DNA of 64,000 nt, from positions 5,248,001-5,312,000 of the forward strand of contig OZ255842.1 of assembly GCA_965277805.1 (NCBI GenBank). Reading direction: 5' to 3'. Below, piece by piece: positions 1-64,000 of the stretch (positions within the stretch are counted from its first letter, which is position 1; each line of letters starts with the position of its first letter). Origin of the DNA: Candidatus Lustribacter sp. (lineage in GTDB: Bacteria; Vulcanimicrobiota; Vulcanimicrobiia; Vulcanimicrobiales; Vulcanimicrobiaceae). The notes beneath the pieces are model-generated. The model made no database searches. It was not told the DNA's origin and saw only the letters and a program-made list of their open reading frames with translations. A program made the position numbers and the translations under genes.

Positions 1-1933
1 CGAAGCGCCGCGGTCCGATGCGGTCGATCGAGCCGGCGAACACGCCGGCCGATGCGAGGTCGTGCACGAGCGGGCCGCGTTCGTTCGCCGCGATCCGGGC
101 GAGCATTTGCAGCGCGGCTTCGAGCGAACCGCCCGGGTGACGGCGTTCGTAACGGCCGATCAGCGCCAGCACGGCTTCGGCGATGAACGCGCGCCGCGCC
201 GTGCGCGCCGGCGTTTCGCCCGGGCGCGGCGCGAAGATGCCGGCGTCTTCGACGATCGCGCGCGCCGCGGCGGTGCCGGCGTCGCGGGCGTGCAGCGCCC
301 ACGCGTTGCGCCGTTCGCGAAACGCGGCGATGCGTTCGCGCGCGAGGGGCGAGAGATCGTTGTCGCGTTCGCCACGCAGCACGTTCATCGCCAAACGCAC
401 GTCGCGGCGCCGGTCCCAGCGCCGGTCGCCTTCGGGTTCGGCAACCGGCAGCGGGAAGAGCAGCGCTTGCGGATTGGCCGGCTCGCCGCATAGCACGCCG
501 AGTGTCGCATCGCCGAGCGCGAGCATCGGCAAGTCGAGCGCGCGCAAGAGCCACGCATGCTGATACGGATCGACCGCGGCCCAGAGCGCGGCGAGCGCAT
601 CGGCGGCGTCGTGACGCGCGAGCAGGTCGATGTCGCCGTGCAGCGCGACCGGAATGTCCGCATCGACGAGCGCGTCTTCGTAGGCGCCGAGACAACGTGC
701 CGTGCGATGGACGACAGCGATGCGCGCGGGCGGCGTTCCGGTTGCGATCAGTTCGGCGACGCTCGCGGCGACGAACGCGATCTCCGCTTCGCGGGTGGCC
801 GCGCGATGTACGCGCACGGCATCAGCGCTGCCCGGTTGCGGCGCGACCGCGCCCGTCGCGATCGCCCGCGCACACGCCGCGATCGCCGGCGGCACGGCCG
901 GTCCCGGCGGCAATTCGATCGTCGTGGCGGCGAGTTTGAACGTGGCCTCGGGCCGCGCGCCGGCGAACGTGTGAATCGCCGACTGCAACGTTCCGGCGAA
1001 GGTGACGCCGCGCAGCTTCGGTCCGAACAGCGCCTGCAGCAAACGCACCTCGCCGTTGCGCAAGTCGTGGGCGTCGTCGACGAGCGCGATCGTCAGGCGC
1101 TCGCGATACGACGTCGCCAGCGGCGGCTGTTCCTCGAGTAGGCGCGCGGCTTCGGCCAGCGCGTCGATGCCGGTCAGGCAGCCGTGACGCACGAGTTCGT
1201 CGACGTAGGAGCGATAGAGTTTCGCCACGATCTTAGCCAGATCGATTTCGCGCCGGCGTTGACGTTCCAATTCGGCCGGCGCGATGAGCAGCGAACTGCG
1301 GTAGTCGTCCTTCGTGGCCGAAAGCAGGCTCGGGTCGGCGAAGTTCGGCGGCTTGCCGTAGAAGTTGGCCGCACCGCGCAGCGACAGCGCGAGCATCGTC
1401 TCGGGCGAGATGCCGGCGTCGCGCAGCTTGACGATCAGGCGCAGCACGGCGGCAGCGAACCGGTCCGGTGCGCGCAGGCCGCTGATCTCGGGGTCGATGT
1501 CGGCGCCCAGATATTCGGCCCAGTCGGCGGAGAACAGCGGCGCGGCGGCGCGCTCGAAGATCTCCTCGACCTCGTCGGGTTCGAGCAACTCGATGTCGGG
1601 GGCCAGACCGCCCGCGAGCGCGCCGTCGGTGACGATGGCGAACGCCAGCGCGTCGAGCGTGATCCCGGTGAACGGCGCGGCTTCGAACGCCGCGCGAGTC
1701 GCGCCGTCGAGCCGGCTCGCGATGCGCGCGGCGAGATCGCGCCCGCCGGCGGGATGCGAGCTCGCGACGACCGTCGCCTCGGGCGCGATGTTGCTGCCGG
1801 CCAGCAGCGCGGCGTACCGTTGCGCCAGCGCGTCGCTCTTGCCGCTCGCGACGGGCCCCGTGACGAGGATGAGATCGGCGTCGGCCGGCGCCTCGGCGAT
1901 GCGCGGATCGATGCCCTCGAGCGCGCGCATCAT
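1..1933 (-). CDS. UvrD/AdnA-like superfamily-1 helicase with degenerate motifs (3' part runs off the window)
   Basis: Not in the ORF track. My translation from ATG 1933 (ATGA overlap with the upstream stop) stays open to position 1 and gives Walker A-like LVTGPVASGKS, motif II VDDAHD, motif III-like FAGTLQSAIHTFAGA and IAVVHRT. Confidence 0.8.
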   Translation of the reverse strand, partial: MMRALEGIDPRIAEAPADADLILVTGPVASGKSDALAQRYAALLAGSNIAPEATVVASSHPAGGRDLAARIASRLDGATRAAFEAAPFTGITLDALAFAIVTDGALAGGLAPDIELLEPDEVEEIFERAAAPLFSADWAEYLGADIDPEISGLRAPDRFAAAVLRLIVKLRDAGISPETMLALSLRGAANFYGKPPNFADPSLLSATKDDYRSSLLIAPAELERQRRREIDLAKIVAKLYRSYVDELVRHGCLTGIDALAEAARLLEEQPPLATSYRERLTIALVDDAHDLRNGEVRLLQALFGPKLRGVTFAGTLQSAIHTFAGARPEATFKLAATTIELPPGPAVPPAIAACARAIATGAVAPQPGSADAVRVHRAATREAEIAFVAASVAELIATGTPPARIAVVHRTARCLGAYEDALVDADIPVALHGDIDLLARHDAADALAALWAAVDPYQHAWLLRALDLPMLALGDATLGVLCGEPANPQALLFPLPVAEPEGDRRWDRRRDVRLAMNVLRGERDNDLSPLARERIAAFRERRNAWALHARDAGTAAARAIVEDAGIFAPRPGETPARTARRAFIAEAVLALIGRYERRHPGGSLEAALQMLARIAANERGPLVHDLASAGVFAGSIDRIGPRRF

Positions 1934-3819
1934 CGGCCGAACCGTTCTTCGGCCACGGCCGGCCGTTCGCGGCACGAATTCTTGTACGAGCAGTACCGGC
2001 ACGCATCGGGATCGTCGGTCACCGCGTAGTGCGCGATCGTCGGCACGGCCAGCGTTTTCGCGATCTCGATCATGCGCTCGCGCGCGCGCTCGAGATCGGG
2101 AACGCCGATCGACGCGGTGGTGGCGTTGCGGGCGCGGCCGTTCTGAGGCGGGCGCTGCGCGACGACCGTGAGTTCGATCGGTTCGACGTCGAGCAGCGCA
2201 TCCTTGAGCGGGACCAGCGAGAGGCGCGTCACCGTATCGCCCGCCGCCGTGCGCGCCCAATAGTAGAACGGCAGCTGGAATTCGGTGAACGCCAGCACGT
2301 CGGCGAGGTAGTCGCCGGCGCTCTTCGCGATCGCGCCGGTCTTGTAGTCGACGACGGTCACGTTTCCGGTTGCATCGTCGCGGTCGAGGCGGTCGATGTA
2401 GCCGATGAACTGATACTCGCCGAGCTTGACGTCGGTCGCCGTTTCGCAGCCCACCACCTCGAAGGGCGCTTTGCGCGCGCGTTCGATCAGCCAGCTCAAA
2501 TAGCGTTTGGCCGTGCGGCGCGCGCGGCGCTTCTGCAATTCGAACTCGACCGGCGCGTCGAAGCGCGTGCGGTGGCGGTCGAACGCCGACACCATGCAGT
2601 AGTCGAGGAACGAACCGAGCGCCGCCGCGTCGACGTGATCGAACCGCGCGTGCACGCCGTGGAACTCTTCGAGCGCCGCGTGGAACGCGATGCCGTAGAA
2701 CGATGCCGACGATCCGCGATCTTCGACCGCTCCGCAGACGTAGCGGTAGAACCACTTGCGCTCGCACTCGGCGAACGCGTTGAGCGAGGATGCGGAGAAG
2801 ACGGCGCGGCGCGACGTGACCGGCACTTGCGGTTCGCGCGGAACCGCGGGTGCGGGAAACGCCGGAAAATCGGCCGCGCGCTGCGTGCAGCCGCCGAGTT
2901 CCGCTTCGAACTCATCGATCGCATCGGCGGCTTCCCACGCCGGCGCGACGATGCGAGCCGCGTCGAAATCGTGCGCGATACGCTCGAGCGCGGCGAAGGT
3001 GGACGCGTCGAGGCCCAGCACGGCGTTCGCTGCGGCCAGCACGTCGCTCGCGCCCGCGTCGGGCACGCGGTACGCGCGCGCGACCGTGCGCAGCGCGTGC
3101 GCGAACTCGCGGCCGCCGCCTTCCGCGCCGGCGTCGGTGACGTCGAGGACGTTCGCGCCCTCGCCCGCGACGGCGAGCAGCGTGCGCGCGTCGTCGGGTT
3201 CGATCGGCGCGAGTTTGGAACGCAGCGCAGCGCGCGCATCGGCATCGCTCTCCGACGCCGAGAAACGGAGAAACGCGAACAGCCCGGCGGCGCCGACGAG
3301 ATCGAGCGCCGGTGGAACGACCGGTCCCAAATCGAGCGGCTCGAGATGGAACCCGCCCAGCGCCGCGAGCCGGCGCCAGCCGAACGCGCCGTCGTCGGCC
3401 AGCAGCAGCGCGTCGATCGCCAGCGTGTCTTCCGCGTCGTCATCCAAGGCAAAGCTTTCGCCGCCGAGCACGCGGCGCAGTGCCGTGCCGGCATCGACCG
3501 CGTTGATGGATGCGAGCAGCGTGCGATACGCGCCGATCAAGCCCGCGAAGGCGCCGTCCTCGTCGCGATCGATCGCGGCGATAACGCGCGCGGCAAACGA
3601 GGGACTGCGTCGCACGTGGGCCGGAATGGCGAGATCCGCGCGCGTCGCGGCGATGCGGCGTATCAGCGCGCGCCGTTCGCCGTCGTGCAGCACGCGCATC
3701 GCCGTGCCGCGCGTCAAGAGCGCCGCCGGAGAGAGAACGGCATCCGGATCGCCGCCGCCGGAACGAACGAGCACCGGATCGATGCCGTACGCGAGCCGCC
3801 GCTCGTCGACGAGGATCAT
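1930..3819 (-). CDS. PD-(D/E)XK nuclease of the AddB/RecB type with a putative Fe-S staple
   Basis: C-terminal part of ORF 1930..4740: SASSLNAFAECERKWFYRY, GYIDRLDRDD..VVDYKTG, QLPFY, CRYCSYKNSC. Start taken as ATG 3819, which overlaps the upstream stop (ATGA). Confidence 0.85.
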   Translation of the reverse strand: MILVDERRLAYGIDPVLVRSGGGDPDAVLSPAALLTRGTAMRVLHDGERRALIRRIAATRADLAIPAHVRRSPSFAARVIAAIDRDEDGAFAGLIGAYRTLLASINAVDAGTALRRVLGGESFALDDDAEDTLAIDALLLADDGAFGWRRLAALGGFHLEPLDLGPVVPPALDLVGAAGLFAFLRFSASESDADARAALRSKLAPIEPDDARTLLAVAGEGANVLDVTDAGAEGGGREFAHALRTVARAYRVPDAGASDVLAAANAVLGLDASTFAALERIAHDFDAARIVAPAWEAADAIDEFEAELGGCTQRAADFPAFPAPAVPREPQVPVTSRRAVFSASSLNAFAECERKWFYRYVCGAVEDRGSSASFYGIAFHAALEEFHGVHARFDHVDAAALGSFLDYCMVSAFDRHRTRFDAPVEFELQKRRARRTAKRYLSWLIERARKAPFEVVGCETATDVKLGEYQFIGYIDRLDRDDATGNVTVVDYKTGAIAKSAGDYLADVLAFTEFQLPFYYWARTAAGDTVTRLSLVPLKDALLDVEPIELTVVAQRPPQNGRARNATTASIGVPDLERARERMIEIAKTLAVPTIAHYAVTDDPDACRYCSYKNSCRERPAVAEERFGR

Positions 3820-4583
3820 TCCCGTATCTTCGGCGCCGCCTCGATCAAGCCGTTTGCCAGGGCCACATCCGAAGCGCGGTCCACGTTGACGGCCAGTTCC
3901 GGATAGGGGCTCGCGATCGCACCGGCCGGCGCATTCAAGATGGCGCTCGCGCGGCGTTCGGCGGCCGCGATGGTTAGCGACCCCAGCGCGAAGCGCGGCA
4001 TGATGTCCCACCCCAGGAGCGATGCCAGCCGCAGCGGCGATTTGCGGGCGGCGCCGAGATCGTCGAGAATGCCGCGCAGGGCCGGCAAGACGCGCGGTTT
4101 GAGCGCCACCAGCCCGCCGCCGCAGAACCGACCTTCGGCCATTCTCGCCCACGTGTGCGGCACGCTCGGATACGCATCGAGATGATCGCGCTGGCTGACG
4201 ATCGAGTAGGCGAGGTCCAAGTCGCGCGCTTGCGCCGCGGCGAGAAATTCGCTGACCGCGGCGACCGAGAGCACGGGGAGATCCGACGCCGCGATCAAGA
4301 CGAGCTCGTCCGGCGGCAATCCCGCGAGCCCTGCGGTCAAGCTGTCGACCATGCGCGCGCCGTCGGGGCGCCGTTCGTCCGCGGCCGCCAACACCTGCGA
4401 TGCGTGCGTCGCTTGCGGTGCGACCACGATGATGCGCGCGATCTCGGGCGTGCTGCGCAGCACGCCGATCACGCGCTGCACGAGCGCGACGCCGCCGATC
4501 TCCACAAAGGCTTTGTTGGGTACGGCGGTCGCCGTCGCCGAAACGGCATCGGGCGGTCCGCCGGCGAGAACGACCGCGTTCAC
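3816..4583 (-). CDS. MobA-like nucleotidyltransferase family protein
   Basis: NAVVLAGG...NKAFVEIGG, SDLP and VNVD motifs; GTG start overlaps the ispE stop. Confidence 0.8.
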   Translation of the reverse strand: MNAVVLAGGPPDAVSATATAVPNKAFVEIGGVALVQRVIGVLRSTPEIARIIVVAPQATHASQVLAAADERRPDGARMVDSLTAGLAGLPPDELVLIAASDLPVLSVAAVSEFLAAAQARDLDLAYSIVSQRDHLDAYPSVPHTWARMAEGRFCGGGLVALKPRVLPALRGILDDLGAARKSPLRLASLLGWDIMPRFALGSLTIAAAERRASAILNAPAGAIASPYPELAVNVDRASDVALANGLIEAAPKIRE

Positions 4584-5470
4584 GCCGCGCCCGGCCGGCG
4601 CCACTCGTTCGCGGTCGCCAGCGGCACGACATAGAGCCTTGCGCCGGCGGGCAATGCGATTGCCTCGGCGAGAGCGCGCGCGGCGGCTTCGCCGGGCAAC
4701 AGCGCGAAGGTTGCGCCGCCCGAACCCGAGAGCATCGCATGCGCGGCGCCGGCGTCGCGCAATGCGCGCAATGCGGCCGCCACCGGCGGATATGCGTCCG
4801 CGATCAGTGGTTCGAAGTCATTGGTCGCGGCGCTGATGGCCGCGGCGTAATCCGCGCGCTGCACTGCTTCGAGCGCCCGGATGCTGGCCGATTCCGCGCG
4901 CGCACGCGTCTGCGCGGGAACGCCGGCGCGCTCGGCGGCCAAACGCCGATAGGCATCGCCGGTGTCGACGTGCACGTCGGGCGCGACGATGACGACCCAC
5001 CACGGCGGCAGCGCGCCGAGGGCCGTCACGCGTTCGCCGGTGCCTTCGACGAGCGCGCCGGTGCCGGTGAGAAAGAACGGGATGTCGGAGCCGAGCGCGC
5101 GCGCTGCGGCTATCCAGTCCTGCGGCGCAACCGCGCCCAGCGTGCCGTCGATCGCCGCGCGCAGGATCGCGGCGGCGTCGGAGGAGCCGCCGCCGAGTCC
5201 GGCGCCGACCGGAATGCGTTTGCGCAACGCGACCGCCAGCGGCGCGTGCGAGATGCCGGCGGCGGCAAACGCGCGCACGACGAGATTGTCGCCGTTATCG
5301 CCGGCGAGCGCGGGTTCGCACGAAAACGCGAAGCGCTCGGCCGGTTCGATCGCGATCTCATCTTCGAGCGCGACCGGCAGCATGATGCTGCGCAGACGAT
5401 GATAGCCGTCGTCTTGACGGTTGAGGATTTCCAGCGTGAGATTGACTTTGGCGGGCGCCCGGGCGATCAC
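4580..5470 (-). CDS. ispE: 4-diphosphocytidyl-2-C-methyl-D-erythritol kinase
   Basis: APAKVNLTL, KRIPVGAGLGGGSSDAA, LGSDIPFF, MLSGSG motifs. Confidence 0.95.
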   Translation of the reverse strand: MIARAPAKVNLTLEILNRQDDGYHRLRSIMLPVALEDEIAIEPAERFAFSCEPALAGDNGDNLVVRAFAAAGISHAPLAVALRKRIPVGAGLGGGSSDAAAILRAAIDGTLGAVAPQDWIAAARALGSDIPFFLTGTGALVEGTGERVTALGALPPWWVVIVAPDVHVDTGDAYRRLAAERAGVPAQTRARAESASIRALEAVQRADYAAAISAATNDFEPLIADAYPPVAAALRALRDAGAAHAMLSGSGGATFALLPGEAAARALAEAIALPAGARLYVVPLATANEWRRPGAA

Positions 5471-5496
5471 TAGCGGAGCTTTCGCTACGCGCCCCG

Positions 5497-7959
5497 GTGT
5501 CCCTGATGGGAGGCCGCGTCGGAGAAGTGGGCGTAGCGAACGGCGTGGACGCAAGGTATGATGCGCAGCGTGGAGAGTTCTGCGCGTACGTGCTGTCCGA
5601 ATCGGAAACGCCGTTCGGCCTCACGCTCGGGAACTTTAAGACCTTCGCGACCTCAACGCCCAAGGGCGGCATCCGCGGATTGTGGGATGCGGACACCGAC
5701 CAGATCATCTTCGGCGCGCACCAGGTCGCCTATCGCGTCGGCGATCATCCGACGCTCTTTCCGCAGCAGATCACGCGGGAGCTCACGTTCTTACCGTACG
5801 CGCAGATCGCGGAGTTCGAGGTCGCGGCCGGGCTGCGCGTGACCGAGGCGTTCTACGTTCCGCACGGGCCCAAGCACGATCGCGTCGTCAGCTTCGTCGT
5901 CGACATCACGATCCACAATCCGGGCGCCGAAGCGGCCACGGTCAAGGTGTTCCCGTGGGCGCTCCTGGTCGGCCAGCGTTTCTACGGCGAACCGGAAAAG
6001 GAAGTGCGCGCGAGTCGTGAGGGCGACTTCATCCGGAGCTTCGGTGAAGATTCGGGCTATGCGCGCTGGTGGGGCGGCTCGCGCAAGCCGGCGGCCGTCG
6101 TTGTGGCACTGCGCGAGCAGTCGCTGCTCGGCGCGATGCGCGACGGCGATCTGGCACCGGCCGTGCACCTCGATGAAGTAACCCCGCAACTCGCCGAGTT
6201 CGTGAACCGCCGCATCTTCGGCGCGCTCGAGTACGTGATCGACGTCGAAGCCGGCGCGCGCGAAAGCCTGCGGGTCGCGGTCGTGTTTCATAAGGACGGC
6301 GATGCGGCGTCGAAGCCGGTGCTCGAGCAGCTGCTGGGCGATGACACCGCGCTGCACGAGACGCAGCGCTACTACGCGCGTCACCTCGCCGACGCACGCT
6401 TGATGACGCCCTCGCCGCTCGTGAACCGCGGCGTCGTGTGGGCGAAAGTCAACATGCTGCGCGTGATCAAGGAATATCCGCAGGGCTGGGGCTCGACGAA
6501 TTCCCCGCCGTCGGACATCCTGGTCTCGCGCGACACGTCGTGGTTCGTGCACGGCTACGACTACCTCTTGCCCGAGTTCAGCCGCAACGCGATCGAGCTC
6601 TTCAACCGCTTTCTCGAACCGAGCGGGCAGGTGGTCGAATACGTGCGCGGCGTCAACGGCTTCAAGACGTCCTACGAGCTCAACATCAACGACGACACCC
6701 CGTTGCACATCATCGCGATCCTGCACCACTATAACGCGACGCTCGACGATGCGTGGCTGCACGGCGTGTACCCGCTCGTGCGCAAGATCACCGACTACAT
6801 GCTCTCGCAGCGCGACGCCAACGGCTTGATCTACTGCAAGGCCGCCGGGGTCGACATGTTCGGCATCACGTCGTGGCGCAACATCATCCCGTACTACACG
6901 CTCGACGGCGCGGTCACCGAGATCAACGCCGAAGCGTACTACGCGGTCGAGGCGGCGGCGAAGCTTGCGGCGATTTGCGAAGCGAACGACGACTGGAGCC
7001 GCTGGGCCGGCGAAGCGAACGCGCTGCGCGCGGCGATCCTGGCGAAACTCTACAACGCCGACACGTCCGCCTTCGTCCTCAACTACGATCAAGACGGGAA
7101 CTATCAGGACAACTTTACGGCCGACGAAATCTTCCCCGTGCTTTTCGACGTGGCCGACGAGCCGGCGCGCAAGGTGATCCTCAAGCGATTGCTCGAGCCC
7201 GACTTCGTTACGCCGGTCGGTTTGCGCACGATCTCGACGGCCGATAGCTGGTACTTTCCCTCGCACGGCTTCGGGCTGCTCGGCGGCGTGTGGCCGGATC
7301 TCACCCTGTGGTTCGCGGTGGCGCTGGCACGAAACGGGTCGCACCGCCAGGCGGTGAATTTTCTCGAGGTGATCTACGCATCGATGGAAGCGGGAACCGC
7401 GCGCAATACGGTCCCCGGTCAGTTCGGGGAATGGTTCGACGGCGGCTCGCTGACCAATCGCGGCATGTATCTCTCGCCCTGGACGGGCGCAAAGTATCTG
7501 TGGGCCGTGGCGGAGACCGTCTGCGGGATCGACGGCTACCGCACGAGCGGGCGCCTGCACTTCGTGCCCCGGGTGCCGCCGGAGTGGCGGTGGACGGCGG
7601 CCGCACGCGTGCATTGGGGCGGCAAACGCCACACCTACGTGATGGACCATGTCGGCAAGCGCATCATCGGCGACGTTCAGGCGGCCTCGGCCGACGAGCC
7701 GTACACGGTGTTTTATGCCGGCCGCGATGTCAGCGACGAGGCGACCGTCTCGCCGGTCGACGTCGCTGCGATCGTGTTCGAGGACGACGCCAACGCCCTG
7801 CGGCTGTTCGTCTGCAACCCCGCCGACCAGGCCCGGCACGTCGCGATCGAGTTCCGGGGCCGGATGATCCGCAAGAGCATCGAAGCGGGCGCCATGCTGG
7901 AACTGGTGCTGAGCGGCCACCCGCGGCTCGTCGACGCGATGCCGGTGGCCCTTGCGTAG
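5497..7959 (+). CDS. Six-hairpin glycoside hydrolase (amylo-alpha-1,6-glucosidase/glycogen-debranching-like); real start may be GTG 5527 or 5545
   Basis: 820-aa ORF with strong coding-like codon use; SRDTSW, EINAEAYYA, TPVGLRT, GGVWP and GEWFDG motifs typical of (alpha/alpha)6 glycosidases. Confidence 0.7.
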   Translation: MSLMGGRVGEVGVANGVDARYDAQRGEFCAYVLSESETPFGLTLGNFKTFATSTPKGGIRGLWDADTDQIIFGAHQVAYRVGDHPTLFPQQITRELTFLPYAQIAEFEVAAGLRVTEAFYVPHGPKHDRVVSFVVDITIHNPGAEAATVKVFPWALLVGQRFYGEPEKEVRASREGDFIRSFGEDSGYARWWGGSRKPAAVVVALREQSLLGAMRDGDLAPAVHLDEVTPQLAEFVNRRIFGALEYVIDVEAGARESLRVAVVFHKDGDAASKPVLEQLLGDDTALHETQRYYARHLADARLMTPSPLVNRGVVWAKVNMLRVIKEYPQGWGSTNSPPSDILVSRDTSWFVHGYDYLLPEFSRNAIELFNRFLEPSGQVVEYVRGVNGFKTSYELNINDDTPLHIIAILHHYNATLDDAWLHGVYPLVRKITDYMLSQRDANGLIYCKAAGVDMFGITSWRNIIPYYTLDGAVTEINAEAYYAVEAAAKLAAICEANDDWSRWAGEANALRAAILAKLYNADTSAFVLNYDQDGNYQDNFTADEIFPVLFDVADEPARKVILKRLLEPDFVTPVGLRTISTADSWYFPSHGFGLLGGVWPDLTLWFAVALARNGSHRQAVNFLEVIYASMEAGTARNTVPGQFGEWFDGGSLTNRGMYLSPWTGAKYLWAVAETVCGIDGYRTSGRLHFVPRVPPEWRWTAAARVHWGGKRHTYVMDHVGKRIIGDVQAASADEPYTVFYAGRDVSDEATVSPVDVAAIVFEDDANALRLFVCNPADQARHVAIEFRGRMIRKSIEAGAMLELVLSGHPRLVDAMPVALA

Positions 7960-7978
7960 CCGGCGCCCCCGCACGGCA

Positions 7979-8347
7979 ATGGCGCTGGTCGGGATGGGCA
8001 TCGTTCTGCTGGCAGCCGTGGCGGTCGGTCAGCAAATCGGCGAGCACACGATCTTCGGCGCCACCGGGCACCGGGTCGAGATTCCGGAGCCCACGATCAC
8101 GCCGGTCGCGGCCGAGACGGGCCCGGCCGAGGAGATCTCGCGCAATTGGAAGCGCTTGCAAGTGGTCTCGGTGGCCACCGACCCGGCCTTTCCGGACCCG
8201 CGCGTGACCCCGCGGCCGACGCCTTCGCCGCGCCCAACGCCATCGCCCAAGCCGTCTCCGACCATCAACCCGGCCGAGCTCTACACGGCGCCGCCGCTGT
8301 TCCAGCCGACGCCCTCGGCGGCCCCGATTGCGACCCCCAGCCCCTGA
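7979..8347 (+). CDS. Small membrane-anchored or secreted Pro/Thr-rich protein
   Basis: Hydrophobic N-terminus ([17 protein letters not shown]) and [18 protein letters not shown] repeats. Confidence 0.6.
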
Positions 8348-8349
8348 CA

Positions 8350-8378
8350 TTGCACGAAATCGCAAATCCTGGGACAAT
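8350..8378 (+). promoter_or_regulatory. Putative sigma70 promoter of pdxS, likely leaderless
   Basis: TTGCAC-17 nt-GACAAT with a TG extension, 7 nt before ATG 8386; no SD. Confidence 0.5.
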
Positions 8379-8385
8379 AGACGGT

Positions 8386-9285
8386 ATGGATTCGCAAAAG
8401 CACACCGGAACCGATACCGTCAAGCGTGGTTTAGCCCAGATGCTCAAGGGCGGCGTCATCATGGACGTCGTCACGCCGGAGCAAGCCGTCGTGGCCCAGG
8501 AGGCCGGCGCGGTTGCCGTCATGGCGCTCGAACGCATCCCGGCCGACATCCGCCGCGACGGCGGCGTGGCGCGCATGAGCGACCTCGAGCTGATCGCGCG
8601 CATCATGGATGCCGTCACGATTCCGGTCATGGCGAAAGTCCGCATCGGCCATCTGGCGGAAGCGCAAACGCTGCAGGCGCTCGGCGTCGACTTCATCGAC
8701 GAGTCCGAAGTGCTCACGCCGGCCGATGACAAGTATCACGTGAACAAACACAAGTACGACGTGCCGTTCGTGTGCGGAGCGCGCGATCTGGGCGAAGCGC
8801 TGCGGCGAATTGCCGAAGGCGCCGCGATGATTCGCAGCAAGGGCGAAGCGGGCAGCGGCAACATCGTCGAGGCCGTGCGCCACATCCGCGCGATCACCGA
8901 TGAGATCAACATCCTCTCGGCGATTCCGGAAGAAGAACTCGTCGCGCGCGCGCGCGATCTGGGCGCGCCGCTCGATCTCGTGCAGTACGTCGCGCGTGAG
9001 AAGAAGCTGCCGGTCGTGCTGTTCTGCGCCGGCGGCGTCTCGACGCCGGCCGATGCCGCGCTGATGATGCAGCTCGGCGCCGAGGGCATTTTCGTCGGCA
9101 GCGGCATCTTCAAGTCCAAACAGCCGGCGAAGTTTGCCAAAGCGATCGTCGATGCGACCACGCACTACAACGACCCGGCTGTAATCGTTGCCGCTCACCG
9201 CGAACTCGCGGGCGCGGCCGCGATGCCCGGCATCGACCTGCGCGGCTTAGCCGAAAACGAACTCCTCGCGTCGCGCGGGAATTAA
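8386..9285 (+). CDS. pdxS: Pyridoxal 5'-phosphate synthase lyase subunit
   Basis: [53 protein letters not shown]. Confidence 0.97.
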
Positions 9286-9300
9286 CGCCAGAGCAAAATC

Positions 9301-9873
9301 TTGAAACGGATTGGGGTTCTCGCACTGCAGGGCGATGTGGTGGAACATCTGCACGCCTTGCGGCGTTCGGGCGTTGAAGCGTTCGAGGTGAAGAACGAGC
9401 GCGATTTGGCGAGCGCCGATGCGCTCATCGTGCCGGGCGGCGAATCGACGACCGTGATCCGCTTGCTCGAGCGGTTCGGTTTGGTCGAGCCTATCAAGGC
9501 TCGCGTGCGCGACGGCATGCCGTTTTGGGGCACGTGCATGGGGATGATCGTTGCCGCGAGCGACGTCGCCGATTTGGAACAGGACACGTTGGGTTTGCTC
9601 GACATCACGGTGCGCCGCAACGCGTTCGGACGCCAGATCGCGTCAGCCGAAGTCGATTTGGACGTGCCGGTGCTCGGCCCCGAGCCGTTTCCGGCGATCT
9701 TCATCCGCGCACCGTGGGTCGAGCGCGCCGGCGCCGGCGTGGACGTGCTCGCATCGCAAGATGGGCACGGCGTGTTCGTGCGTCAGGGCAACGTGATCGG
9801 TACGTCGTTTCATCCCGAACTGACGGGCGACGACCGGCTGCACGAATATTTTATTGCGCTGCTGAAAGCGTAA
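9301..9873 (+). CDS. pdxT: PLP synthase glutaminase subunit
   Basis: IGVLALQG, PGGESTT, GTCMGMI, RNAFGRQ, FHPEL. Confidence 0.97.
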   Translation: MKRIGVLALQGDVVEHLHALRRSGVEAFEVKNERDLASADALIVPGGESTTVIRLLERFGLVEPIKARVRDGMPFWGTCMGMIVAASDVADLEQDTLGLLDITVRRNAFGRQIASAEVDLDVPVLGPEPFPAIFIRAPWVERAGAGVDVLASQDGHGVFVRQGNVIGTSFHPELTGDDRLHEYFIALLKA

Positions 9874-10252
9874 AGATCATTCGCACGTGCGTGCCGTCGC
9901 CGACGTCGACGGTGACGTTTTGCGCGATCGCTTTCACGATCTTCATACCGAAGCCGCGGTTGGGGCGCGGCGCCCGCTCGATGAACGTTCCGCGATCGAA
10001 CACGTCGACGGCGAGGGTATCGTCGCCATCGAGCCGTGCCAGCAGCTCGATCTCGTTTTCGTCCCGGCCTTCGTAGGCGTGTTCGACGACGTTTGCGAGC
10101 GCCTCACCAACGGCCGTAAGAATGTCGTCGCGCTGCGAATCGGCGACGCGGCCCGATGCGGTAAGAAAAGCCTCCACGGCATGACGAATCGGTCGCGCGG
10201 CTTCGGGGCGTGCAATGCGATTGATCCGCAGCTCCGAATAGCCGCCCATCAT
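9851..10252 (-). CDS. RsbW/SpoIIAB-like anti-sigma factor serine kinase
   Basis: AVGEALANVVEHAY, VFDRG and RGFGMKIV HATPase boxes. Confidence 0.85.
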   Translation of the reverse strand: MMGGYSELRINRIARPEAARPIRHAVEAFLTASGRVADSQRDDILTAVGEALANVVEHAYEGRDENEIELLARLDGDDTLAVDVFDRGTFIERAPRPNRGFGMKIVKAIAQNVTVDVGDGTHVRMIFTLSAAQ

Positions 10253-10575
10253 TCGCGTACGGCCCCGGAAAGATCGGTCAGGGCTTCGGCGCGGCTTTCG
10301 AAAATGCGAAACGCGTGTCCGAGCCCTGCGTATTGGATCAGGCGCGCGAACTGTTTGCTGCCGATCACGATCGCGACCGGTACGTTGCGTTCGGCGGCGG
10401 CTTCGCGAAAGCGCAGCATCTCGGCGAGCGAACTCGAATCGGCGTAGGTAACCTCGGAGAAATCGAGCAGCACGGCGGCTTCGTCGCCGCTGACGACGAG
10501 CGCTTGTGCGATCTCGGCGCGGCGGCCGATCTCGAGTTCGCCGCTCAAGCGGATGACGGCAATCGACTTGCTCAT
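10249..10575 (-). CDS. STAS-domain anti-sigma factor antagonist (RsbV-like)
   Basis: LSGELEI and LDFSEVTYADSSSLA (phospho-Ser motif). Confidence 0.85.
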   Translation of the reverse strand: MSKSIAVIRLSGELEIGRRAEIAQALVVSGDEAAVLLDFSEVTYADSSSLAEMLRFREAAAERNVPVAIVIGSKQFARLIQYAGLGHAFRIFESRAEALTDLSGAVRE

Positions 10576-12080
10576 CAGGCTACCTTCCTGGCGAGCCGTT
10601 CTTGCGGATCGCCGTGCCGCACCGCCAGCCGTCCGGAGAATGCGGTCTGCGCGTTGTCGGCGGAGACGCGAACGCCGAGTGCCGGATCCGCGGCGAAGCC
10701 GATCGTGAGAATGGCGACGTCGTCGCCGACCGCGCGGCCGTCGAAGACGGTGTCGCGGATGAACGTTGCGGGATCGGGCGGGGCGGAGCGCGCAGCGTCG
10801 GCCGCCGCGGCCAGCAGGATCGCTTCGCCTTCGATCACGTCGCGCGAATGCTCGATAGCGCCGTCGGTGTAGAGCACGAGCATGGCGCCGGGAACGCTCT
10901 GGACCCGGTGCGTGACGTAGTCGTTGTCGTGCATCGCACCGAGCGGCAGCGAACCGAACTCGAGCATGCGCGGGGGCCGGCCGGGCTCGATCAGGACCGG
11001 CGGCGGATGACCCGCCGACGCGTAAACGAATTCGTAAGTGTTGGCATCGGCGTAACCGGCGACAGCGGTGACGAGCGGCGCCTTGCCGGCGTAGACTTCG
11101 CGGGCGACGCGCGCCAAGAGCGGCGCCGGCGTCGGATCGAGCAGCGCCGATGAGATCAGCGCTTGGCGGACGCGATTCATCGTCACGGCCGCGTCGATGC
11201 CGTGACCGGTGACATCGCCGATCGCGAAGAGCACGCGGTTCCCGGGTAATTCGAGCGCATCGTACCAGTCGCCGCCGACGCGAGTTTCTTCGGTCGCCGG
11301 AACGTAGGTGGCACTGAAGCGGAACGTCGGATGCGTCGGCAGCGGGCGTTGCGCGAACGCGTCCTGCAGCGTATCGGCGATGCGCTTCTCGGTGACGTAG
11401 GCCGCGCGCAGCACCTCCGCTTCGCGCTCGCGCGCTTCGGCCGCGGCGCGCTCGCGTTCGACGCGTTCGGCCAGTGCGGCTTGCTGGACGGCGTACAGCA
11501 GGGAGATGAGCAGCACGAGTGCGACCGCGCCGCCGGTCAGTAAGCTGATATGATCGATCGCTTGCGCGGCTTCTGCGGTGACGCTCGCTTCACGCTGGGT
11601 GAGCATGCCGTCGATCGTTGCGACATCGCCGCGAAACCGGTCCACCAGCTGCTTGCCGTGCTGCTCGATCGCGTCGGTGTTGCCCCGAGCGGCTATCAGC
11701 GGCTGGGCGACCGTACGCAAGTAGGCGGCATTTAAGGAAATCATGTCGTCAACGGCGGCGGTGACCTTCAGGTCGTAGAATTCGGCGGCTTCGGCGCGTA
11801 ATTGCGCCACGGTGGCCGGGAATGGTTTCAACGCTTCGTAGTACGGCTGCAAGAACACCCGGTTGTGGGTGGCAGCGTAGCCGCGCACCCCCGTTTCTTC
11901 GTCGAGCATATACCGTAGGCTGCCGTAAGCCAAGCCGCGTGTCGTCGCGAGATCGGCTGCCGTCTTGAACGACTGGCTGATGACGGTGCGGACGTAGAAT
12001 CCGCCGCCCACCAGTAGAATGATGACGACCGCAGCGTACACGGCGGCAAGGATCAGCTCTCGACGGCGATTGTTCCCCAC
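10575..12080 (-). CDS. Membrane CHASE3-like sensor with a SpoIIE/RsbU PP2C phosphatase domain
   Basis: Two TM segments; LDEETGVRGY..FLQPY (CHASE3-like); VGGDWYD, IGDVTGHG, SAGHPPP, LYTDG, DDVAIL. Start taken as GTG 12080. Confidence 0.85.
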   Translation of the reverse strand: MGNNRRRELILAAVYAAVVIILLVGGGFYVRTVISQSFKTAADLATTRGLAYGSLRYMLDEETGVRGYAATHNRVFLQPYYEALKPFPATVAQLRAEAAEFYDLKVTAAVDDMISLNAAYLRTVAQPLIAARGNTDAIEQHGKQLVDRFRGDVATIDGMLTQREASVTAEAAQAIDHISLLTGGAVALVLLISLLYAVQQAALAERVERERAAAEAREREAEVLRAAYVTEKRIADTLQDAFAQRPLPTHPTFRFSATYVPATEETRVGGDWYDALELPGNRVLFAIGDVTGHGIDAAVTMNRVRQALISSALLDPTPAPLLARVAREVYAGKAPLVTAVAGYADANTYEFVYASAGHPPPVLIEPGRPPRMLEFGSLPLGAMHDNDYVTHRVQSVPGAMLVLYTDGAIEHSRDVIEGEAILLAAAADAARSAPPDPATFIRDTVFDGRAVGDDVAILTIGFAADPALGVRVSADNAQTAFSGRLAVRHGDPQERLARKVA

Positions 12081-12137
12081 GGCGCCGCTTCTTTCGGGGC
12101 CGAAGTATTTCGGCCTGGAAGTGCCGAACCGGCCTTC

Positions 12138-12398
12138 ATGTCGACCGCGCCCGACGCGCTCGCCACGCCGAGCATCGACGCCCTTGTGGGCGAGATGATC
12201 GCGACGTTGGCGCTCGCTGCGAACGCTTACCTCGATCCGAAGGACGGCCCGTCCGATATCGACGCGGCAGCCCTGGCCTGCGATGTCGCGGGCCTCGCGT
12301 TCGAGCGAATAGCGCCCAGGTTGAGGGCCGAGGAGCGAGCCGGCTTGGCCGGGTTGCTCACGCAAATTCGTCTGACCATTGTCAAGAAGCGAGGCTAG
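12138..12398 (+). CDS. Small helical protein, DUF1844-like
   Basis: 86-aa ORF; pattern LA..A.AYL...D..AA....D...L...ER..L..LL.QIRL recalled as DUF1844-like. Confidence 0.55.
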   Translation: MSTAPDALATPSIDALVGEMIATLALAANAYLDPKDGPSDIDAAALACDVAGLAFERIAPRLRAEERAGLAGLLTQIRLTIVKKRG

Positions 12399-12444
12399 CC
12401 ATGCCTCGCTTCTTCGTCTCTCCCGGCCTCATCCGAGGGAAATC

Positions 12445-12978
12445 GTGAACGACGTCCTGGTCCTGAACTTTACCTACGAAGCCCTGAACATCACCACGTT
12501 CCAGCGAGCGGTGAAGCTGATCTTTTCGGGCAAGGCCGAGGTCGTCCATGGCCGCGACCACCGCCTGGCCTCACCGACGTTCGAGATGCGGATGCCCTCG
12601 ATCATCCGCATGCTCTACTACATCCGCCGCCCGATGCAGAAGGTCGCGCTGACCAAGAAGAACATCTTGCTGCGAGACAACTACGAGTGCCAGTACTGCG
12701 GCCTCAAGGGCGAGCGGATGATGACGGTCGACCACGTGCACCCGCGAAGTAAGGGCGGCCCGTCGACCTGGGAAAATCTGGTCTGCGCCTGCATGCGCTG
12801 CAATAACCGCAAGAACAACCGCACGCCCGAGCACGCCAACATGCTCCTCAAGCGCAAGCCAAAAGCGCCGAAGTATATACCGTGGATACGCGTGAAGCGC
12901 AACACCCTGCCGGGGGAGTGGCACAAGTTCTTGTTCCTCTACAACGTCTCGATCGACGAGCACGTGGAGAGTTCGTGA
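12445..12978 (+). CDS. HNH endonuclease (McrA-like)
   Basis: VLVLN N-terminus, RDNYECQYCG, TVDHVHPRSKGG, WENLVCACMRCNNRK; GAGGGA RBS before GTG 12445. Confidence 0.92.
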   Translation: MNDVLVLNFTYEALNITTFQRAVKLIFSGKAEVVHGRDHRLASPTFEMRMPSIIRMLYYIRRPMQKVALTKKNILLRDNYECQYCGLKGERMMTVDHVHPRSKGGPSTWENLVCACMRCNNRKNNRTPEHANMLLKRKPKAPKYIPWIRVKRNTLPGEWHKFLFLYNVSIDEHVESS

Positions 12979-13000
12979 CGGCCCTCCCGGAGGGACGCTA

Positions 13001-13378
13001 ATCGAAGAGCCGGCGGCCTTCGGCGACCTCGATTTCGGCGAGGAGCCGCTCGCGTTCGAGACCCTGGAAGACAGCCCGGTCGCTCCCGTCGCTCCCGCTC
13101 GTCCCGGCGCTCGCAGCAGTGCGGGCGCTCACACCGAGTCCGAGGTACCCCCGCCGGTCGCGCCGGAAACGGCCGCCGCGACGTCGAGCGGAATCGCTTA
13201 TATTACGGTGACGGACGCGGCCGGACGGGTGCTTTTCCGCCGCGCCGCGACCCCCAACGAGGTCGCCGACGCGCTCCGCTCGGCCGACTCGGCCCAAGCC
13301 GAGGGGGAGGCGGCGATGGATCGCATCTCGTACGAGAGGTTGTACTCCGAACTCAACGCAGCCCCCAAGAATCTGTAG
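13001..13378 (+). CDS. Hypothetical 125-aa protein with an apparent non-canonical ATC start (not in the ORF track)
   Basis: Open frame IEEPAAFGDLDFGEEPLAFE...YERLYSELNAAPKNL* with GC-rich third positions. GGAGGG lies 6 nt before the ATC, and there is no in-frame ATG/GTG/TTG back to the stop at 12893. Confidence 0.55.
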   Translation: MEEPAAFGDLDFGEEPLAFETLEDSPVAPVAPARPGARSSAGAHTESEVPPPVAPETAAATSSGIAYITVTDAAGRVLFRRAATPNEVADALRSADSAQAEGEAAMDRISYERLYSELNAAPKNL

Positions 13379-13390
13379 GGAGATCCCCGC

Positions 13391-13741
13391 GTGATCCGTC
13401 GCGTAGACCGACCGTCGCTTCCGGCCCGCAAACTCGGGCTACGGAAGCGTGCTGCGAGTCTCACGTCGTTCGAAGAGTCGAAGAATCCCGAGCTCGCCTT
13501 GGCCTACTCGAACGGTTTCGTGACCGTCGAGATCTCGCACGACGCGCTCGACCGGTACGTCGAGGAGTACGGCGACGTTCCGTTGCCGCTGCGGACCGAC
13601 CAGGAAAACGGCGACAAGCGCGTGTTCGACGCCAAGCACAACGTGCGGGTGATCTACGACCGGGACGCCCACCTGCGCGAGGTCAACACGCGCAGCCGCG
13701 AAGGCCTCCACGTTCGCATCAACTTCCCCCGCGCCAGCTAG
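13391..13741 (+). CDS. Hypothetical protein
   Basis: 116-aa ORF with a GGGAG RBS and coding-like codon use; no family recognised. Confidence 0.7.
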   Translation: MIRRVDRPSLPARKLGLRKRAASLTSFEESKNPELALAYSNGFVTVEISHDALDRYVEEYGDVPLPLRTDQENGDKRVFDAKHNVRVIYDRDAHLREVNTRSREGLHVRINFPRAS

Positions 13742-13747
13742 TCTTTA

Positions 13748-13756
13748 TGCTATAAT
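13748..13756 (+). promoter_or_regulatory. Extended -10 promoter (TGcTATAAT)
   Basis: Perfect TGnTATAAT in a high-GC context, 10 nt before GTG 13767. Confidence 0.65.
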
Positions 13757-13766
13757 CGCCCGCGTT

Positions 13767-15290
13767 GTGATCACGCGGGCCGCCGAGGCGGCAACTCGCT
13801 CCGGACTCGATCATACGCGCGCACCGTACTTCCAAGTCCTCTTGGACTACGTGGATGCGGGCGTCATTCCGTTCCACACCCCGGGCCACAAGCAGGGCAT
13901 CGGGATGGAGCGCGCCTTCCGGGACTTCGTCGGCGACAACGTGCTCGCGATCGATCTCACGCAGATCCGCGGCCTCGACGATCTCTTGCAGCCCGAGGGT
14001 CCGCTCGTCGAGGCCCAAGAGCTCGCGGCCGACGCGTTCGGCGCCGAGCACACGTTCTTCTTGATCAACGGCTCGACCAGCGGCAACCAGTGCATGATGA
14101 TGTCCGCGCTCAACCCGGGCGAGAAGATCGCGATCCCGCGCAACTCGCACAAGAGCGCGATGGGCGGCTTGATCATGAGCGGCGGCTATCCGGTGTGGAT
14201 GAAGCCGGAGGTCGATGAAGAGCTGCACATGGACCACACCGTCACGCCGCAGACGGTGCGCGAAACGCTGCAGGCCCACCCGGACATCAAGGCCGTGTAC
14301 GTCGTCAGCCCGACATACTACGGCGTGGCGGCCGACCTTGCCGGCATCGCCGCGGTCGCGCACGAGTACGACGTTCCGCTGCTCGTCGACGAGGCGTGGG
14401 GACCGCACTTCCACTTTCATCCGGCGCTGCCGGTGTCCGCGATGGAAGCGGGCGCCGACATGTGCATCAACTCGACGCACAAGATGCTCGGCTCGCTTTC
14501 GCAGACGGCGATGCTGCACGTGCAGGGCACGCGCATCAAGCTCGACCGGCTGAAAGCGGTGTACAAACTCTTCCTCTCCACGTCGCCCAACCTCGTGCTG
14601 GTGGCCTCGCTCGACGTCGCGCGGCGCCAGATGGCGCTGGACGGTCCGGCCTTGCTCTCGCGCACGATCGAGATCGCGAACGACGCCCGCCGCCGGCTCA
14701 ACGACATCCCCAACGTCTATTGCTTCGGCGAGGAACTCGAAGGCCGGCCCGGCGTATTCGACCTCGATCCGACGAAGGTGACGATTACCGTCAAACGGCT
14801 CGGCTACACCGGCTACGAAGCCGAAGAAATTTTGCGCCGGCGTTACAATGTGCAGTGCGAACTCGCCGACCTGTTCAACACGCTCGCGCTGTTCACGATC
14901 GGCACCACACCCGATGCCGCCGACGAACTGGTATACGGCGTGCGCGAGCTCTCGCGCGAAGATCGCCCGCTCGACATCTTCTCGCCCTCGGGCGTGCTCG
15001 ACGCGCGCATCAAGCGCGGCACCTACAAACTGCCGCGCATTCCGCCCTTGCGCATTTTACCGCGCGAAGCGTTTCTAGCGCGCACCGAATTCGTGCCGTT
15101 CAAGAAGAGCGCGGGCCGGATCTGCGCCGAGGTGATCACGCCGTATCCGCCCGGGATTCCGGTCATCTCACCGGGCGAAGAAATCACGCGCGAGATCATC
15201 TCGTATTTGGAGCTCGAGAAGAAGGCCGGCGTCCGGATGCAAGGCCCCTACGACGGCGACCTAAAGCAAATCCGCGTCGTCGTCGAGTAG
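13767..15290 (+). CDS. PLP-dependent Orn/Lys/Arg decarboxylase (SpeA/YaaO type)
   Basis: FHTPGHKQG, FLINGSTSGN, RNSHKS, VDEAWG, STHKMLGSLSQ, STSP, PYPPGIP. Confidence 0.92.
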   Translation: MITRAAEAATRSGLDHTRAPYFQVLLDYVDAGVIPFHTPGHKQGIGMERAFRDFVGDNVLAIDLTQIRGLDDLLQPEGPLVEAQELAADAFGAEHTFFLINGSTSGNQCMMMSALNPGEKIAIPRNSHKSAMGGLIMSGGYPVWMKPEVDEELHMDHTVTPQTVRETLQAHPDIKAVYVVSPTYYGVAADLAGIAAVAHEYDVPLLVDEAWGPHFHFHPALPVSAMEAGADMCINSTHKMLGSLSQTAMLHVQGTRIKLDRLKAVYKLFLSTSPNLVLVASLDVARRQMALDGPALLSRTIEIANDARRRLNDIPNVYCFGEELEGRPGVFDLDPTKVTITVKRLGYTGYEAEEILRRRYNVQCELADLFNTLALFTIGTTPDAADELVYGVRELSREDRPLDIFSPSGVLDARIKRGTYKLPRIPPLRILPREAFLARTEFVPFKKSAGRICAEVITPYPPGIPVISPGEEITREIISYLELEKKAGVRMQGPYDGDLKQIRVVVE

Positions 15291-15301
15291 CCCCGCCCCC
15301 G

Positions 15302-15326
15302 TGTCATCCCGAGCTTGTCGAGGGAC
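15302..15326 (+). repeat. REP-like element, copy 1
   Basis: TGTCATCCCGAGCTTGTCGAGGGAC. Confidence 0.85.
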
Positions 15327-16767
15327 CACCACCCAACGGTAACCACTGCCGCCCGGTGCTCGCGAGCAACGCGGTCGCCGCATCCGGGCCCGCGCCACCC
15401 GGCGCGTACTGCGGTAGCGCATCGTGCGAATTGCCCCACGCTTCCAGCACCGGCGCAACAGCCGACCAGCTCGCGTCGACCATGTCTTCGCGCTGGAACA
15501 GCAGCTGGTTGCCGTTCATCAAGTGATACAGCAGCGTTTCGTAACCGACGGCCGGCGGTTCTTCGAAGAAGTCTTTGTAGTTGAAGGACGTCCGTGCCTC
15601 ACCGGTTTCCAAGACCGGGCCTGGTTTTTTCGCTTGGAACGTGGCGCTGAAACCCTGATCGGGCGCGATGCCCAGCGTGAACACGTTGCCGGCTTTGAAC
15701 AGGATCGCGATCGTGGTGACATGACGCGCGAGCCGTTTGCCCGTGCGCACGTAGAACGGCACGCCGTTCCAGCGATGATTGTCGATTTGTACGGCGAGCG
15801 CAGCGAACGTTTCGGTGTGCGAATCGCGCGCGACGTTTTCCTCATCGCGATACGCGCGCACCGCTTTGCCGTCCATCGTCCCGGCCGCGTACTGACCGCG
15901 CGCGGCGTCCTCCGGCGCGATCGGGCGGATCGCTTTTAGAAGTTCGACCTTTGCATCGCGCACGTCTTCCGCATCGAACGAACGCGGCGCTTCCATCGCG
16001 GTCATCGTGAGCAAGCTGAAGAGATGGTTGGGGACCATGTCGCGCAGCGCGCCGGTCGCTTCGTAGAACTTGCCGCGGTCTTCGACGCCGAGCGTTTCGG
16101 CGGCCGTGATCTGAACCGAGTCGATGTGCTCGCGCGACCACATCGGCTCGAAGATGCCGTTCTTGAAGCGCAGCGGCATGATGCCTTGCACGGGCTCTTT
16201 GCCGAGGAAGTGATCGACGCGGTAGATCTGCGGTTCCGACGCAACCTTCAACAAGCGGCCGTTGAGCGCGCGCGCCGACGGCAAGTCGGAGCCGAACGGT
16301 TTTTCGACCGCCAACCGGCGGAACGCCCCGTCCGTTTCTTTGAGCAACCCGGCTCGGCCCAGGCCCTCCGCGATCGTCGCGAAGAAGCGCGGTGAAACGG
16401 CGAGATAGAAGATCGCGTTGCCGCTGATGCGATCCTTAAGCTTGTCGTAACCATCGCTCTGCTCGAAGTCGAACACGGTGTATTCGAGCCGTTGCGTTAC
16501 CCAGCCCCAGGTGGCCTCATCGATGTGGTCGGGGTGGAACTCGGCGCCCGCGGCCTTGGTGAAGCTTTGCAGCGCATCGTTGAGTTCGCCGCTCCAGCTC
16601 GCGACCGTGCGATCGTTGTGGTCGAGCCCGATGATCTTCGTGCCGTCGTCGAGCATTTTGCTGCCGGCGAGGTTGTAGATCGCCGGCATCAACAGGCGTT
16701 TGGTCAGATCGCCGACCGCGCCGAAAATACAGATCGTGCACGGCGGCGCGGGCTTGGGAGTACTCAC
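15304..16767 (-). CDS. zwf: Glucose-6-phosphate 1-dehydrogenase
   Basis: IFGAVGDLTKRLL, VEKPFG, RVDHFLGKE, GALRDMVPNH, RWNGVPFYVRTGK. Start taken as GTG 16767. Confidence 0.95.
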   Translation of the reverse strand: MSTPKPAPPCTICIFGAVGDLTKRLLMPAIYNLAGSKMLDDGTKIIGLDHNDRTVASWSGELNDALQSFTKAAGAEFHPDHIDEATWGWVTQRLEYTVFDFEQSDGYDKLKDRISGNAIFYLAVSPRFFATIAEGLGRAGLLKETDGAFRRLAVEKPFGSDLPSARALNGRLLKVASEPQIYRVDHFLGKEPVQGIMPLRFKNGIFEPMWSREHIDSVQITAAETLGVEDRGKFYEATGALRDMVPNHLFSLLTMTAMEAPRSFDAEDVRDAKVELLKAIRPIAPEDAARGQYAAGTMDGKAVRAYRDEENVARDSHTETFAALAVQIDNHRWNGVPFYVRTGKRLARHVTTIAILFKAGNVFTLGIAPDQGFSATFQAKKPGPVLETGEARTSFNYKDFFEEPPAVGYETLLYHLMNGNQLLFQREDMVDASWSAVAPVLEAWGNSHDALPQYAPGGAGPDAATALLASTGRQWLPLGGGPSTSSG

Positions 16768-16835
16768 TCCCCGTTCTTTCACCCAAACCCCCGGGGCCAA
16801 ACGGAAAACGCCGTGCAGCCGTTCAAGCAATCGGG

Positions 16836-17621
16836 ATGGCTACTCAGACGTTGATTTTCGAGCGGCACGGCGCCGAGGCACTGCACGCCGATGTCTATCT
16901 GCCGGAGCAGGCTGCGCCGGCACCGGTCGTGATCGCGATTCACGGCGGCGGCTGGAAAGGGGGCGTCCGCAAGGCCTACCAGTATCTGGGGCCGTTGCTC
17001 GCGGGCCGCGGATACGCGCTGCTGGCGATCGATTATCGCCTCGTGCACCGCGAGCAGAACCGCTATCCGGCGGCGCTCGATGACGTGCGCAGCGCGATGC
17101 GTTACGTGCGCGAACACGCGGGCGAACTCAACGTCGATCCGGCCCGCATGGTGCTGCTCGGCGATTCCGCCGGCGGCCATCTCGCGGCGCTGGCCGGCCT
17201 CACGGAACGGCCGCAGCCTAAGGCCGTCGTCGGCGTTTTCGGCGTGTACGATCTCGTCGCGCAGTGGCAGCACGACCTGGTTTCGCGCCCGCACGACAAC
17301 ATCAGCAGCGCGTTTCTCGGCGTCTCGCCGGCCGATAACCGCCAACTGTATTTCGACGCCTCACCGATCAGTCACGTCATCACGGCGAACAACGGTCCGG
17401 CGTTCTTGCTCGCGTGGGGCACGCACGACGACATCGTCGATCCCACGCAGTCCGAAGCGTTTCTGCTGGCCCTCAAACAGGCCGGCTATTACGCGCGCAC
17501 GGTCGTACAACACGCCGGCCACTACTGGATCGGCGACCCGCTCGACGAGCCCGGCAGTCACGCCGGCCATTTCGCGGCGCGTCTGCTGCGCTTTTTGGAC
17601 GACCGTCTCGGTGTGGCTTAG
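16836..17621 (+). CDS. Alpha/beta hydrolase (HSL-family esterase)
   Basis: IHGGGW, IDYRL, GDSAGG. Confidence 0.9.
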   Translation: MATQTLIFERHGAEALHADVYLPEQAAPAPVVIAIHGGGWKGGVRKAYQYLGPLLAGRGYALLAIDYRLVHREQNRYPAALDDVRSAMRYVREHAGELNVDPARMVLLGDSAGGHLAALAGLTERPQPKAVVGVFGVYDLVAQWQHDLVSRPHDNISSAFLGVSPADNRQLYFDASPISHVITANNGPAFLLAWGTHDDIVDPTQSEAFLLALKQAGYYARTVVQHAGHYWIGDPLDEPGSHAGHFAARLLRFLDDRLGVA

Positions 17622-18526
17622 CGCCCTTTGAGCGCGAGCAGTTCGCGCGTCTGATCCGGCGTCGCGACCTCGAGCGACAGCAGCTCGAGGATGCCGCGGA
17701 TGCGCCGCACCTGCGCCGCGTTCGTTTCGGCCAACGTGCCCTTGCCGTCCCAGAGCGAATCCTCGAGACCGACGCGTACGTTGCCGCCCATCGCGGCGGC
17801 GCGCGTGGCGACGGGAATCTGGTGGCGGCCCGCGCCTAACACCGACCACACGTAATCGCCGCCGAACAGACGGTCGGCCGTGCGCCGCATGTGCGCGACG
17901 TCTTCGGGATGCGCACCGATGCCGCCGCGGATGCCGAACACCGACTGGATGAACAACGGCGGTTTGATCAGGCCGCGTTCGAGAAAGTGCGCGGCCGTGT
18001 AGAGGTGACCGATGTCGTAGCACTCCATCTCGAAGCGCGTGCCGTTGGCGCCGCACGATTCGAGAATGTAGCGAATGTCGCGAAACGTGTTGCGGAAAAC
18101 CGCGTCCTCGCTGCCTGCCAGATACGCCCGCTCCCATTCGTGCGCAAACGTTTTGTAGCGATCGAGCATTTCGTAGAGGCCGAAGTTCATCGAGCCCATG
18201 TTGAGCGACGCGATCTCGGGCTTGAACAGCAGCGCCGGCTGCAAGCGTTCCTCGACCGTCATCGTCATCGCGCCGCCGGTGGTGATGTTGATGACGACGT
18301 TGGAACGGGCCGCGATCTCGGGTAAGAATTGTTCGAAGAGTGCGGGGTCTTGCGATGGCCGGCCGTCGGCCGGCGAGCGGGCGTGCAGGTGAACGATCGA
18401 TGCGCCGGCCTCGGCCGCGCCGACGGCAGCTTCGGCAATCTGCGCCGGCGTGATCGGCAAGTAGGGCGACATCGACGGCGTGTGGATCGAACCCGTCACG
18501 GCGCAAGTGACGATAACGTTGCTCAC
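17618..18526 (-). CDS. Beta-keto acid cleavage enzyme (BKACE/DUF849)
   Basis: TCAVTGSIHTPSMSPYLP, IVHLHAR, ASLNMGSMNF, RVGLED. Confidence 0.9.
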   Translation of the reverse strand: MSNVIVTCAVTGSIHTPSMSPYLPITPAQIAEAAVGAAEAGASIVHLHARSPADGRPSQDPALFEQFLPEIAARSNVVINITTGGAMTMTVEERLQPALLFKPEIASLNMGSMNFGLYEMLDRYKTFAHEWERAYLAGSEDAVFRNTFRDIRYILESCGANGTRFEMECYDIGHLYTAAHFLERGLIKPPLFIQSVFGIRGGIGAHPEDVAHMRRTADRLFGGDYVWSVLGAGRHQIPVATRAAAMGGNVRVGLEDSLWDGKGTLAETNAAQVRRIRGILELLSLEVATPDQTRELLALKGR

Positions 18527-18580
18527 CGGGCGGGCTTCTCTGCCGAGGTAGGTCCGGCCCGGCGGCGGAAATCGGTGCGC

Positions 18581-19579
18581 ATGAAAACGGTAGCGCTCGG
18601 CAAGCAAGGGTTGAAGGTCTCGGCGATGGGCCTGGGCTGCATGATGATCGCGGGCCACTACGGCCCCTCGGATGCCGACGAATCGCAGCGCGTCATCGAC
18701 GCGGCCCTCGACGGCGGGATCACGCTCTTCGATACCGCCGACGTCTACGGCGGTTCGCAGAACGAAGTGTTCGTCGGCAAGGCACTGGCCAAGGTGCGCG
18801 AGCGCGTCCAGATCGCGACCAAATTCGGGTTCACCCGGCCCGGCGGCGGCGGCAAAGGCCCCGGCGGCGGCGCGAGCGGCGCCATGGGCGTCGACGGCTC
18901 ACCCAAGCACGTCCACGAAGCGTGCGATGCATCGCTCGGACGCCTAGGCATCGAGACAATCGACCTGTACTACCTGCACCGGGTCGATCCGAAAGTGCCG
19001 ATCGAAGAGACGGTCGGCGCCATGGCAGACCTCGTGAAGGCCGGCAAAGTGCGCTACCTCGGACTCTCCGAAGTCGCCGAAGCGACGCTGCGCCGCGCGC
19101 ACAAGATCCATCCGATCACGGCCGTACAGAACGAATATTCACCGTGGTCGCGCGAGCCGGAAAAATTGTTCGGCACGCTGGACGAACTCGGTGTCGGTTT
19201 GGTCGCATACAGCCCACTGGGCCGCGGCTTCTTCACCGGCACGATCAATTCGTATGAAGAGATCGCCGATAACGATAATCGTAAGGGCTATCCGCGCTAC
19301 AAAGCTTTCGAAGAGAATCGTCCGATCATCGACGGCTTCAAGGCGATCGCCGAACGGCGCGGCTGCTCGCCGGCGCAGCTCGCGCTGGCTTTCGTCATGA
19401 CGAAACGGCCGGGAACGGTGCCGATTCCGGGCACGAAACACGTGAAGCACATGCTCGATAATCTGGCTGCGGCCGATATCGTACTCTCGCCGGCCGAGGT
19501 TGCCGAGATCGACAACATCGTTGCGAGCGTACCGGTGGTCGGCGAGCGATATGCGGATACGACGCTGCTCCAGGCTTAA
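18581..19579 (+). CDS. Aldo/keto reductase
   Basis: GLGCM, FDTADVYG, IATKFG, IDLYYLHRVD, YSPLGRG, PIPGT. Confidence 0.93.
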   Translation: MKTVALGKQGLKVSAMGLGCMMIAGHYGPSDADESQRVIDAALDGGITLFDTADVYGGSQNEVFVGKALAKVRERVQIATKFGFTRPGGGGKGPGGGASGAMGVDGSPKHVHEACDASLGRLGIETIDLYYLHRVDPKVPIEETVGAMADLVKAGKVRYLGLSEVAEATLRRAHKIHPITAVQNEYSPWSREPEKLFGTLDELGVGLVAYSPLGRGFFTGTINSYEEIADNDNRKGYPRYKAFEENRPIIDGFKAIAERRGCSPAQLALAFVMTKRPGTVPIPGTKHVKHMLDNLAAADIVLSPAEVAEIDNIVASVPVVGERYADTTLLQA

Positions 19580-19665
19580 AGGTGCGTGACACGGAGCCAC
19601 GGAAGGCAGTCACGTCGCATGCCTATGCGCGGCTTGCGAACTCTGTAGACAATTGAGGATGGAAG

Positions 19666-21246
19666 TTGGCTGTTAACGCCGAGTCCTTCGAGCCCAATTG
19701 GGAGCTCACACAGCTCCTCGATATCTTCCCCCTCCCCATCCGCCAAGCGCTGATACGCCTCCCCAACGTCGACCGCGTCATCGAAGTCGTACTCGACTTA
19801 GGTCGCAGGCCGGAAGCGCGCTTTGAAGACGATTTTGTCTTCCTCACCGATAATCCGGTGACGCACGAAGACATGGCGGCGGTCGTCTCGCATCTCTCGC
19901 CGTTCGGCGGCGACAATCGTGCGGGCATCGAACAAACGTTGCATCGCATCAGCGCGATTCGCAATCGTTCGGGAAAGATCGTCGGCCTCACGTGCCGCGT
20001 CGGACGCGCCGTGTACGGCACCATCGACATCATCCTCGATGTGATACGCAGCGGAAAATCGATTTGTTTGCTCGGACGTCCGGGCGTCGGTAAGACGACG
20101 ATGCTGCGCGAATGCGCGCGCGTGTTGAGCGAAGATCGCAAACGCGTCGTGATCGTCGATACGTCGAACGAAATCGCCGGTGACGGCGACGTTCCGCATC
20201 CGGGTATCGGACACGCGCGGCGCATGCCGGTAACGATTCCCTCGCAACAGCACAACGTAATGATCGAAGCGGTCGAGAACCACATGCCGCAAGTGATCGT
20301 CATCGACGAGATCGGTACCGAAGCCGAAGCGATGGCGGCGCGCACGATCGCCGAGCGCGGCGTGCAACTGATCGGCACGGCGCACGGGCAAACGCTCGAG
20401 AACCTATTGATGAACCCGACGCTGGCCGATCTCATGGGCGGCATCAGCGCGGTCACGCTCTCCGATGAAGAAGCGCGCCGCCGCGGCACGCGCAAGACCG
20501 TTCTCGAACGCAAGGCGCCGCCGACGTTCGACGTGTTGATCGAAATCCAAGACCGCGATCGTCTCGCCATCCACCAGAACGTCGGCGAAGTCGTCGACGC
20601 GCTGTTGCGCGGTTACACGCCGCAGCCCGAAGTGCGTCAGCGCACGGCGAGCGGCGGAATCGACATCGTGCAGGAAGCCGATCCCGCGGCCATCGCCGTC
20701 GTCGACCTGCAATCGCAGCCGCGCACGCAGCAGCGCGAAGACGAGATGCTTTTCGGCGTCAACGGCGAGGCCGTTGCCGATACCGACAAGCCGCTGATGA
20801 TCTTTCCCTACGGTGTTTCGCGCAACAAGATCGAGCGCGCGATTGCGAACCTGCGCGTCAATGCATCGATCGCCCGCAAATGGGACGATGCCGACGTGGT
20901 CGTCACGCTGAAGACGCTCGAGCGCAAAGAGTCCGAACGGCTCAAAGCGATCGCCGCCGAGAACGTGCCGATCTACTCGATTAAAACGAACACCACGACG
21001 CAGATTCAGTCGGCTCTGAAAGACGTCTTCAACCTGCCCGCGCTCGATGTCGAAGAGATCGCGATGCGCGAGGCCGAGGAAGCCATCTTCCAAGTGCTGC
21101 TGGACAGCCGTGCCGTCGAGCTATCGCCGCAGACGTCGTACGTACGCCGTCAGCAGCACCAGCTCGCCGAACGCCATCGCTTGCAGTCGCGCAGCACCGG
21201 CCTCGAACCCAACCGGCGCGTGCGCATCTACAAATCCGAGGGCTAA
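19666..21246 (+). CDS. Ycf45/SpoIIIAA-like AAA ATPase with a C-terminal R3H domain
   Basis: GRPGVGKTT, DTSNEIAGDGD, VIVIDEIG, GTAHG; C-terminal RRQQH. Confidence 0.88.
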   Translation: MAVNAESFEPNWELTQLLDIFPLPIRQALIRLPNVDRVIEVVLDLGRRPEARFEDDFVFLTDNPVTHEDMAAVVSHLSPFGGDNRAGIEQTLHRISAIRNRSGKIVGLTCRVGRAVYGTIDIILDVIRSGKSICLLGRPGVGKTTMLRECARVLSEDRKRVVIVDTSNEIAGDGDVPHPGIGHARRMPVTIPSQQHNVMIEAVENHMPQVIVIDEIGTEAEAMAARTIAERGVQLIGTAHGQTLENLLMNPTLADLMGGISAVTLSDEEARRRGTRKTVLERKAPPTFDVLIEIQDRDRLAIHQNVGEVVDALLRGYTPQPEVRQRTASGGIDIVQEADPAAIAVVDLQSQPRTQQREDEMLFGVNGEAVADTDKPLMIFPYGVSRNKIERAIANLRVNASIARKWDDADVVVTLKTLERKESERLKAIAAENVPIYSIKTNTTTQIQSALKDVFNLPALDVEEIAMREAEEAIFQVLLDSRAVELSPQTSYVRRQQHQLAERHRLQSRSTGLEPNRRVRIYKSEG

Positions 21247-21256
21247 AGTTGTAGCT

Positions 21257-21281
21257 GTCCCTCGACAAGCTCGGGATGACA
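21257..21281 (-). repeat. REP-like element, copy 2
   Basis: GTCCCTCGACAAGCTCGGGATGACA, the exact reverse complement of copy 1. Confidence 0.85.
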
Positions 21282-21282
21282 G

Positions 21283-23115
21283 TTACGGCCCGACGGTCAT
21301 CCCTAACGGGCCGACGGCACCCTGCGCGGTGTTCGTGATCGTTCGCACCGGAGCGGCGTTGCTCGCCGACGACCCGCTGACACTTGCTCGGCTAAAGATG
21401 CTGATGAGGTTCGTGTAGTTGTTGACGACGTAGGCCTCGCCTTCGGGGTCGAGCGTGATGTCGGAAACGGCGTGGTTGATGAACGGCGTGCCCGTCAACG
21501 TCGCGCCCGGCGCGCAGTTGATGCACGGCAGCGACGATCCCGGCCAGATCGCGAGCTCCGCCACGGTATCGGGCGCGCCGGGCCCCGAGCTGAGATAGAA
21601 GAACGGCGCATACAGCGCCCCGGTATCGTCAACGAACATGCTGATCGCGTTCAAGGTCGTCGGCCACGCGCCGCTGCTCGCCGTTATCGAATGACTGCCG
21701 CCGACGTAGTGAAAAGCGCCCGTCGTTGCGAGCGGCGCCGTCACGATGTCGATGGTGTTGAGGCTATCGTCTCCGATGTATAAATCGCCGCTCGCATCGA
21801 ACGCCAGCGCGGTTTGGGTCGAGAGGTCGTCGTCTTGGAACGCGGTCGAAAATTGGCTCGATGCGATGCCGTTCGCCGAAATCGGGAATACGTTGATTTG
21901 CGTCGCGCAGGAGACGAACAGATAGTTCCCGGTGGGATCGAATACCATATCGGTGCAGCCGTAGACGGCTCCGAGCGATGTTCCGAGGTGCGTGATCTGG
22001 CGTAGCGGCGGCGGGCTGATCGAGCCGGTTGCGGTCGTCGGTCCGTACACCAAGATCGTTGGATCGAAACTCGATGGCCCGCCTGGAATGCCGTTGTCGA
22101 GCACGTAGAGGTTGCCGAGGGCATCGACGAGCGGCTTCGCGGGGGTTTCGAGCAATGACGCGCCGCCGATATAGGTGCGCAACGGCGCGCCGGCGCCGCT
22201 ATAGCCGTAGGGGTAGACGCTCACGTTTCCGCCGCCGGTGGGCAGGGAACCGGTTCCGATCACGTCGTTGCTATTGGCGACGTACAAGTATGAGCGCCGG
22301 ATCGGGAACGTCACTTGCGACATTTGGCCGCCGGCCGTTGCGGTAATGATCGCCTGATTCGTAATGGACGCGGCGAACGGGGCTCCGTTGTAGCTGACCG
22401 TTTCGGTTTGTCCGGGCGCGGTGATCTGCGGCGGTGATGCGGTAATTGATGGATCGTTCGTGGTGAAATTTATCGGTACGGCGTATGGAGCGCTGCCGGT
22501 AATCGGCGCACCCGACGGGTCCTCGACGGCGATTGTCACCGAGCCGCCCCCGGAACAGCCTTCAACGATGATGTTCTGGTTCCCATAAAGCGGCTGGGCC
22601 GGACAGTTCATGTTGCCGCTGCTCCCAACGAGGCTGATGAGCAACGTGCCGATCGACGCGTTCAGCGCGACCGTGAAGTTGAACGGTGCGCCTGCAGCGA
22701 TCGTCTGCGTCGAAAACGCGGAGGCGAGTTGCGAACCCGTGCCGTTGGGGCCCGAGAAAATCAGAAAGGCAAACGTATCGCTGCCCGCGGGCGCGGCAAA
22801 TGAGAGCGTGCAGTTGCGCAAACCGGAGCTCGTCGTGCAGAGACTCGAGGACGTGCTCACGTCGAAGTCCGTGTCGATGCCGCCGTTGATGCTGAGTTCT
22901 ACCGACGATGCGCCCGGCGAAACGAACTGCGGATAACGCACGGTGCGGGAAAGCGACTGCGTCGTCGTCGCGACCGGAATCGAGATTACGACGCTGGCCG
23001 TGACTTTGGACTGCGACTTCGTTTGCGAGCCGGGAACGGCGCTCGTTCCGCCGCCGCCACCTCCGCAGCCGGCGAGTAAGACCAGGGCCAGCGCGAGCGC
23101 TGCTGACTTGTTCAA
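21283..23115 (-). CDS. Lipoprotein with a C-terminal NHL/beta-propeller-like region
   Basis: Lipobox LLAGC followed by a Gly run; repeated D..GNLYV / FDASGDLYI / VDDTGALY / LDPEGEAYV motifs. Confidence 0.75.
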   Translation of the reverse strand: MNKSAALALALVLLAGCGGGGGGTSAVPGSQTKSQSKVTASVVISIPVATTTQSLSRTVRYPQFVSPGASSVELSINGGIDTDFDVSTSSSLCTTSSGLRNCTLSFAAPAGSDTFAFLIFSGPNGTGSQLASAFSTQTIAAGAPFNFTVALNASIGTLLISLVGSSGNMNCPAQPLYGNQNIIVEGCSGGGSVTIAVEDPSGAPITGSAPYAVPINFTTNDPSITASPPQITAPGQTETVSYNGAPFAASITNQAIITATAGGQMSQVTFPIRRSYLYVANSNDVIGTGSLPTGGGNVSVYPYGYSGAGAPLRTYIGGASLLETPAKPLVDALGNLYVLDNGIPGGPSSFDPTILVYGPTTATGSISPPPLRQITHLGTSLGAVYGCTDMVFDPTGNYLFVSCATQINVFPISANGIASSQFSTAFQDDDLSTQTALAFDASGDLYIGDDSLNTIDIVTAPLATTGAFHYVGGSHSITASSGAWPTTLNAISMFVDDTGALYAPFFYLSSGPGAPDTVAELAIWPGSSLPCINCAPGATLTGTPFINHAVSDITLDPEGEAYVVNNYTNLISIFSRASVSGSSASNAAPVRTITNTAQGAVGPLGMTVGP

Positions 23116-24107
23116 CGTACGAACCTCCCGGGCACGTTGGATGGGCCCGATGCTCCGGGCGCGTTCGGCACCGGCATCGGCGCAGCGACCGGTGCGTGGG
23201 CCGTGGCGGCGGGCGCCGGACCGCGCGTTGAGCCGGTGAGGTTTACGGTGCCCGTCGGCAGGCCGTTCGGCGTCGGAGTGCCGGTCGGGGTAGCCGTCGG
23301 CGTGCTGGTCGGCTGCGGCGTCGGCGAGCTGTGGTTCGTCACGGCGATCCCGACCGCGGCTGCGGCGGCCGCGCCTGCAGCCACCGGCACCACGGCTCCC
23401 GCGGCCGCGCCGGCAGCGGCGCCACCGGCTGCCGCGCCGACCGACGGCGTTACCGCAACGCCGGCGCCCGCGAACGCACCGGTCACCGCGCCGAGTGCGC
23501 CGGTCGTTACGGCGCCGAGCGCCGAAACCGTGAGAAACTGTCCGGCCGCGAGCGCAAACGTTTGCGTGCCGACCTGCACGACGACGCTGTCGGCCGCACA
23601 GACGACACAGCCGACGGTCGTGACGCCGTTGACGAACGCGAGCAGGCCGACGGTTCCGCGCACGGCGACCTGCGAGGTCGGCGTAACGAAATGGTAGTTG
23701 GCCGCGCCGCCTTCAGGACGTTTAATCTCGAAACGTAAACGCGATCCGTCGTTCACCGTGATCGTCGCGCCCGGCGACGCGGTCGTGTTGTCGAAGGCGC
23801 CGACGAGCACCGAGGTGTTTTCGCCGAGTTCGATCAGCGACGAATCGGGCATTGCGATCTGCGCCGCCGACTTGGCGCGCGTTACCGCGTAATCTTGATC
23901 CGGCAAATCGAACTTGCCGAAGACTTGCTTGTAATCGCCGGCGTCCTTTTGGGTCGCGTACCCGATGTCGCCGCGCAAGCGTTGCAGCTGTTTGGTCGCG
24001 TCGGCCGCCTGGGACGCACGCGGCAAGATGCCTGCGATCAGGCCGCAGGCGAGCAGAACTGCGAAACCGATCCGTAGATCGGGTGAACCGGCAAAGCGAC
24101 GCGGCAT
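23112..24107 (-). CDS. Secreted FecR-domain protein with a Gly/Ala and Pro/Thr-rich tail
   Basis: Signal peptide; DSSLIELGENT and TPTSQVAVRGT FecR motifs. Confidence 0.8.
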   Translation of the reverse strand: MPRRFAGSPDLRIGFAVLLACGLIAGILPRASQAADATKQLQRLRGDIGYATQKDAGDYKQVFGKFDLPDQDYAVTRAKSAAQIAMPDSSLIELGENTSVLVGAFDNTTASPGATITVNDGSRLRFEIKRPEGGAANYHFVTPTSQVAVRGTVGLLAFVNGVTTVGCVVCAADSVVVQVGTQTFALAAGQFLTVSALGAVTTGALGAVTGAFAGAGVAVTPSVGAAAGGAAAGAAAGAVVPVAAGAAAAAAVGIAVTNHSSPTPQPTSTPTATPTGTPTPNGLPTGTVNLTGSTRGPAPAATAHAPVAAPMPVPNAPGASGPSNVPGRFVR

Positions 24108-24161
24108 CGGAGACTCCCAGCGGGTGAGAGGCCGTTTTTCGACGCCGGGCGGCTGCTTACT

Positions 24162-24189
24162 CGTCTCTCACGTCAAGTGTGAGATGACG
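24162..24189. terminator. Stem-loop downstream of the PilZ gene (possible terminator or operator)
   Basis: CGTC-TCTCAC-gtcaagt-GTGAGA-t-GACG inverted repeat; no clear U tract. Confidence 0.35.
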
Positions 24190-24198
24190 GCGGGCCGG

Positions 24199-24855
24199 TT
24201 AGGACTCGACCTTAACCGCCCCGGACTCGTCGATCACGATAACCGAGTCGAATTGCTGCGGGTCGCTCCCATGGCCGCCCGAGATCCGGCTATGGACGGC
24301 CAGGCGGTGCTTCCCGCCCTGGTCGCCGAGCGAAGACATGCGCAGCAGCGGCTGCTGGTTGGGCTGCGGCATGTCGAGCCGGCCGAGGCGAATCAGCGCG
24401 TCGAGGACGCGTTGCTGCACCTTCATCGGCAGCATGCGATAGGCGTCGTCGTTCTTGTCCATCGCGGCAAGCTCGGCCGCGGCCTTATTGCCGACTTCGT
24501 GCATGTCTTTGCAGAAGCGAACCAGCGCGTCGTAGTCGTCGGCCGCGATGCCGCTGAAGGTGCAGCCGAGCAGCGTCCACTGCATGTTTTCGCGCAAAAT
24601 CGTCCCGCTGCGGGCGGTGTGCAGGCGCGTGCGGATCTTGCGATTGCCGATTTCCATGATGATGTCGAAGTCGGGCACGCCGGGCGGCGTCTTGGTCGCG
24701 AGGAGGCAGCCGTTGAGCGAAATCTCCATACCGACGCCCGGAATCAGCTCGTTGCCGTTCTTGACCCAGGATATGTTGAAACGGGCCTTCTTGCGAGGCG
24801 AGTGGCGACGTTCTTTTTGCTTTCCACTGAATAACTTGGTCAGCTCGTTGAACAA
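24199..24855 (-). CDS. PilZ-domain protein with a C-terminal extension
   Basis: ERRHSPR (RxxxR) and EISLNG (D/NxSxxG variant). Confidence 0.7.
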   Translation of the reverse strand: MFNELTKLFSGKQKERRHSPRKKARFNISWVKNGNELIPGVGMEISLNGCLLATKTPPGVPDFDIIMEIGNRKIRTRLHTARSGTILRENMQWTLLGCTFSGIAADDYDALVRFCKDMHEVGNKAAAELAAMDKNDDAYRMLPMKVQQRVLDALIRLGRLDMPQPNQQPLLRMSSLGDQGGKHRLAVHSRISGGHGSDPQQFDSVIVIDESGAVKVES

Positions 24856-24882
24856 TACGCTCTCCCGGAGCCGGGCATCCCG

Positions 24883-25518
24883 ATGGCGAACTCTACGGTG
24901 GTGTTTATCACGTTCGAGGGCATTGAAGCCGCTGGAAAGTCGACGCTCATCTCCGCATTGAACGACGACCTACGGGCTAGCGGCGCTAACGTCCTCGTTA
25001 CCCGGGAGCCCGGCGGTACACCGTTGGGTGACCGTATTCGCCAAATCTGGCGCGATCCCGCGAGCGCGATCGACCCGTTGGCTGAGGCGCTGCTGATGAG
25101 CGCCGATCGGGCCCAGCACGTCGCTGCGGTGATCACCCCCGCCTTACGGGCCGGGGCCACCATTCTGTGCGACCGCTATTTCGACGCCACGATCGCCTAC
25201 CAAGGCTTCGGGCGCGGCTTGGACATCGAGACGCTGCTCGAGCTCTCCCTGCTCGCCACGAGCCGCGTGACGCCCGATCTGACGTTGTTGATCGACATCC
25301 CGCCCGAGCTCTCGCTCGCCCGCGTGCAGGCGCGCGGTGAGGCCGACCGGATGGAGCTCGAAGACCTCGCGTTCCACACCCGCGTCCGCGCCGGCTACAT
25401 GGAACTCGTCAAGCGGTTCACCCACCGCTTCACGGTCATTGACGGAACGCTGCCGCCGGCGGGGGTGCTGGCCGCCGCGCATGCCGCGATCGGCGCGCGG
25501 CGGACGGCGATCCGGTGA
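24883..25518 (+). CDS. tmk: Thymidylate kinase (start may be GTG 24901)
   Basis: FITFEGIEAAGKST, TREPGGT, LCDRY, AYQG. Confidence 0.95.
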   Translation: MANSTVVFITFEGIEAAGKSTLISALNDDLRASGANVLVTREPGGTPLGDRIRQIWRDPASAIDPLAEALLMSADRAQHVAAVITPALRAGATILCDRYFDATIAYQGFGRGLDIETLLELSLLATSRVTPDLTLLIDIPPELSLARVQARGEADRMELEDLAFHTRVRAGYMELVKRFTHRFTVIDGTLPPAGVLAAAHAAIGARRTAIR

Positions 25519-26519
25519 TCGACGGTCAGTTTGACGTCGTCGGCGCGAGCGGTCCCAAGCAATTCTTCGAAGGGCTGACGGCCGAGACGCTCTCGCACGG
25601 CTATCTGTTCGCCGGGCCGGCCGGCGTCGGCAAGAAGACGTTCGCGCTGCGTCTCGCCCAGTCGCTCTTGTGCGTGACGCCGAAGACGACGCTGCTGGGC
25701 TACTGCGGGACGTGCAGCGGCTGCACGCGCGTCATGAGCGGCGTGCATCCCGACCTGTACTTTTCCGAAGGTCAGGTGAAGATCGGGGAGCGTGAAAACA
25801 GCGGATTTCACAATGCGGAAGACGCGACTGCGCGCGATTTGGTGCGGCAGCTCTCGATGCATTCCTACGCCGGCGGCTGGCGCGTGTTCGTCCTCGGCGA
25901 CGTTGACTTCACCCGCGAAGCCGCCAACGCGCTGCTGAAATTTTTTGAAGAACCGCCGCCCGGCGTGGTGCTGATCTTGACGACGACCGCGCTCGAACGC
26001 CTGTTGCCCACGGTGCGCTCGCGCTTGCTCGAAGTTACGTTCGCGCCGCTCACCGCGCGCGAGGTTGCCGTCATTCTCGAACGTGAGGGTGTCGAGCCGG
26101 ACGTCGCCGCACACGCGGCGAGCATTGCGGGCGGCAGCATGACGCGCGCGCGCGCACTGCTCGACGGCGAGGGCACGATGCGCGATGCGGCCGTCACCTG
26201 GTTCTTCGATACGCTCGAAGGCGGCGCGCCGGATGCAACCGGCTGGGCGACGCGGCCGACGCTCGAGGAAGGCCTCGAGGTCGTCAAGACGCTGACGCGC
26301 GACTGGCTTGCGCTGAGCGTCGGCGGCGCGGACGTGCCGCTCTTAGCGCGCGATCAAGCCGAACGCATCAGCCGGTTGCCGCGCCGCGATCCGGCCGCGA
26401 TCGCGCGCGCGCTCGGCGCGCTCGGCGATGCCGAACGCGTCGCCCGCACCAACGTGTCGCCCGCACTCGTTGCCGACTTAGCGAAAATGGCGCTCGCGAC
26501 TACCAACGCGGCGGGGTGA
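25515..26519 (+). CDS. holB: DNA polymerase III delta' subunit
   Basis: HGYLFAGPAGVGK, Cys cluster, HPDL, AANALLKFFEEPP, LLPTVRSR; follows tmk. Confidence 0.9.
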   Translation: MIDGQFDVVGASGPKQFFEGLTAETLSHGYLFAGPAGVGKKTFALRLAQSLLCVTPKTTLLGYCGTCSGCTRVMSGVHPDLYFSEGQVKIGERENSGFHNAEDATARDLVRQLSMHSYAGGWRVFVLGDVDFTREAANALLKFFEEPPPGVVLILTTTALERLLPTVRSRLLEVTFAPLTAREVAVILEREGVEPDVAAHAASIAGGSMTRARALLDGEGTMRDAAVTWFFDTLEGGAPDATGWATRPTLEEGLEVVKTLTRDWLALSVGGADVPLLARDQAERISRLPRRDPAAIARALGALGDAERVARTNVSPALVADLAKMALATTNAAG

Positions 26520-27213
26520 ACGAAACGTCCGTATAGACTTTCGCCATCACGATCGCGACGTAACCGGTGAGAATCGCCTGCACGACCGCGTCGAGTAAGA
26601 GGCCGATCATTTGCGAGGTGACGCCGAGCGCGCCGAAGATCCAGCTGTCGATGTAATTGCCGGCATAGAACATCAGCACGAGCGCGACCGCGGTGAGCAG
26701 TGCCGCGCCCAGCGGTGCGCTCTTCACGCGCTCGATCGACACGCTGATCGCGGCGCTGCCCGGAATGCCGCCGATCGCCGCCGCCGCGATCGTGAAGATC
26801 AACGCATAGACGGCGATCGCGAGCAGAATGATGCCGACGACGCCCGGCAAGATCGTGCCCGCGTACTGCGCAATGCTCAGCACGAAGGTGAAGCCGAACG
26901 CCGCGAAGAGGATGTCGCGGCCTTTGTTGCGCGCGTCCTGCCACGCATCGTCGAACGATGCGGCGCCGCGGCGCCAGCCCATGTCGCCGATGATGATCGC
27001 GACGCCGAGCGCGAAGAGCTGAATCAACAGCAGCAAAAACGTCGTGAGGCTCGCGATGATACCGCCGCCGGTGACGTCGGAAAGCTGGCTCACCAGAACG
27101 CCGATGACGCCGGCGAGCAACGGCAACACGATCACCGTCGGGTTGCGCGCGAACACGCCGAAGGCGCGAAGGTAGACGGAGAAGTCGATGCGCTCGCGCG
27201 AGGGCCGGTTCAC
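26500..27213 (-). CDS. Multi-pass membrane protein of unknown function
   Basis: About six hydrophobic segments; lies directly downstream of mtnP. Confidence 0.7.
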   Translation of the reverse strand: MNRPSRERIDFSVYLRAFGVFARNPTVIVLPLLAGVIGVLVSQLSDVTGGGIIASLTTFLLLLIQLFALGVAIIIGDMGWRRGAASFDDAWQDARNKGRDILFAAFGFTFVLSIAQYAGTILPGVVGIILLAIAVYALIFTIAAAAIGGIPGSAAISVSIERVKSAPLGAALLTAVALVLMFYAGNYIDSWIFGALGVTSQMIGLLLDAVVQAILTGYVAIVMAKVYTDVSFTPPRW

Positions 27214-27217
27214 GCGT

Positions 27218-28033
27218 TCAGCCGCGCGCGCCCGCAAGTGCGGAACCGCACGTGCAGGTGCGTTCCTTGGGCAGCGTCTCGATGATCTTGAAGATCCCTT
27301 GCTTCACCCGTTCGTTGTTGGTCGCGAAGACCTGCATCACGTCGTGGTGCGAAACCGGCTTGATGTCGCCCTGACCTTCGAGACCGACGTCGTAGTCGGT
27401 GATCAGCGAGATGTTGACGTAGCACATCTCGAGTTCACGCGCGAGATAGGACTCCGGGTAGTTGGTCATGTTGATCACTTCCCAGCCCAGGCCGGAAAAC
27501 CACTTGGATTCCGCGCGCGTCGAGAAACGCGGGCCCTGAATCACGACGATCGTGCCGGTTTCGTGCGTTTCGATATTGAGATCGCGCAGCGCCTTGACCG
27601 CGACCGGGCGCATCTGCGCGCAGTACGGATCGGCGAAGCTGACGTGCGTCGTGATCGGGCCGTCGTAGAACGTGTCCTTGCGGCCGCTCGTACGATCGAC
27701 GATCTGATCGGCGACGACCATCGAGCCCGGCTTCACGTGTTCTTGCAGCGAGCCGCAGGCGGTCGGACCGATGATGCGCGTGATGCCGAGTTCTTTGAAC
27801 GCCCAGGCGTTGGCGCGATAGTTGATCGCTTGCGGCGGAAAGCGGTGATCCTTGCCGTGCCTCGGCAGAAACGCAACCTTACGCCCAGCAATTTCCCCAA
27901 GCGCAATCTTATCTGACGGGGCGCCGTACGGAGTTTCTACCCATACCTCACGCGGATTGTCGATCAGGCTATAAAAGCCGGACCCGCCAAAAACCCCAAT
28001 CTCCGCCGAATCAGTCGCCAACGTGTCCCCCAA
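27218..28033 (-). CDS. mtnP: S-methyl-5'-thioadenosine phosphorylase
   Basis: GVFGGSG, TPYGAPS, LPRHG, INYRAN, GPRFSTRAES, INMT, ITDYD. Confidence 0.9.
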   Translation of the reverse strand: MGDTLATDSAEIGVFGGSGFYSLIDNPREVWVETPYGAPSDKIALGEIAGRKVAFLPRHGKDHRFPPQAINYRANAWAFKELGITRIIGPTACGSLQEHVKPGSMVVADQIVDRTSGRKDTFYDGPITTHVSFADPYCAQMRPVAVKALRDLNIETHETGTIVVIQGPRFSTRAESKWFSGLGWEVINMTNYPESYLARELEMCYVNISLITDYDVGLEGQGDIKPVSHHDVMQVFATNNERVKQGIFKIIETLPKERTCTCGSALAGARG

Positions 28034-28075
28034 TTAGCAAAGCGCAACGCCCCGCCTTCGAGCCCCCGCACCCCC

Positions 28076-28100
28076 TGTCATCCCGAGCTTCTCGAGGGAC
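28076..28100 (+). repeat. REP-like element, copy 3
   Basis: TGTCATCCCGAGCTTCTCGAGGGAC (1 mismatch to copy 1). Confidence 0.85.
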
Positions 28101-28116
28101 CGCCCCAGCGGCCGCG

Positions 28117-28590
28117 TTATTCGATGAAGTCTGAGGGCTTCAGTTCGTCGATGAACTTCTTGAACTTGTGCGTGTCGGCAACTTCGGCTTTTTTGTCGGG
28201 CACCGATTCTTCGAGAGCGATCTTGTCGGTGACGAAGATCGGGGCTTGCATGCGCAGCGCGAGCGCGATGCCGTCGGATGGGCGCGCGTCGATTTCCTGG
28301 ACTTCGCCGTTCGTGCGCACGATGAGCTTGGCGAAGAACGTCGAGTCCTTGATGTCGTGGATGACGATCTGCTCGAGCTTCGAGTGCTGCGATTCGAGCA
28401 ATGCGCGCATGAGGTCATGCGAAAGCGGCCGCGGTACCGCGGTCCCCTCAAGTGCCAGCGCAATCGCGGTCGCCTCGAACGGGCCGATCAGGATCGGCAG
28501 GTAGCGCTTGCCTTCGAGGTCCTTCAGGATGACGACCGGATCGTGCGTCAGCAAATCGATTCCCAGCTTGTCGACCTTCATCTGCCGCAT
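28117..28590 (-). CDS. Bifunctional nuclease family protein (DUF151)
   Basis: LPILIGPFEA, RPLSHDL, IDARPSDGIALA. Confidence 0.92.
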   Translation of the reverse strand: MRQMKVDKLGIDLLTHDPVVILKDLEGKRYLPILIGPFEATAIALALEGTAVPRPLSHDLMRALLESQHSKLEQIVIHDIKDSTFFAKLIVRTNGEVQEIDARPSDGIALALRMQAPIFVTDKIALEESVPDKKAEVADTHKFKKFIDELKPSDFIE

Positions 28591-28692
28591 TCTGGTAAGT
28601 CCGACGGGCCAAGGACGAATCCTTCGGTAAGGGTGAACCCCACACCGATGCTTTTCTTTTGTGCTACTCGCCAAATGTCGCAGGTCTCATAG

Positions 28693-29787
28693 ATGGCTCT
28701 GGCGTGCGGCATCGTCGGCCTCCCCAATGTCGGTAAATCGACGATCTTTAACGCGCTGACCCGCTCGGCGCAAGCGCTCGCGGCAAACTATCCGTTTGCG
28801 ACGATCGAGCCAAACGTGGGCGAGGTGCCGGTTCCCGACCCGCGGCTCGAAACGCTGGCTGAGATAAGCGCCTCGAAAAAGATCGTTCACGCGACCGTCC
28901 GATTTGTCGATATCGCGGGTCTCGTGCGCGGCGCCGCCAGCGGCGAGGGATTGGGCAACGCGTTCCTCTCCCACATTCGGGAGACCGACGCGATCGCCAT
29001 GGTGGTGCGCTGCTTCGACGATCCCAACATCACGCACGTCGAAGGCGCGCCCGACCCGCTGCGCGACATCGAAATCGTGGCCATCGAAATGGCGCTCGCT
29101 GACTTGGCGACGCTCGGGAAGCGGCGCGAACGGCTCGCGCGCGAGGTGCGTGCCAATCCCAAGCAAGCGCCGCAGCTGACCGCGCTCGACAACCTCGTGC
29201 AGGCGCTGGAGAACAACCGTCCGGCGCGCTCGTTCCCGGCCGATTCGGCCGAGGCGGCGCTGGCGCGCGAGCTCTTTTTGTTGAGCAACAAGCCGATGCT
29301 CTACGTGGCCAACATCGACGAAGCGCAGATTACGGCGCCCGGCCCGATGGTGCAAGCCGTCATCGCGCACGCCAAGGCCGAGAACAGCCGCACGATCGCA
29401 TTCTCGGGCAAGATCGAGTCGGAGTTCGCCGGCCTGACCGATGAGGAGGCGCAGGCCTTCCGCGAGGACTACGGGATCGCGTCGGGCGGGCTCGACCGGC
29501 TTATCGTTGAGGTCTACGACCTGCTCGGCCTGATGACGTTCCTCACCACCGGCGAGCAAGAGAGCCGCGCTTGGACGATCGAAAAGGGCACCAAGGCGCC
29601 GGCGGCCGCCGGGAAGATCCATAGCGACATCGAGCGCGGCTTCATCCGGGCCGAGATCATCGACTACGCCGACTACGTGCAGTACCGCACACCTGAGGCT
29701 CTACGGGCGCTCGGCAAGATCCGCAGCGAGGGCAAGGAGTACGTGATGCGGGAAGGCGACGTGGTCGAGTTCCGCTTCAACGTGTAA
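28693..29787 (+). CDS. ychF: Ribosome-binding ATPase YchF
   Basis: GIVGLPNVGKSTIFNALT, ANYPFATIEPN, DIAGLV, GKIHSD..RGFIRAE, FRFNV. Confidence 0.97.
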   Translation: MALACGIVGLPNVGKSTIFNALTRSAQALAANYPFATIEPNVGEVPVPDPRLETLAEISASKKIVHATVRFVDIAGLVRGAASGEGLGNAFLSHIRETDAIAMVVRCFDDPNITHVEGAPDPLRDIEIVAIEMALADLATLGKRRERLAREVRANPKQAPQLTALDNLVQALENNRPARSFPADSAEAALARELFLLSNKPMLYVANIDEAQITAPGPMVQAVIAHAKAENSRTIAFSGKIESEFAGLTDEEAQAFREDYGIASGGLDRLIVEVYDLLGLMTFLTTGEQESRAWTIEKGTKAPAAAGKIHSDIERGFIRAEIIDYADYVQYRTPEALRALGKIRSEGKEYVMREGDVVEFRFNV

Positions 29788-29867
29788 CGTTTGACCGGAA
29801 AATTGCGTCTTATTGAGTAGATCGGTTCGCCAAATGGCCAATTGGGGTCGCGAGGCGAGGAGGGGTT

Positions 29868-31130
29868 ATGACGACCACGACAGTTCGGGACGTCTCGGTT
29901 TTCGGGGACGCGATGGCCTATTTCGAGGAGGCGGCCTCGCTGCTGAACCTCGAGCCCGGGATCCGGGCGCTCCTGACCCACCCCTCCCGCCAGATCATCT
30001 TCTCGATCCCGTTCCAGCGTGACAACGGCAGTCTCGAGGTCTACACCGGCTATCGGGTCCAGTACAACTTCGCCCGCGGGCCGGCCAAGGGCGGCATCCG
30101 CTATCATCCGGGGGTGACCCTCGATGAGGTCACGGCCCTGGCGTTTTGGATGACCTGGAAGTGCGCCGTCGTCGATCTGCCGTTCGGCGGCGGAAAGGGC
30201 GGCGTCACCTGCGATCCAAGCGAGCTCTCGCCCGGCGAACTCGAGCGCATCACGCGCCGCTACGCGGCCGAGCTCGTCGAGGTCGTCGGCCCCGACAAGG
30301 ACGTGCCCGCGCCCGATGTCGGCACCACGCCCCAGATCATGGCCTGGTTCATGGACACCTACTCGATGCACATGCGCACGAGCGTGCCCGGAGTCGTCAC
30401 CGGAAAGCCGGTGGAGATCGGCGGTTCGGCGGGGCGGGTGGAAGCGACCGGCCGCGGCGTGTCGCTCGTCGCGTTCGAAGAGCTGAATCATCTCGGCATC
30501 GCGCCCGGCGAGGCGCGCGTCGTCGTGCAAGGCTTCGGCAACGTCGGATCGGTTGCGGCCAAGATGTTCGCGGCGCGCGGCTGCAAGGTGATCGGCATCT
30601 CCGATATCAGCGGCGGCTACGTCAACCGTAACGGGATCGACATTCCCGGCGCGATCGCGTACGCGCAGGAGCATCACTCGCTGGAGGGTTATCGCGGGGG
30701 CGAGCACGTTTCGAATGAAGATCTGCTCGAAGCCGAGTGCGACGTGCTCGTGCCGGCCGCGCTCGAGAAAGTACTGACCGCCGAAAATGCCGAGCGCATC
30801 CGCGCGAAACTGATCGTCGAAGGCGCTAACGGACCGACCACGCCCGAAGCCGATCACATCTTACAGCGCAAGGGCACGGTGATCGTTCCCGACATCCTCG
30901 GCAACGCCGGCGGCGTGATCGTTTCGTATTTCGAATGGGTGCAGGACCGTCAGGGCTACTTCTGGCGCGAATCGGAAGTCAACGAGCGGCTCGAAGAATT
31001 GTTGCTTACGAACTTCCGCCGCGTGCGCGAAGTCGCGATCTCGCGCAAGATCCCGTATCGCACGGCCGCCTACGTGGTCGCGATCGAGCGCGTCGTGCGC
31101 TCGATGAAAATGCGGGGCGTCTACGCCTGA
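29868..31130 (+). CDS. gdhA: Glutamate dehydrogenase (Glu/Leu/Phe/Val family)
   Basis: GPAKGGIRYHP, PFGGGKGG, DVPAPDVGT, QGFGNVG, EGANGP. Confidence 0.93.
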   Translation: MTTTTVRDVSVFGDAMAYFEEAASLLNLEPGIRALLTHPSRQIIFSIPFQRDNGSLEVYTGYRVQYNFARGPAKGGIRYHPGVTLDEVTALAFWMTWKCAVVDLPFGGGKGGVTCDPSELSPGELERITRRYAAELVEVVGPDKDVPAPDVGTTPQIMAWFMDTYSMHMRTSVPGVVTGKPVEIGGSAGRVEATGRGVSLVAFEELNHLGIAPGEARVVVQGFGNVGSVAAKMFAARGCKVIGISDISGGYVNRNGIDIPGAIAYAQEHHSLEGYRGGEHVSNEDLLEAECDVLVPAALEKVLTAENAERIRAKLIVEGANGPTTPEADHILQRKGTVIVPDILGNAGGVIVSYFEWVQDRQGYFWRESEVNERLEELLLTNFRRVREVAISRKIPYRTAAYVVAIERVVRSMKMRGVYA

Positions 31131-31468
31131 TGTGACGGCGGGATGATCTGCTGCATCGAAGGTTCCTGCGTTTCACCGCCGGCCTCTTCGTATGCCGCCA
31201 ACGTTCCATCGTAGACGCGCACGTCGGCGAAGCCATCGGCGCGCATCCGCTCGGCAATGCGTTCGAGCGTTTCATCGTGCCCGTGTTCCGAGTAGAGGAC
31301 CACGCGGTCTTCGTGTGAGATCGGCAGCGCGAGGTGCTCGGCTTCGAGTAATTCGCTCGGGCTATAACGGATCGCGCCGCGGATTTCACGCCGGCCCGGT
31401 TGCTTGCCCGCATTGATGATCGTCGTGTGCGGATCGTGGGACAGGAGCTCGCTTTCCGATATCGTCAT
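31121..31468 (-). CDS. Single-domain rhodanese-like protein lacking the catalytic Cys
   Basis: EIRGAI, VVLYSEHG (canonical VVYC..G), YDGTLAAYEEAG. Confidence 0.7.
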   Translation of the reverse strand: MTISESELLSHDPHTTIINAGKQPGRREIRGAIRYSPSELLEAEHLALPISHEDRVVLYSEHGHDETLERIAERMRADGFADVRVYDGTLAAYEEAGGETQEPSMQQIIPPSHQA

Positions 31469-31485
31469 TTGCCCGGTATTCCCAC

Positions 31486-32830
31486 CTAGGGGGCAAACGC
31501 AACTTGCGCGCGCAGGCGGATACTGCTGAGGACGGCTGCGATCACGATGCAGGTGCAGGCGACGACCAGCGCCGTCGTCGGCGTGCCGCCCATTTCGAAC
31601 ACGATGGCCACGAACACCGCGCCGAGCGTTTGACCCGTCACGCGCGCGGTCGTCATGACGGCGGCCGCGCGGCCGGTCTTTTCGTGCGGCGCGGAGATGA
31701 GGATCGCGCGGTTGTTCGGCGTTTGGAACGTCGCGAAGCCGGCTCCGGCGATACCCGCGAACGTGACGATCGTCCAGACCCCGGGCGCCGCGGGCAATAA
31801 CGCAAAGCCCGCCAGCCCGGCGCCCATGACGAGGATCCCGAGCGTGCAAAGGATCGAGGCCGGATGGCGGTCGGAGAGACGTCCCATCTGCAGCGCCACG
31901 ATCAGCGAGGCGAACGGCCATGCCGAGAGCAGCAACCCCGACTCCCACGGCGACTTACCGAGCACGTTTTGAAAGTAGAACGGCAGCGAAACGTAGGCGA
32001 TGCTCTGGGCCGCATACGTGGCCGACGATGCGATGATCGAGACGCTGAAGATCGGCACGCGAAAGAGCTCGACCGCGAGCAGCGGGTGCGTGAGGCGCAA
32101 CTGGCGGTGGACGAATAGGCCCATCGCGGCGATCCCGATCGCGCCGGCGGCAGCATCGCCGAGCCCGGGGTGCGGGCGCGCAAAGGCATCGAGCGCATAG
32201 AACAACGCGCCGAACGCAAGCGCGGCGAGCCCGGCCGACGGGTAGTCGAGTTTGGCGCCCGACTGCGGAATGTGCGGAAGAAAGCGCCAGCCGAGCACGA
32301 GCGCTGCGAGCGCAAACGGAATGATGAACGCAAAGATCCAGTGCCACGACGCGAAGGCCAGGATCAGGCCGCCGAGCGTCGGTCCGCTGACCGTGCCGAC
32401 GGCGACGAACGTGGTGTTCACGGCGAGCGCGCGGCCGAGTTGTGACGGCGGAAACAGCGCGCGGTTGAGCGTGTTGACGGTGACGATCACGGCGGAGCCG
32501 CCGAGACCTTGCAGCACGCGCAACAGCACGAGCACCGTGAAATTCGGCGCCAGCGCGCAGCCGAGCGTTGCGAGCGCGAACACGAACATCCCGCCGAGGT
32601 AGAGCCGCTTCGAGCCGCGCGCGTCGCCGGGCCGCGCCGAAAAAGAGCAGCGTCATCGTCGTCGCGAGCTGCACGCCGTTGACGACCCAGATCGACTGGG
32701 CCGACGTGATGTGGAAGCTCGTGACGATCGTCGGCAGCGCCGTGTTGGTGATCGAACTCGAGATCGACGTGATGAACGTCCCGAGCGCGGTTGCCGTGAG
32801 CGCCAGCAGGCGCCCGGATGGGGCTTTAAG
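31486..32830 (-). pseudogene. DHA2-type MFS efflux transporter with a frameshift near 32630 (pseudogene or sequence error)
   Basis: The N-terminus (LGTFITSISSSITNTALPTI...WVVN) lies in the frame of ORF 31955..33061. The remainder (GDARGSKRLYLGG, LRVLQGLG, GPTLGG) lies in the frame of ORF 31486..32589. Confidence 0.75.
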
Positions 32831-33707
32831 CGAAGGCTTGTTCCGCGTGGTAGGAACTGCGCGACAGCGGACTCGATACGACCTGACGGAAGCCCTTGGA
32901 GACGCCGAGATCGCGCAGCCGCGCGAACTTCTCGGGCGTGACGAACTCGACGACCTTGAGATGCCGTTTGGTCGGCTGCAAATACTGTCCCATGGTGAAA
33001 ATGTCGACGCCGATCGCGCGCGCGTCGTCCATCGCTTGCTCGATCTCGGCTTCCGTTTCACCCAAGCCCAACATCAGCGATGTCTTCGTGTAGCGGACTT
33101 TGCCGCTCTTCTTCGCATGATCGAGGATCGCGAGCGACTGCTTGTACGTCGCGCGCCGATCGCGCACGCTCGCCTGCAGGCGGGAAACGGTTTCGAGGTT
33201 GTGCGCGAGCACTTCGGGCTGCGCGTCGAGCACGATGTCGAGTGCGGCGAGATCGCCGGCGAAATCACCGGTAAGACATTCGACTTTCGACCCCGGCGAT
33301 TTTTTGTGGATCTGCCGCACGGTGTTGGCGAAGATCGTGGCGCCGCCGTCGGCGAGATCGTCGCGGTCGACCGCCGTCAAGACGAGGTAGTTCCAACCCA
33401 GTTCGGCGACCGCTTCGGCTACGCGTCTGGGTTCGAGCCAATCGACCTCGCCCTTGGGCGAGCCCGTCTTCACGTTGCAGAAGTGGCAGCCGCGCGTGCA
33501 CGTGTCGCCGAGAATCATGATCGTGGCGGTGCCGGCGCCCCAGCACTCGCCGAGGTTCGGGCACATCGCCTCTTGGCACACCGTGTGCAGATCGAGCCGC
33601 TTCACGTTGGCCTTGACGTGCTCGTACGCTTCGCCGCGCGGCAGCTGCACCTTCAGCCACGGGGGCTTGCGCGCTGGTTGCGGGTTGATCAGGTCGATCG
33701 TTTCCAT
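32826..33707 (-). CDS. lipA: Lipoyl synthase
   Basis: RKPPWLK, CQEAMCPNLGEC, CTRGCHFC, RSSYHA. Confidence 0.97.
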   Translation of the reverse strand: METIDLINPQPARKPPWLKVQLPRGEAYEHVKANVKRLDLHTVCQEAMCPNLGECWGAGTATIMILGDTCTRGCHFCNVKTGSPKGEVDWLEPRRVAEAVAELGWNYLVLTAVDRDDLADGGATIFANTVRQIHKKSPGSKVECLTGDFAGDLAALDIVLDAQPEVLAHNLETVSRLQASVRDRRATYKQSLAILDHAKKSGKVRYTKTSLMLGLGETEAEIEQAMDDARAIGVDIFTMGQYLQPTKRHLKVVEFVTPEKFARLRDLGVSKGFRQVVSSPLSRSSYHAEQAFA

Positions 33708-33714
33708 GACTCTT

Positions 33715-34389
33715 TTATCTCGACGCTGCGAGCAGCGGCGCGGTTGCGGAAGCGTCCTCGAAGCGCAGGTTGAATTCGGCTTCGAGCGCCGGCAGCAGCG
33801 CATCGCGCGCTTCGGCCCAGCTGACGTCGCGGCCGAGTTCGCGGGTGATCGACGTAATGCCGAACTCGGGCGTTCCACACGGCGTGATCAGGCGGTCGTA
33901 GTCGAGCACGGTGTTCGCGTTGAGCGCGAGCCCGTGTAGCGACGTCATCTTTTGCACGGCGAGGCCGACGGCGCAAATCGCCTTGTCGCCGACGTACACG
34001 CCGCGATGTTCCTTACGCCCAGCCGCGCTTATCCCGAAGGTCGCGAGCGCCGCAATCACCGCGCGCTCGAGTGCCGAGACGAAGGGCACAACTTCGCGAA
34101 AGCGCGGCAGCTTGCGAATCGGGTAGACGACCAGCTGCCCCGGCCCGTGATAGGTCACGTCGCCGCCGCGTTCGACGTCGACGACGTCGACGCCGCGGGC
34201 GGCCAGCAGTGGGCGCGCGACGAGCACGTTCTCGTCTTTCGCCCGGCGTCCGAGCGTGATGACCGGATCGTGTTCGACGACGAGCCACGTATCGGGCTCG
34301 CGCCCTTCGGCGACGGCTGCGTGCAGCGAACGTTGCAGCGCCCATACCTCACGGTACGGGCGCCGGCCGAGATCGAGCAGCCGGGCCAT
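33715..34389 (-). CDS. lipB: Lipoyl(octanoyl) transferase
   Basis: VEHDPVITLG, RGGDVTYHGPGQLVVYP, HGLALN, PCG. Confidence 0.95.
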   Translation of the reverse strand: MARLLDLGRRPYREVWALQRSLHAAVAEGREPDTWLVVEHDPVITLGRRAKDENVLVARPLLAARGVDVVDVERGGDVTYHGPGQLVVYPIRKLPRFREVVPFVSALERAVIAALATFGISAAGRKEHRGVYVGDKAICAVGLAVQKMTSLHGLALNANTVLDYDRLITPCGTPEFGITSITRELGRDVSWAEARDALLPALEAEFNLRFEDASATAPLLAASR

Positions 34390-34401
34390 CGCCGTTTGCG
34401 C

Positions 34402-35850
34402 TTAGACCGCCGCGGGTTGCTTGGCGGGCTTGGGGTTGGGGATGTGGATCGCTTTACCGTGCATCGCTTCGGCCGCGTCCATGATGGACTCGGTGAGCGT
34501 CGGATGCGGATGGATCGAAAGGCCGATGTCTTCGACCGTCGCGCCCATCTCGAGCGCGATGAGGCCTTCGCCGATCAACGATTCGGCTTGCGGCGCGACG
34601 ATGTGCATGCCGAGCAAGAGATCGGTTTTCGCATCGCCGATCAGCTTGATCAACCCGTCGGTCTCGTTCATCGTGCGCGCGCGCCCCGATGCCAAGAGCG
34701 GGAACTTCCCGATCTTGATCGTGTAGCCGGCGGCTTTGGCTTCCTCTTCCGAGAGGCCGACGGTGGCGACTTCGGGATCGGTGTAGACGCAGTTCGGAAT
34801 CGCGACCGGATCGAACGCCGAGGCCTTGTCGCCGGCGATGACTTCCGCCGCCACGACGCCCTCTTTCATCGCCTTGTGCGCGAGCAGCGGGCCGCCGGTA
34901 ATGTCGCCGATCGCGTAGATGCCGTCGACGGCGGTCTTGCGCTGCGCATCGACGTCGATGAAGCCTTTCTCGTTGATCTTGAGACCGGCCGCTTCGAGGT
35001 TCAGCCCGTCGGTTACCGGACGTCGGCCGACGGCGACGAGCACCATGTCGAACTCGCGCGTTTCGGGCTTGCCGCTCGTATACTCGCCGTTGAAGGTGGC
35101 TTTGACTTTCTGGTCGCCGGTTTTCTCGATCGTCTCAACCTTGGTCGAGAGCGCGATCTCGATGCCTTGCTTTTTGAGGATGCGGCCGAGCGTTTTCGAG
35201 ATCTCGAGATCGGTGCCGGTCAAAATGTTGGCCAGCGCTTCGACCACGAGCACGTTCGCGCCGAAGCGCGTATAAACAGTCGCGAACTCGAGACCGATCA
35301 CGCCGCCGCCGACGATCAGCAAGTTCTTCGGAATGCGTTTGAGCTGCACGGCGTCATCGGAGTTGATGATCGTGTCGCCGTCGTGCGGCCACGCCTTGAC
35401 GTCGATCGGTGCGCCGCCGGTGGCAATCACGATCGCTTGCGCGGTGTACTCGTCGGTCGTGCCGTCTTTCTTCTTGAGCGAAACCGTGTTCTTGCCGGTG
35501 AACGACGCCTGGCCGTACGCAAACGTCACGTTGTTCGCCTTGAACAGCGAATTGACGCCGCCGACGTTGCCCTTCACGACCTTGTCTTTGAACCCGACCA
35601 CGCCTTCGCGGTCGACTTCGGCCTTCGGCACCTTGATACCGATTTCGGCGGCGTGATCGATCTGGCGCGTGATCTCGCCGACGTGCAGCAGCGCCTTCGT
35701 CGGAATGCAGCCCCAGTTGAGGCAAACGCCCCCGACTTCGTCGCGGTCGAAGCACACGACGTTCTTGCCCAGCTGACCGAGGCGGATCGCTGCGTGATAG
35801 CCGCCCGGGCCTGCGCCGATCACGAGTGCGTCGACGTTAATTGATGCCAT
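34402..35850 (-). CDS. lpdA: Dihydrolipoyl dehydrogenase
   Basis: [36 protein letters not shown]. Confidence 0.97.
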
Positions 35851-35889
35851 AACTCTCCTAGAACCTAGTGAAAACGAACGTTGGTTTCG

Positions 35890-37587
35890 TTAAAGAAGTG
35901 AGCGGCGCATATCGGCGAGCACGCCCGACAAGAAGGTGACGAACCGGGCCGCTTGCGCGCCGTCGATGACCCGGTGATCGTATGAGAACGAGAGCGGCAA
36001 GATCAGCCGCGGGTTGAAGGCCTTGCCGTCCCAGACCGGCTTCATCGACGTGCGCGATGCCCCGAGGATCGCGACTTCGGGCGCGTTGATGATCGGCGTG
36101 AAATACGTGCCGCCGATGCCGCCGAGACTCGAGATCGTGAACGTGGCGCCGATCATGTCGCCCATGCCGAGCTTGCCGTCACGCGCCTTCTTCGAGAGAT
36201 CCGTCATGTCGCGCGCGATATCGAACACGCCTTTCTTGTCGGCGTCCTTGACGACCGGAACGACGAGACCGTTCGGGGTGTCGGCCGCGAAGCCGATGTT
36301 GTAGTACTGCTTGAGCACCAGCTCCTCGCCGTCGAGCGAGCTGTTGACGGCGGGGTACTTCTTGAGCGCGGCGACCGATGCTTTGATGATCAACGCCAGC
36401 ATCGTGAGCTTGACGTCCTTTTGCTCGTTGTTCATCGCGACGCGGAACGCTTCGAGATCGGTCACGTCGGCGTCTTCGCACTGCGTGACGTGCGGGATCA
36501 TCGCCCAGTTGCGCGCCAGGTTGGGCCCCGAGAGCTTCTGGATGCGCGTCAGCGGGACGCGTTCGATCGGCCCGAATTTTGTGAAATCGACTTTCGGCCA
36601 CGGCAGCAACTGCAAACCCGTTCCGCCGGCGACGCCGTTGGACGGGGTGGCCGGCGGATTCGCCAGCGTTTGTTTGACGAAGCCTTGCACGTCTTCGCGT
36701 GTGATCCGGCCATTGGGTCCGCTGCCGCGCACGGCGCCGAGCGTGACGCCGAGTTCGCGCGCAAAGCGCCGGATCGCCGGGCTCGCGTGAACGATCAGTC
36801 CGTTGCCGGCGTGCCCGTTGGTTGCCGCAGGCGTTGCGGGCGCTGTAGCCGCGGGCGCTGCAGCGGCGGCGGGTGCCGGTGCCGGAGTTGCGGGTGCTGC
36901 AGCGGCGGGCGCGGGCGCGGTGGGCGCCGCTGCGGGTGCGGCAGCAGAGGCCGCCGTCTCGACGATGGCCAGCACGTCGCCTTGCGAGACTTTGTCGCCG
37001 ACGCGCACTTTAACGTCACGAATTTTCCCCGCGCTCGTCGCGGGAACTTCCATGGTGGCTTTTTCGCTCTCGAGTTCGACCAGCGGCGCGTCTTTCTCGA
37101 TCGTATCACCGGTGTTGATGAACACCGTGATCACCGGTACGCCGGTGAAGCCGCCGATATCGGGAACCGTCAGTTCCGTCACGGTCGCGGGGCCGGGTGC
37201 CGCAGCACCATTTGGCGCGGGAGCCGCGGCTGGTGCAGATGCTGGTGCCGGTGCGGCTGCGGGTGCCGGCGCCGAAGCGGGTGCGGCGGCTTGCGGTGCT
37301 GCCGCGGCCGGCGCGGGAGCTGCCGCGGGTGCCGGAGCGCCGGCAGCGTCGGCCGTCTCAACGCTGATCAGCACGCTGCCTTCGCTGACTTTATCGCCGA
37401 CCTTCACCTTGATGTCTTTGACCACGCCGGCCAGCGTCGACGGAACCTCCATCGTCGCTTTGTCCGACTCGAGCGTCACGAGCGGCGCGTCTTTCGCGAT
37501 CGTGTCGCCCGCCGCAACGAGTACCTCGATCACGGGCACATCGTTGAAGCCGCCAATATCGGGAACCTTGACCTCGGCTAGAGCCAT
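35890..37587 (-). CDS. aceF: Pyruvate dehydrogenase E2 with two lipoyl domains
   Basis: ESDKATM and ESEKATM lipoyl motifs, Ala/Pro linkers, HASPAIRRFAR, SYDHRVIDG. Confidence 0.95.
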   Translation of the reverse strand: MALAEVKVPDIGGFNDVPVIEVLVAAGDTIAKDAPLVTLESDKATMEVPSTLAGVVKDIKVKVGDKVSEGSVLISVETADAAGAPAPAAAPAPAAAAPQAAAPASAPAPAAAPAPASAPAAAPAPNGAAAPGPATVTELTVPDIGGFTGVPVITVFINTGDTIEKDAPLVELESEKATMEVPATSAGKIRDVKVRVGDKVSQGDVLAIVETAASAAAPAAAPTAPAPAAAAPATPAPAPAAAAAPAATAPATPAATNGHAGNGLIVHASPAIRRFARELGVTLGAVRGSGPNGRITREDVQGFVKQTLANPPATPSNGVAGGTGLQLLPWPKVDFTKFGPIERVPLTRIQKLSGPNLARNWAMIPHVTQCEDADVTDLEAFRVAMNNEQKDVKLTMLALIIKASVAALKKYPAVNSSLDGEELVLKQYYNIGFAADTPNGLVVPVVKDADKKGVFDIARDMTDLSKKARDGKLGMGDMIGATFTISSLGGIGGTYFTPIINAPEVAILGASRTSMKPVWDGKAFNPRLILPLSFSYDHRVIDGAQAARFVTFLSGVLADMRRSLL

Positions 37588-37590
37588 GCT

Positions 37591-40287
37591 TTACACCGTC
37601 ATCGGATTGGGCTTCTCAACGTCGAGGCCGAAGGCCGCGATCGCTTTGCCGAGCACGTCCGTTTGGATCGTCCCGGCATCTGCCAGAGCTTTGAGTGCCG
37701 CAAGCGCGACCCAGCGGCGATCGACTTCGAAGAACGAGCGCAACTGCTCGCGCGTGTCACTGCGGCCGTAGCCGTCGGTGCCGAGCGCAACGAACGGTCC
37801 TTTGACGAACTGCCGGATCTGATCGCTGTACGTCTTCATGTAGTCCGTCGAGCAGATGACCGGATCGTTCGTGCCGTTGAGCATGTCGGCAACCCACGAT
37901 GACCGCGGCTTCTCGGTGGGGTGCAGAAGGTTCCAGCGTTCGGCGGCGAGGCCGTCGCGACGCAGTTCGTTCATGCTCGTCGCGCTGTACACGTCCGCGA
38001 CGACGCCGTAGTCCTTGAGCAGCCCCACGGCGGCCTCGACTTCGCGCAAGATCGTGCCCGAGCCGAGCAGGCGCACGCGCGGCGCGCCTTTCTTGCCCTC
38101 GCCCTTGGCGAGCAGGTAGAGGCCTTTGAGGATGCCTTCCTCCACGCCGGCCGGCATCGCCGGATGGTGGTAGTTCTCGTTCATCACCGTGAGGTAGTAG
38201 AACACGTCTTCTTGCTCGCCGATCATACGGCGCAGACCGTCCTGGATGATCACGGCAAGTTCGTAGGCGTAGGTCGGATCGTAGGAGACGCAGTTCGGGA
38301 TAAACGAGGCCATAATGTGGCTCTGTCCGTCCTCGTGCTGCAGGCCTTCACCGTTGAGCGTCGTGCGGCCGGCGGTGCCGCCCATCAGGAAACCGCGCGA
38401 ACGCAAGTCGCCGGCGGCCCAGATGAAATCGCCGATGCGCTGGAACCCGAACATCGAGTAGAAGATGAAGAACGGGATCATCTGCTTGCCGTGCGTCGAG
38501 TACGACGTTGCGGCGGCCATCCACGACGAAACCGCGCCGGCCTCGTTGATGCCCTCTTGCAGAATCTGACCGGTCTTGTCTTCGCGGTACCACATCAACT
38601 GATCCGCGTCTTGAGGACGGTAGAGCTGTCCGAGCGGCTGATACATGCCGACTTGGCGGAACATGCCTTCCATGCCGAACGTGCGCGTTTCATCGGAGAC
38701 GATCGGCACCAAACGCGGTCCGACGACTTTGTCGCGGATCAGCGCGCTGAGCGCGCGCGAGTACGCCATCGTGGTCGAGAACTCGCGCTCGCCGCTGTCT
38801 TCGAGCAGCGCCTTGAACGCATCGAGCTTCGGCACCGGCAGCGGCGCTTCGACGTTGCGGCGGCGTACCGGATACTGTCCGCCGAGCGCGGCTTCGCGCT
38901 CGCGCAGATACTCCATCTCGGGACTCTTCTCGTCCGGCCGGATATAGGGGATGTTTTCGATCTCCTTATCCGAGATCGGAATCGAAAAGCGGTCGCGGAA
39001 CATGCGCAGCTGATCTTCGGCCAGCTTCTTCGTGTTGTGCGCGATGTTCATGCCTTCGCCGGCCGTACCGAGGCCGTAGCCCTTGACGGTTTTGGCGAGG
39101 ATCACCGTGGGGCCGCCGGTGTGTTCGACCGCGGCTTTGTAGGCAGCGTAGACTTTGTAGGGATCGTGTCCGCCGCGATTGAGCTTCCAGACGTCCTCGT
39201 CGGACCAATCGGCGACGAGCGCGCGCGTTTCGGGATACTTGCCGAAGAAGTTCTCGCGCACGTAGGCGCCGTCGCGCGATTTGTACGTTTGATAATCGCC
39301 GTCGAGCGTTTCGCCCATCAAGCGCACGAGCGCGCCGGTGGGGTCGTTCGCCAAGAGCGGATCCCAGCGCCGGCCCCAAATCACTTTAAGCACGTTCCAG
39401 CCGGAGCCGCGGAAGTGCGCTTCGAGTTCTTGGATGATCTTGCCGTTGCCGCGTACCGGACCGTCGAGCCGCTGCAAGTTGCAGTTGATCACGAAGATCA
39501 GGTTGTCGAGGTTCTCGCGCGAAGCGATGCCGAGACCGGCCAGCGTTTCGGGCTCGTCGACTTCACCGTCGCCGATGAAGCACCAGACCTTGCGGCCGCT
39601 CGTATCTTCGATACCGCGATCGTGTAGGTACTTCATGAAGCGCGCTTGGTACACGGCCTGCAGCGGCCCGAGGCCCATCGACACGGTCGGGAAGTTCCAG
39701 AAATCCGGCAGCAGCCACGGATGCGGATACGAACTCAGACCGTTGCCGTCGACTTCGCGCCGGAACGAATCGAGTTTCTCTTCCGAAAGCCGCCCGTCGA
39801 CGAATGCCCGCGCGTAAACGCCGGGCGAGGCATGGCCTTGGAAGTAAACGAGATCGCCGCCGTGATTCGCCGACGGCGGATGCCAGAAGTGATTGAAGCC
39901 GACGTCCATCAGCGTTGCCGACGATTGGAACGTCGCAACGTGGCCGCCAAGTCCGTCGAAATGTTTGTTCGCGCGCACGACCATCGCCATCGCGTTCCAG
40001 CGCGAGTAGTGACGCAGTTTTTCTTCGATGTCGTGATTGCCCGGAAACGTCGGCTGCGCGTGAACCGGGATCGTGTTCACGTACGGCGTCGTCAGCGTGA
40101 TCGGGATGTCGGCGCCGCGCGTGCGTGCGCGCACCGTCAACGCTTCGATGATTTCGCGCGCGCGCTGCGGGCCCTCAGCAGAAATGACGCCGTCGAGGGC
40201 CTCGATCCACTCGTCCGTTTCGCGGGGGTCGGGCTCGGCCGCGGACTTTCCGTTCACGGCGATGGTGGGGGTCGTCACATCTAGCAT
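37591..40287 (-). CDS. aceE: Pyruvate dehydrogenase E1, homodimeric type
   Basis: QGHASPG, SSYPHP, PTVSMGLG, GDGEVDEPE, NLQRLDGPV, GEGLQHEDG. Confidence 0.97.
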   Translation of the reverse strand: MLDVTTPTIAVNGKSAAEPDPRETDEWIEALDGVISAEGPQRAREIIEALTVRARTRGADIPITLTTPYVNTIPVHAQPTFPGNHDIEEKLRHYSRWNAMAMVVRANKHFDGLGGHVATFQSSATLMDVGFNHFWHPPSANHGGDLVYFQGHASPGVYARAFVDGRLSEEKLDSFRREVDGNGLSSYPHPWLLPDFWNFPTVSMGLGPLQAVYQARFMKYLHDRGIEDTSGRKVWCFIGDGEVDEPETLAGLGIASRENLDNLIFVINCNLQRLDGPVRGNGKIIQELEAHFRGSGWNVLKVIWGRRWDPLLANDPTGALVRLMGETLDGDYQTYKSRDGAYVRENFFGKYPETRALVADWSDEDVWKLNRGGHDPYKVYAAYKAAVEHTGGPTVILAKTVKGYGLGTAGEGMNIAHNTKKLAEDQLRMFRDRFSIPISDKEIENIPYIRPDEKSPEMEYLREREAALGGQYPVRRRNVEAPLPVPKLDAFKALLEDSGEREFSTTMAYSRALSALIRDKVVGPRLVPIVSDETRTFGMEGMFRQVGMYQPLGQLYRPQDADQLMWYREDKTGQILQEGINEAGAVSSWMAAATSYSTHGKQMIPFFIFYSMFGFQRIGDFIWAAGDLRSRGFLMGGTAGRTTLNGEGLQHEDGQSHIMASFIPNCVSYDPTYAYELAVIIQDGLRRMIGEQEDVFYYLTVMNENYHHPAMPAGVEEGILKGLYLLAKGEGKKGAPRVRLLGSGTILREVEAAVGLLKDYGVVADVYSATSMNELRRDGLAAERWNLLHPTEKPRSSWVADMLNGTNDPVICSTDYMKTYSDQIRQFVKGPFVALGTDGYGRSDTREQLRSFFEVDRRWVALAALKALADAGTIQTDVLGKAIAAFGLDVEKPNPMTV

Positions 40288-40388
40288 AAATCTGTCCTCG
40301 ACGGCCTCTTCGCTGACGTGCGAAGCATTTCTGCAAGACCGTAGCAGCCCGGGACAAGTCGTGTACCGTCCAAACGGGCTGCTAGGCC

Positions 40389-40451
40389 ATCCAATTCAGC
40401 AGGCGGACTGCCCTTTATAGGGGATTGGCTCGTTAGCGGCCCGAATTGGAT
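40389..40451. promoter_or_regulatory. Candidate MocR operator in the aceE/mocR divergent region
   Basis: ATCCAATTC (40389) and GAATTGGAT (40443) form an inverted repeat; ATTGG is directly repeated 21 bp apart. Confidence 0.45.
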
Positions 40452-40456
40452 CGCTC

Positions 40457-41911
40457 GTGACGTCAAATGGCTGGGCTCCCGAGGCCCTCGTCATCGACCG
40501 CGAGAGCATCGTGCCGATCTATCGGCAGCTCTACGAGCGGCTGCGCGAGCAAATCCTTACCGGCGCCCTGCCCGAGGGCACGCGGCTCCCGCCCGAACGG
40601 GCGCTGGCCGACCGGCTCGGGGTCAACCGCAGCACGATCGTCCACGGATACCGGGAGCTGGTGGCCGACGGCCTGATCGAGCAGCGCGTCGGCTCGGGCT
40701 CGCGCGTTGCGCCCTTGCGCGATGGGGTGCCGGAGCGAAGCGCCGCCGGCGTGCCGTGGTGGGTCACGCTGCCGTCGTGGCGGGTGGGACAGTACCCGGC
40801 GGTGCTGGGCGAGCTCGCGGCCTCGGAGCATGGTGAGCAGATCGCGTTCGTGCAGGGCGTGCCGCCGGCGGAGCCGTCGCCCTTGGCAGAGCTCTCGGCG
40901 TCGTTCGCCCGCGTCGGCGGCAACGTCAACTACGTTCTCACGTACGGCGATAGCGAAGGGTACGCGCCGCTGCGCGAAGCGGTCGCCGCCCGGATGCGCG
41001 GGCGCGGCGCCGCGATCGACGCGCGCGACGTGATGATGCTGACCGGCTCGACGCAGGGGATCAGCCTGGTCGCGCAATCGCTCGCGGAACCGGGTGATGA
41101 GATCGTCGTCGAAGCGCCGACCTATCCGGGCGCGCTGCAGATCTTCCAGATCCACGGCTTGCGCGCGATCCCCGTCCCGGTCGACGAGCAGGGCGTGCGC
41201 GTCGATCACATCGAGGCGATCCTGCGCACGCGGCGCCCGCGCTTCATTTACACGATGCCCTCGCTGCACAATCCCACCGGCGTGACGCTCAGCGAAGAGC
41301 GCCGCGAGCGGCTCGTCATGCTAGCGCGGCGCTGGGGCGTGCCGATCGTGGAAGACGATCCGTACGGCGAACTCGCGCAGTCGTCGCTCGCGCCGCTCAT
41401 TGCGCGCGGCAGCGACGACGTCATCTATCTCTCGAGCTTCAGCAAAACGATCGCGCCGTCGCTGCGGCTGGGCTGGATGGTCGCGCCGCGCACGATCTAC
41501 GATCGCCTGCTGTTGCGCAAACAATCGTACGACATGGCGACCAGCATGTACATCCAAGCCGGTGTCGACGACTTCATGCGCACCGCGTACGACGCGCACA
41601 TGCGCGCGCTGCGCACGGAGCTGGCGACGCGCCGCGCGATCGCGAACGCGGCGATCGCGAAGTACTGGCCGCCGACCTTGCGTGTCGATCCGAACGCCGA
41701 CGGCTATTACGTATGGGCCGGCGCACCGCGCGAATTTCGCGCTCGCGCGCTGTTGGCCAGCGCGGAACGGCTGGGCGTGTCGTTTCTGTTCGGTGAAGCG
41801 TTCTTCGCGCAGGGCGGCGGCGACCACCACATCCGCCTCGCGCTGACCCCGGTGCCGCGCGAGGCGATCGAAGAAGGTATCGCGCGGATCGGCCGGGTCG
41901 TTTCGGCATGA
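40457..41911 (+). CDS. MocR/GabR-family regulator (GntR HTH plus PLP aminotransferase-like domain)
   Basis: PIYRQL, RLPPERALADRLGVNRSTI, HNPTG, VEDDPY, SFSKTIAPSLRLGW. Confidence 0.93.
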   Translation: MTSNGWAPEALVIDRESIVPIYRQLYERLREQILTGALPEGTRLPPERALADRLGVNRSTIVHGYRELVADGLIEQRVGSGSRVAPLRDGVPERSAAGVPWWVTLPSWRVGQYPAVLGELAASEHGEQIAFVQGVPPAEPSPLAELSASFARVGGNVNYVLTYGDSEGYAPLREAVAARMRGRGAAIDARDVMMLTGSTQGISLVAQSLAEPGDEIVVEAPTYPGALQIFQIHGLRAIPVPVDEQGVRVDHIEAILRTRRPRFIYTMPSLHNPTGVTLSEERRERLVMLARRWGVPIVEDDPYGELAQSSLAPLIARGSDDVIYLSSFSKTIAPSLRLGWMVAPRTIYDRLLLRKQSYDMATSMYIQAGVDDFMRTAYDAHMRALRTELATRRAIANAAIAKYWPPTLRVDPNADGYYVWAGAPREFRARALLASAERLGVSFLFGEAFFAQGGGDHHIRLALTPVPREAIEEGIARIGRVVSA

Positions 41912-42810
41912 CCCCCGGTTCGCTGCTCGACTGGTACCGCGTGCACGGCCGAGCGCATCTGCCCTGGCGGCAGACGCGCGATCCGTATCGCATCGTGGTC
42001 AGCGAATTCATGCTGCAGCAAACGCAAGTCGATCGCGTGATCCCGCTCTACGAAGCGTTCATCGCGGCCTTTCCGGATTTTGCAACGCTCGCCGCGGCCG
42101 AGGCCGGCGACGCCATGCGAATGTGGCGTGGGCTCGGCTATAATTCGCGCGCGATCAGGTTGCATGCGCTGGCGCGCGCCGTCGTCGAACGGCACGGCGG
42201 TGCGTTGCCGAGCGATCGCGTCGCGTTGCTCGCGCTACCCGGCATCGGACCGTATACGGCGTCGGCCGTGCGAGCGTTCGCGTTCGAACTCGACGACGTC
42301 GCGCTCGATACGAACATCCGCCGGATCGCGCACCGTACCGGCTTCGGCCTCGAATATCCGGCGTCGCTCGCCTCCGACGCCGAACTCGACGCCCGCGCCC
42401 GCGCCGCGCTCGAACCCGGCACGGCGCACGACTGGAACTCCGCCATGATGGACGTCGGCGCCACGATCTGCACCGCTCGCGCGCCCAAGTGCCTGCTATG
42501 CCCCCTGCGCCCCGGCTGCGTCGCGGCGCCCGTCGATGCGGCCGCACTAGCCGTGCTGGCGCGCGCAAACAGCCGCCGCTCGCCACAAGAGTCGATCCCG
42601 TTCGAACGCACCACGCGCTTCCTGCGCGGCCGCATCATCGACCGCCTACGCGACGTCCCCCGCGGCGATTCACTGCGCGTGGACGAACTGATTGCCTCGC
42701 TCGCTACGATCGTCCCCGCCGACCGCATCACCGAAATCCCCGTCATCGCCGACGCCCTCGAACGCGACGGCATCATCGAACAAACCGCCGGCACCCTAAG
42801 GCTGCGCTAA
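41908..42810 (+). CDS. mutY: A/G-specific adenine glycosylase, short form
   Basis: LPWRQTRDPY, SEFMLQQTQV, GLGYNSRA, LPGIGPYTA, Fe-S motif CTARAPKCLLCPLRPGC. Confidence 0.92.
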   Translation: MTPGSLLDWYRVHGRAHLPWRQTRDPYRIVVSEFMLQQTQVDRVIPLYEAFIAAFPDFATLAAAEAGDAMRMWRGLGYNSRAIRLHALARAVVERHGGALPSDRVALLALPGIGPYTASAVRAFAFELDDVALDTNIRRIAHRTGFGLEYPASLASDAELDARARAALEPGTAHDWNSAMMDVGATICTARAPKCLLCPLRPGCVAAPVDAAALAVLARANSRRSPQESIPFERTTRFLRGRIIDRLRDVPRGDSLRVDELIASLATIVPADRITEIPVIADALERDGIIEQTAGTLRLR

Positions 42811-42815
42811 CAACA

Positions 42816-42949
42816 ATTGTCATCCTGAGCGAAGCGTCACTCACCGTTGGGGCATTGCCCTGGCGCGTTGCCAACATCGTGGCTCGTTCCTCGTCGGCGC
42901 GCCCTACGGCGCTTCGCTCGACAATGACAATGACAAAGACAATGACAGT
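42816..42949. repeat. REPIN-like inverted pair of a REP variant followed by a GACAAT hexamer run
   Basis: ATTGTCATCCTGAGCGAAGCG ... CGCTTCGCTCGACAATGACAAT; the hexamer run reads GACAAT GACAAT GACAAA GACAAT GACAGT (42920-42949, overlapping the right arm). Confidence 0.7.
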
Positions 42950-42956
42950 GAAGAAT

Positions 42957-43595
42957 TTACGGCTTTTTTTGAACGATTTTGCCGAGGCCGTTGACGCGGT
43001 CCATCCAGCGGGGGAGGTCGGCGTAGCGTTCTTCTTTCCAGGGGTCGGCGTTGTTGTTGTAGCCGCGCGTTTCCCAGAAGCCGGGTTCGTCGTGATCGGT
43101 GAACACGATGCGGTGTAGCCACTTCGCGCTCTTCCAGAAATAGAGTTTGGGCACGAGCATGCGCACCGGTCCGCCGTGCACCGGCTCGATCGGCTGCCCG
43201 TCGTACTCCCACGCCACCAAGACGTCGTCGTCAAGCATCGCCGAGAGCGGAAGATTCGTCGTGTAGTCGTTGTCGGCGACTTGAATGACGTGCGTGACTT
43301 CCGGTGCGGGATTGGCGCGTTCGACCAACGTGCGGAAGAGCGTGCCGCGCCAGTACGTCGCTTTCTTCGACCAGCGCGTGACGCAGTGAATGTCGCCGCG
43401 ATATTCGGTCGACGGCAGAGCACGCAATTCATCGTACGAAAGCTCGAACCGGTTCTCGACAAGACCGGTGAAACTGAGCCGGTACGTCTTCGGATCGATC
43501 TCCGGTACGCTGCCGACGTGAAGCACCGGAAACTTCTGGGTCAAGACCTGACCGGGCGGAAGCGTCGGGTCTTTCTGTTTCATGAACGGCGCCAT
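42957..43595 (-). CDS. Sulfite-oxidase-like molybdopterin oxidoreductase (YuiH/MsrP-like)
   Basis: LPPGQ, FPVLH, DIHCVTRWS, HGGPVR..VPKLYFWKSAKW, GFWE.RGY. Confidence 0.9.
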   Translation of the reverse strand: MAPFMKQKDPTLPPGQVLTQKFPVLHVGSVPEIDPKTYRLSFTGLVENRFELSYDELRALPSTEYRGDIHCVTRWSKKATYWRGTLFRTLVERANPAPEVTHVIQVADNDYTTNLPLSAMLDDDVLVAWEYDGQPIEPVHGGPVRMLVPKLYFWKSAKWLHRIVFTDHDEPGFWETRGYNNNADPWKEERYADLPRWMDRVNGLGKIVQKKP

Positions 43596-43632
43596 GGAGT
43601 CTGTGACCGGCCCGATGGCATAATTGGTGGCG

Positions 43633-43656
43633 GTCCCTCGCCAAGCTCGGGATGAC
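43633..43656 (-). repeat. REP-like element, copy 4
   Basis: GTCCCTCGCCAAGCTCGGGATGAC (1 mismatch). Confidence 0.85.
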
Positions 43657-43684
43657 GGAGGGGTGAGGGCGAACGGGGGGTCGG

Positions 43685-44449
43685 GTGACGATTCCGTTTC
43701 CCAAGCGTAAGGTGACCCGTGCGGTCGCTGAGGCCGAGCTGGCAATTCTCGAAGCGACCTACCCGCATGCGCAGACGGAGCTGGAATTCGGCAACCCGTT
43801 CGAGCTGCTGATCGCGGTGATACTCTCCGCCCAATGCACCGACAAGCGCGTCAACCTGACGACGCCGTTCTTGTTCGCGCGCTATCCCGATGCGGCGGCC
43901 CTAGCTGCGGCGAAGCAAGAAGACGTTGAAGGGATCATCAAATCGTGCGGCTTCTTCCGGACCAAAGCGAAGAACATCATCGCTGCCGCGCGCGGTCTGG
44001 TCGAGGTGCACGGCGGCGAGGTTCCGAGCGACCGGGCCGAACTCGAAGCGCTGCCCGGCGTCGGCCGCAAGACCGCCAACGTCGTGATGTCGGTCGTCTT
44101 CGAAGCCGCGGCCTTTGCCGTCGACACCCACGTGTTTCGCGTTTCGCACCGGCTGGGACTTACGCTCGGCACCACGCCGCGCGCGGTTGAAACCGACGTC
44201 ACCAAACTCGTGCCGCCCGAGAAGTGGCGCCATGCGCATCACTGGCTGATATTGCACGGGCGCGCCATCTGCAAAGCACCGACGCCCTTATGCGCGCAGT
44301 GTCCGGTGACGATGTGCCCGTCGCGACCGCTCGTGGCGCGCGCGTTTGCGGCGAAGCTTAAAAGCGCATCGGGCCGGGCGCGTCCAAGTGCGCCGGCCGC
44401 GGCAGCTCCGCGTCGGCGGAAATCGCCTTCAGCAACGCGGAGCCGGTGA
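43685..44449 (+). CDS. nth: Endonuclease III
   Basis: PFELLIAVILSAQCTDKRVN, LPGVGRKTANVV, VDTHV, Fe-S cysteines. Confidence 0.95.
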   Translation: MTIPFPKRKVTRAVAEAELAILEATYPHAQTELEFGNPFELLIAVILSAQCTDKRVNLTTPFLFARYPDAAALAAAKQEDVEGIIKSCGFFRTKAKNIIAAARGLVEVHGGEVPSDRAELEALPGVGRKTANVVMSVVFEAAAFAVDTHVFRVSHRLGLTLGTTPRAVETDVTKLVPPEKWRHAHHWLILHGRAICKAPTPLCAQCPVTMCPSRPLVARAFAAKLKSASGRARPSAPAAAAPRRRKSPSATRSR

Positions 44450-44867
44450 GCGCGTCGCCGTACCCTTCCTCGGTGGAGAGTTTTGAGAGGTTGATCAACG
44501 CCGGCACGCTCGCCGAGGTGTCGAATTGATATTCGCCGTCGAGGTCGAGGCCCGCGACGATCACCAGTTGCCGTTCGCGGTCGAGGTCGAGGCTGATTCG
44601 CTTGGGCCCGAACCGCAAGCGCAGTCGCAGGGGCTTTTCCAGCCGCACGAACGTCACGCCGTTTTTGCCGAGGATCGAGTTCAAGCGCTTCGCGCCGACG
44701 GCCAGTACGTCGGCCAGCGCGGCAAAGCGCGACTCGTCATCGTCGCCGGCCGGCTGTGCGCCGTCGGCGGTGGCGGAGTCGATCGCCGCGCCCAAATCGC
44801 GGCGCGCGCGAATGCGTGTCGCCATCGCCACGATCGGGTTTTGGAGGGGTTCGTCGTGCTCGGCCAT
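44358..44867 (-). CDS. Hypothetical protein
   Basis: 169-aa ORF with protein-like composition; overlaps the 3' end of nth by 92 nt. Confidence 0.65.
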   Translation of the reverse strand: MAEHDEPLQNPIVAMATRIRARRDLGAAIDSATADGAQPAGDDDESRFAALADVLAVGAKRLNSILGKNGVTFVRLEKPLRLRLRFGPKRISLDLDRERQLVIVAGLDLDGEYQFDTSASVPALINLSKLSTEEGYGDALTGSALLKAISADAELPRPAHLDAPGPMRF

Positions 44868-44878
44868 TGCCGGTCATA

Positions 44879-45313
44879 ATGGAGTTGATTGCGACGTCGG
44901 TTGCGCGTTCGGCAGCCGGGCCCGAACGCGTGTGGGCGGTTTTGATCGACGGCCTCCGGTGCCGGCATTGGAGCCCGGCGACGGAGTGGATGCTCATCGA
45001 GGGGCCGCTCGCGCCCGGAACGGTCGTCACCATCAAGCGCAAGCGCGCCCGCCAGACGGCGTATCGCATCGTAGCGGCCGAGGCGCCGCAGCGGCTGGCG
45101 ATCGCGCTGACCTTCGGCCCGGCGGCATCGATGCACATTACGTGGACGCTCGAGCCCGACGGCACCGGAACCCTGATCCGTCAGACGATCGAAACCGCAG
45201 GCGGCTTGCGGCGCTGGCTGACGAACCCGCAGGCACGGCGCGGAGCCGTCGCGTGGAACGACGATCCCCTCCGGCTCGCCGAAATCGCTAGCGTGGGTAC
45301 AGGCGTGACGTAG
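44879..45313 (+). CDS. SRPBCC/polyketide-cyclase family protein
   Basis: AGPERVWAVLID...W pattern and WTLEPDGTGT. Confidence 0.75.
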   Translation: MELIATSVARSAAGPERVWAVLIDGLRCRHWSPATEWMLIEGPLAPGTVVTIKRKRARQTAYRIVAAEAPQRLAIALTFGPAASMHITWTLEPDGTGTLIRQTIETAGGLRRWLTNPQARRGAVAWNDDPLRLAEIASVGTGVT

Positions 45314-47073
45314 TGGATTCGCAATCGGCATCGCTTCCGAAGGTCCAGCTGAACCGCTGGCAGACGCTACGACTTACGGTCGTCGGCATCGTCGTCGCGT
45401 TCATGGTGCTCCGGGTGGTGCCGGACGTCTACCGCTTCATCGTGCCGCTGGGCACCTTCAACTACGCGACCGACGATAACGGCGTCGTCATCAAGGTGGC
45501 GCCCACGCGGGAGAAAGGCACCGACCCGCTGCTGGTGGGCGACAAGGTGCGCATCGATCGCATCCGGCCCTTCGACCGCAAGCCGGGCATTGCGCGCATC
45601 GGCTTCACGCAGTACAACTTCGACCGCTGGCTGCCGATCGAGCGCAACGGCGTCGAGCGCGTCGTTCATCTCAAGGCGATCACGGAGACGATGGCGGCCC
45701 GCGCGGTCGTGGGCTTGCGCATCCTTCTCTACGTGACGGCCGTGTGCTCCGCTGCGCTGCTGCTGATCGTCAACCCGCGGCTAGCGACGTTCGCGTTCTT
45801 CGTGTTCTGCTTGGGCGGCGCCGAGCCGACGACGTTTACCGATACGCTGTTCGATCCGCCATGGCGTGAGATCCCCGCTTGGATCGGCGACACGATTTCG
45901 GGGCAAGCTCCGTTCGCGCTGCTGCTCTTCGCGCTGTGCCTGGCCGTTCGCAGTCATCGCGCGCGCTTCGCGATCGCCGCGGTCGTCGGCGTCCTCGCGC
46001 TCGCGTTCGGCACATTACACGCCTACGACTCGTGGCGCGTCACGTACGGCGCGCTGCCGGCCGAGACGTATCGCTTCATTTACGCGCGCGCCGAGACGAT
46101 CACGAACGTGTTCACGGCGCTCGCTTTTGCCGCCGCGTTCATCCGCGCGCGCGGTGCGGAACGGCAGCGCGCCGCCTGGATCATCGCTGCGTTTGCCGTG
46201 GCGGGCGCGGGCCGGATTCTCTCCGAGCGGTTCTTCCCGGCGTACTTGAACTTCTGGGAAAATGGCACGCTGCTCTCGCTCTCGATCATCCCGGTCGTGG
46301 TGGTCTGGATCGCGGTCGTCAAACACCATTTCTTCGACGTCGATTTCATGGTCAGCCGCGCACTCGTCTACACCGCGATCACGGCGGCGGTGCTGTTCAT
46401 CGTCGGCGGCGCGGAAGAACTGCTGACATATCTCTTTTACAACAATACCAACCTCGCTTACGGGTTCACGATCGCCGTGTCGCTGGTGGTCGGTTCCACC
46501 TTCGGCCGCGTTCGCGATTTCCTCGAGGGCTTCGTCGACCGGTTCATCTTCCGCGAGCGGCACGCGCAGCGCAAGTCGCTCGAGCGGGTCGCGGCCCAGT
46601 TGCTCGATGCCGATGACGCCGCCGCGGTCTACAGCGTGCTATTGCACGAAGTCCCGAGCATCCTCGACCTCTCGTTCAGCGGTATCATGATGCGGCTGGC
46701 CGACGGAGGCTATACGCTCGCTCACGAGTGGAATTGGCCGCCCGAATGCGTGAACGAGCTGAGCCCCGACCATCCGCTAACTCGCGACATTTACAAGTCG
46801 CGTGGCGTGCTGCCCGAAGACGCGGTGCGGTCGACGATGGTGAAGGCGCTCTTTCCGAACGACCGCCTGACCTACGCGGCGCCGCTCTACTTCGACCGCA
46901 ACGTGTCGGCGCTCGTCCTCTACGGCCATAGCGTGTCCGGGCTCGACATCGATCCGCAAGAGCGCATCACGCTGATTCGGCTGATGTCCAACGCCTCGAT
47001 CGCGCTGAACGCGATCGAACTGGCGATGTACCGCGACGCGTTCACCGAGGAAGCGGCGCTACACCGTCAGTGA
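45313..47073 (+). CDS. Multi-TM membrane protein with a possible PDZ-like loop and a C-terminal GAF-like domain
   Basis: LLVGDKVRI segment, many TM helices, FDVDFMVSRALVY, VDRFIFR, AAPL...LVLYG...DPQER..L..L. Confidence 0.65.
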   Translation: MDSQSASLPKVQLNRWQTLRLTVVGIVVAFMVLRVVPDVYRFIVPLGTFNYATDDNGVVIKVAPTREKGTDPLLVGDKVRIDRIRPFDRKPGIARIGFTQYNFDRWLPIERNGVERVVHLKAITETMAARAVVGLRILLYVTAVCSAALLLIVNPRLATFAFFVFCLGGAEPTTFTDTLFDPPWREIPAWIGDTISGQAPFALLLFALCLAVRSHRARFAIAAVVGVLALAFGTLHAYDSWRVTYGALPAETYRFIYARAETITNVFTALAFAAAFIRARGAERQRAAWIIAAFAVAGAGRILSERFFPAYLNFWENGTLLSLSIIPVVVVWIAVVKHHFFDVDFMVSRALVYTAITAAVLFIVGGAEELLTYLFYNNTNLAYGFTIAVSLVVGSTFGRVRDFLEGFVDRFIFRERHAQRKSLERVAAQLLDADDAAAVYSVLLHEVPSILDLSFSGIMMRLADGGYTLAHEWNWPPECVNELSPDHPLTRDIYKSRGVLPEDAVRSTMVKALFPNDRLTYAAPLYFDRNVSALVLYGHSVSGLDIDPQERITLIRLMSNASIALNAIELAMYRDAFTEEAALHRQ

Positions 47074-47861
47074 CCGACGCCCTGGTAGCGCTGCAGCCCT
47101 AAACGCCAGAACAGGTAGGCAACGATCAGGAAGACGACGCCGATCAGCGGCGTGAGCATCCCGACCGCGAGCGGGAGGCCTAAGCCGTTGTCCGTCTTGT
47201 GCAAGAAGTACGATGCCGGGAAGTAGTTCATGAATCCGAACGGGATCACGAACGCCAGCAGCAGCCGAACGCCTTTGCCGTAGATGCTGAGCGGATAGCG
47301 CGTGAACTCTTGCTCCAGTTGCAACACGATCCAGCGCAGCGCGTCGACCTGCACGAACCAGAACGCGACGGTCGAGATCAGCAGCGCGATGCTCAGGTCG
47401 ATCAGCGCGCCGCCGGTCACAACGAGCGCGATCAGCGCCACGAAACCGGCCGTTACCGCCAGGTGATTGGCCGCGATCGCCACCACGAGGAACGCGATCG
47501 CGAGGACGAGCTCGTCGGGAAAGATCGCGCCGGGGGTAGAGATCACCTGAAAGAGTTCGTCGAGCGGGCGCACCAGCAGCCGGTCGAACTCGCCGTCGCG
47601 AATCCACTGCGGGATCTCGCCGACGGTCGAAAAGAACGTTGCGTTGAGCGCGTGGGCCGTCATCCACAGCCCGTAGAGAAACGCCATGTTGCGAAAGTCC
47701 CAGCCGTTCATCGACGGGAACGTCGTCAGCATCACCCACAACGCCGCAATCGCGGTCGCGTGGTAGACGATCGTGAAGCCGAACCACAGCAGAAAGTTCG
47801 TGCGGTATTCGAGCGTCGTGAGCAAGTTGATGCGCCAGTACTGGCGATAGACTTCTCGCAT
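47067..47861 (-). CDS. ABC-2 family permease (DUF990-like)
   Basis: YRTNF, IRDGEFDRLLVRP, YPLSIY, IPFGFMNYFP, RYQGVG. Confidence 0.88.
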   Translation of the reverse strand: MREVYRQYWRINLLTTLEYRTNFLLWFGFTIVYHATAIAALWVMLTTFPSMNGWDFRNMAFLYGLWMTAHALNATFFSTVGEIPQWIRDGEFDRLLVRPLDELFQVISTPGAIFPDELVLAIAFLVVAIAANHLAVTAGFVALIALVVTGGALIDLSIALLISTVAFWFVQVDALRWIVLQLEQEFTRYPLSIYGKGVRLLLAFVIPFGFMNYFPASYFLHKTDNGLGLPLAVGMLTPLIGVVFLIVAYLFWRLGLQRYQGVGH

Positions 47862-48658
47862 CAGCCGCCCTGCACGATCACGCGCCGGGCGCCCGCGCGC
47901 CAGATCACGGTCGCGATCAACGCAAGCACGGCGATCCAAAGCACCTGCAGGCTCATGTATTGAACGTACTGTTCGGGCTTGATTTGGCCGATGTAAATCA
48001 GCAGCGGCGTCGAAAACATCGAGGCGAACGGCAGCGCCACGATCGCTTGCTGGATGCCGGCCGGAAAGAACAGCAGCGGCACGATGCCGCCGCCGAGCAG
48101 ATCGGTCACCCAGGTGAGCATCAGCTGTACGGCGCTGATCTCGAGCGTCCAGAACGCGATGCAATTCAGGGTGAAGTTCAGGAAGAAGCCAACGAAGTAC
48201 GCGAGGAAAAAGCTGACGAGGAAGGCACCGAAGACCGCCGCGCTCGGCACGTCGATGTGGACGATCAAGAGCGCGAGCGCGAGCGACGGCACGATCAGCG
48301 CGGCGTGGAAGAGCACTTCGCCCGTGCCGTCGGCGAAGAGGTAGAGCGGAACGCTGATCGGTTTCATGAAGTCGACCACGATGCTGCCGTCGTGCAGCTT
48401 GTCGTGCAAGAGGCTCGTCTGATCGATGTCGAGGATCATGCCCATCAACAGCGCGACGGCCGAATACGTGATGATCGCGTGCAGCGGGACGCCGTGGGGC
48501 GCCGCGTTGCGCGCGTAGAGTGCCACCCACACGACGCGCAGCAGGTAGACGCGCACGGCGAGCGAGCCGATGCTGGTGAAAACTTCGAAGCGATAGGTCG
48601 CTTCGCGCGCGATCGCCTTCAGCATGAATTGGAAGTACGGTTCGAGCGCGAGCAGCAT
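47861..48658 (-). CDS. ABC-2 family permease (DUF990-like)
   Basis: DGSIVVDFMKP, GGIVPLLFFP, C-terminal VQGG. Confidence 0.88.
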   Translation of the reverse strand: MLLALEPYFQFMLKAIAREATYRFEVFTSIGSLAVRVYLLRVVWVALYARNAAPHGVPLHAIITYSAVALLMGMILDIDQTSLLHDKLHDGSIVVDFMKPISVPLYLFADGTGEVLFHAALIVPSLALALLIVHIDVPSAAVFGAFLVSFFLAYFVGFFLNFTLNCIAFWTLEISAVQLMLTWVTDLLGGGIVPLLFFPAGIQQAIVALPFASMFSTPLLIYIGQIKPEQYVQYMSLQVLWIAVLALIATVIWRAGARRVIVQGG

Positions 48659-49668
48659 CAGGCTTCCGGCACGTGGGCGGGCGGCTTGGCGTAGCCCTCG
48701 AGATAGAGCCGGCGCACGATTTCTTCCATCTCCGGTTCGACGATGGCGACGTCGGTGATCGCGTAGCGTTCGGTTACGCGGCGAATCAGCGCTTCGGCCG
48801 TGGTCGCGCGGCGATCGAAACGAAGCCAGACGATCGGCGCCTCGCGGTGTTCGATTTCGACGCCGGGCAGCGTGAAGCCGGGCTGCGGGTCTTTGAAGTG
48901 AACGACGAGCGTGCGGTGGGTACCGTACTCATCACGCAAACGTTCGAGCTTGCCGTCGTAGATCACCGTGCCCTCATCGATGAGGACGATGCGCTTGCAG
49001 AGGCGCTCGACATCGGCGAGATCGTGGGTCGTGAGGATCACCGTGGTACCGAGCCGTTTGTTGATGTCGGCGATGAATGCACGGATCGCTTCTTTGGCCA
49101 CCACGTCCAGTCCGATCGTCGGCTCGTCGAGGTAGACGATCTTCGGATCGTGCAGCAGAGCCGCGGCGAAGTCGCCGCGCATACGCTCGCCAAGCGAGAG
49201 CTGACGCACCGGCGTTGCCATGAACCGGTCGAGATCGAGGATCTCGACGAAGTGCGCGAGGTTCTCGCGGTAGCGGTCGCGCGGCACGCGGTAGATCGCG
49301 CGCAGCAGTTCGAACGACTCGCGCAGCGGCAGATCCCAATACAGCTGGCTGCGCTGGCCGAATACGACCCCGATGTTGCGGGCGTTCTGGCGGCGCTTCT
49401 CGTGGGGCACGATGCCGGCCACCTCGATCGAGCCGGAGGTCGGGACGAGGATCCCGGTCAGCATTTTGATCGTGGTCGACTTGCCCGCCCCATTGGGACC
49501 GATGTAGCCGACCACCTCGCCTTGCTCGACGGACATGCTCACGTCCTCAACGGCGACTTTTTCCTCGTACTCCCGCGAGAAAAGCGCCCCGATGGCTCCC
49601 CCCAGACCCTCGCCGCGGACAACCGAGCGGAACGTTTTCCGCAGAGCCCGCGTTTCGATGATTGGCAT
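48658..49668 (-). CDS. ABC transporter ATP-binding protein
   Basis: GPNGAGKST, LSLGERMR, YLDEPTIGLD, TTHD. Confidence 0.93.
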   Translation of the reverse strand: MPIIETRALRKTFRSVVRGEGLGGAIGALFSREYEEKVAVEDVSMSVEQGEVVGYIGPNGAGKSTTIKMLTGILVPTSGSIEVAGIVPHEKRRQNARNIGVVFGQRSQLYWDLPLRESFELLRAIYRVPRDRYRENLAHFVEILDLDRFMATPVRQLSLGERMRGDFAAALLHDPKIVYLDEPTIGLDVVAKEAIRAFIADINKRLGTTVILTTHDLADVERLCKRIVLIDEGTVIYDGKLERLRDEYGTHRTLVVHFKDPQPGFTLPGVEIEHREAPIVWLRFDRRATTAEALIRRVTERYAITDVAIVEPEMEEIVRRLYLEGYAKPPAHVPEA

Positions 49669-49845
49669 CAGGGAGCGATTCCCTGAGGCGGCGAAGCCTC
49701 CCGGCACACCGGCTCACCGTTTGTGTCCGGTTCCTTTTCTACGGAAAAGGTCCGGGTTGCGCGGCAGAGAAGCGACGCCGAGGGAACTTTCGTTCTTTGA
49801 GCGGAGGACTTCGCGACATTATTTACCGGAAGGGGGTGAGGTTCC

Positions 49846-49908
49846 ATGGCCGCTAAGAAAAAAGCAATGAAGAAAAAGACGATGAAGAAGACCCCGAAAA
49901 AGAAGTAA
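49846..49908 (+). CDS. 20-aa Lys-rich micro-protein MAAKKKAMKKKTMKKTPKKK
   Basis: GAAGGGGGTGA RBS upstream, ATG..TAA frame and a downstream intrinsic terminator; below the ORF-track size cutoff. Confidence 0.7.
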   Translation: MAAKKKAMKKKTMKKTPKKK

Positions 49909-49943
49909 ATACCGATCCGTTTTTTAGCTCTTATTCGAGAACC

Positions 49944-49975
49944 GAGCACGTGGCGTAAGCCGCGTGCTCATTTTT
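49944..49975 (+). terminator. Intrinsic terminator, possibly bidirectional
   Basis: GAGCACGTGGC-GTAA-GCCGCGTGCTC followed by ATTTTT. Confidence 0.75.
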
Positions 49976-51135
49976 CATTTGCCGCGGCCGACCATCGAGC
50001 GGGCGATCACGATGCGCTGGATCTGCTGAGTTCCCTCGTAAATTTGCGTAATTTTGGCGTCGCGCATCATTCGCTCCACGGGGTATTCGGTTGAATAGCC
50101 AAACCCGCCGAGTAACTGCACGGCATCCGTCGTAACGCTCATCGCTACATCGCCGCATTTGAGCTTTGCGATCGCCGACCACGTCGTGAGATCGTCGTCG
50201 CCGGCGTCGCACTTGCGCGCCGCTTCGTAGAGCAAGAGCCGGGCCGCCTCGACCTCGGTCTTCATGTCGGCCAGCATGAATTGCAGGCCCTGTTGCTGTG
50301 AGAGCGGCTTGCCGAAGGCGACCCGTCCCTTGAGGTACTCGGTCGCGTATTCGAGCGCGCCGGTGGCGATGCCGAGCGCTTGCGCCGCGATGCCGGGGCG
50401 CGATTTGTCGAGCACTTTCATGGCGATCTTGAAGCCGCCCCCTTCGGGGCCGAGCATGTTCGCGGCCGGCACGCGGCACTCGGTGAAGACGAGTTCGACC
50501 GTCGGCGAACCCCGGATGCCCATCTTTTTCTCGAGCTTCCCGACCGCGAAGCCCGGCGTGCCCCTCTCGACGACGAACGCGCTGATGCCGTTCGCGCCTT
50601 TCTCGGGATCGGTGACGGCGAAGACGGTCACGATGTCGGCGATGCTGCCCTGGGTGATCCAGATCTTCGTTCCGTCGAGCACGTAGTCGTCGCCGTCGCG
50701 GCCCGCACGCATGCGCATCGAGCCGGCCGCGTCGGAGCCTGAGCCCGCCTCGGTGAGCGCATACGCCGCCACCCATTCACCGCTCGCGAGTTTGGGCACG
50801 AAGCGCTGCTTTTGTTCTTCGCTGCCGCCGATGAGGATCGGCAGCGCGCCCAGCTCTTGCACGGCGATGATTAGGGCGCTCGACGCGCACGCCTTCGCCA
50901 CTTCTTCGACGACCTTAACGTAGGTCGCGAACGTGCCGCCGAGGCCGCCGTATTCCACCGGAAACGGAATCCCGAAGAGGTCGTTCTGCGCGAACAGCTT
51001 CTGGATGTCCCACGGGAACTCGCCGGTCGCATCGATCTCGGCCGCACGCGGTGCAACCTTCTCGCGCACGAGCTCGCGCACGGCATCGAGGATTAGCGCC
51101 TCCTCGTCGTCGTTCGGACCGCTGGTTAGTGCCAT
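49975..51135 (-). CDS. Acyl-CoA dehydrogenase
   Basis: ALTEAGSGSD, GTKIWIT, KMGIRGSPT, GRVAFGKP, MRDAKITQIYEGT. Confidence 0.93.
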   Translation of the reverse strand: MALTSGPNDDEEALILDAVRELVREKVAPRAAEIDATGEFPWDIQKLFAQNDLFGIPFPVEYGGLGGTFATYVKVVEEVAKACASSALIIAVQELGALPILIGGSEEQKQRFVPKLASGEWVAAYALTEAGSGSDAAGSMRMRAGRDGDDYVLDGTKIWITQGSIADIVTVFAVTDPEKGANGISAFVVERGTPGFAVGKLEKKMGIRGSPTVELVFTECRVPAANMLGPEGGGFKIAMKVLDKSRPGIAAQALGIATGALEYATEYLKGRVAFGKPLSQQQGLQFMLADMKTEVEAARLLLYEAARKCDAGDDDLTTWSAIAKLKCGDVAMSVTTDAVQLLGGFGYSTEYPVERMMRDAKITQIYEGTQQIQRIVIARSMVGRGK

Positions 51136-51288
51136 GCCCGCGTCGATTCGACCGTCAGCTTGCGCCGGCATGCCGTAAGGAGGGCAAGCATGCCAGCGTT
51201 AGTGTATAAACAAATCGAGCTTGAGAACCGAAGGGCTCTTAAAGCATGCACGGGGGGTGAGGGTGCTCCCTGCGGATAGGGTTCCAAC

Positions 51289-53931
51289 GTGACAGCTTTC
51301 GTCGGGTGGCGATCTGTTTTTGCTACGCTCGCGGCTCTGACCGTCGTTACGGGGCTCGGGTTAGCTTTCGCGCGGGGGCATAACGAAACGGTCAACGCGT
51401 TCGTGCCCGCGACCCTGTTTTTGGCGGCGCTGTTCGATTTCGCGACGTTTGCGATTTTAACGGCGTCGGAGCGCGTCGACGACGATCGGCCCAACCTGAT
51501 CCTCGCCGCCGCATTCATGGCAGCGGGCACATTTGCGCTCGTGAGTCTCGCGGTCGTCCCACCGCTTCCGGGCGTCCCGGCGCTGGTACCGGCGCCGGCG
51601 GGCTTTTCGCTGTGGATCTACTGGCTCGGCCACACCTACGTCGGCATCGCCGCACTCGTTTACGCCCAACTCCGTTCCATCGGACCCCGCCACCGCGACG
51701 CGCGCTTTACCAGTGCCGTAGCTGCGGGCGCCTTGGCTCTGTTCGCGGCCGCTGTGGCCGCGGCACTCACCGGCAGCGCGCTCGCACCCCTCGGAGCGTT
51801 GTTCGCCGCTCTCCTAGCAGGGGCGGTCTGCGCCGCGGGATGCGTCCGCCTGGCCTTGCTGCCGGAAAAGAACGCCGTCGAACGCGCGGTCGCAACGATG
51901 CTGTTGGCCATGACGCTCGACGTTGGAGTCGCGTGGGTGGCCGGCCATCGATTCACGTTTGGCTGGAGCGCGTCGCGGGTGTTGCTGCTTTTGGGCTCGG
52001 CCCTCGTCTTCTCTGCCGTGCTGCGGCGGCTCCTCGCCGAGCACGCACGCCTGCGGGACGTCGAGCAGGCGTTCGCGTCTGCGAGCCGCCGCGCAGCGCG
52101 TATTCGCGCGCTGTGGCATGTGTCGTCGAGCGACGCGCTCAACGATGCCGAGCACCTGCAGGCCGTCCTCGATGCCGGCCGCACTGCACTGCGCGTCGAT
52201 CACCCGATTTTCGGCATGATCTACCAAATCGAAGGTGACGAGGTCGTCGTGAACGCGATCTCCTGGTCGGGAGATGCCGAAGCGCATGCGGCGGCGCTGG
52301 CGGTCTTCGCTCCTTCCGTGCGCTTCCCGATCGGTCAAACGGCAGCGACGGAGCTCGTTTCGAGCGGCCGCACGCGTCACTGGAACGACATCGATCCACA
52401 CGATCCGCCATCCGGGTTGATCGGATTCGCGCAATGGACGAACGTTGTCGCCGCCACGTTCCAGATTGGGCGCGTAACGTATATTCTCGCGTTTGGAACG
52501 AGCGTTCCACTCGCGTCCGAGCCGTTCGCTGAAGACGATCTCGCCTTCGTCGACGTACTCGCATCGCAACTCTCGCATCGTTTCTATGAACGCGAGCAGC
52601 TGGCGCGGATTCGCTACCAAATGGAGCACGACGCGCTTACGGGCCTGTGTAATCGGACCGAGTTCCGTAAAGCAGTACGCGAACGGGTAAGCGCCGGGAG
52701 CCCGTTTGCCGTAGTTATGCTCGACTTAGACGGCTTTCGCTTTATCAACGAGACTGCCGGCCATCTCATTGGTGACGAGATTTTGGTTGAAGTCGCGGCA
52801 ACGCTCTCCGGCTTGCGCGAAGGCGACGTCGTGGCGCGTTTGGCCGGCGACGATTTCGGCATCGTCATGAATGACATCGGGAAGAACGGCACGCTCGCCG
52901 CCGGACTGCAGCGCTACGCAGCGGTGTTCGACCGTCCGTTTCATACCGGCGATCGCGAAGGGAAACGCTTCCTGCCGGTTGCGGCCTCGATCGGAGCAGC
53001 GGTCTTTCCCAACGACGGGAAGACGGTAGACGACTTGGTGCGATGCGCCGACGTTGCGCTCGATGCCGCAAAGCAGCGCGGCGGGGGAACGACGGTTCTC
53101 TATGCCGATTCGATGGCGGCGACGAGCAACGACCTCTACCGGTTCCGGGGCGAACTGGTGGAGGCGTTTCAAACCGACGCCTTCATTTTGGAATACCAAC
53201 CGACGTTCGATCTGAGCACTGGCCGTACGGTGGGAGCAGAAGCACTAGTACGCTGGGATCATCCGCGGCGGGGCCGGCTACAACCGGCGGAGTTCGTCGA
53301 GTTCGCGGAGCGGTCGGGGCTCGGCGGCCGTCTCGCACGATGGGTGCTGAGACGGGTGTGCGATGACCTGGGACCACTCGAACTGCCGCCGGGATTCCGG
53401 TGCTATTTTAACCTCCCGGCGCATCTCTTGGACGATCCGGCGTTTTTAACCGAGTTGGAAACCCAGCTCGAGGGCGTTCCGAGCCTGGCGCGGCATCTCG
53501 GGGTCGAGATCACCGAGAGCGAAGCGATGCAAAACGCGGAGCGAACCGTTCAGGCACTGCGGAACATCCAGGAAATCGGCCTACGAGTCGCGATCGACGA
53601 TTTCGGTACGGGCTACTCGTCGATGGCGTATCTCAAGCGTTTTCCGATCGACGTCGTCAAGATCGACCGCTCGTTCATATCCGGTTTACCGGACGACGAG
53701 AAGGACGCCGCTCTCGACGAGATGTTTCTTCAGCTGACTCGGCAATTCGGATTCGTGAGTCTGGCTGAAGGCATCGAAACCGAGAACCAAGCGGCTTGGC
53801 TGCGCGGTCACGGATGCATGCTCGGGCAAGGCTTCCTCATGTCTCGGCCGCTGCCGGTCGAGGCCTTTGTAAACCACATGCAAGCCGAGAAAATGCTCGA
53901 TTCGCTTTCGATCGAGTCGGCAACGTTATAG
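51289..53931 (+). CDS. Membrane sensor-GAF-GGDEF-EAL protein
   Basis: About seven N-terminal TM helices; HDALTGLCNR, RLAGDDF (variant GGDEF), EALVRW, EITES, DDFGTGYSS, AEGIE. Confidence 0.92.
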   Translation: MTAFVGWRSVFATLAALTVVTGLGLAFARGHNETVNAFVPATLFLAALFDFATFAILTASERVDDDRPNLILAAAFMAAGTFALVSLAVVPPLPGVPALVPAPAGFSLWIYWLGHTYVGIAALVYAQLRSIGPRHRDARFTSAVAAGALALFAAAVAAALTGSALAPLGALFAALLAGAVCAAGCVRLALLPEKNAVERAVATMLLAMTLDVGVAWVAGHRFTFGWSASRVLLLLGSALVFSAVLRRLLAEHARLRDVEQAFASASRRAARIRALWHVSSSDALNDAEHLQAVLDAGRTALRVDHPIFGMIYQIEGDEVVVNAISWSGDAEAHAAALAVFAPSVRFPIGQTAATELVSSGRTRHWNDIDPHDPPSGLIGFAQWTNVVAATFQIGRVTYILAFGTSVPLASEPFAEDDLAFVDVLASQLSHRFYEREQLARIRYQMEHDALTGLCNRTEFRKAVRERVSAGSPFAVVMLDLDGFRFINETAGHLIGDEILVEVAATLSGLREGDVVARLAGDDFGIVMNDIGKNGTLAAGLQRYAAVFDRPFHTGDREGKRFLPVAASIGAAVFPNDGKTVDDLVRCADVALDAAKQRGGGTTVLYADSMAATSNDLYRFRGELVEAFQTDAFILEYQPTFDLSTGRTVGAEALVRWDHPRRGRLQPAEFVEFAERSGLGGRLARWVLRRVCDDLGPLELPPGFRCYFNLPAHLLDDPAFLTELETQLEGVPSLARHLGVEITESEAMQNAERTVQALRNIQEIGLRVAIDDFGTGYSSMAYLKRFPIDVVKIDRSFISGLPDDEKDAALDEMFLQLTRQFGFVSLAEGIETENQAAWLRGHGCMLGQGFLMSRPLPVEAFVNHMQAEKMLDSLSIESATL

Positions 53932-53955
53932 GGAGCTAATTTCGGAGCAACGACG

Positions 53956-54240
53956 ATGTCTTCAAGCGAGAGACGTTTTCAGCTGTTCATTTCCGGGCGT
54001 TCGCCGAATTCGCAATCGGCGGTCGCCAACATTCGGCGCACGATGCAACGTGCAAAGTTCGCGTCGATCGAACTCGAGACGATCGACGTCAACCAGCGTC
54101 CCGAACTCGCCGAGGACGCCCACGTCGTCCGAACGCCGACGCTGATCTGTTACGAAGGCGCAGTGGAGCGCCGGCTGATCGGCGACTTGAGTTCGGAGGC
54201 GGAGCTCATGTCCTTTTTGGAGGGCGATGAGGCCGGCTAG
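53956..54240 (+). CDS. KaiB-like protein
   Basis: [26 protein letters not shown] and RRLIGDLS match the KaiB pattern. Confidence 0.85.
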
Positions 54241-54905
54241 ATACCGTCCGGAACGCTCATCACGATCGGCGTGCCGGGGACGGTCAGCTTCGCGCCGGTC
54301 GCCGCGCGTACGTCGTCGACGCTGACGCCGGGCGCGACTTCGCGCAGCACGAGGCCGTCCGGCGTGATGTCGATCAGCGCGAGGTCGGTCGCGATCTGCT
54401 GCACGACGCCCTTCCCCGTAAGCGGCAGGTCGCAGCGCTCGAGGATCTTGTGCGCGCCGCCTTTTGCGGTATGCTCCATCATCACGATCACGCGCTTCGC
54501 ACCGTGCACGAGATCCATCGCGCCGCCCATGCCCTTGACGACTTTGCCCGGGATGACCCAATTTGCCAAGTCGCCGTTGCTCGCAACCTGCATCGCACCC
54601 AATACGGCGATGTCGACTTTGCCGCCGCGGATCATGCCGAATGATGTGGCCGAATCGAAGAACGACGCGCCCGGCAGCACGGTCACGGTTTCCTTGCCGG
54701 CATTGATCAAATCGGGATCTTCCTCGCCCGCGTACGGGTAGGGGCCGAAGCCGAGAATACCGTTCTCGCTCTGCAGTACCACGGTAACGCCGGCCGGAAT
54801 GTAATTCGGAATCAGCGTCGGCAAACCGATGCCTAGGTTGACGTAGGCACCGTCGCGCAGTTCGCGCGCCACGCGCGCGGCGAGTTGGTTTCGCGTGAGC
54901 GCCAC
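54237..54905 (-). CDS. scoB: 3-oxoacid CoA-transferase subunit B
   Basis: [24 protein letters not shown]. Confidence 0.93.
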
Positions 54906-54906
54906 G

Positions 54907-55677
54907 CTATGCTCCTTGGCTCTGGCCGGGACGGGGGCGCGTCGTGACGCGCTCGATGCTCTTGCCGGCGCTGCCCACTTCCACGACGCGCTGGATGAAG
55001 ATGCCGGGCAGATGCACCGCTTCGGGATCGATCTCGCCCGGCTCGACGAGCTGCTCGACTTCCGCGATCGCGATCTTCCCGGCCATCGCGCACAGCGGGT
55101 TGAAGTTGCGCGTGGCTTTGTGAAACACGAGGTTGCCGTGACGGTCGCCGATGCTGGCCCGCACGAGCGCGAAGTCGCAGACGATGCCCTCTTCGAGCAC
55201 GTACTCACGGCCGTCGAAGACGCGCGTTTCTTTCTTCGGCGACGCCACCGCGACGCTGCCGCCGGAACCGTAGCGCCACGGCAAGCCGCCGTCAGCGACC
55301 AGCGTGCCGACGCCGGCCGGCGTGTAGAACGCCGGAATGCCCGAACCGCCGGCGCGCATGCGTTCGGCGAGCGTGCCTTGCGGCACGAGTTCGACTTCGA
55401 TTTCCCCGCCCAGATACTGGCGTTCGAACTCTTTGTTCTCGCCGACGTACGAACTGATCGTGCGGCGAATGCGCTTTGCGCCGAGCAGTACCCCGAGGCC
55501 CTTGCCGTCGACGCCGCAGTTGTTCGACACCGTGACGAAATCGGTCGCACCGGTTGCGTAGAGGGCCTCGATCAGGTTGAACGGGATGCCGTTTAGTCCG
55601 AATCCGCCCACGGCGAGCGAAGCGCCGCTGGGGATATCCCGCACCGCTTCGGCGCACGTTGCAATGACCTTGTCCAT
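54907..55677 (-). CDS. scoA: 3-oxoacid CoA-transferase subunit A
   Basis: [35 protein letters not shown]. Confidence 0.93.
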
Positions 55678-55689
55678 ATCACGCGACCT

Positions 55690-57273
55690 TCAACGCAACG
55701 CGATCGACATCCGGTCGAGCCGCCATGCGGCAAATCCGGCTAAGACGGCGGCTTCGAGCAACGTCGCCGCGCCGGCCACGAGCAGCGCGACCGTGACGGT
55801 GTGTTCGAAAATCCCGAACACCAAGCCCGCCGCCAGCGGCGGGAGGATCAGCACGTACCCGAGCAGCAGGCGCACGAACAGCAACGGGCCGCGCTGATCG
55901 ATGTCGTTCGGCAGCAACGCGTAGGATGCGTAACCGATCGCGCCGGCCAGCAAGATCGTGCACGGTCCGATCACGAGCGCGGCGACGACGAGCGGCACGC
56001 CGCCGCGTCCGGCCGCAAGTCCGATTCCCGCGAGCACGCACCAGCCGATCAGCCGCCAGCCTTGCGCGAAGCCGAGCGCGCACAAACGTTCGAACAGCGT
56101 CGCATCCGAAAGCCAAAAGAGCGGCCGGCGCAGCTCGGCTGCGAGCGACGCCGCGCGCATCACGGCCAGGATGAACACGATGTTCACCAGCGGCGACGCG
56201 AAGGCGATCAGCGTTTCCGGGCTGTTCGAGCGCACGAGCAACGCGATCGCGTAACCGCCGAAGAGCGCGAGCGCCGTTTCGATGCTCGTCGAACGCACGC
56301 TGGTGGTGCGGCGGTATTCGGTCCAGGCCCGCCAGATGAAGATCGCGACGCCGCCCGGCGCTCCGCGCACGGTCGACTCCACCCGCACGGTGGGCGGCGC
56401 CGGCGGTGTGCGCATCGCCCAGCCGAACGGCCGCGAACGCAACCGCTCGGTGCGCGCGAAGCGCTTCATCGACAGCTCGTAGAGCTCGGGATACGCGTCG
56501 CGCGCGGCGTGGGCGACGTAGGTGAACAGCACCGCGGTGGCAACGAGCAGCAGCGCGATCGCGGCGCCCCCTTCACGCCCTCCGGCGGCCAGAATCGTGC
56601 CCGGCTGCCAGGCCGGCAGGCCGCGCGCGAACGCGACCGCTCCCGGCACGCTCGCGAAAAACGTATCGGCGGCATCGCGGACGATGACCAGCACGCCGGC
56701 AGCGATGCACGCTGCGCCCGCAGCGATCGCAAGCGGGATCACGCGCGGCGGAAGAAGCTGGCGCGCCAGAGGCACCGCCGCGATGAACGCGAGCGCGACG
56801 CAGAGCAGCACGAGGTCGCGCACGAGGGCGGCTGCCGGCAGCGCGGACGGCAGATAGACCACGGCGATGTACAGGAGCCCGATCGCTTGGCGCGCGCCGC
56901 CGCGTACGATCTGCCGCGTCTGCACGTAGAGCGTCGCGATGAACGGCTCGGCCGGGGAGTCGATGATGAACCGGGCCTCGGCCGGATGGGCGAAGAGACC
57001 GGCGTAGCGATCGCCGAACGCGAGGACCGCACCGAAAGCCAAGATGATGATGCTGACGATCGTATCGAGGACGGAGCGATTGCCGATCAAAGGTCCGTGG
57101 CCGGCGATGCCGTTGGCGTGCGCGGCGTTGAAGATGCGCAATCCGATCAGTGCGGCGACCAGCGCCGCGAACAGCAGCCAGATGAGCGCGCGCGCCGGCG
57201 ACTGCCGGATCTCGCGCAGCTGGTTCACGAACGATCGCACATCCGCGTAGAACAGCGCGCGCAGCGTCGTCAT
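55690..57273 (-). CDS. Putative ABC exporter membrane subunit
   Basis: Many TM helices; ATGA-coupled to the ABC ATPase gene. Confidence 0.75.
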   Translation of the reverse strand: MTTLRALFYADVRSFVNQLREIRQSPARALIWLLFAALVAALIGLRIFNAAHANGIAGHGPLIGNRSVLDTIVSIIILAFGAVLAFGDRYAGLFAHPAEARFIIDSPAEPFIATLYVQTRQIVRGGARQAIGLLYIAVVYLPSALPAAALVRDLVLLCVALAFIAAVPLARQLLPPRVIPLAIAAGAACIAAGVLVIVRDAADTFFASVPGAVAFARGLPAWQPGTILAAGGREGGAAIALLLVATAVLFTYVAHAARDAYPELYELSMKRFARTERLRSRPFGWAMRTPPAPPTVRVESTVRGAPGGVAIFIWRAWTEYRRTTSVRSTSIETALALFGGYAIALLVRSNSPETLIAFASPLVNIVFILAVMRAASLAAELRRPLFWLSDATLFERLCALGFAQGWRLIGWCVLAGIGLAAGRGGVPLVVAALVIGPCTILLAGAIGYASYALLPNDIDQRGPLLFVRLLLGYVLILPPLAAGLVFGIFEHTVTVALLVAGAATLLEAAVLAGFAAWRLDRMSIALR

Positions 57274-57995
57274 GAGCCGGTGAGGTCCAGAAAGATATCT
57301 TCCAGCGAACCGGCATGCTCGGCCCGCAGTTCTCCGATCGTTCCGCTGGCCACGACGCGGCCGTGGTTGAGCACGATGATCCGGTCGCTCAGCACTTCGG
57401 CCGATCCGAGCTGGTGCGTGCTGATCATCAGCGCGGTACCGGCGGTGCGCAGCTCGGCGAGCATTTCGCGCAACTCGCGCTGCCCGCGCGGATCGAGTCC
57501 GATCATCGGTTCGTCGAGCAGCAGCACCGGAGTTCCGGCCAGCACCGTCGCGGCGATCAGCGTTTTTTGACGCATGCCCTTGGAGAGCGCATTGCCGATG
57601 GTGTCGCGTTCGCCGATCATGCCGAAGCGTGCCAGCAGTGCCTCACCCCGCGCTTCCCAGCTCGCATCGAGCCGGCATAGCCGAGCGACGAAAACGAGGT
57701 GCTCCCAAACCGTGAGCAGCGGATAGACGTCGGGCGTTTCGGGGATGACGGCCACCGTGCGGCCGCGATCGCTTTCGAGCAATCGACCGTCGAAGCGAAT
57801 CGTTCCGGCGTTCGGGCGCGCGAGGCCGGCCAGGCACGCGAACGTCGTCGATTTTCCGGCGCCGTTGGGTCCGAGCAGCGCGACGATCTCGCCGCTGGCC
57901 ACCGAAAACGAGATATCCTCGATCGCGGTCTTTGCGCCGAAGCGTTTGGTGAGGCCCGAAACGTTGAGGCTCGCGCTGGGTGGACCGGAGCTCAT
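57270..57995 (-). CDS. ABC transporter ATP-binding protein
   Basis: GPNGAGKST, LSKGMRQK, LLDEP, STH. Confidence 0.92.
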   Translation of the reverse strand: MSSGPPSASLNVSGLTKRFGAKTAIEDISFSVASGEIVALLGPNGAGKSTTFACLAGLARPNAGTIRFDGRLLESDRGRTVAVIPETPDVYPLLTVWEHLVFVARLCRLDASWEARGEALLARFGMIGERDTIGNALSKGMRQKTLIAATVLAGTPVLLLDEPMIGLDPRGQRELREMLAELRTAGTALMISTHQLGSAEVLSDRIIVLNHGRVVASGTIGELRAEHAGSLEDIFLDLTGS

Positions 57996-58029
57996 CGTAG
58001 CGCAGCGGAGAGCAGTCGAGGACCACCCA

Positions 58030-59856
58030 TCATGCGGGGGTGGCTTCTTCTTCGCGCTCGCGAAATTGCGTCAGGTAGAGCTGGGCGTAGGCGCCGTCGC
58101 GCGCGAGCAAGTCGTGATGGGTGCCCGATTCGACGATGCGGCCGTGCTCGACGACGAAGATCACGTCGGCGTTGAGGATCGTCGAGAGACGATGGGCGAT
58201 GACGAGGCTCGTGCGGCCCTGCATCAGCGGCACGAGGGCGGCCTGGATCAGCGCTTCGTTGTTGGAATCGAGCGCGCTCGTGGCCTCATCGAGAATGAGG
58301 ATGCACGGGTTCTTGAGCAGCACGCGCGCGATCGCCAATCGTTGGCGCTCGCCGCCCGAGAGCTTGTGTCCGCGTTCGCCGACGACGGTTTCGTAGCCGA
58401 GCGGCTGGCGCATGATGAAGTCGTGGATGTTGGCCGCTTTCGCCGCCGCGATCATCTGCTCGTCGGTCGCGTCCTGGCGCGCATAGCGCAGATTGGCCGC
58501 GATCGTGTCGTGGAAGAGATACGTCTCTTGCGTGACGATCCCGATGTTTTCGCGCAGCGACGCGAGCGTCACATCGCGTACGTCGATGCCGTCGATCCGC
58601 ACGCTGCCGCGCTGCGGGTCGTAGAAGCGCGGCACGAGCTGGGTGATCGTCGTCTTGCCGGCCCCGGACGGGCCGACGAAGGCCGCCATCTGACCGGGCT
58701 CGATGTGGAAGCTGACGCCGTCGAGGGCCGTGCGGTCTTCGCTGTAGTTGAAGTAGACGTCGTCGAAGCGCACGTCGCCGTTGACGTTTTTGAGGACGAG
58801 CGCGTCGGGCTTCTCTTCACCTTCGGGCTTCATGTCCAAGTAGTTGAAGATGCGCTCGAACACGGCCAGCGCCGACACGATCTGCACTTGGACGCCGGCC
58901 AGCGACGAGGCGGGCGTATACAGGCGCCCGAGATACCCGACGAACGCCACGATCGTTCCGACCGTTACGCCGCCGTTGATCGCGAGCCATGCGCCCGCCA
59001 GCCACACCAATGCGGGCCCGATGATGATCATGGCGTTGATCGAGGCCATGAACCACCGGCCGACCATTGCGAGCCGGATCTCGAGGTCCATCAAGTCGGT
59101 GCCGGTCTTATAGAAGCGCGCGCGCTCGAACGGTTCCCGGACGAACGACTTGATCAGCGTGATGCCCGAGATCGAGAGCGTCTCTTGCGTAATCGACTCG
59201 ATCTCATCGCGTTTGCGGCGAGTCAGCTTGCGGATGTCGTACATGCGCCGGCCCACCGGCGAGAGGGGGACGATCATCAGCGGAATGATCGCGAGCGACA
59301 CCAGCGCCAGGCGCCAGTCCAAAATAAAGATCGTGACGACGGTCGTGATCATCGTCGCGATATTGGTCACGATTGACACCAGCGTACCGGTCACCACGTT
59401 GTCGATGTTGTCGACGTCGGAGGAGACGCGGTTCATGATCTCGCCCGTCTTCGTGCCGGTGAAGAACGAGAGCGGCATGTGGTGCAGGTGCGCGACGAGG
59501 GTCGTGCGGATGTCGCGCATGATCCCCTCGCCCACGAGCGAGTTGAGATACCCTTGATACACGCCGATGACGCCGCTCGTAATCGCGCTGACGGCCATGC
59601 CGCCGACGTTGAAGGCCACCAGGCTCATCGAGTGCTGGGGGATCGCGTCGTCGATGATCCACTTTGCGAACAGGGGCGGCAAGAGGCCGATCACCGACCC
59701 GACCACGATGCAGATCAGGGTCAGGACTTCTTGCTTCCAATACGGCAAGAAGAACGACCCGAGTCGCTTCCAATCGACCTTACGTTCGATCTTCGGCTTG
59801 TCGGGACTGAACATCGACGACCACATCATGTGGCTCGGACCACCACCACCTAGCAC
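58030..59856 (-). CDS. ABC exporter, fused permease/ATPase (MsbA-like)
   Basis: TM domain followed by GPSGAGKT, LSGGERQR, ILDEATSALD, IAHRLST. Confidence 0.93.
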   Translation of the reverse strand: MLGGGGPSHMMWSSMFSPDKPKIERKVDWKRLGSFFLPYWKQEVLTLICIVVGSVIGLLPPLFAKWIIDDAIPQHSMSLVAFNVGGMAVSAITSGVIGVYQGYLNSLVGEGIMRDIRTTLVAHLHHMPLSFFTGTKTGEIMNRVSSDVDNIDNVVTGTLVSIVTNIATMITTVVTIFILDWRLALVSLAIIPLMIVPLSPVGRRMYDIRKLTRRKRDEIESITQETLSISGITLIKSFVREPFERARFYKTGTDLMDLEIRLAMVGRWFMASINAMIIIGPALVWLAGAWLAINGGVTVGTIVAFVGYLGRLYTPASSLAGVQVQIVSALAVFERIFNYLDMKPEGEEKPDALVLKNVNGDVRFDDVYFNYSEDRTALDGVSFHIEPGQMAAFVGPSGAGKTTITQLVPRFYDPQRGSVRIDGIDVRDVTLASLRENIGIVTQETYLFHDTIAANLRYARQDATDEQMIAAAKAANIHDFIMRQPLGYETVVGERGHKLSGGERQRLAIARVLLKNPCILILDEATSALDSNNEALIQAALVPLMQGRTSLVIAHRLSTILNADVIFVVEHGRIVESGTHHDLLARDGAYAQLYLTQFREREEEATPA

Positions 59857-59928
59857 GTCCGTTACAACCCCCGAAGCTTCCTAACGGTTCACGCTCCGGT
59901 AAAGGGGCAAGGCGGGTGCACCGGGGAA

Positions 59929-60957
59929 ATGGGGCGCGGAATGACGCCGCTCGCCGAGACGCCCGACTCCGCGGGCGCACACGCGATCCGCTGCATCGTC
60001 TATAACACGGGCGAAGCGCCGCGGACCCTCGACGACCTCGACGCGATCAGCGACGTGATTGCCGCTCGCAGCGGCTTCGTCTGGCTCGATATCGCGGAGC
60101 CCACGCCCCACAATCTCGAGCTGCTCCAGCGCGAGTTCGAGATCCATCCGATCGCGATCGAAGATGCGAGCCTCTGGCACGAGCGGCCCAAGATCGAGTT
60201 CTTCGAGCACTACGTGCTGGTCATCGCGCACGCTGCGGCCCCGGACGCCGAGGGCGAGCTGGTCACCCACGAGGTCGCCGTGCTGGCCGGGGACCAGTAC
60301 GTGGTCACGCTGCGCGCGGCGCCCGTGTACCCGCTCGCCGAGGTCGAGCGCCGCTTCCGGACCACGGTGTCGATCCCGCACGACGCGACCGGCCTGCTCT
60401 ACGTTATACTCGACACGATCGTCGACGGGTTCTTTCCGATCACGGAGAGCTTCGATGACCGGCTGGTGCGGCTCGAGGACCGTCTCTTCGATAATGACAA
60501 GTTCAGCGAGCGCACCGAACACGAGATCTTCCTGTTCAAACGCGCGCTCGTGCTGTTCCGCTCGATCGTGGCGCCGATGCGCGACATCCTACTGCGGCTG
60601 ACGCACAACGAGATCGCACCCTTGAAGCCCGGTCTCGGGCTCTATTTCCGCGACGTGCACGATCACATTTTGCGCGCGCTCGAGCAGATCGACATCACCC
60701 GCGATCTGGTCAACAGCACGCTCGACATCCATTTGGCGTCGCAGTCGCACCGCCAGAACGAAGTCTCCAAACAACTGACGATCATCGCGACGATCTTCTT
60801 GCCGCTGACCTACATTACGGGGTTCTTCGGTCAAAACTTCGGCTGGATGGTCAACAACGTCGTCAGCCCGCAGATCTTCTGGTATCTCGGCGTCGGCTCG
60901 CAAGTCGCCACCGTGATCATCCTGTTCTGGTACTTCCGCTACAAAAAGTGGTTTTAG
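59929..60957 (+). CDS. corA: CorA-family Mg/Co transporter (start likely 59941)
   Basis: IHPIAIED, YFRDVHDH, LTIIATIFLPLTYITGFFGQNF. Confidence 0.9.
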   Translation: MGRGMTPLAETPDSAGAHAIRCIVYNTGEAPRTLDDLDAISDVIAARSGFVWLDIAEPTPHNLELLQREFEIHPIAIEDASLWHERPKIEFFEHYVLVIAHAAAPDAEGELVTHEVAVLAGDQYVVTLRAAPVYPLAEVERRFRTTVSIPHDATGLLYVILDTIVDGFFPITESFDDRLVRLEDRLFDNDKFSERTEHEIFLFKRALVLFRSIVAPMRDILLRLTHNEIAPLKPGLGLYFRDVHDHILRALEQIDITRDLVNSTLDIHLASQSHRQNEVSKQLTIIATIFLPLTYITGFFGQNFGWMVNNVVSPQIFWYLGVGSQVATVIILFWYFRYKKWF

Positions 60958-61980
60958 TTACTTTTTGCCGTTTCGAATGCTCGCGAGTTCGCGGAAGAGT
61001 TTCTTTTCTTTGTCGCTGAGGTCGGTCGGCAGCGTGCCGATCAGCCGCACGTACTCATCGCCGTGTGCGTCACTCTTGAGCTTGGGCATGCCTTTGCCGC
61101 CCAGGCGCATGAATTTGTTGCTCGGCGTGCCGGCCGGAACGGTCATGCTGACTTCGCCGTCCATCGTCGGCACCGCGACGTCGCCGCCGAGGACGAGATC
61201 GTAGATGCTTACGGGCAAATCGATGTAGAGGTCGTCGCCGCGCCGTTCCCACTTTTTGTCTTCGGGAAAGTGCGCGATGAGGTAGAGGTCGCCGCGCGGT
61301 CCGTTGTTGATGCCAGCTCCGCCTTGACCGGCGAGCCGGATCCGCTGGCCCTCGCGCACGCCCTTCGGAATCGAGACGTCGAAGCGTTTCGTCTGCACGA
61401 TCTTGCCGCGGCCGCCGCACTCGGGGCACACGCGGGCGTTTTTCGTCCCGCTGCCGCCGCACGTCGGGCACGGCTCTTCGATCTGCAATGCCACGCTTTT
61501 CTTGCCGCCGGAGTACGCTTCGGGGAGCGTGAGATCGAGCGTCGTTTCGAGATCCTCGCCCTGTTGCGGTCGCGTGCGCGTCCGCGGCTCGGGCCCGGTC
61601 GGACGCTTTCCGATGTTCTGAAAGAACGCGTCGAAAAAGTCCGAGAAGCCGCTGCCGTCGCCGAAGTTCGCGCTGCTGAATCCGCTCGCGCCCGCCCCAC
61701 CGGCCGGCCGGCCGGCGGAACGTTGCTGCGCACTCTCTTGCGCGGCGCGCTGCCAATCGCTGCCGAGAACGTCGTACTTGCTGCGCTTTTCGGGATCCCC
61801 GAGCACCTCGTAGGCCTCTTGGATATCCTTGAATTTTTCCTCGGCCGCTTTTTGGTTATCCGGATTTGCATCCGGATGCCACTTGCGCGCGAGTTTGCGG
61901 TAGGCCGACTTGATGTCTTTGGCCGCCGCGGTTTTCGGCACGCCGAGGATCGCGTAGTAGTCCTTGTAATTCACGGCCAT
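60958..61980 (-). CDS. dnaJ: DnaJ/CbpA-class J-domain co-chaperone
   Basis: KDYYAILGV, HPD, only two CxxCxGxG repeats, DnaJ C-terminal domain. Confidence 0.88.
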   Translation of the reverse strand: MAVNYKDYYAILGVPKTAAAKDIKSAYRKLARKWHPDANPDNQKAAEEKFKDIQEAYEVLGDPEKRSKYDVLGSDWQRAAQESAQQRSAGRPAGGAGASGFSSANFGDGSGFSDFFDAFFQNIGKRPTGPEPRTRTRPQQGEDLETTLDLTLPEAYSGGKKSVALQIEEPCPTCGGSGTKNARVCPECGGRGKIVQTKRFDVSIPKGVREGQRIRLAGQGGAGINNGPRGDLYLIAHFPEDKKWERRGDDLYIDLPVSIYDLVLGGDVAVPTMDGEVSMTVPAGTPSNKFMRLGGKGMPKLKSDAHGDEYVRLIGTLPTDLSDKEKKLFRELASIRNGKK

Positions 61981-61986
61981 ACGCGG

Positions 61987-62508
61987 CTACTCAGACTTTG
62001 CGACGATGACTTGTCCCACGCGTAGCACGTCGTCGCCCAGCACGTACGCACGTGCGGCTTCGTCGAGCACGGTTTCTTCCGGCACGCTCGAATCCGGACG
62101 CGTGCCGATCGCCTCGGCGAATTTCGGATCGAACCGCGCGCCCTTGAGCGGCACGGCTTTCACGCCTTCGCTTTCGAGGACCGACTCGAATCCGCGCAAC
62201 GTCGCTGCGAGGCCGGTCTGTAGTCCGTCACTGGCCGGAGCGTAGGTCAACGCGCGTTCGAGATTGTCGAGCACCGGCAAAATCTTCTTGAGGACCGACT
62301 TCTTGCCGGCCAAGGAGATCTCGCCGAGCTGACGCTCGACGCGCTTCTTGTAGTTTTCGAAATCGGCCATGGCGAGGAGAAACTTGTTGTAGTTCTCGTC
62401 GGCCTTGGCTTTCGCCGCAGCGAGTTCGTCGGCGCCGTTGTCCAATGACGAGCCGTTCGTGATGAACGGCTCGTCGGTGGGAACGCGCATCTCTGCATCG
62501 TCGTTCAT
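61987..62508 (-). CDS. grpE: Nucleotide exchange factor GrpE
   Basis: ADFENYKKR, LPVLDNLERA, FDP, VLR..QV.V. Confidence 0.93.
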   Translation of the reverse strand: MNDDAEMRVPTDEPFITNGSSLDNGADELAAAKAKADENYNKFLLAMADFENYKKRVERQLGEISLAGKKSVLKKILPVLDNLERALTYAPASDGLQTGLAATLRGFESVLESEGVKAVPLKGARFDPKFAEAIGTRPDSSVPEETVLDEAARAYVLGDDVLRVGQVIVAKSE

Positions 62509-62517
62509 GGCGAAGCC

Positions 62518-64000
62518 TTACTTGGCTTCTTTGAACTCGGCGTCGATCACGTCGTCGCTGGCGTGAGCGTGGTCCTCGTGCGGCGCGCCATCGTGCGCGG
62601 CGCCGTTGGACGAAGCCCCGTTTTGCTCGGCCGCACCCTCAGGTCCACCCGTGGTCTTGTAGAGTGCTTCAGCCAGTTTGTACGAGGCGGCTTGCAGCGC
62701 TTCGGTGGCCGCTTTGATTTCGGCGGCGGTGCCGTTGTCGCTCTTGGCCTTGAGCTCGGTCAGCGCGGCTTCGACGTCGGCACGGGTTTGCGCCTCAGCC
62801 TTGTCGCCGACTTCCTTGAGCGATTTCTCGGTCGAGTAGATCAGCGAAGTTGCGTTGTTGCGAATCTCAGCCTCTTCGCGTTTGGCCTTGTCATCCGCGG
62901 CCATCGCTTCGGCATCCCGGACCATGCGATCGACTTCGTCTTTGGAGAGGTTGGTCGATGCGGTGATCGTGATCTGCTGTTCCTTGCCCGTGCCGAGATC
63001 CTTCGCCGAAACGTTCACGATGCCGTTGGCGTCGATGTTGAACGTGACTTCGACTTGCGGAACTCCGCGCGGCGCGGCCGGCAGACCTTCGAGACGGAAC
63101 CGTCCCAGCGACTTGTTGTCGGCGGCCATCTCGCGTTCGCCTTGGAGAACGTTGATGTCGACCGACGTCTGGCCGTCTTCGGCCGTCGTGAAGACTTGCG
63201 TCTTGCGCGTCGGGATCGTCGTGTTGCGCTCGATCAGTTTCGTCGCCACGCCGCCGAGGGTTTCGAGGCCCAGCGAGAGCGGGGTTACGTCGAGCAGCAC
63301 GACGTCGTGCACTTCACCGGAGAGAACACCGGCTTGAATCGCAGCACCGATGGCCACGACTTCGTCGGGGTTCACCGACTGGTTGAGCTCTTTGCCCGTC
63401 AGCTTGCGCACGAGTTCTTGGATCACGGGCATGCGGGTCGAACCGCCGACCATGACGATCTCATCGATCTTCGAAACGTCGAGCTTCGCATCGGCGAGCG
63501 CGTTCTTGAACGGCTGCACGCAGCGCTGGGTGAGGTCGTCGGTCAGTTCTTCGAACTTCGCGCGCGTCACCGTGACGTCGAGGTGCTTGGGACCGTTCGC
63601 ATCGGCCGTGATGAAGGGCAGGTTGATGTTGGTCTGGACCGTGCTCGAGAGCTCGATCTTCGCCTTTTCGGCGGCTTCGGTGAGCCGCTGCATCGCTTGG
63701 CGGTCGCCGCTGAGGTCGATGCCTTGTTCTTTGCGGAATTCCGAGACGAGATAGTCGACGAGGCGCAAGTCGTAGTCGTCGCCGCCCAGATGGGTGTCGC
63801 CGTTGGTCGACTTCACTTCGAAGACGCCGTCGCCGACTTCCAGCACGGACACGTCGAACGTGCCGCCGCCGAGGTCGAATACGAGGATCGTTTCGTTGCC
63901 TTTTTTGTCGAGACCGTACGCCAGCGCCGCTGCCGTCGGCTCGTTGATGATGCGCAGCACTTCGAGGCCCGCGATCTTCCCCGCGTCCTTCGTTGCTTGC
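62518..64000 (-). CDS. dnaK: Chaperone DnaK (5' part beyond the window)
   Basis: [46 protein letters not shown]. Confidence 0.98.

Follow-up and report, generated by a model that had tools for sequence, protein, structure and literature searches.

A short gene of 20 codons that is absent from annotation and encodes a lysine-packed mini-peptide, MAAKKKAMKKKTMKKTPKKK, is real and conserved in Candidatus Lustribacter sp., where it is located on the plus strand of the window (the whole stretch of 64,000 nucleotides that was analyzed) between a divergent ABC ATPase and a convergent acyl-CoA dehydrogenase (ACAD). As judged by pattern, it belongs to a large class of such genes that has been overlooked across many bacterial phyla, and gene neighborhoods in related genomes indicate that in its own phylum, which is Eremiobacterota according to the record titles, linkage to one paralogue of an ABC-2 exporter is conserved. 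It is tentatively proposed, at a little under an even chance, that this is a stress-promoted, self-contained cassette that would produce an intracellular, polyanion-binding polycation, and that the ABC-2 pump would set or remove the peptide.

Results

The micro-gene and its cassette

The elements of the region are as follows:

47067-49668, minus strand: ABC-2 exporter operon, an ATPase and two permeases, divergent from the micro-gene
47067-47861, minus strand: permease 2 (PF06182)
47861-48658, minus strand: permease 1 (PF06182)
48658-49668, minus strand: DrrA-like ABC ATPase (Pfam PF00005, PF13732), the divergent neighbor of the micro-gene
49769-49773, plus strand: −35-like GAAGC, a degenerate ECF-sigma-type element 17 nt upstream of CGTT
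49784-49795, plus strand: GAAC-TTTC-GTTC block, a palindrome spanning the −10 and containing the −10-like CGTT(C) at 49791-49795
49801-49814, plus strand: small hairpin GCGGAGGACTTCGC with a 5-pair stem, at the predicted transcript 5′ end
49830-49839, plus strand: extended Shine-Dalgarno (SD) AAGGGGGTGA, 6 nt ahead of the ATG
49846-49908, plus strand: micro-gene, ATG start, 20 codons and TAA at 49906-49908, product MAAKKKAMKKKTMKKTPKKK
49927-49943, plus strand: conserved 3′-UTR block GCTCTTATTCGAGAACC in the interval from stop to terminator
49944-49975, plus strand: intrinsic terminator, a GC-rich 11-bp hairpin with a GTAA loop, an A and then TTTTT at 49971-49975
49975-51171, minus strand: ACAD, the convergent neighbor of the micro-gene

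Lysine accounts for 11 of the 20 residues of the peptide, TPKK forms residues 16-19, and the computed mass is 2334 Da (2203 Da minus Met; monoisotopic values 2332.44 and 2201.40 Da) with a charge of about +10.5. The peptide lacks a signal or leader sequence, and no part of it is hydrophobic or amphipathic. The micro-ORF has a GC content of 38%, versus 64% for the genome (5,533,281 bases, 64.3% GC). A scan of this genome for ORFs of 12-60 codons with at least 35% Lys listed eight, two of which are the ORF at 49846 and its own internal start, while the other six are all without a GGGGGTG-type ribosome site; the ORF at 49846 is the sole such ORF in the 5.5-Mb genome. Its SD, AAGGGGGTGA, forms 10 base pairs, one of them G.U, with the 3′ end of the organism's own 16S rRNA (...GGATCACCTCCTTTCT), and GGGGGTG stands ahead of 12 of 13 micro-ORFs that were collected with a pattern not requiring GGGGGTG.

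The terminator hairpin, GAGCACGTGGC-GTAA-GCCGCGTGCTC at 49944-49969, has 11 pairs (eight G-C and one G.U) and is followed by the tail ATTTTTCATT, giving a GC-rich stem and a U tract on the transcribed strand. The stop codon of ACAD (49975-49977) overlaps the final T of this tract, and the hairpin is therefore also directly 3′ of the convergent ACAD gene; the T run 3′ of the stem is found on the plus strand only. Compensatory changes within the hairpin occur in genomes G006, G002, and G007, and terminator-like sites were found behind 66 of 115 members of the wider class described below compared with 51 of 575 random positions. Upstream of the hairpin, the same-genus alignment has the invariant 3′-UTR columns GC.CTTATTCG..A.CC, and other genera carry related YTYATTCGA or TCAGTCATCATCC motifs ahead of the terminator. 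The transcript fold has a z-score of −1.98, mostly due to the terminator, outside of which the RNA is mostly open, and no alternative antiterminator stands out. Sequestration of the SD by the 3′ UTR was considered and rejected, as the SD pairs with UCAUCC in the MFE folds of some relatives but not consistently. An Rfam search gave eight matches at E ≤10, none from a family near its threshold; the best scored 20.7 bits, the threshold being 56.8.

An earlier, sequence-only reading of this DNA had described a ribosome-binding site, a 20-residue Lys-rich peptide, an 11-bp GTAA-loop hairpin with a T tract, and neighboring genes that are both on the minus strand. All of these are present, the ribosome-binding site as GGAAGGGGGTGA at 49828-49839 ahead of the ATG at 49846. 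Its claim of a dedicated plus-strand gene overlooked by gene callers is upheld by the conservation of frame, start, stop, SD, and terminator; it had named a lack of conservation of frame and ribosome-binding site in relatives as grounds for abandoning that claim, and both were found to be conserved. That reading did not include the ECF-type promoter, the conserved pairing with the divergent ABC-2 exporter genes, or how widely the class is distributed.

Conservation and autonomy of the cassette

The micro-gene is kept in frame in genome G000 and in six of seven other genomes of the same genus, the remaining one (G005) having neither the micro-gene nor the ABC-2 paralogue. In the same-genus alignment, variable columns amount to 14 of 63 in the ORF, 64 of 99 upstream, and 21 of 35 in the 3′ spacer; those in the ORF are distributed over the three codon positions as 4, 2, and 8, with the third varying most, and the single indel is an in-frame one of +3. 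Purifying selection on the micro-gene reading frame is evident from this alignment. Moreover, G113 contains a 293-nt tandem duplication that spans the region from the −35 to the terminator, and the cassette is inverted relative to its neighbors in G020 and G061, which together indicate that the cassette is an autonomous unit.

A predicted ECF-type promoter

The putative promoter in the window reads GAAGC-N17-CGTT and fails a strict ECF motif on the −35, the corresponding position being GAAAC in G004, G006, and G007 and GGAAC in other genera. The columns of the GAAC-TTTC-GTTC block are invariant in 7/7 same-genus sequences, and other genera have CCAAC-N3-4-GTTGG at the position of the −10 palindrome. 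With a regular expression that was composed after the sequences had been viewed, G[GA]AAC-N16-18-CGTT was found in 29 of 37 own-phylum copies, 41-59 nt upstream of the SD, versus 44 of 2920 random control windows of 130 nt. The published EcfG consensus is GGAAC-N16-CGTT (PMC7083833) and that of Corynebacterium glutamicum SigH/SigE is GGAAC-N17-18-cGTT (PMC10012870), and the agreement of the motif with these consensus sequences favors a stress promoter. A scan for sigma-70 promoters between 49400 and 50200 gave no sites. The genome itself has 16 Sigma70_r2 matches, none of which could be matched to the cassette. Upstream of two of the Sigma70_r2 genes is GGAAC or GAAAC-N16-CGTA, and one of the two is paired with a zf-HC2 anti-sigma factor (G000, contig C1, around 3656490-3657661). 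In a Limnocylindria-labeled record, a class member directly follows an ORF with an HxxxCxxC anti-sigma motif. At the predicted transcript 5′ end, a 5′-proximal hairpin was seen in 14/14 folded relatives (MFE folds, with no control set).

Three other proposals about regulation were rejected. The GAAC-TTTC-GTTC block resembles a Cheo box, but a LexA/SOS function was rejected because the SOS sites of this genome are TCGAAC-N4-GTTCGA, for example 169 nt ahead of recA and ahead of a RecA-like gene, and because other genera carry CCAAC-N3-4-GTTGG at this position. A regulon in common with htrA is too weakly indicated, the strict ECF motif being upstream in 6 of 30 htrA loci versus 10 of 600 control windows, and most htrA genes have GTGAC(A)-N17-GAGTA there instead. 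Finally, a search by regular expression for the regulon in the organism's own genome gave 386 motif matches, 25 of them with a downstream SD and start, and is not interpretable.

Linkage to an ABC-2 exporter paralogue

An orthologue of the ATPase adjoins 45 of the 58 own-phylum copies of the micro-gene. It is divergent from the micro-gene in 44 of the 58, with 70-100% identity and 120-240 nt between the two, while in G061 the cassette is co-directional with the ABC ATPase and about 110 nt upstream of it. No ABC ATPase is present within 700 nt of 12 of the 58 copies. In a tree of the permeases, a branch with SH-aLRT support of 100 has 21/21 adjacent copies on one side and 24/24 others on the opposite side, a tally that leaves out one mistranslated copy (L311). 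Paralogue copies with at least 61% identity, a cut-off that was picked after the list had been seen, are present in 39 of 201 genomes, and the micro-gene is found in 39/39 of these (37 by pattern and two by inspection); these counts ignore kinship, and the module is carried by roughly 14-16 genera. In genus g14, the micro-gene and the ABC-2 paralogue are unlinked yet co-occur. The universal ABC paralogue of the organism's own genome has no micro-ORF alongside, and permease 1 has a net charge of −2 in the micro-gene-linked paralogue versus +5 in the universal one, in a single pair. The 'lantibiotic protection ABC' model of NCBIfam gave 2.9e-41 with the ATPase, which is below its cut-off. On the other side of the micro-gene, the convergent neighbor varies by genus, being ACAD here and an SRPBCC-type gene elsewhere.

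A wider class of poly-lysine micro-genes

A strict pattern (SD-N6-10-ATG SCN GCN AAR AAR AAR, or SD+M[AP]AKKK) was found in 44 of 401 genomes of the phylum, and a reversed-pattern control gave no match in the 401. Of 104 genomes in the phylum but outside the family, none matched the strict pattern. Without the SD, the pattern matched in 57 of 201 family genomes at 76 places versus 9 for the control, and a relaxed pattern in 40 of 201 family genomes and 14 of 78 genera. Variants such as those of G060 and G061 escape these patterns, making the counts lower bounds. The patchy spread over 14 of 78 genera argues that the micro-gene is dispensable.

Among species genomes, SD+M[AP]AKKK was found in at least 120 stretches labeled as more than ten phyla, where the labels of metagenome-assembled genomes may err, as one identical peptide appears under three phylum labels. 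Among the matches listed, 114 of 125 are ORFs no longer than 30 codons, and the labels include Nitrospirota, Verrucomicrobiota, Methylomirabilota, Chloroflexota, Patescibacteria, and some DPANN archaea. This putative cross-phylum class is defined by likeness to a pattern with a fixed SD and six fixed initial codons, and not by established common descent. Its peptides are 11-30 residues in length and consist of 54% K, 24% A, 4% P, 0.6% R, and 0.1% E (D/E about 0), with Met, Ala, and Val as nearly the only hydrophobic residues and no hydrophobic stretch. In frame 0, 148 of 153 copies have the stop codon immediately after the final Lys codon, versus 0 of 153 in frames 1 and 2. Longer versions of the repeat (75 and 82 aa) were found in Nitrospirota-labeled records. 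Class loci with the Nitrospirota label have NTase-HEPN upstream and DivIC and GH57 downstream. The viral_contigs collection contained one match, an ORF of 12 aa.

No neighbor that recurs across phyla was found and no ribosomal gene is recurrent beside class loci. Outside the organism's own phylum, an ABC ATPase was present within 1 kb at 0 of 108 class loci, which indicates that an exporter is not required by the class as a whole.

Database and literature searches

Exact look-up of eight peptides (that of the window and seven relatives) in a collection of 15 billion proteins gave 0/8, and a homologue search with a 41-aa relative yielded 4857 word-sharing candidates, none at E ≤0.1. For the window peptide there was no match in NCBIfam, and a Pfam scan at E ≤10 gave no family for this peptide and three relatives; the best Pfam match of the 75-aa relative was PF07382 (E 0.96, 10 bits vs. 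a cut-off of 40). A phmmer search of PDB chains gave no hit at E ≤10, which is a weak test with a low-complexity query, and PF08213 (bS22) had no match at E ≤1 in a six-frame search of the whole genome, while the control was matched in C. glutamicum. Published papers containing the string 'MAAKKK' and literature on poly-Lys micro-genes were searched for and none were found; the word 'lysine' is absent from the main texts describing GMSC (PMC11364881) and sORFdb (PMC11796252), the supplements and databases of which may hold such ORFs. Four sequencing runs, all from one study, contain this DNA, and none is recorded as RNA. As far as the database and literature searches extend, we found the class neither in annotation nor in print.

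Discussion

In the mechanism that is proposed for this cassette, transcription would begin near 49801 from the ECF-sigma-type promoter, so that a stress sigma factor would turn on the gene, and about 210 nt of DNA would give a transcript of about 175 nt and a 20-residue peptide of about +11, laid out as KKK blocks with small-residue spacers and a TPKKK end. A burst of peptide may result from the combination of a long SD, an ORF that is A-rich and unstructured, a 5′ hairpin, and a strong terminator. With no fold, the peptide would act by charge alone, in the manner of an H1 tail or a polyamine, and would bind intracellular polyanions, chiefly DNA and RNA including ribosomes, such that these are neutralized, compacted, or shielded, while the partner ABC-2 pump in this family would set or remove the peptide. 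Binding to DNA, RNA, or polyphosphate is suggested by the charge (+10.5) and by the TPKK motif, S/TPKK being a DNA minor-groove motif of histone H1. The job of the peptide is probably to coat negatively charged molecules (DNA, RNA) under stress.

One close comparison is with chlamydial Hc2/HctB (PF07382), the C-terminal tail of H1, and the Lys-rich tails of actinobacterial HU, which like the micro-peptide are low-complexity polycations rich in K, A, and P, and a charge-driven binding of nucleic acids is presumably common to H1-type proteins and the micro-peptide. It has the K/A(/P)-rich composition and the S/TPKK of the Hc2/H1-like families (PF07382, PF07432) but does not match their models, and it differs from H1-like proteins in having 20 residues and no globular or dimerizing domain and in being encoded by its own mini-cassette, which has an ABC-2 partner and a promoter of the ECF type. 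Of the label 'protamine/H1-like' given in the sequence-only reading, protamine is a poor match for a class with 54% Lys and 0.6% Arg, whereas the H1 tail is closer. Polyamines and epsilon-poly-L-lysine are likewise small, flexible, polyanion-binding polycations, a functional analogy only, since the micro-peptide is gene-encoded, ribosomally made, and alpha-linked with no biosynthetic enzymes.

Export would explain the tight and long-lived coupling to the ABC-2 exporter no less well than an intracellular role does. The peptide might be an envelope-acting polycation and the cargo of the divergent transporter, or the transporter might be an immunity or clearance pump, with targets such as LPS, exopolymers, eDNA, or the membranes of competitors, in effect a ribosomal counterpart of the poly-lysine antimicrobials. 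Modules of a peptide and an ABC-2 transporter do exist, and LanFEG, which serves in lantibiotic protection, and McbEF resemble the present locus in having a small peptide gene beside a DrrA-like ATPase and two ABC-2 permeases. This reading draws on the divergent arrangement in 44 of 58 own-phylum copies and the co-directional one in G061, the branch setting 21 adjacent permeases apart from 24 others, the 39/39 co-occurrence (≥61%), the joint absence in G005, the co-occurrence without linkage in g14, the extracytoplasmic stress type of promoter, and the less basic permease 1 (a single pair). However, a leader, a Cys/Ser/Thr core, and hydrophobicity are all lacking in the peptide, as is any amphipathic segment; there are no modifying enzymes, and modification or immunity genes are absent beside the micro-gene; and the similarity of the ATPase to LanFEG is generic to ABC-2 ATPases. 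In addition, none of the 108 class members outside the phylum is within 1 kb of an ABC ATPase, 12 of the 58 copies in the phylum lack one within 700 nt, and the co-occurrence counts come from roughly 14-16 genera of non-independent kin with a post hoc cut-off. Export is the leading rival and is regarded as somewhat unlikely. Of lower probability still, and an improbable explanation, is a stoichiometric ribosome-bound micro-protein sitting in an rRNA groove like eL41, bS22, bL37, or bTHX, which are extremely basic proteins of 20-35 residues that are overlooked by annotation pipelines. The class matches these in size and charge and in being of a kind routinely missed by gene callers, and the very strong expression signals, a 10-nt SD and an A-rich ORF, would suit such a role. 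The known examples, however, are rich in Arg, have conserved positions, and do not vary in presence within a lineage, in contrast to low-complexity, Lys-only peptides (0.6% R) of variable length (11-30 residues) that are found in only 14 of 78 family genera and are missing from G005 of the same genus. Moreover, there is no Pfam or PDB match (E ≤10), no PF08213 in the genome (E ≤1), and no recurrent ribosomal neighbor, and the promoter is of the ECF and not of the growth-rate type.

Two RNA-level explanations have much lower probabilities. A non-coding, purine-rich sRNA with an incidental ORF, or a dual-function RNA with an active 3′ tail, would account for the invariant blocks in the 3′ UTR, the resemblance of the AAR repeats to ARN motifs, and the possible pairing of the SD with the 3′-UTR UCAUCC in MFE folds of some relatives, and third-position changes between AAA and AAG are compatible with either reading. 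Such an RNA is nevertheless very improbable, given the ATG, the SD spacing, and the stop after the last Lys in 148/153 copies (0/153 in other frames), the near absence of drift from AAG to AGG or GAG (0.6% R, 0.1% E), a best Rfam score of 20.7 bits against 56.8, a z-score (−1.98) that mostly reflects the terminator, and a pairing that is inconsistent among relatives. Barely any probability is assigned to a regulatory short ORF, in which a Lys-codon leader would control read-through of the terminator or antisense transcription into ACAD. As in the his, trp, thr, and leu attenuators, a short ORF dominated by one residue is close to a terminator (36 nt later), and in G061 the cassette is co-directional and about 110 nt before the ABC ATPase. 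Unlike those leaders, the unit is autonomous and mobile, both here and in 44 of the 58 copies it lacks a co-directional downstream gene or operon, the downstream gene is convergent here and in most relatives and differs by genus (ACAD vs. SRPBCC-type), no antiterminator stands out in the fold, and the peptide sequence itself is conserved.

In a broader reading, the encoded oligo-lysines of many phyla, 11-30 residues long and each produced by a high-output mini-cassette of its own, would be a switchable polycation, a ribosomal counterpart of polyamines or poly-lysine, and the Eremiobacterota would have an ECF-sigma stress module together with a pump exporting or clearing the peptide; as a whole, this is unlikely. 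Genes of 11-30 codons fall under the length limits of standard gene callers and HMM tools discount the class peptides as low complexity, so a class in which the signs of selection and the expression signals are strong would go unannotated everywhere. If the peptides are abundant polycations, they would have a bearing on nucleoid compaction, the charge balance of ribosomes and RNA, and stress survival in major uncultured phyla, and would constitute a gene-encoded, regulatable charge layer alongside Mg2+ and polyamines. The cassette is small enough for direct synthesis and assay and is in this sense a tiny model system. The Eremiobacterota module, with its ECF-type promoter and dedicated ABC-2 paralogue, provides a concrete handle on function, and an ECF-wired cassette with a dedicated ABC-2 pump would, if true, be a new kind of peptide-transporter system.

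Results

Structure and Genomic Rarity of the Micro-Gene

The sequence-only reading described a Lys-rich ORF of 20 codons with its own ribosome-binding site, followed by a plus-strand hairpin with a T tract and flanked on both sides by minus-strand genes, and all of these elements are present in the sequence, the flanking genes being an ABC ATPase and an acyl-CoA dehydrogenase. The features are as follows.

47067-47861, minus strand, second PF06182 ABC-2 permease, in an operon with the ATPase
47861-48658, minus strand, PF06182 ABC-2 permease next after the ATPase (permease 1), same operon
48658-49668, minus strand, DrrA-like ABC ATPase
49769-49773, plus strand, −35-like GAAGC
49791-49795, plus strand, −10-like CGTT(C), spacer of 17 nt to the −35
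49828-49839, plus strand, ribosome-site stretch GGAAGGGGGTGA
49846, plus strand, start ATG, opening 20 codons that encode MAAKKKAMKKKTMKKTPKKK
49906-49908, plus strand, stop TAA (ORF span 49846..49908)
49944-49969, plus strand, hairpin GAGCACGTGGC/GTAA/GCCGCGTGCTC of 11 pairs (8 G-C), then the T-rich tail ATTTTTCATT
49975-51171, minus strand, acyl-CoA dehydrogenase

Because the 16S rRNA of the same genome ends in ...GGATCACCTCCTTTCT, the SD AAGGGGGTGA (49830-49839) is complementary to it across ten bases with one G.U pair, and the ATG lies 6 nt further on. The stop codon of the acyl-CoA dehydrogenase shares the last T of the terminator T tract, and divergent from this gene is an 880-aa GGDEF-EAL protein (c-di-GMP turnover; 51289-53931). 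When the whole genome (5,533,281 bases, 64.3% GC) was scanned for ORFs of 12-60 codons with at least 35% Lys, eight were found, of which two are the micro-gene and its internal start; none of the remaining six has a ribosome site of this kind, and two of the six resemble Lys/Ala/Pro-rich ends of longer frames. The micro-gene has 38% GC and 54% A, and a genome search at the protein level matched at its place alone. Outside the window, at G000:C1:1679030-1679146 and 5524270-5524425, stretches rich in Lys, Ala, and Pro (for example AAPKKKTPAKKKTAAKK) resemble H1-like tails belonging to longer proteins.

Conservation and Coding Character

A DNA search found the whole region in the same-genus genomes G001-G004, G006, and G007, while in G005 (94% complete) both the micro-gene and the partner permease paralogue are missing; the tally of this search across relatives includes unpublished genomes (G015, G036). 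Frame conservation in relatives, which had been proposed as a check on the micro-gene, held in the alignment of seven same-genus sequences, where ATG, frame, and stop are all intact. The G001 copy has an in-frame 3-nt insertion, AAA/AAG and ACG/ACC differences are synonymous, spacer residues differ between relatives (M, V, A, S), and in G006, G002, and G007 changes in the hairpin are compensatory. Variable columns amount to 14/63 in the ORF (4, 2, and 8 by codon position), 64/99 upstream, and 21/35 in the 3′ spacer, and the micro-ORF is the best-conserved stretch of the intergenic region. A 93-codon minus-strand ORF overlaps the same DNA and has its third positions in common with the plus frame; this ORF lacks a ribosome site, and in G002 a 1-nt deletion disrupts it.

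Coding character was also apparent among 153 distinct micro-ORFs of the class (among the matches listed), for which the search pattern fixes the start and leaves the end free. A stop immediately follows the last Lys codon in 148/153 in frame and in 0/153 in either other frame, where the next stop lies a median of 21 and 13 codons away. Their residues are K 54%, A 24%, M 6%, P 4%, G 4%, T 3%, S 2%, V 1.3%, and R 0.6%, with hardly any D/E, and from the scarcity of R and E it follows that selection acts against the one-step transitions that turn AAG into AGG or GAG. The stops are TAA (78), TAG (73), and TGA (2), so that TGA is nearly absent after the poly-Lys end; in the long high-GC3 ORFs of the window's genome, taken as a proxy, they are TGA (300), TAG (236), and TAA (198). 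Terminator-like sites lie within 90 nt downstream in 66/115 class members vs 51/575 random positions (among the matches listed). No family was found for the micro-peptide in NCBIfam at E up to 1 or in Pfam at E up to 10, a faint Pfam HC2 match being obtained for a 75-aa relative only; a PDB search with it gave no match, and none of eight class peptides was found by exact look-up in a collection of 15 billion proteins.

A Wide Class of Poly-Lys Micro-Genes

The SD-free pattern ATG SCN GCN AAR AAR AAR matched 76 places in 57/201 family genomes, the reversed control pattern matching 9 places. Thirty loci fetched from this search gave 32 matches, of which 13 are ORFs of 16-21 codons, 12 of them with GGGGGTG directly upstream although it is absent from the search pattern; the others either begin longer proteins, many of them rich in Lys, or are chance frames of 6-8 codons. 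With the SD included, 44/401 phylum genomes matched, all in the window's family (43/296 plus the window's genome; 0/104 in the rest of the phylum), with 0 control matches. Relaxing the second and third codons gave 40/201 genomes and 14/78 genera (control 0), with the further N-termini MAMKKK, MAGKKK, and MAKKKK. Unpublished genomes (G162, G064, G073) are in the 201- and 401-genome tallies, and the G162 and G064 copies enter the micro-gene counts of 13, 37, 58, and 153.

In species-representative genomes the strict pattern matched at least 120 stretches, about one being expected by chance on our estimate assuming uniform composition; class counts are lower bounds because the pattern fixes the SD and six codons, and likeness across phyla in a set so defined may not mean common descent. 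Among the matches listed, 114/125 ORFs have up to 30 codons, 9 have 31-100, and 2 are longer, and the record titles, whose phylum labels are the depositors' own, are Nitrospirota (many), Eremiobacterota/Vulcanimicrobiota, Verrucomicrobiota, Methylomirabilota, Patescibacteria groups, Chloroflexota, Myxococcota, Phycisphaerae, Elusimicrobia, Thermoanaerobaculia, Atribacteria, Bipolaricaulota, and some DPANN archaea. One 20-aa peptide, MPAKKKAAKKTAKKKSSKKK, is identical in the MAG records L085, L102, and L142 (also L171, L193), labeled Thermoanaerobaculia, Saccharimonadales, and Limnocylindria; one peptide under three phylum labels means that mis-binning or (recent) transfer occurs.

Genomes labeled Nitrospirota, Methylomirabilales, and Eremiobacterota repeatedly contain micro-genes in tandem pairs, with 120-300 nt between the two (loci L104, L114, L115, L144, L161; L267, L268, L042, L043, L073, L081). 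Two Nitrospirota-labeled loci, L150 and L201, have ORFs of 82 and 75 codons of (KKKAT)n with N-terminus and SD as in the micro-genes, which thus form a continuum with H1-like repeat proteins.

Linkage to an ABC-2 Paralogue

A tblastn comparison of the window's ATPase with the own-phylum micro-gene loci covered 58 distinct copies from kin that are not independent, the module occurring in roughly 14-16 genera. Titled records with this ABC-linked cassette are named Eremiobacterota or a synonym of it, so that Eremiobacterota is the probable phylum of the window. In 44/58 the micro-gene is divergent from an ATPase orthologue (70-100% identity) across a gap of 120-240 nt, which widens to 397-463 nt where the copy is the second of a tandem pair; 12/58 have no ATPase orthologue inside 700 nt, 1/58 could not be judged, and 1/58 (G061) is co-directional, in the order micro-gene, terminator, and ATPase, the last beginning about 40 nt on. 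Permease 1 matched in 185/201 family genomes, in two classes. Copies of at least 61% identity, a line set after the list was seen and for which a tree is better evidence, occur in 39/201 genomes, of which 37 are positive by the relaxed micro-gene pattern and the other two (G060, G061) have, by inspection, variant micro-genes beside the operon. Three genomes (G084, G100, G180), two of them fragmented assemblies, have a micro-gene without such a permease match. This tally includes unpublished genomes (G064, G162, G130, G141, G052, G051, G015, G189, G042, G121, G073, G182, G044).

In a quick IQ-TREE permease tree (56 sequences, L311 disregarded), one branch with SH-aLRT 100 has on one side all 21 micro-gene-adjacent copies and four copies from genus g14, and on the opposite side all 24 retained copies from elsewhere, together with five others. 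Genus g14 has the paralogue without an adjoining micro-gene, yet these genomes have one or two micro-genes elsewhere. Outside the own phylum, an ABC ATPase was found within 1 kb of 0/108 class loci (among the matches listed), and no neighbor gene common across phyla was found; in Nitrospirota-labeled loci an NTase-HEPN pair lies upstream, with DivIC and GH57 on the downstream side.

Candidate Promoter and Unit Boundaries

A promoter scan of 49400-50200 found no sigma-70-type promoter. Upstream regions in the own phylum have in common G[GA]AAC-N16-18-CGTT, with CGTT 41-59 nt ahead of the SD, which matches the EcfG consensus GGAAC-N16-CGTT (excerpt of PMC7083833) and the Corynebacterium glutamicum SigH/SigE consensus GGAAC-N17-18-cGTT (excerpt of PMC10012870). 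It is present in 29/37 distinct own-phylum copies vs 44/2920 stretches of 130 nt drawn at random from those loci, a descriptive count because the motif was written after the sequences were seen, and in 4/109 loci from species-genome contigs, all four Eremiobacterota-labeled (among the matches listed). The −35 is GAAAC in G004, G006, and G007 and AGAAC, with a compensating 1-nt deletion, in G002; GAAGC departs from the motif, which makes the window's own candidate promoter a weak version of it. Overlapping the −10 (49784-49795) is a palindrome that reads GAAC-TTTC-GTTC in the window and CCAAC-N3-4-GTTGG elsewhere; it co-varies between genera and could be an operator or structural element.

Housekeeping-type promoters of the family differ, for example GTGAC(A)-N17-GAGTA ahead of htrA in most other genera, the window's genus having GGAAC-N18-CGTT there. 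This HtrA-like protease is encoded just beyond the window end (G000:C1:5312672-5313910), and in several genomes 15-20 kb separate it from the micro-gene (a tally that takes in unpublished G052, G064, G044, G073, G042, G051). The window's genome encodes an ECF sigma with a zf-HC2 anti-sigma, GGAAC-N16-CGTA preceding the pair, for which no link to the micro-gene was found, and in L142 the micro-gene, with its own promoter-like TTGACA-N17-TAGATA, immediately follows a small ORF with an HxxxCxxC anti-sigma motif. SOS boxes of the window's genome are TCGAAC-N4-GTTCGA, of the Gram-positive/actinobacterial type, and lie outside the window at G000:C1:929491 and 4546701, ahead of recA and a RecA-like gene.

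The unit is defined by a 293-nt tandem duplication in G113, extending exactly from upstream of the −35 through the terminator, and by a hairpin at the predicted 5′ end in MFE folds of 14/14 relatives, folded without a control set.

Discussion

The micro-gene is very probably real, and comparison across genomes shows a translated-looking, selected, and autonomous mini-gene of a wide class, linked to an ABC-2 paralogue. A non-coding or dual-function RNA is highly improbable. The predicted transcript (49801-49976) has an MFE of −48.5 kcal/mol and a z of −1.98, mostly because of the terminator; its 3′ UTR has conserved blocks, CTTATTCGAGA in the window's genus (49927-49943) and TCAGTCATCATCC and AGCAATAAT in one further group each (window, L073-L083, L101, and L152 compared), and in some of the folds UCAUCC in the 3′ UTR is able to base-pair with GGGUGA of the SD. 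A leader peptide is marginally less probable still, and a true ribosomal protein is doubtful, if clearly less so than these two; PF08213 (bS22) was not found in the window's genome.

Two other readings of the peptide rank higher. Export or handling by the ABC-2 pump is ranked second and is rather unlikely. An intracellular polycation that would bind polyanions is placed first, with somewhat less than an even chance, because exporter, signal, and hydrophobicity are all missing from the class taken as a whole. By inference, the peptide would act by its charge, the cassette would give high output, and its induction would depend on an ECF sigma.
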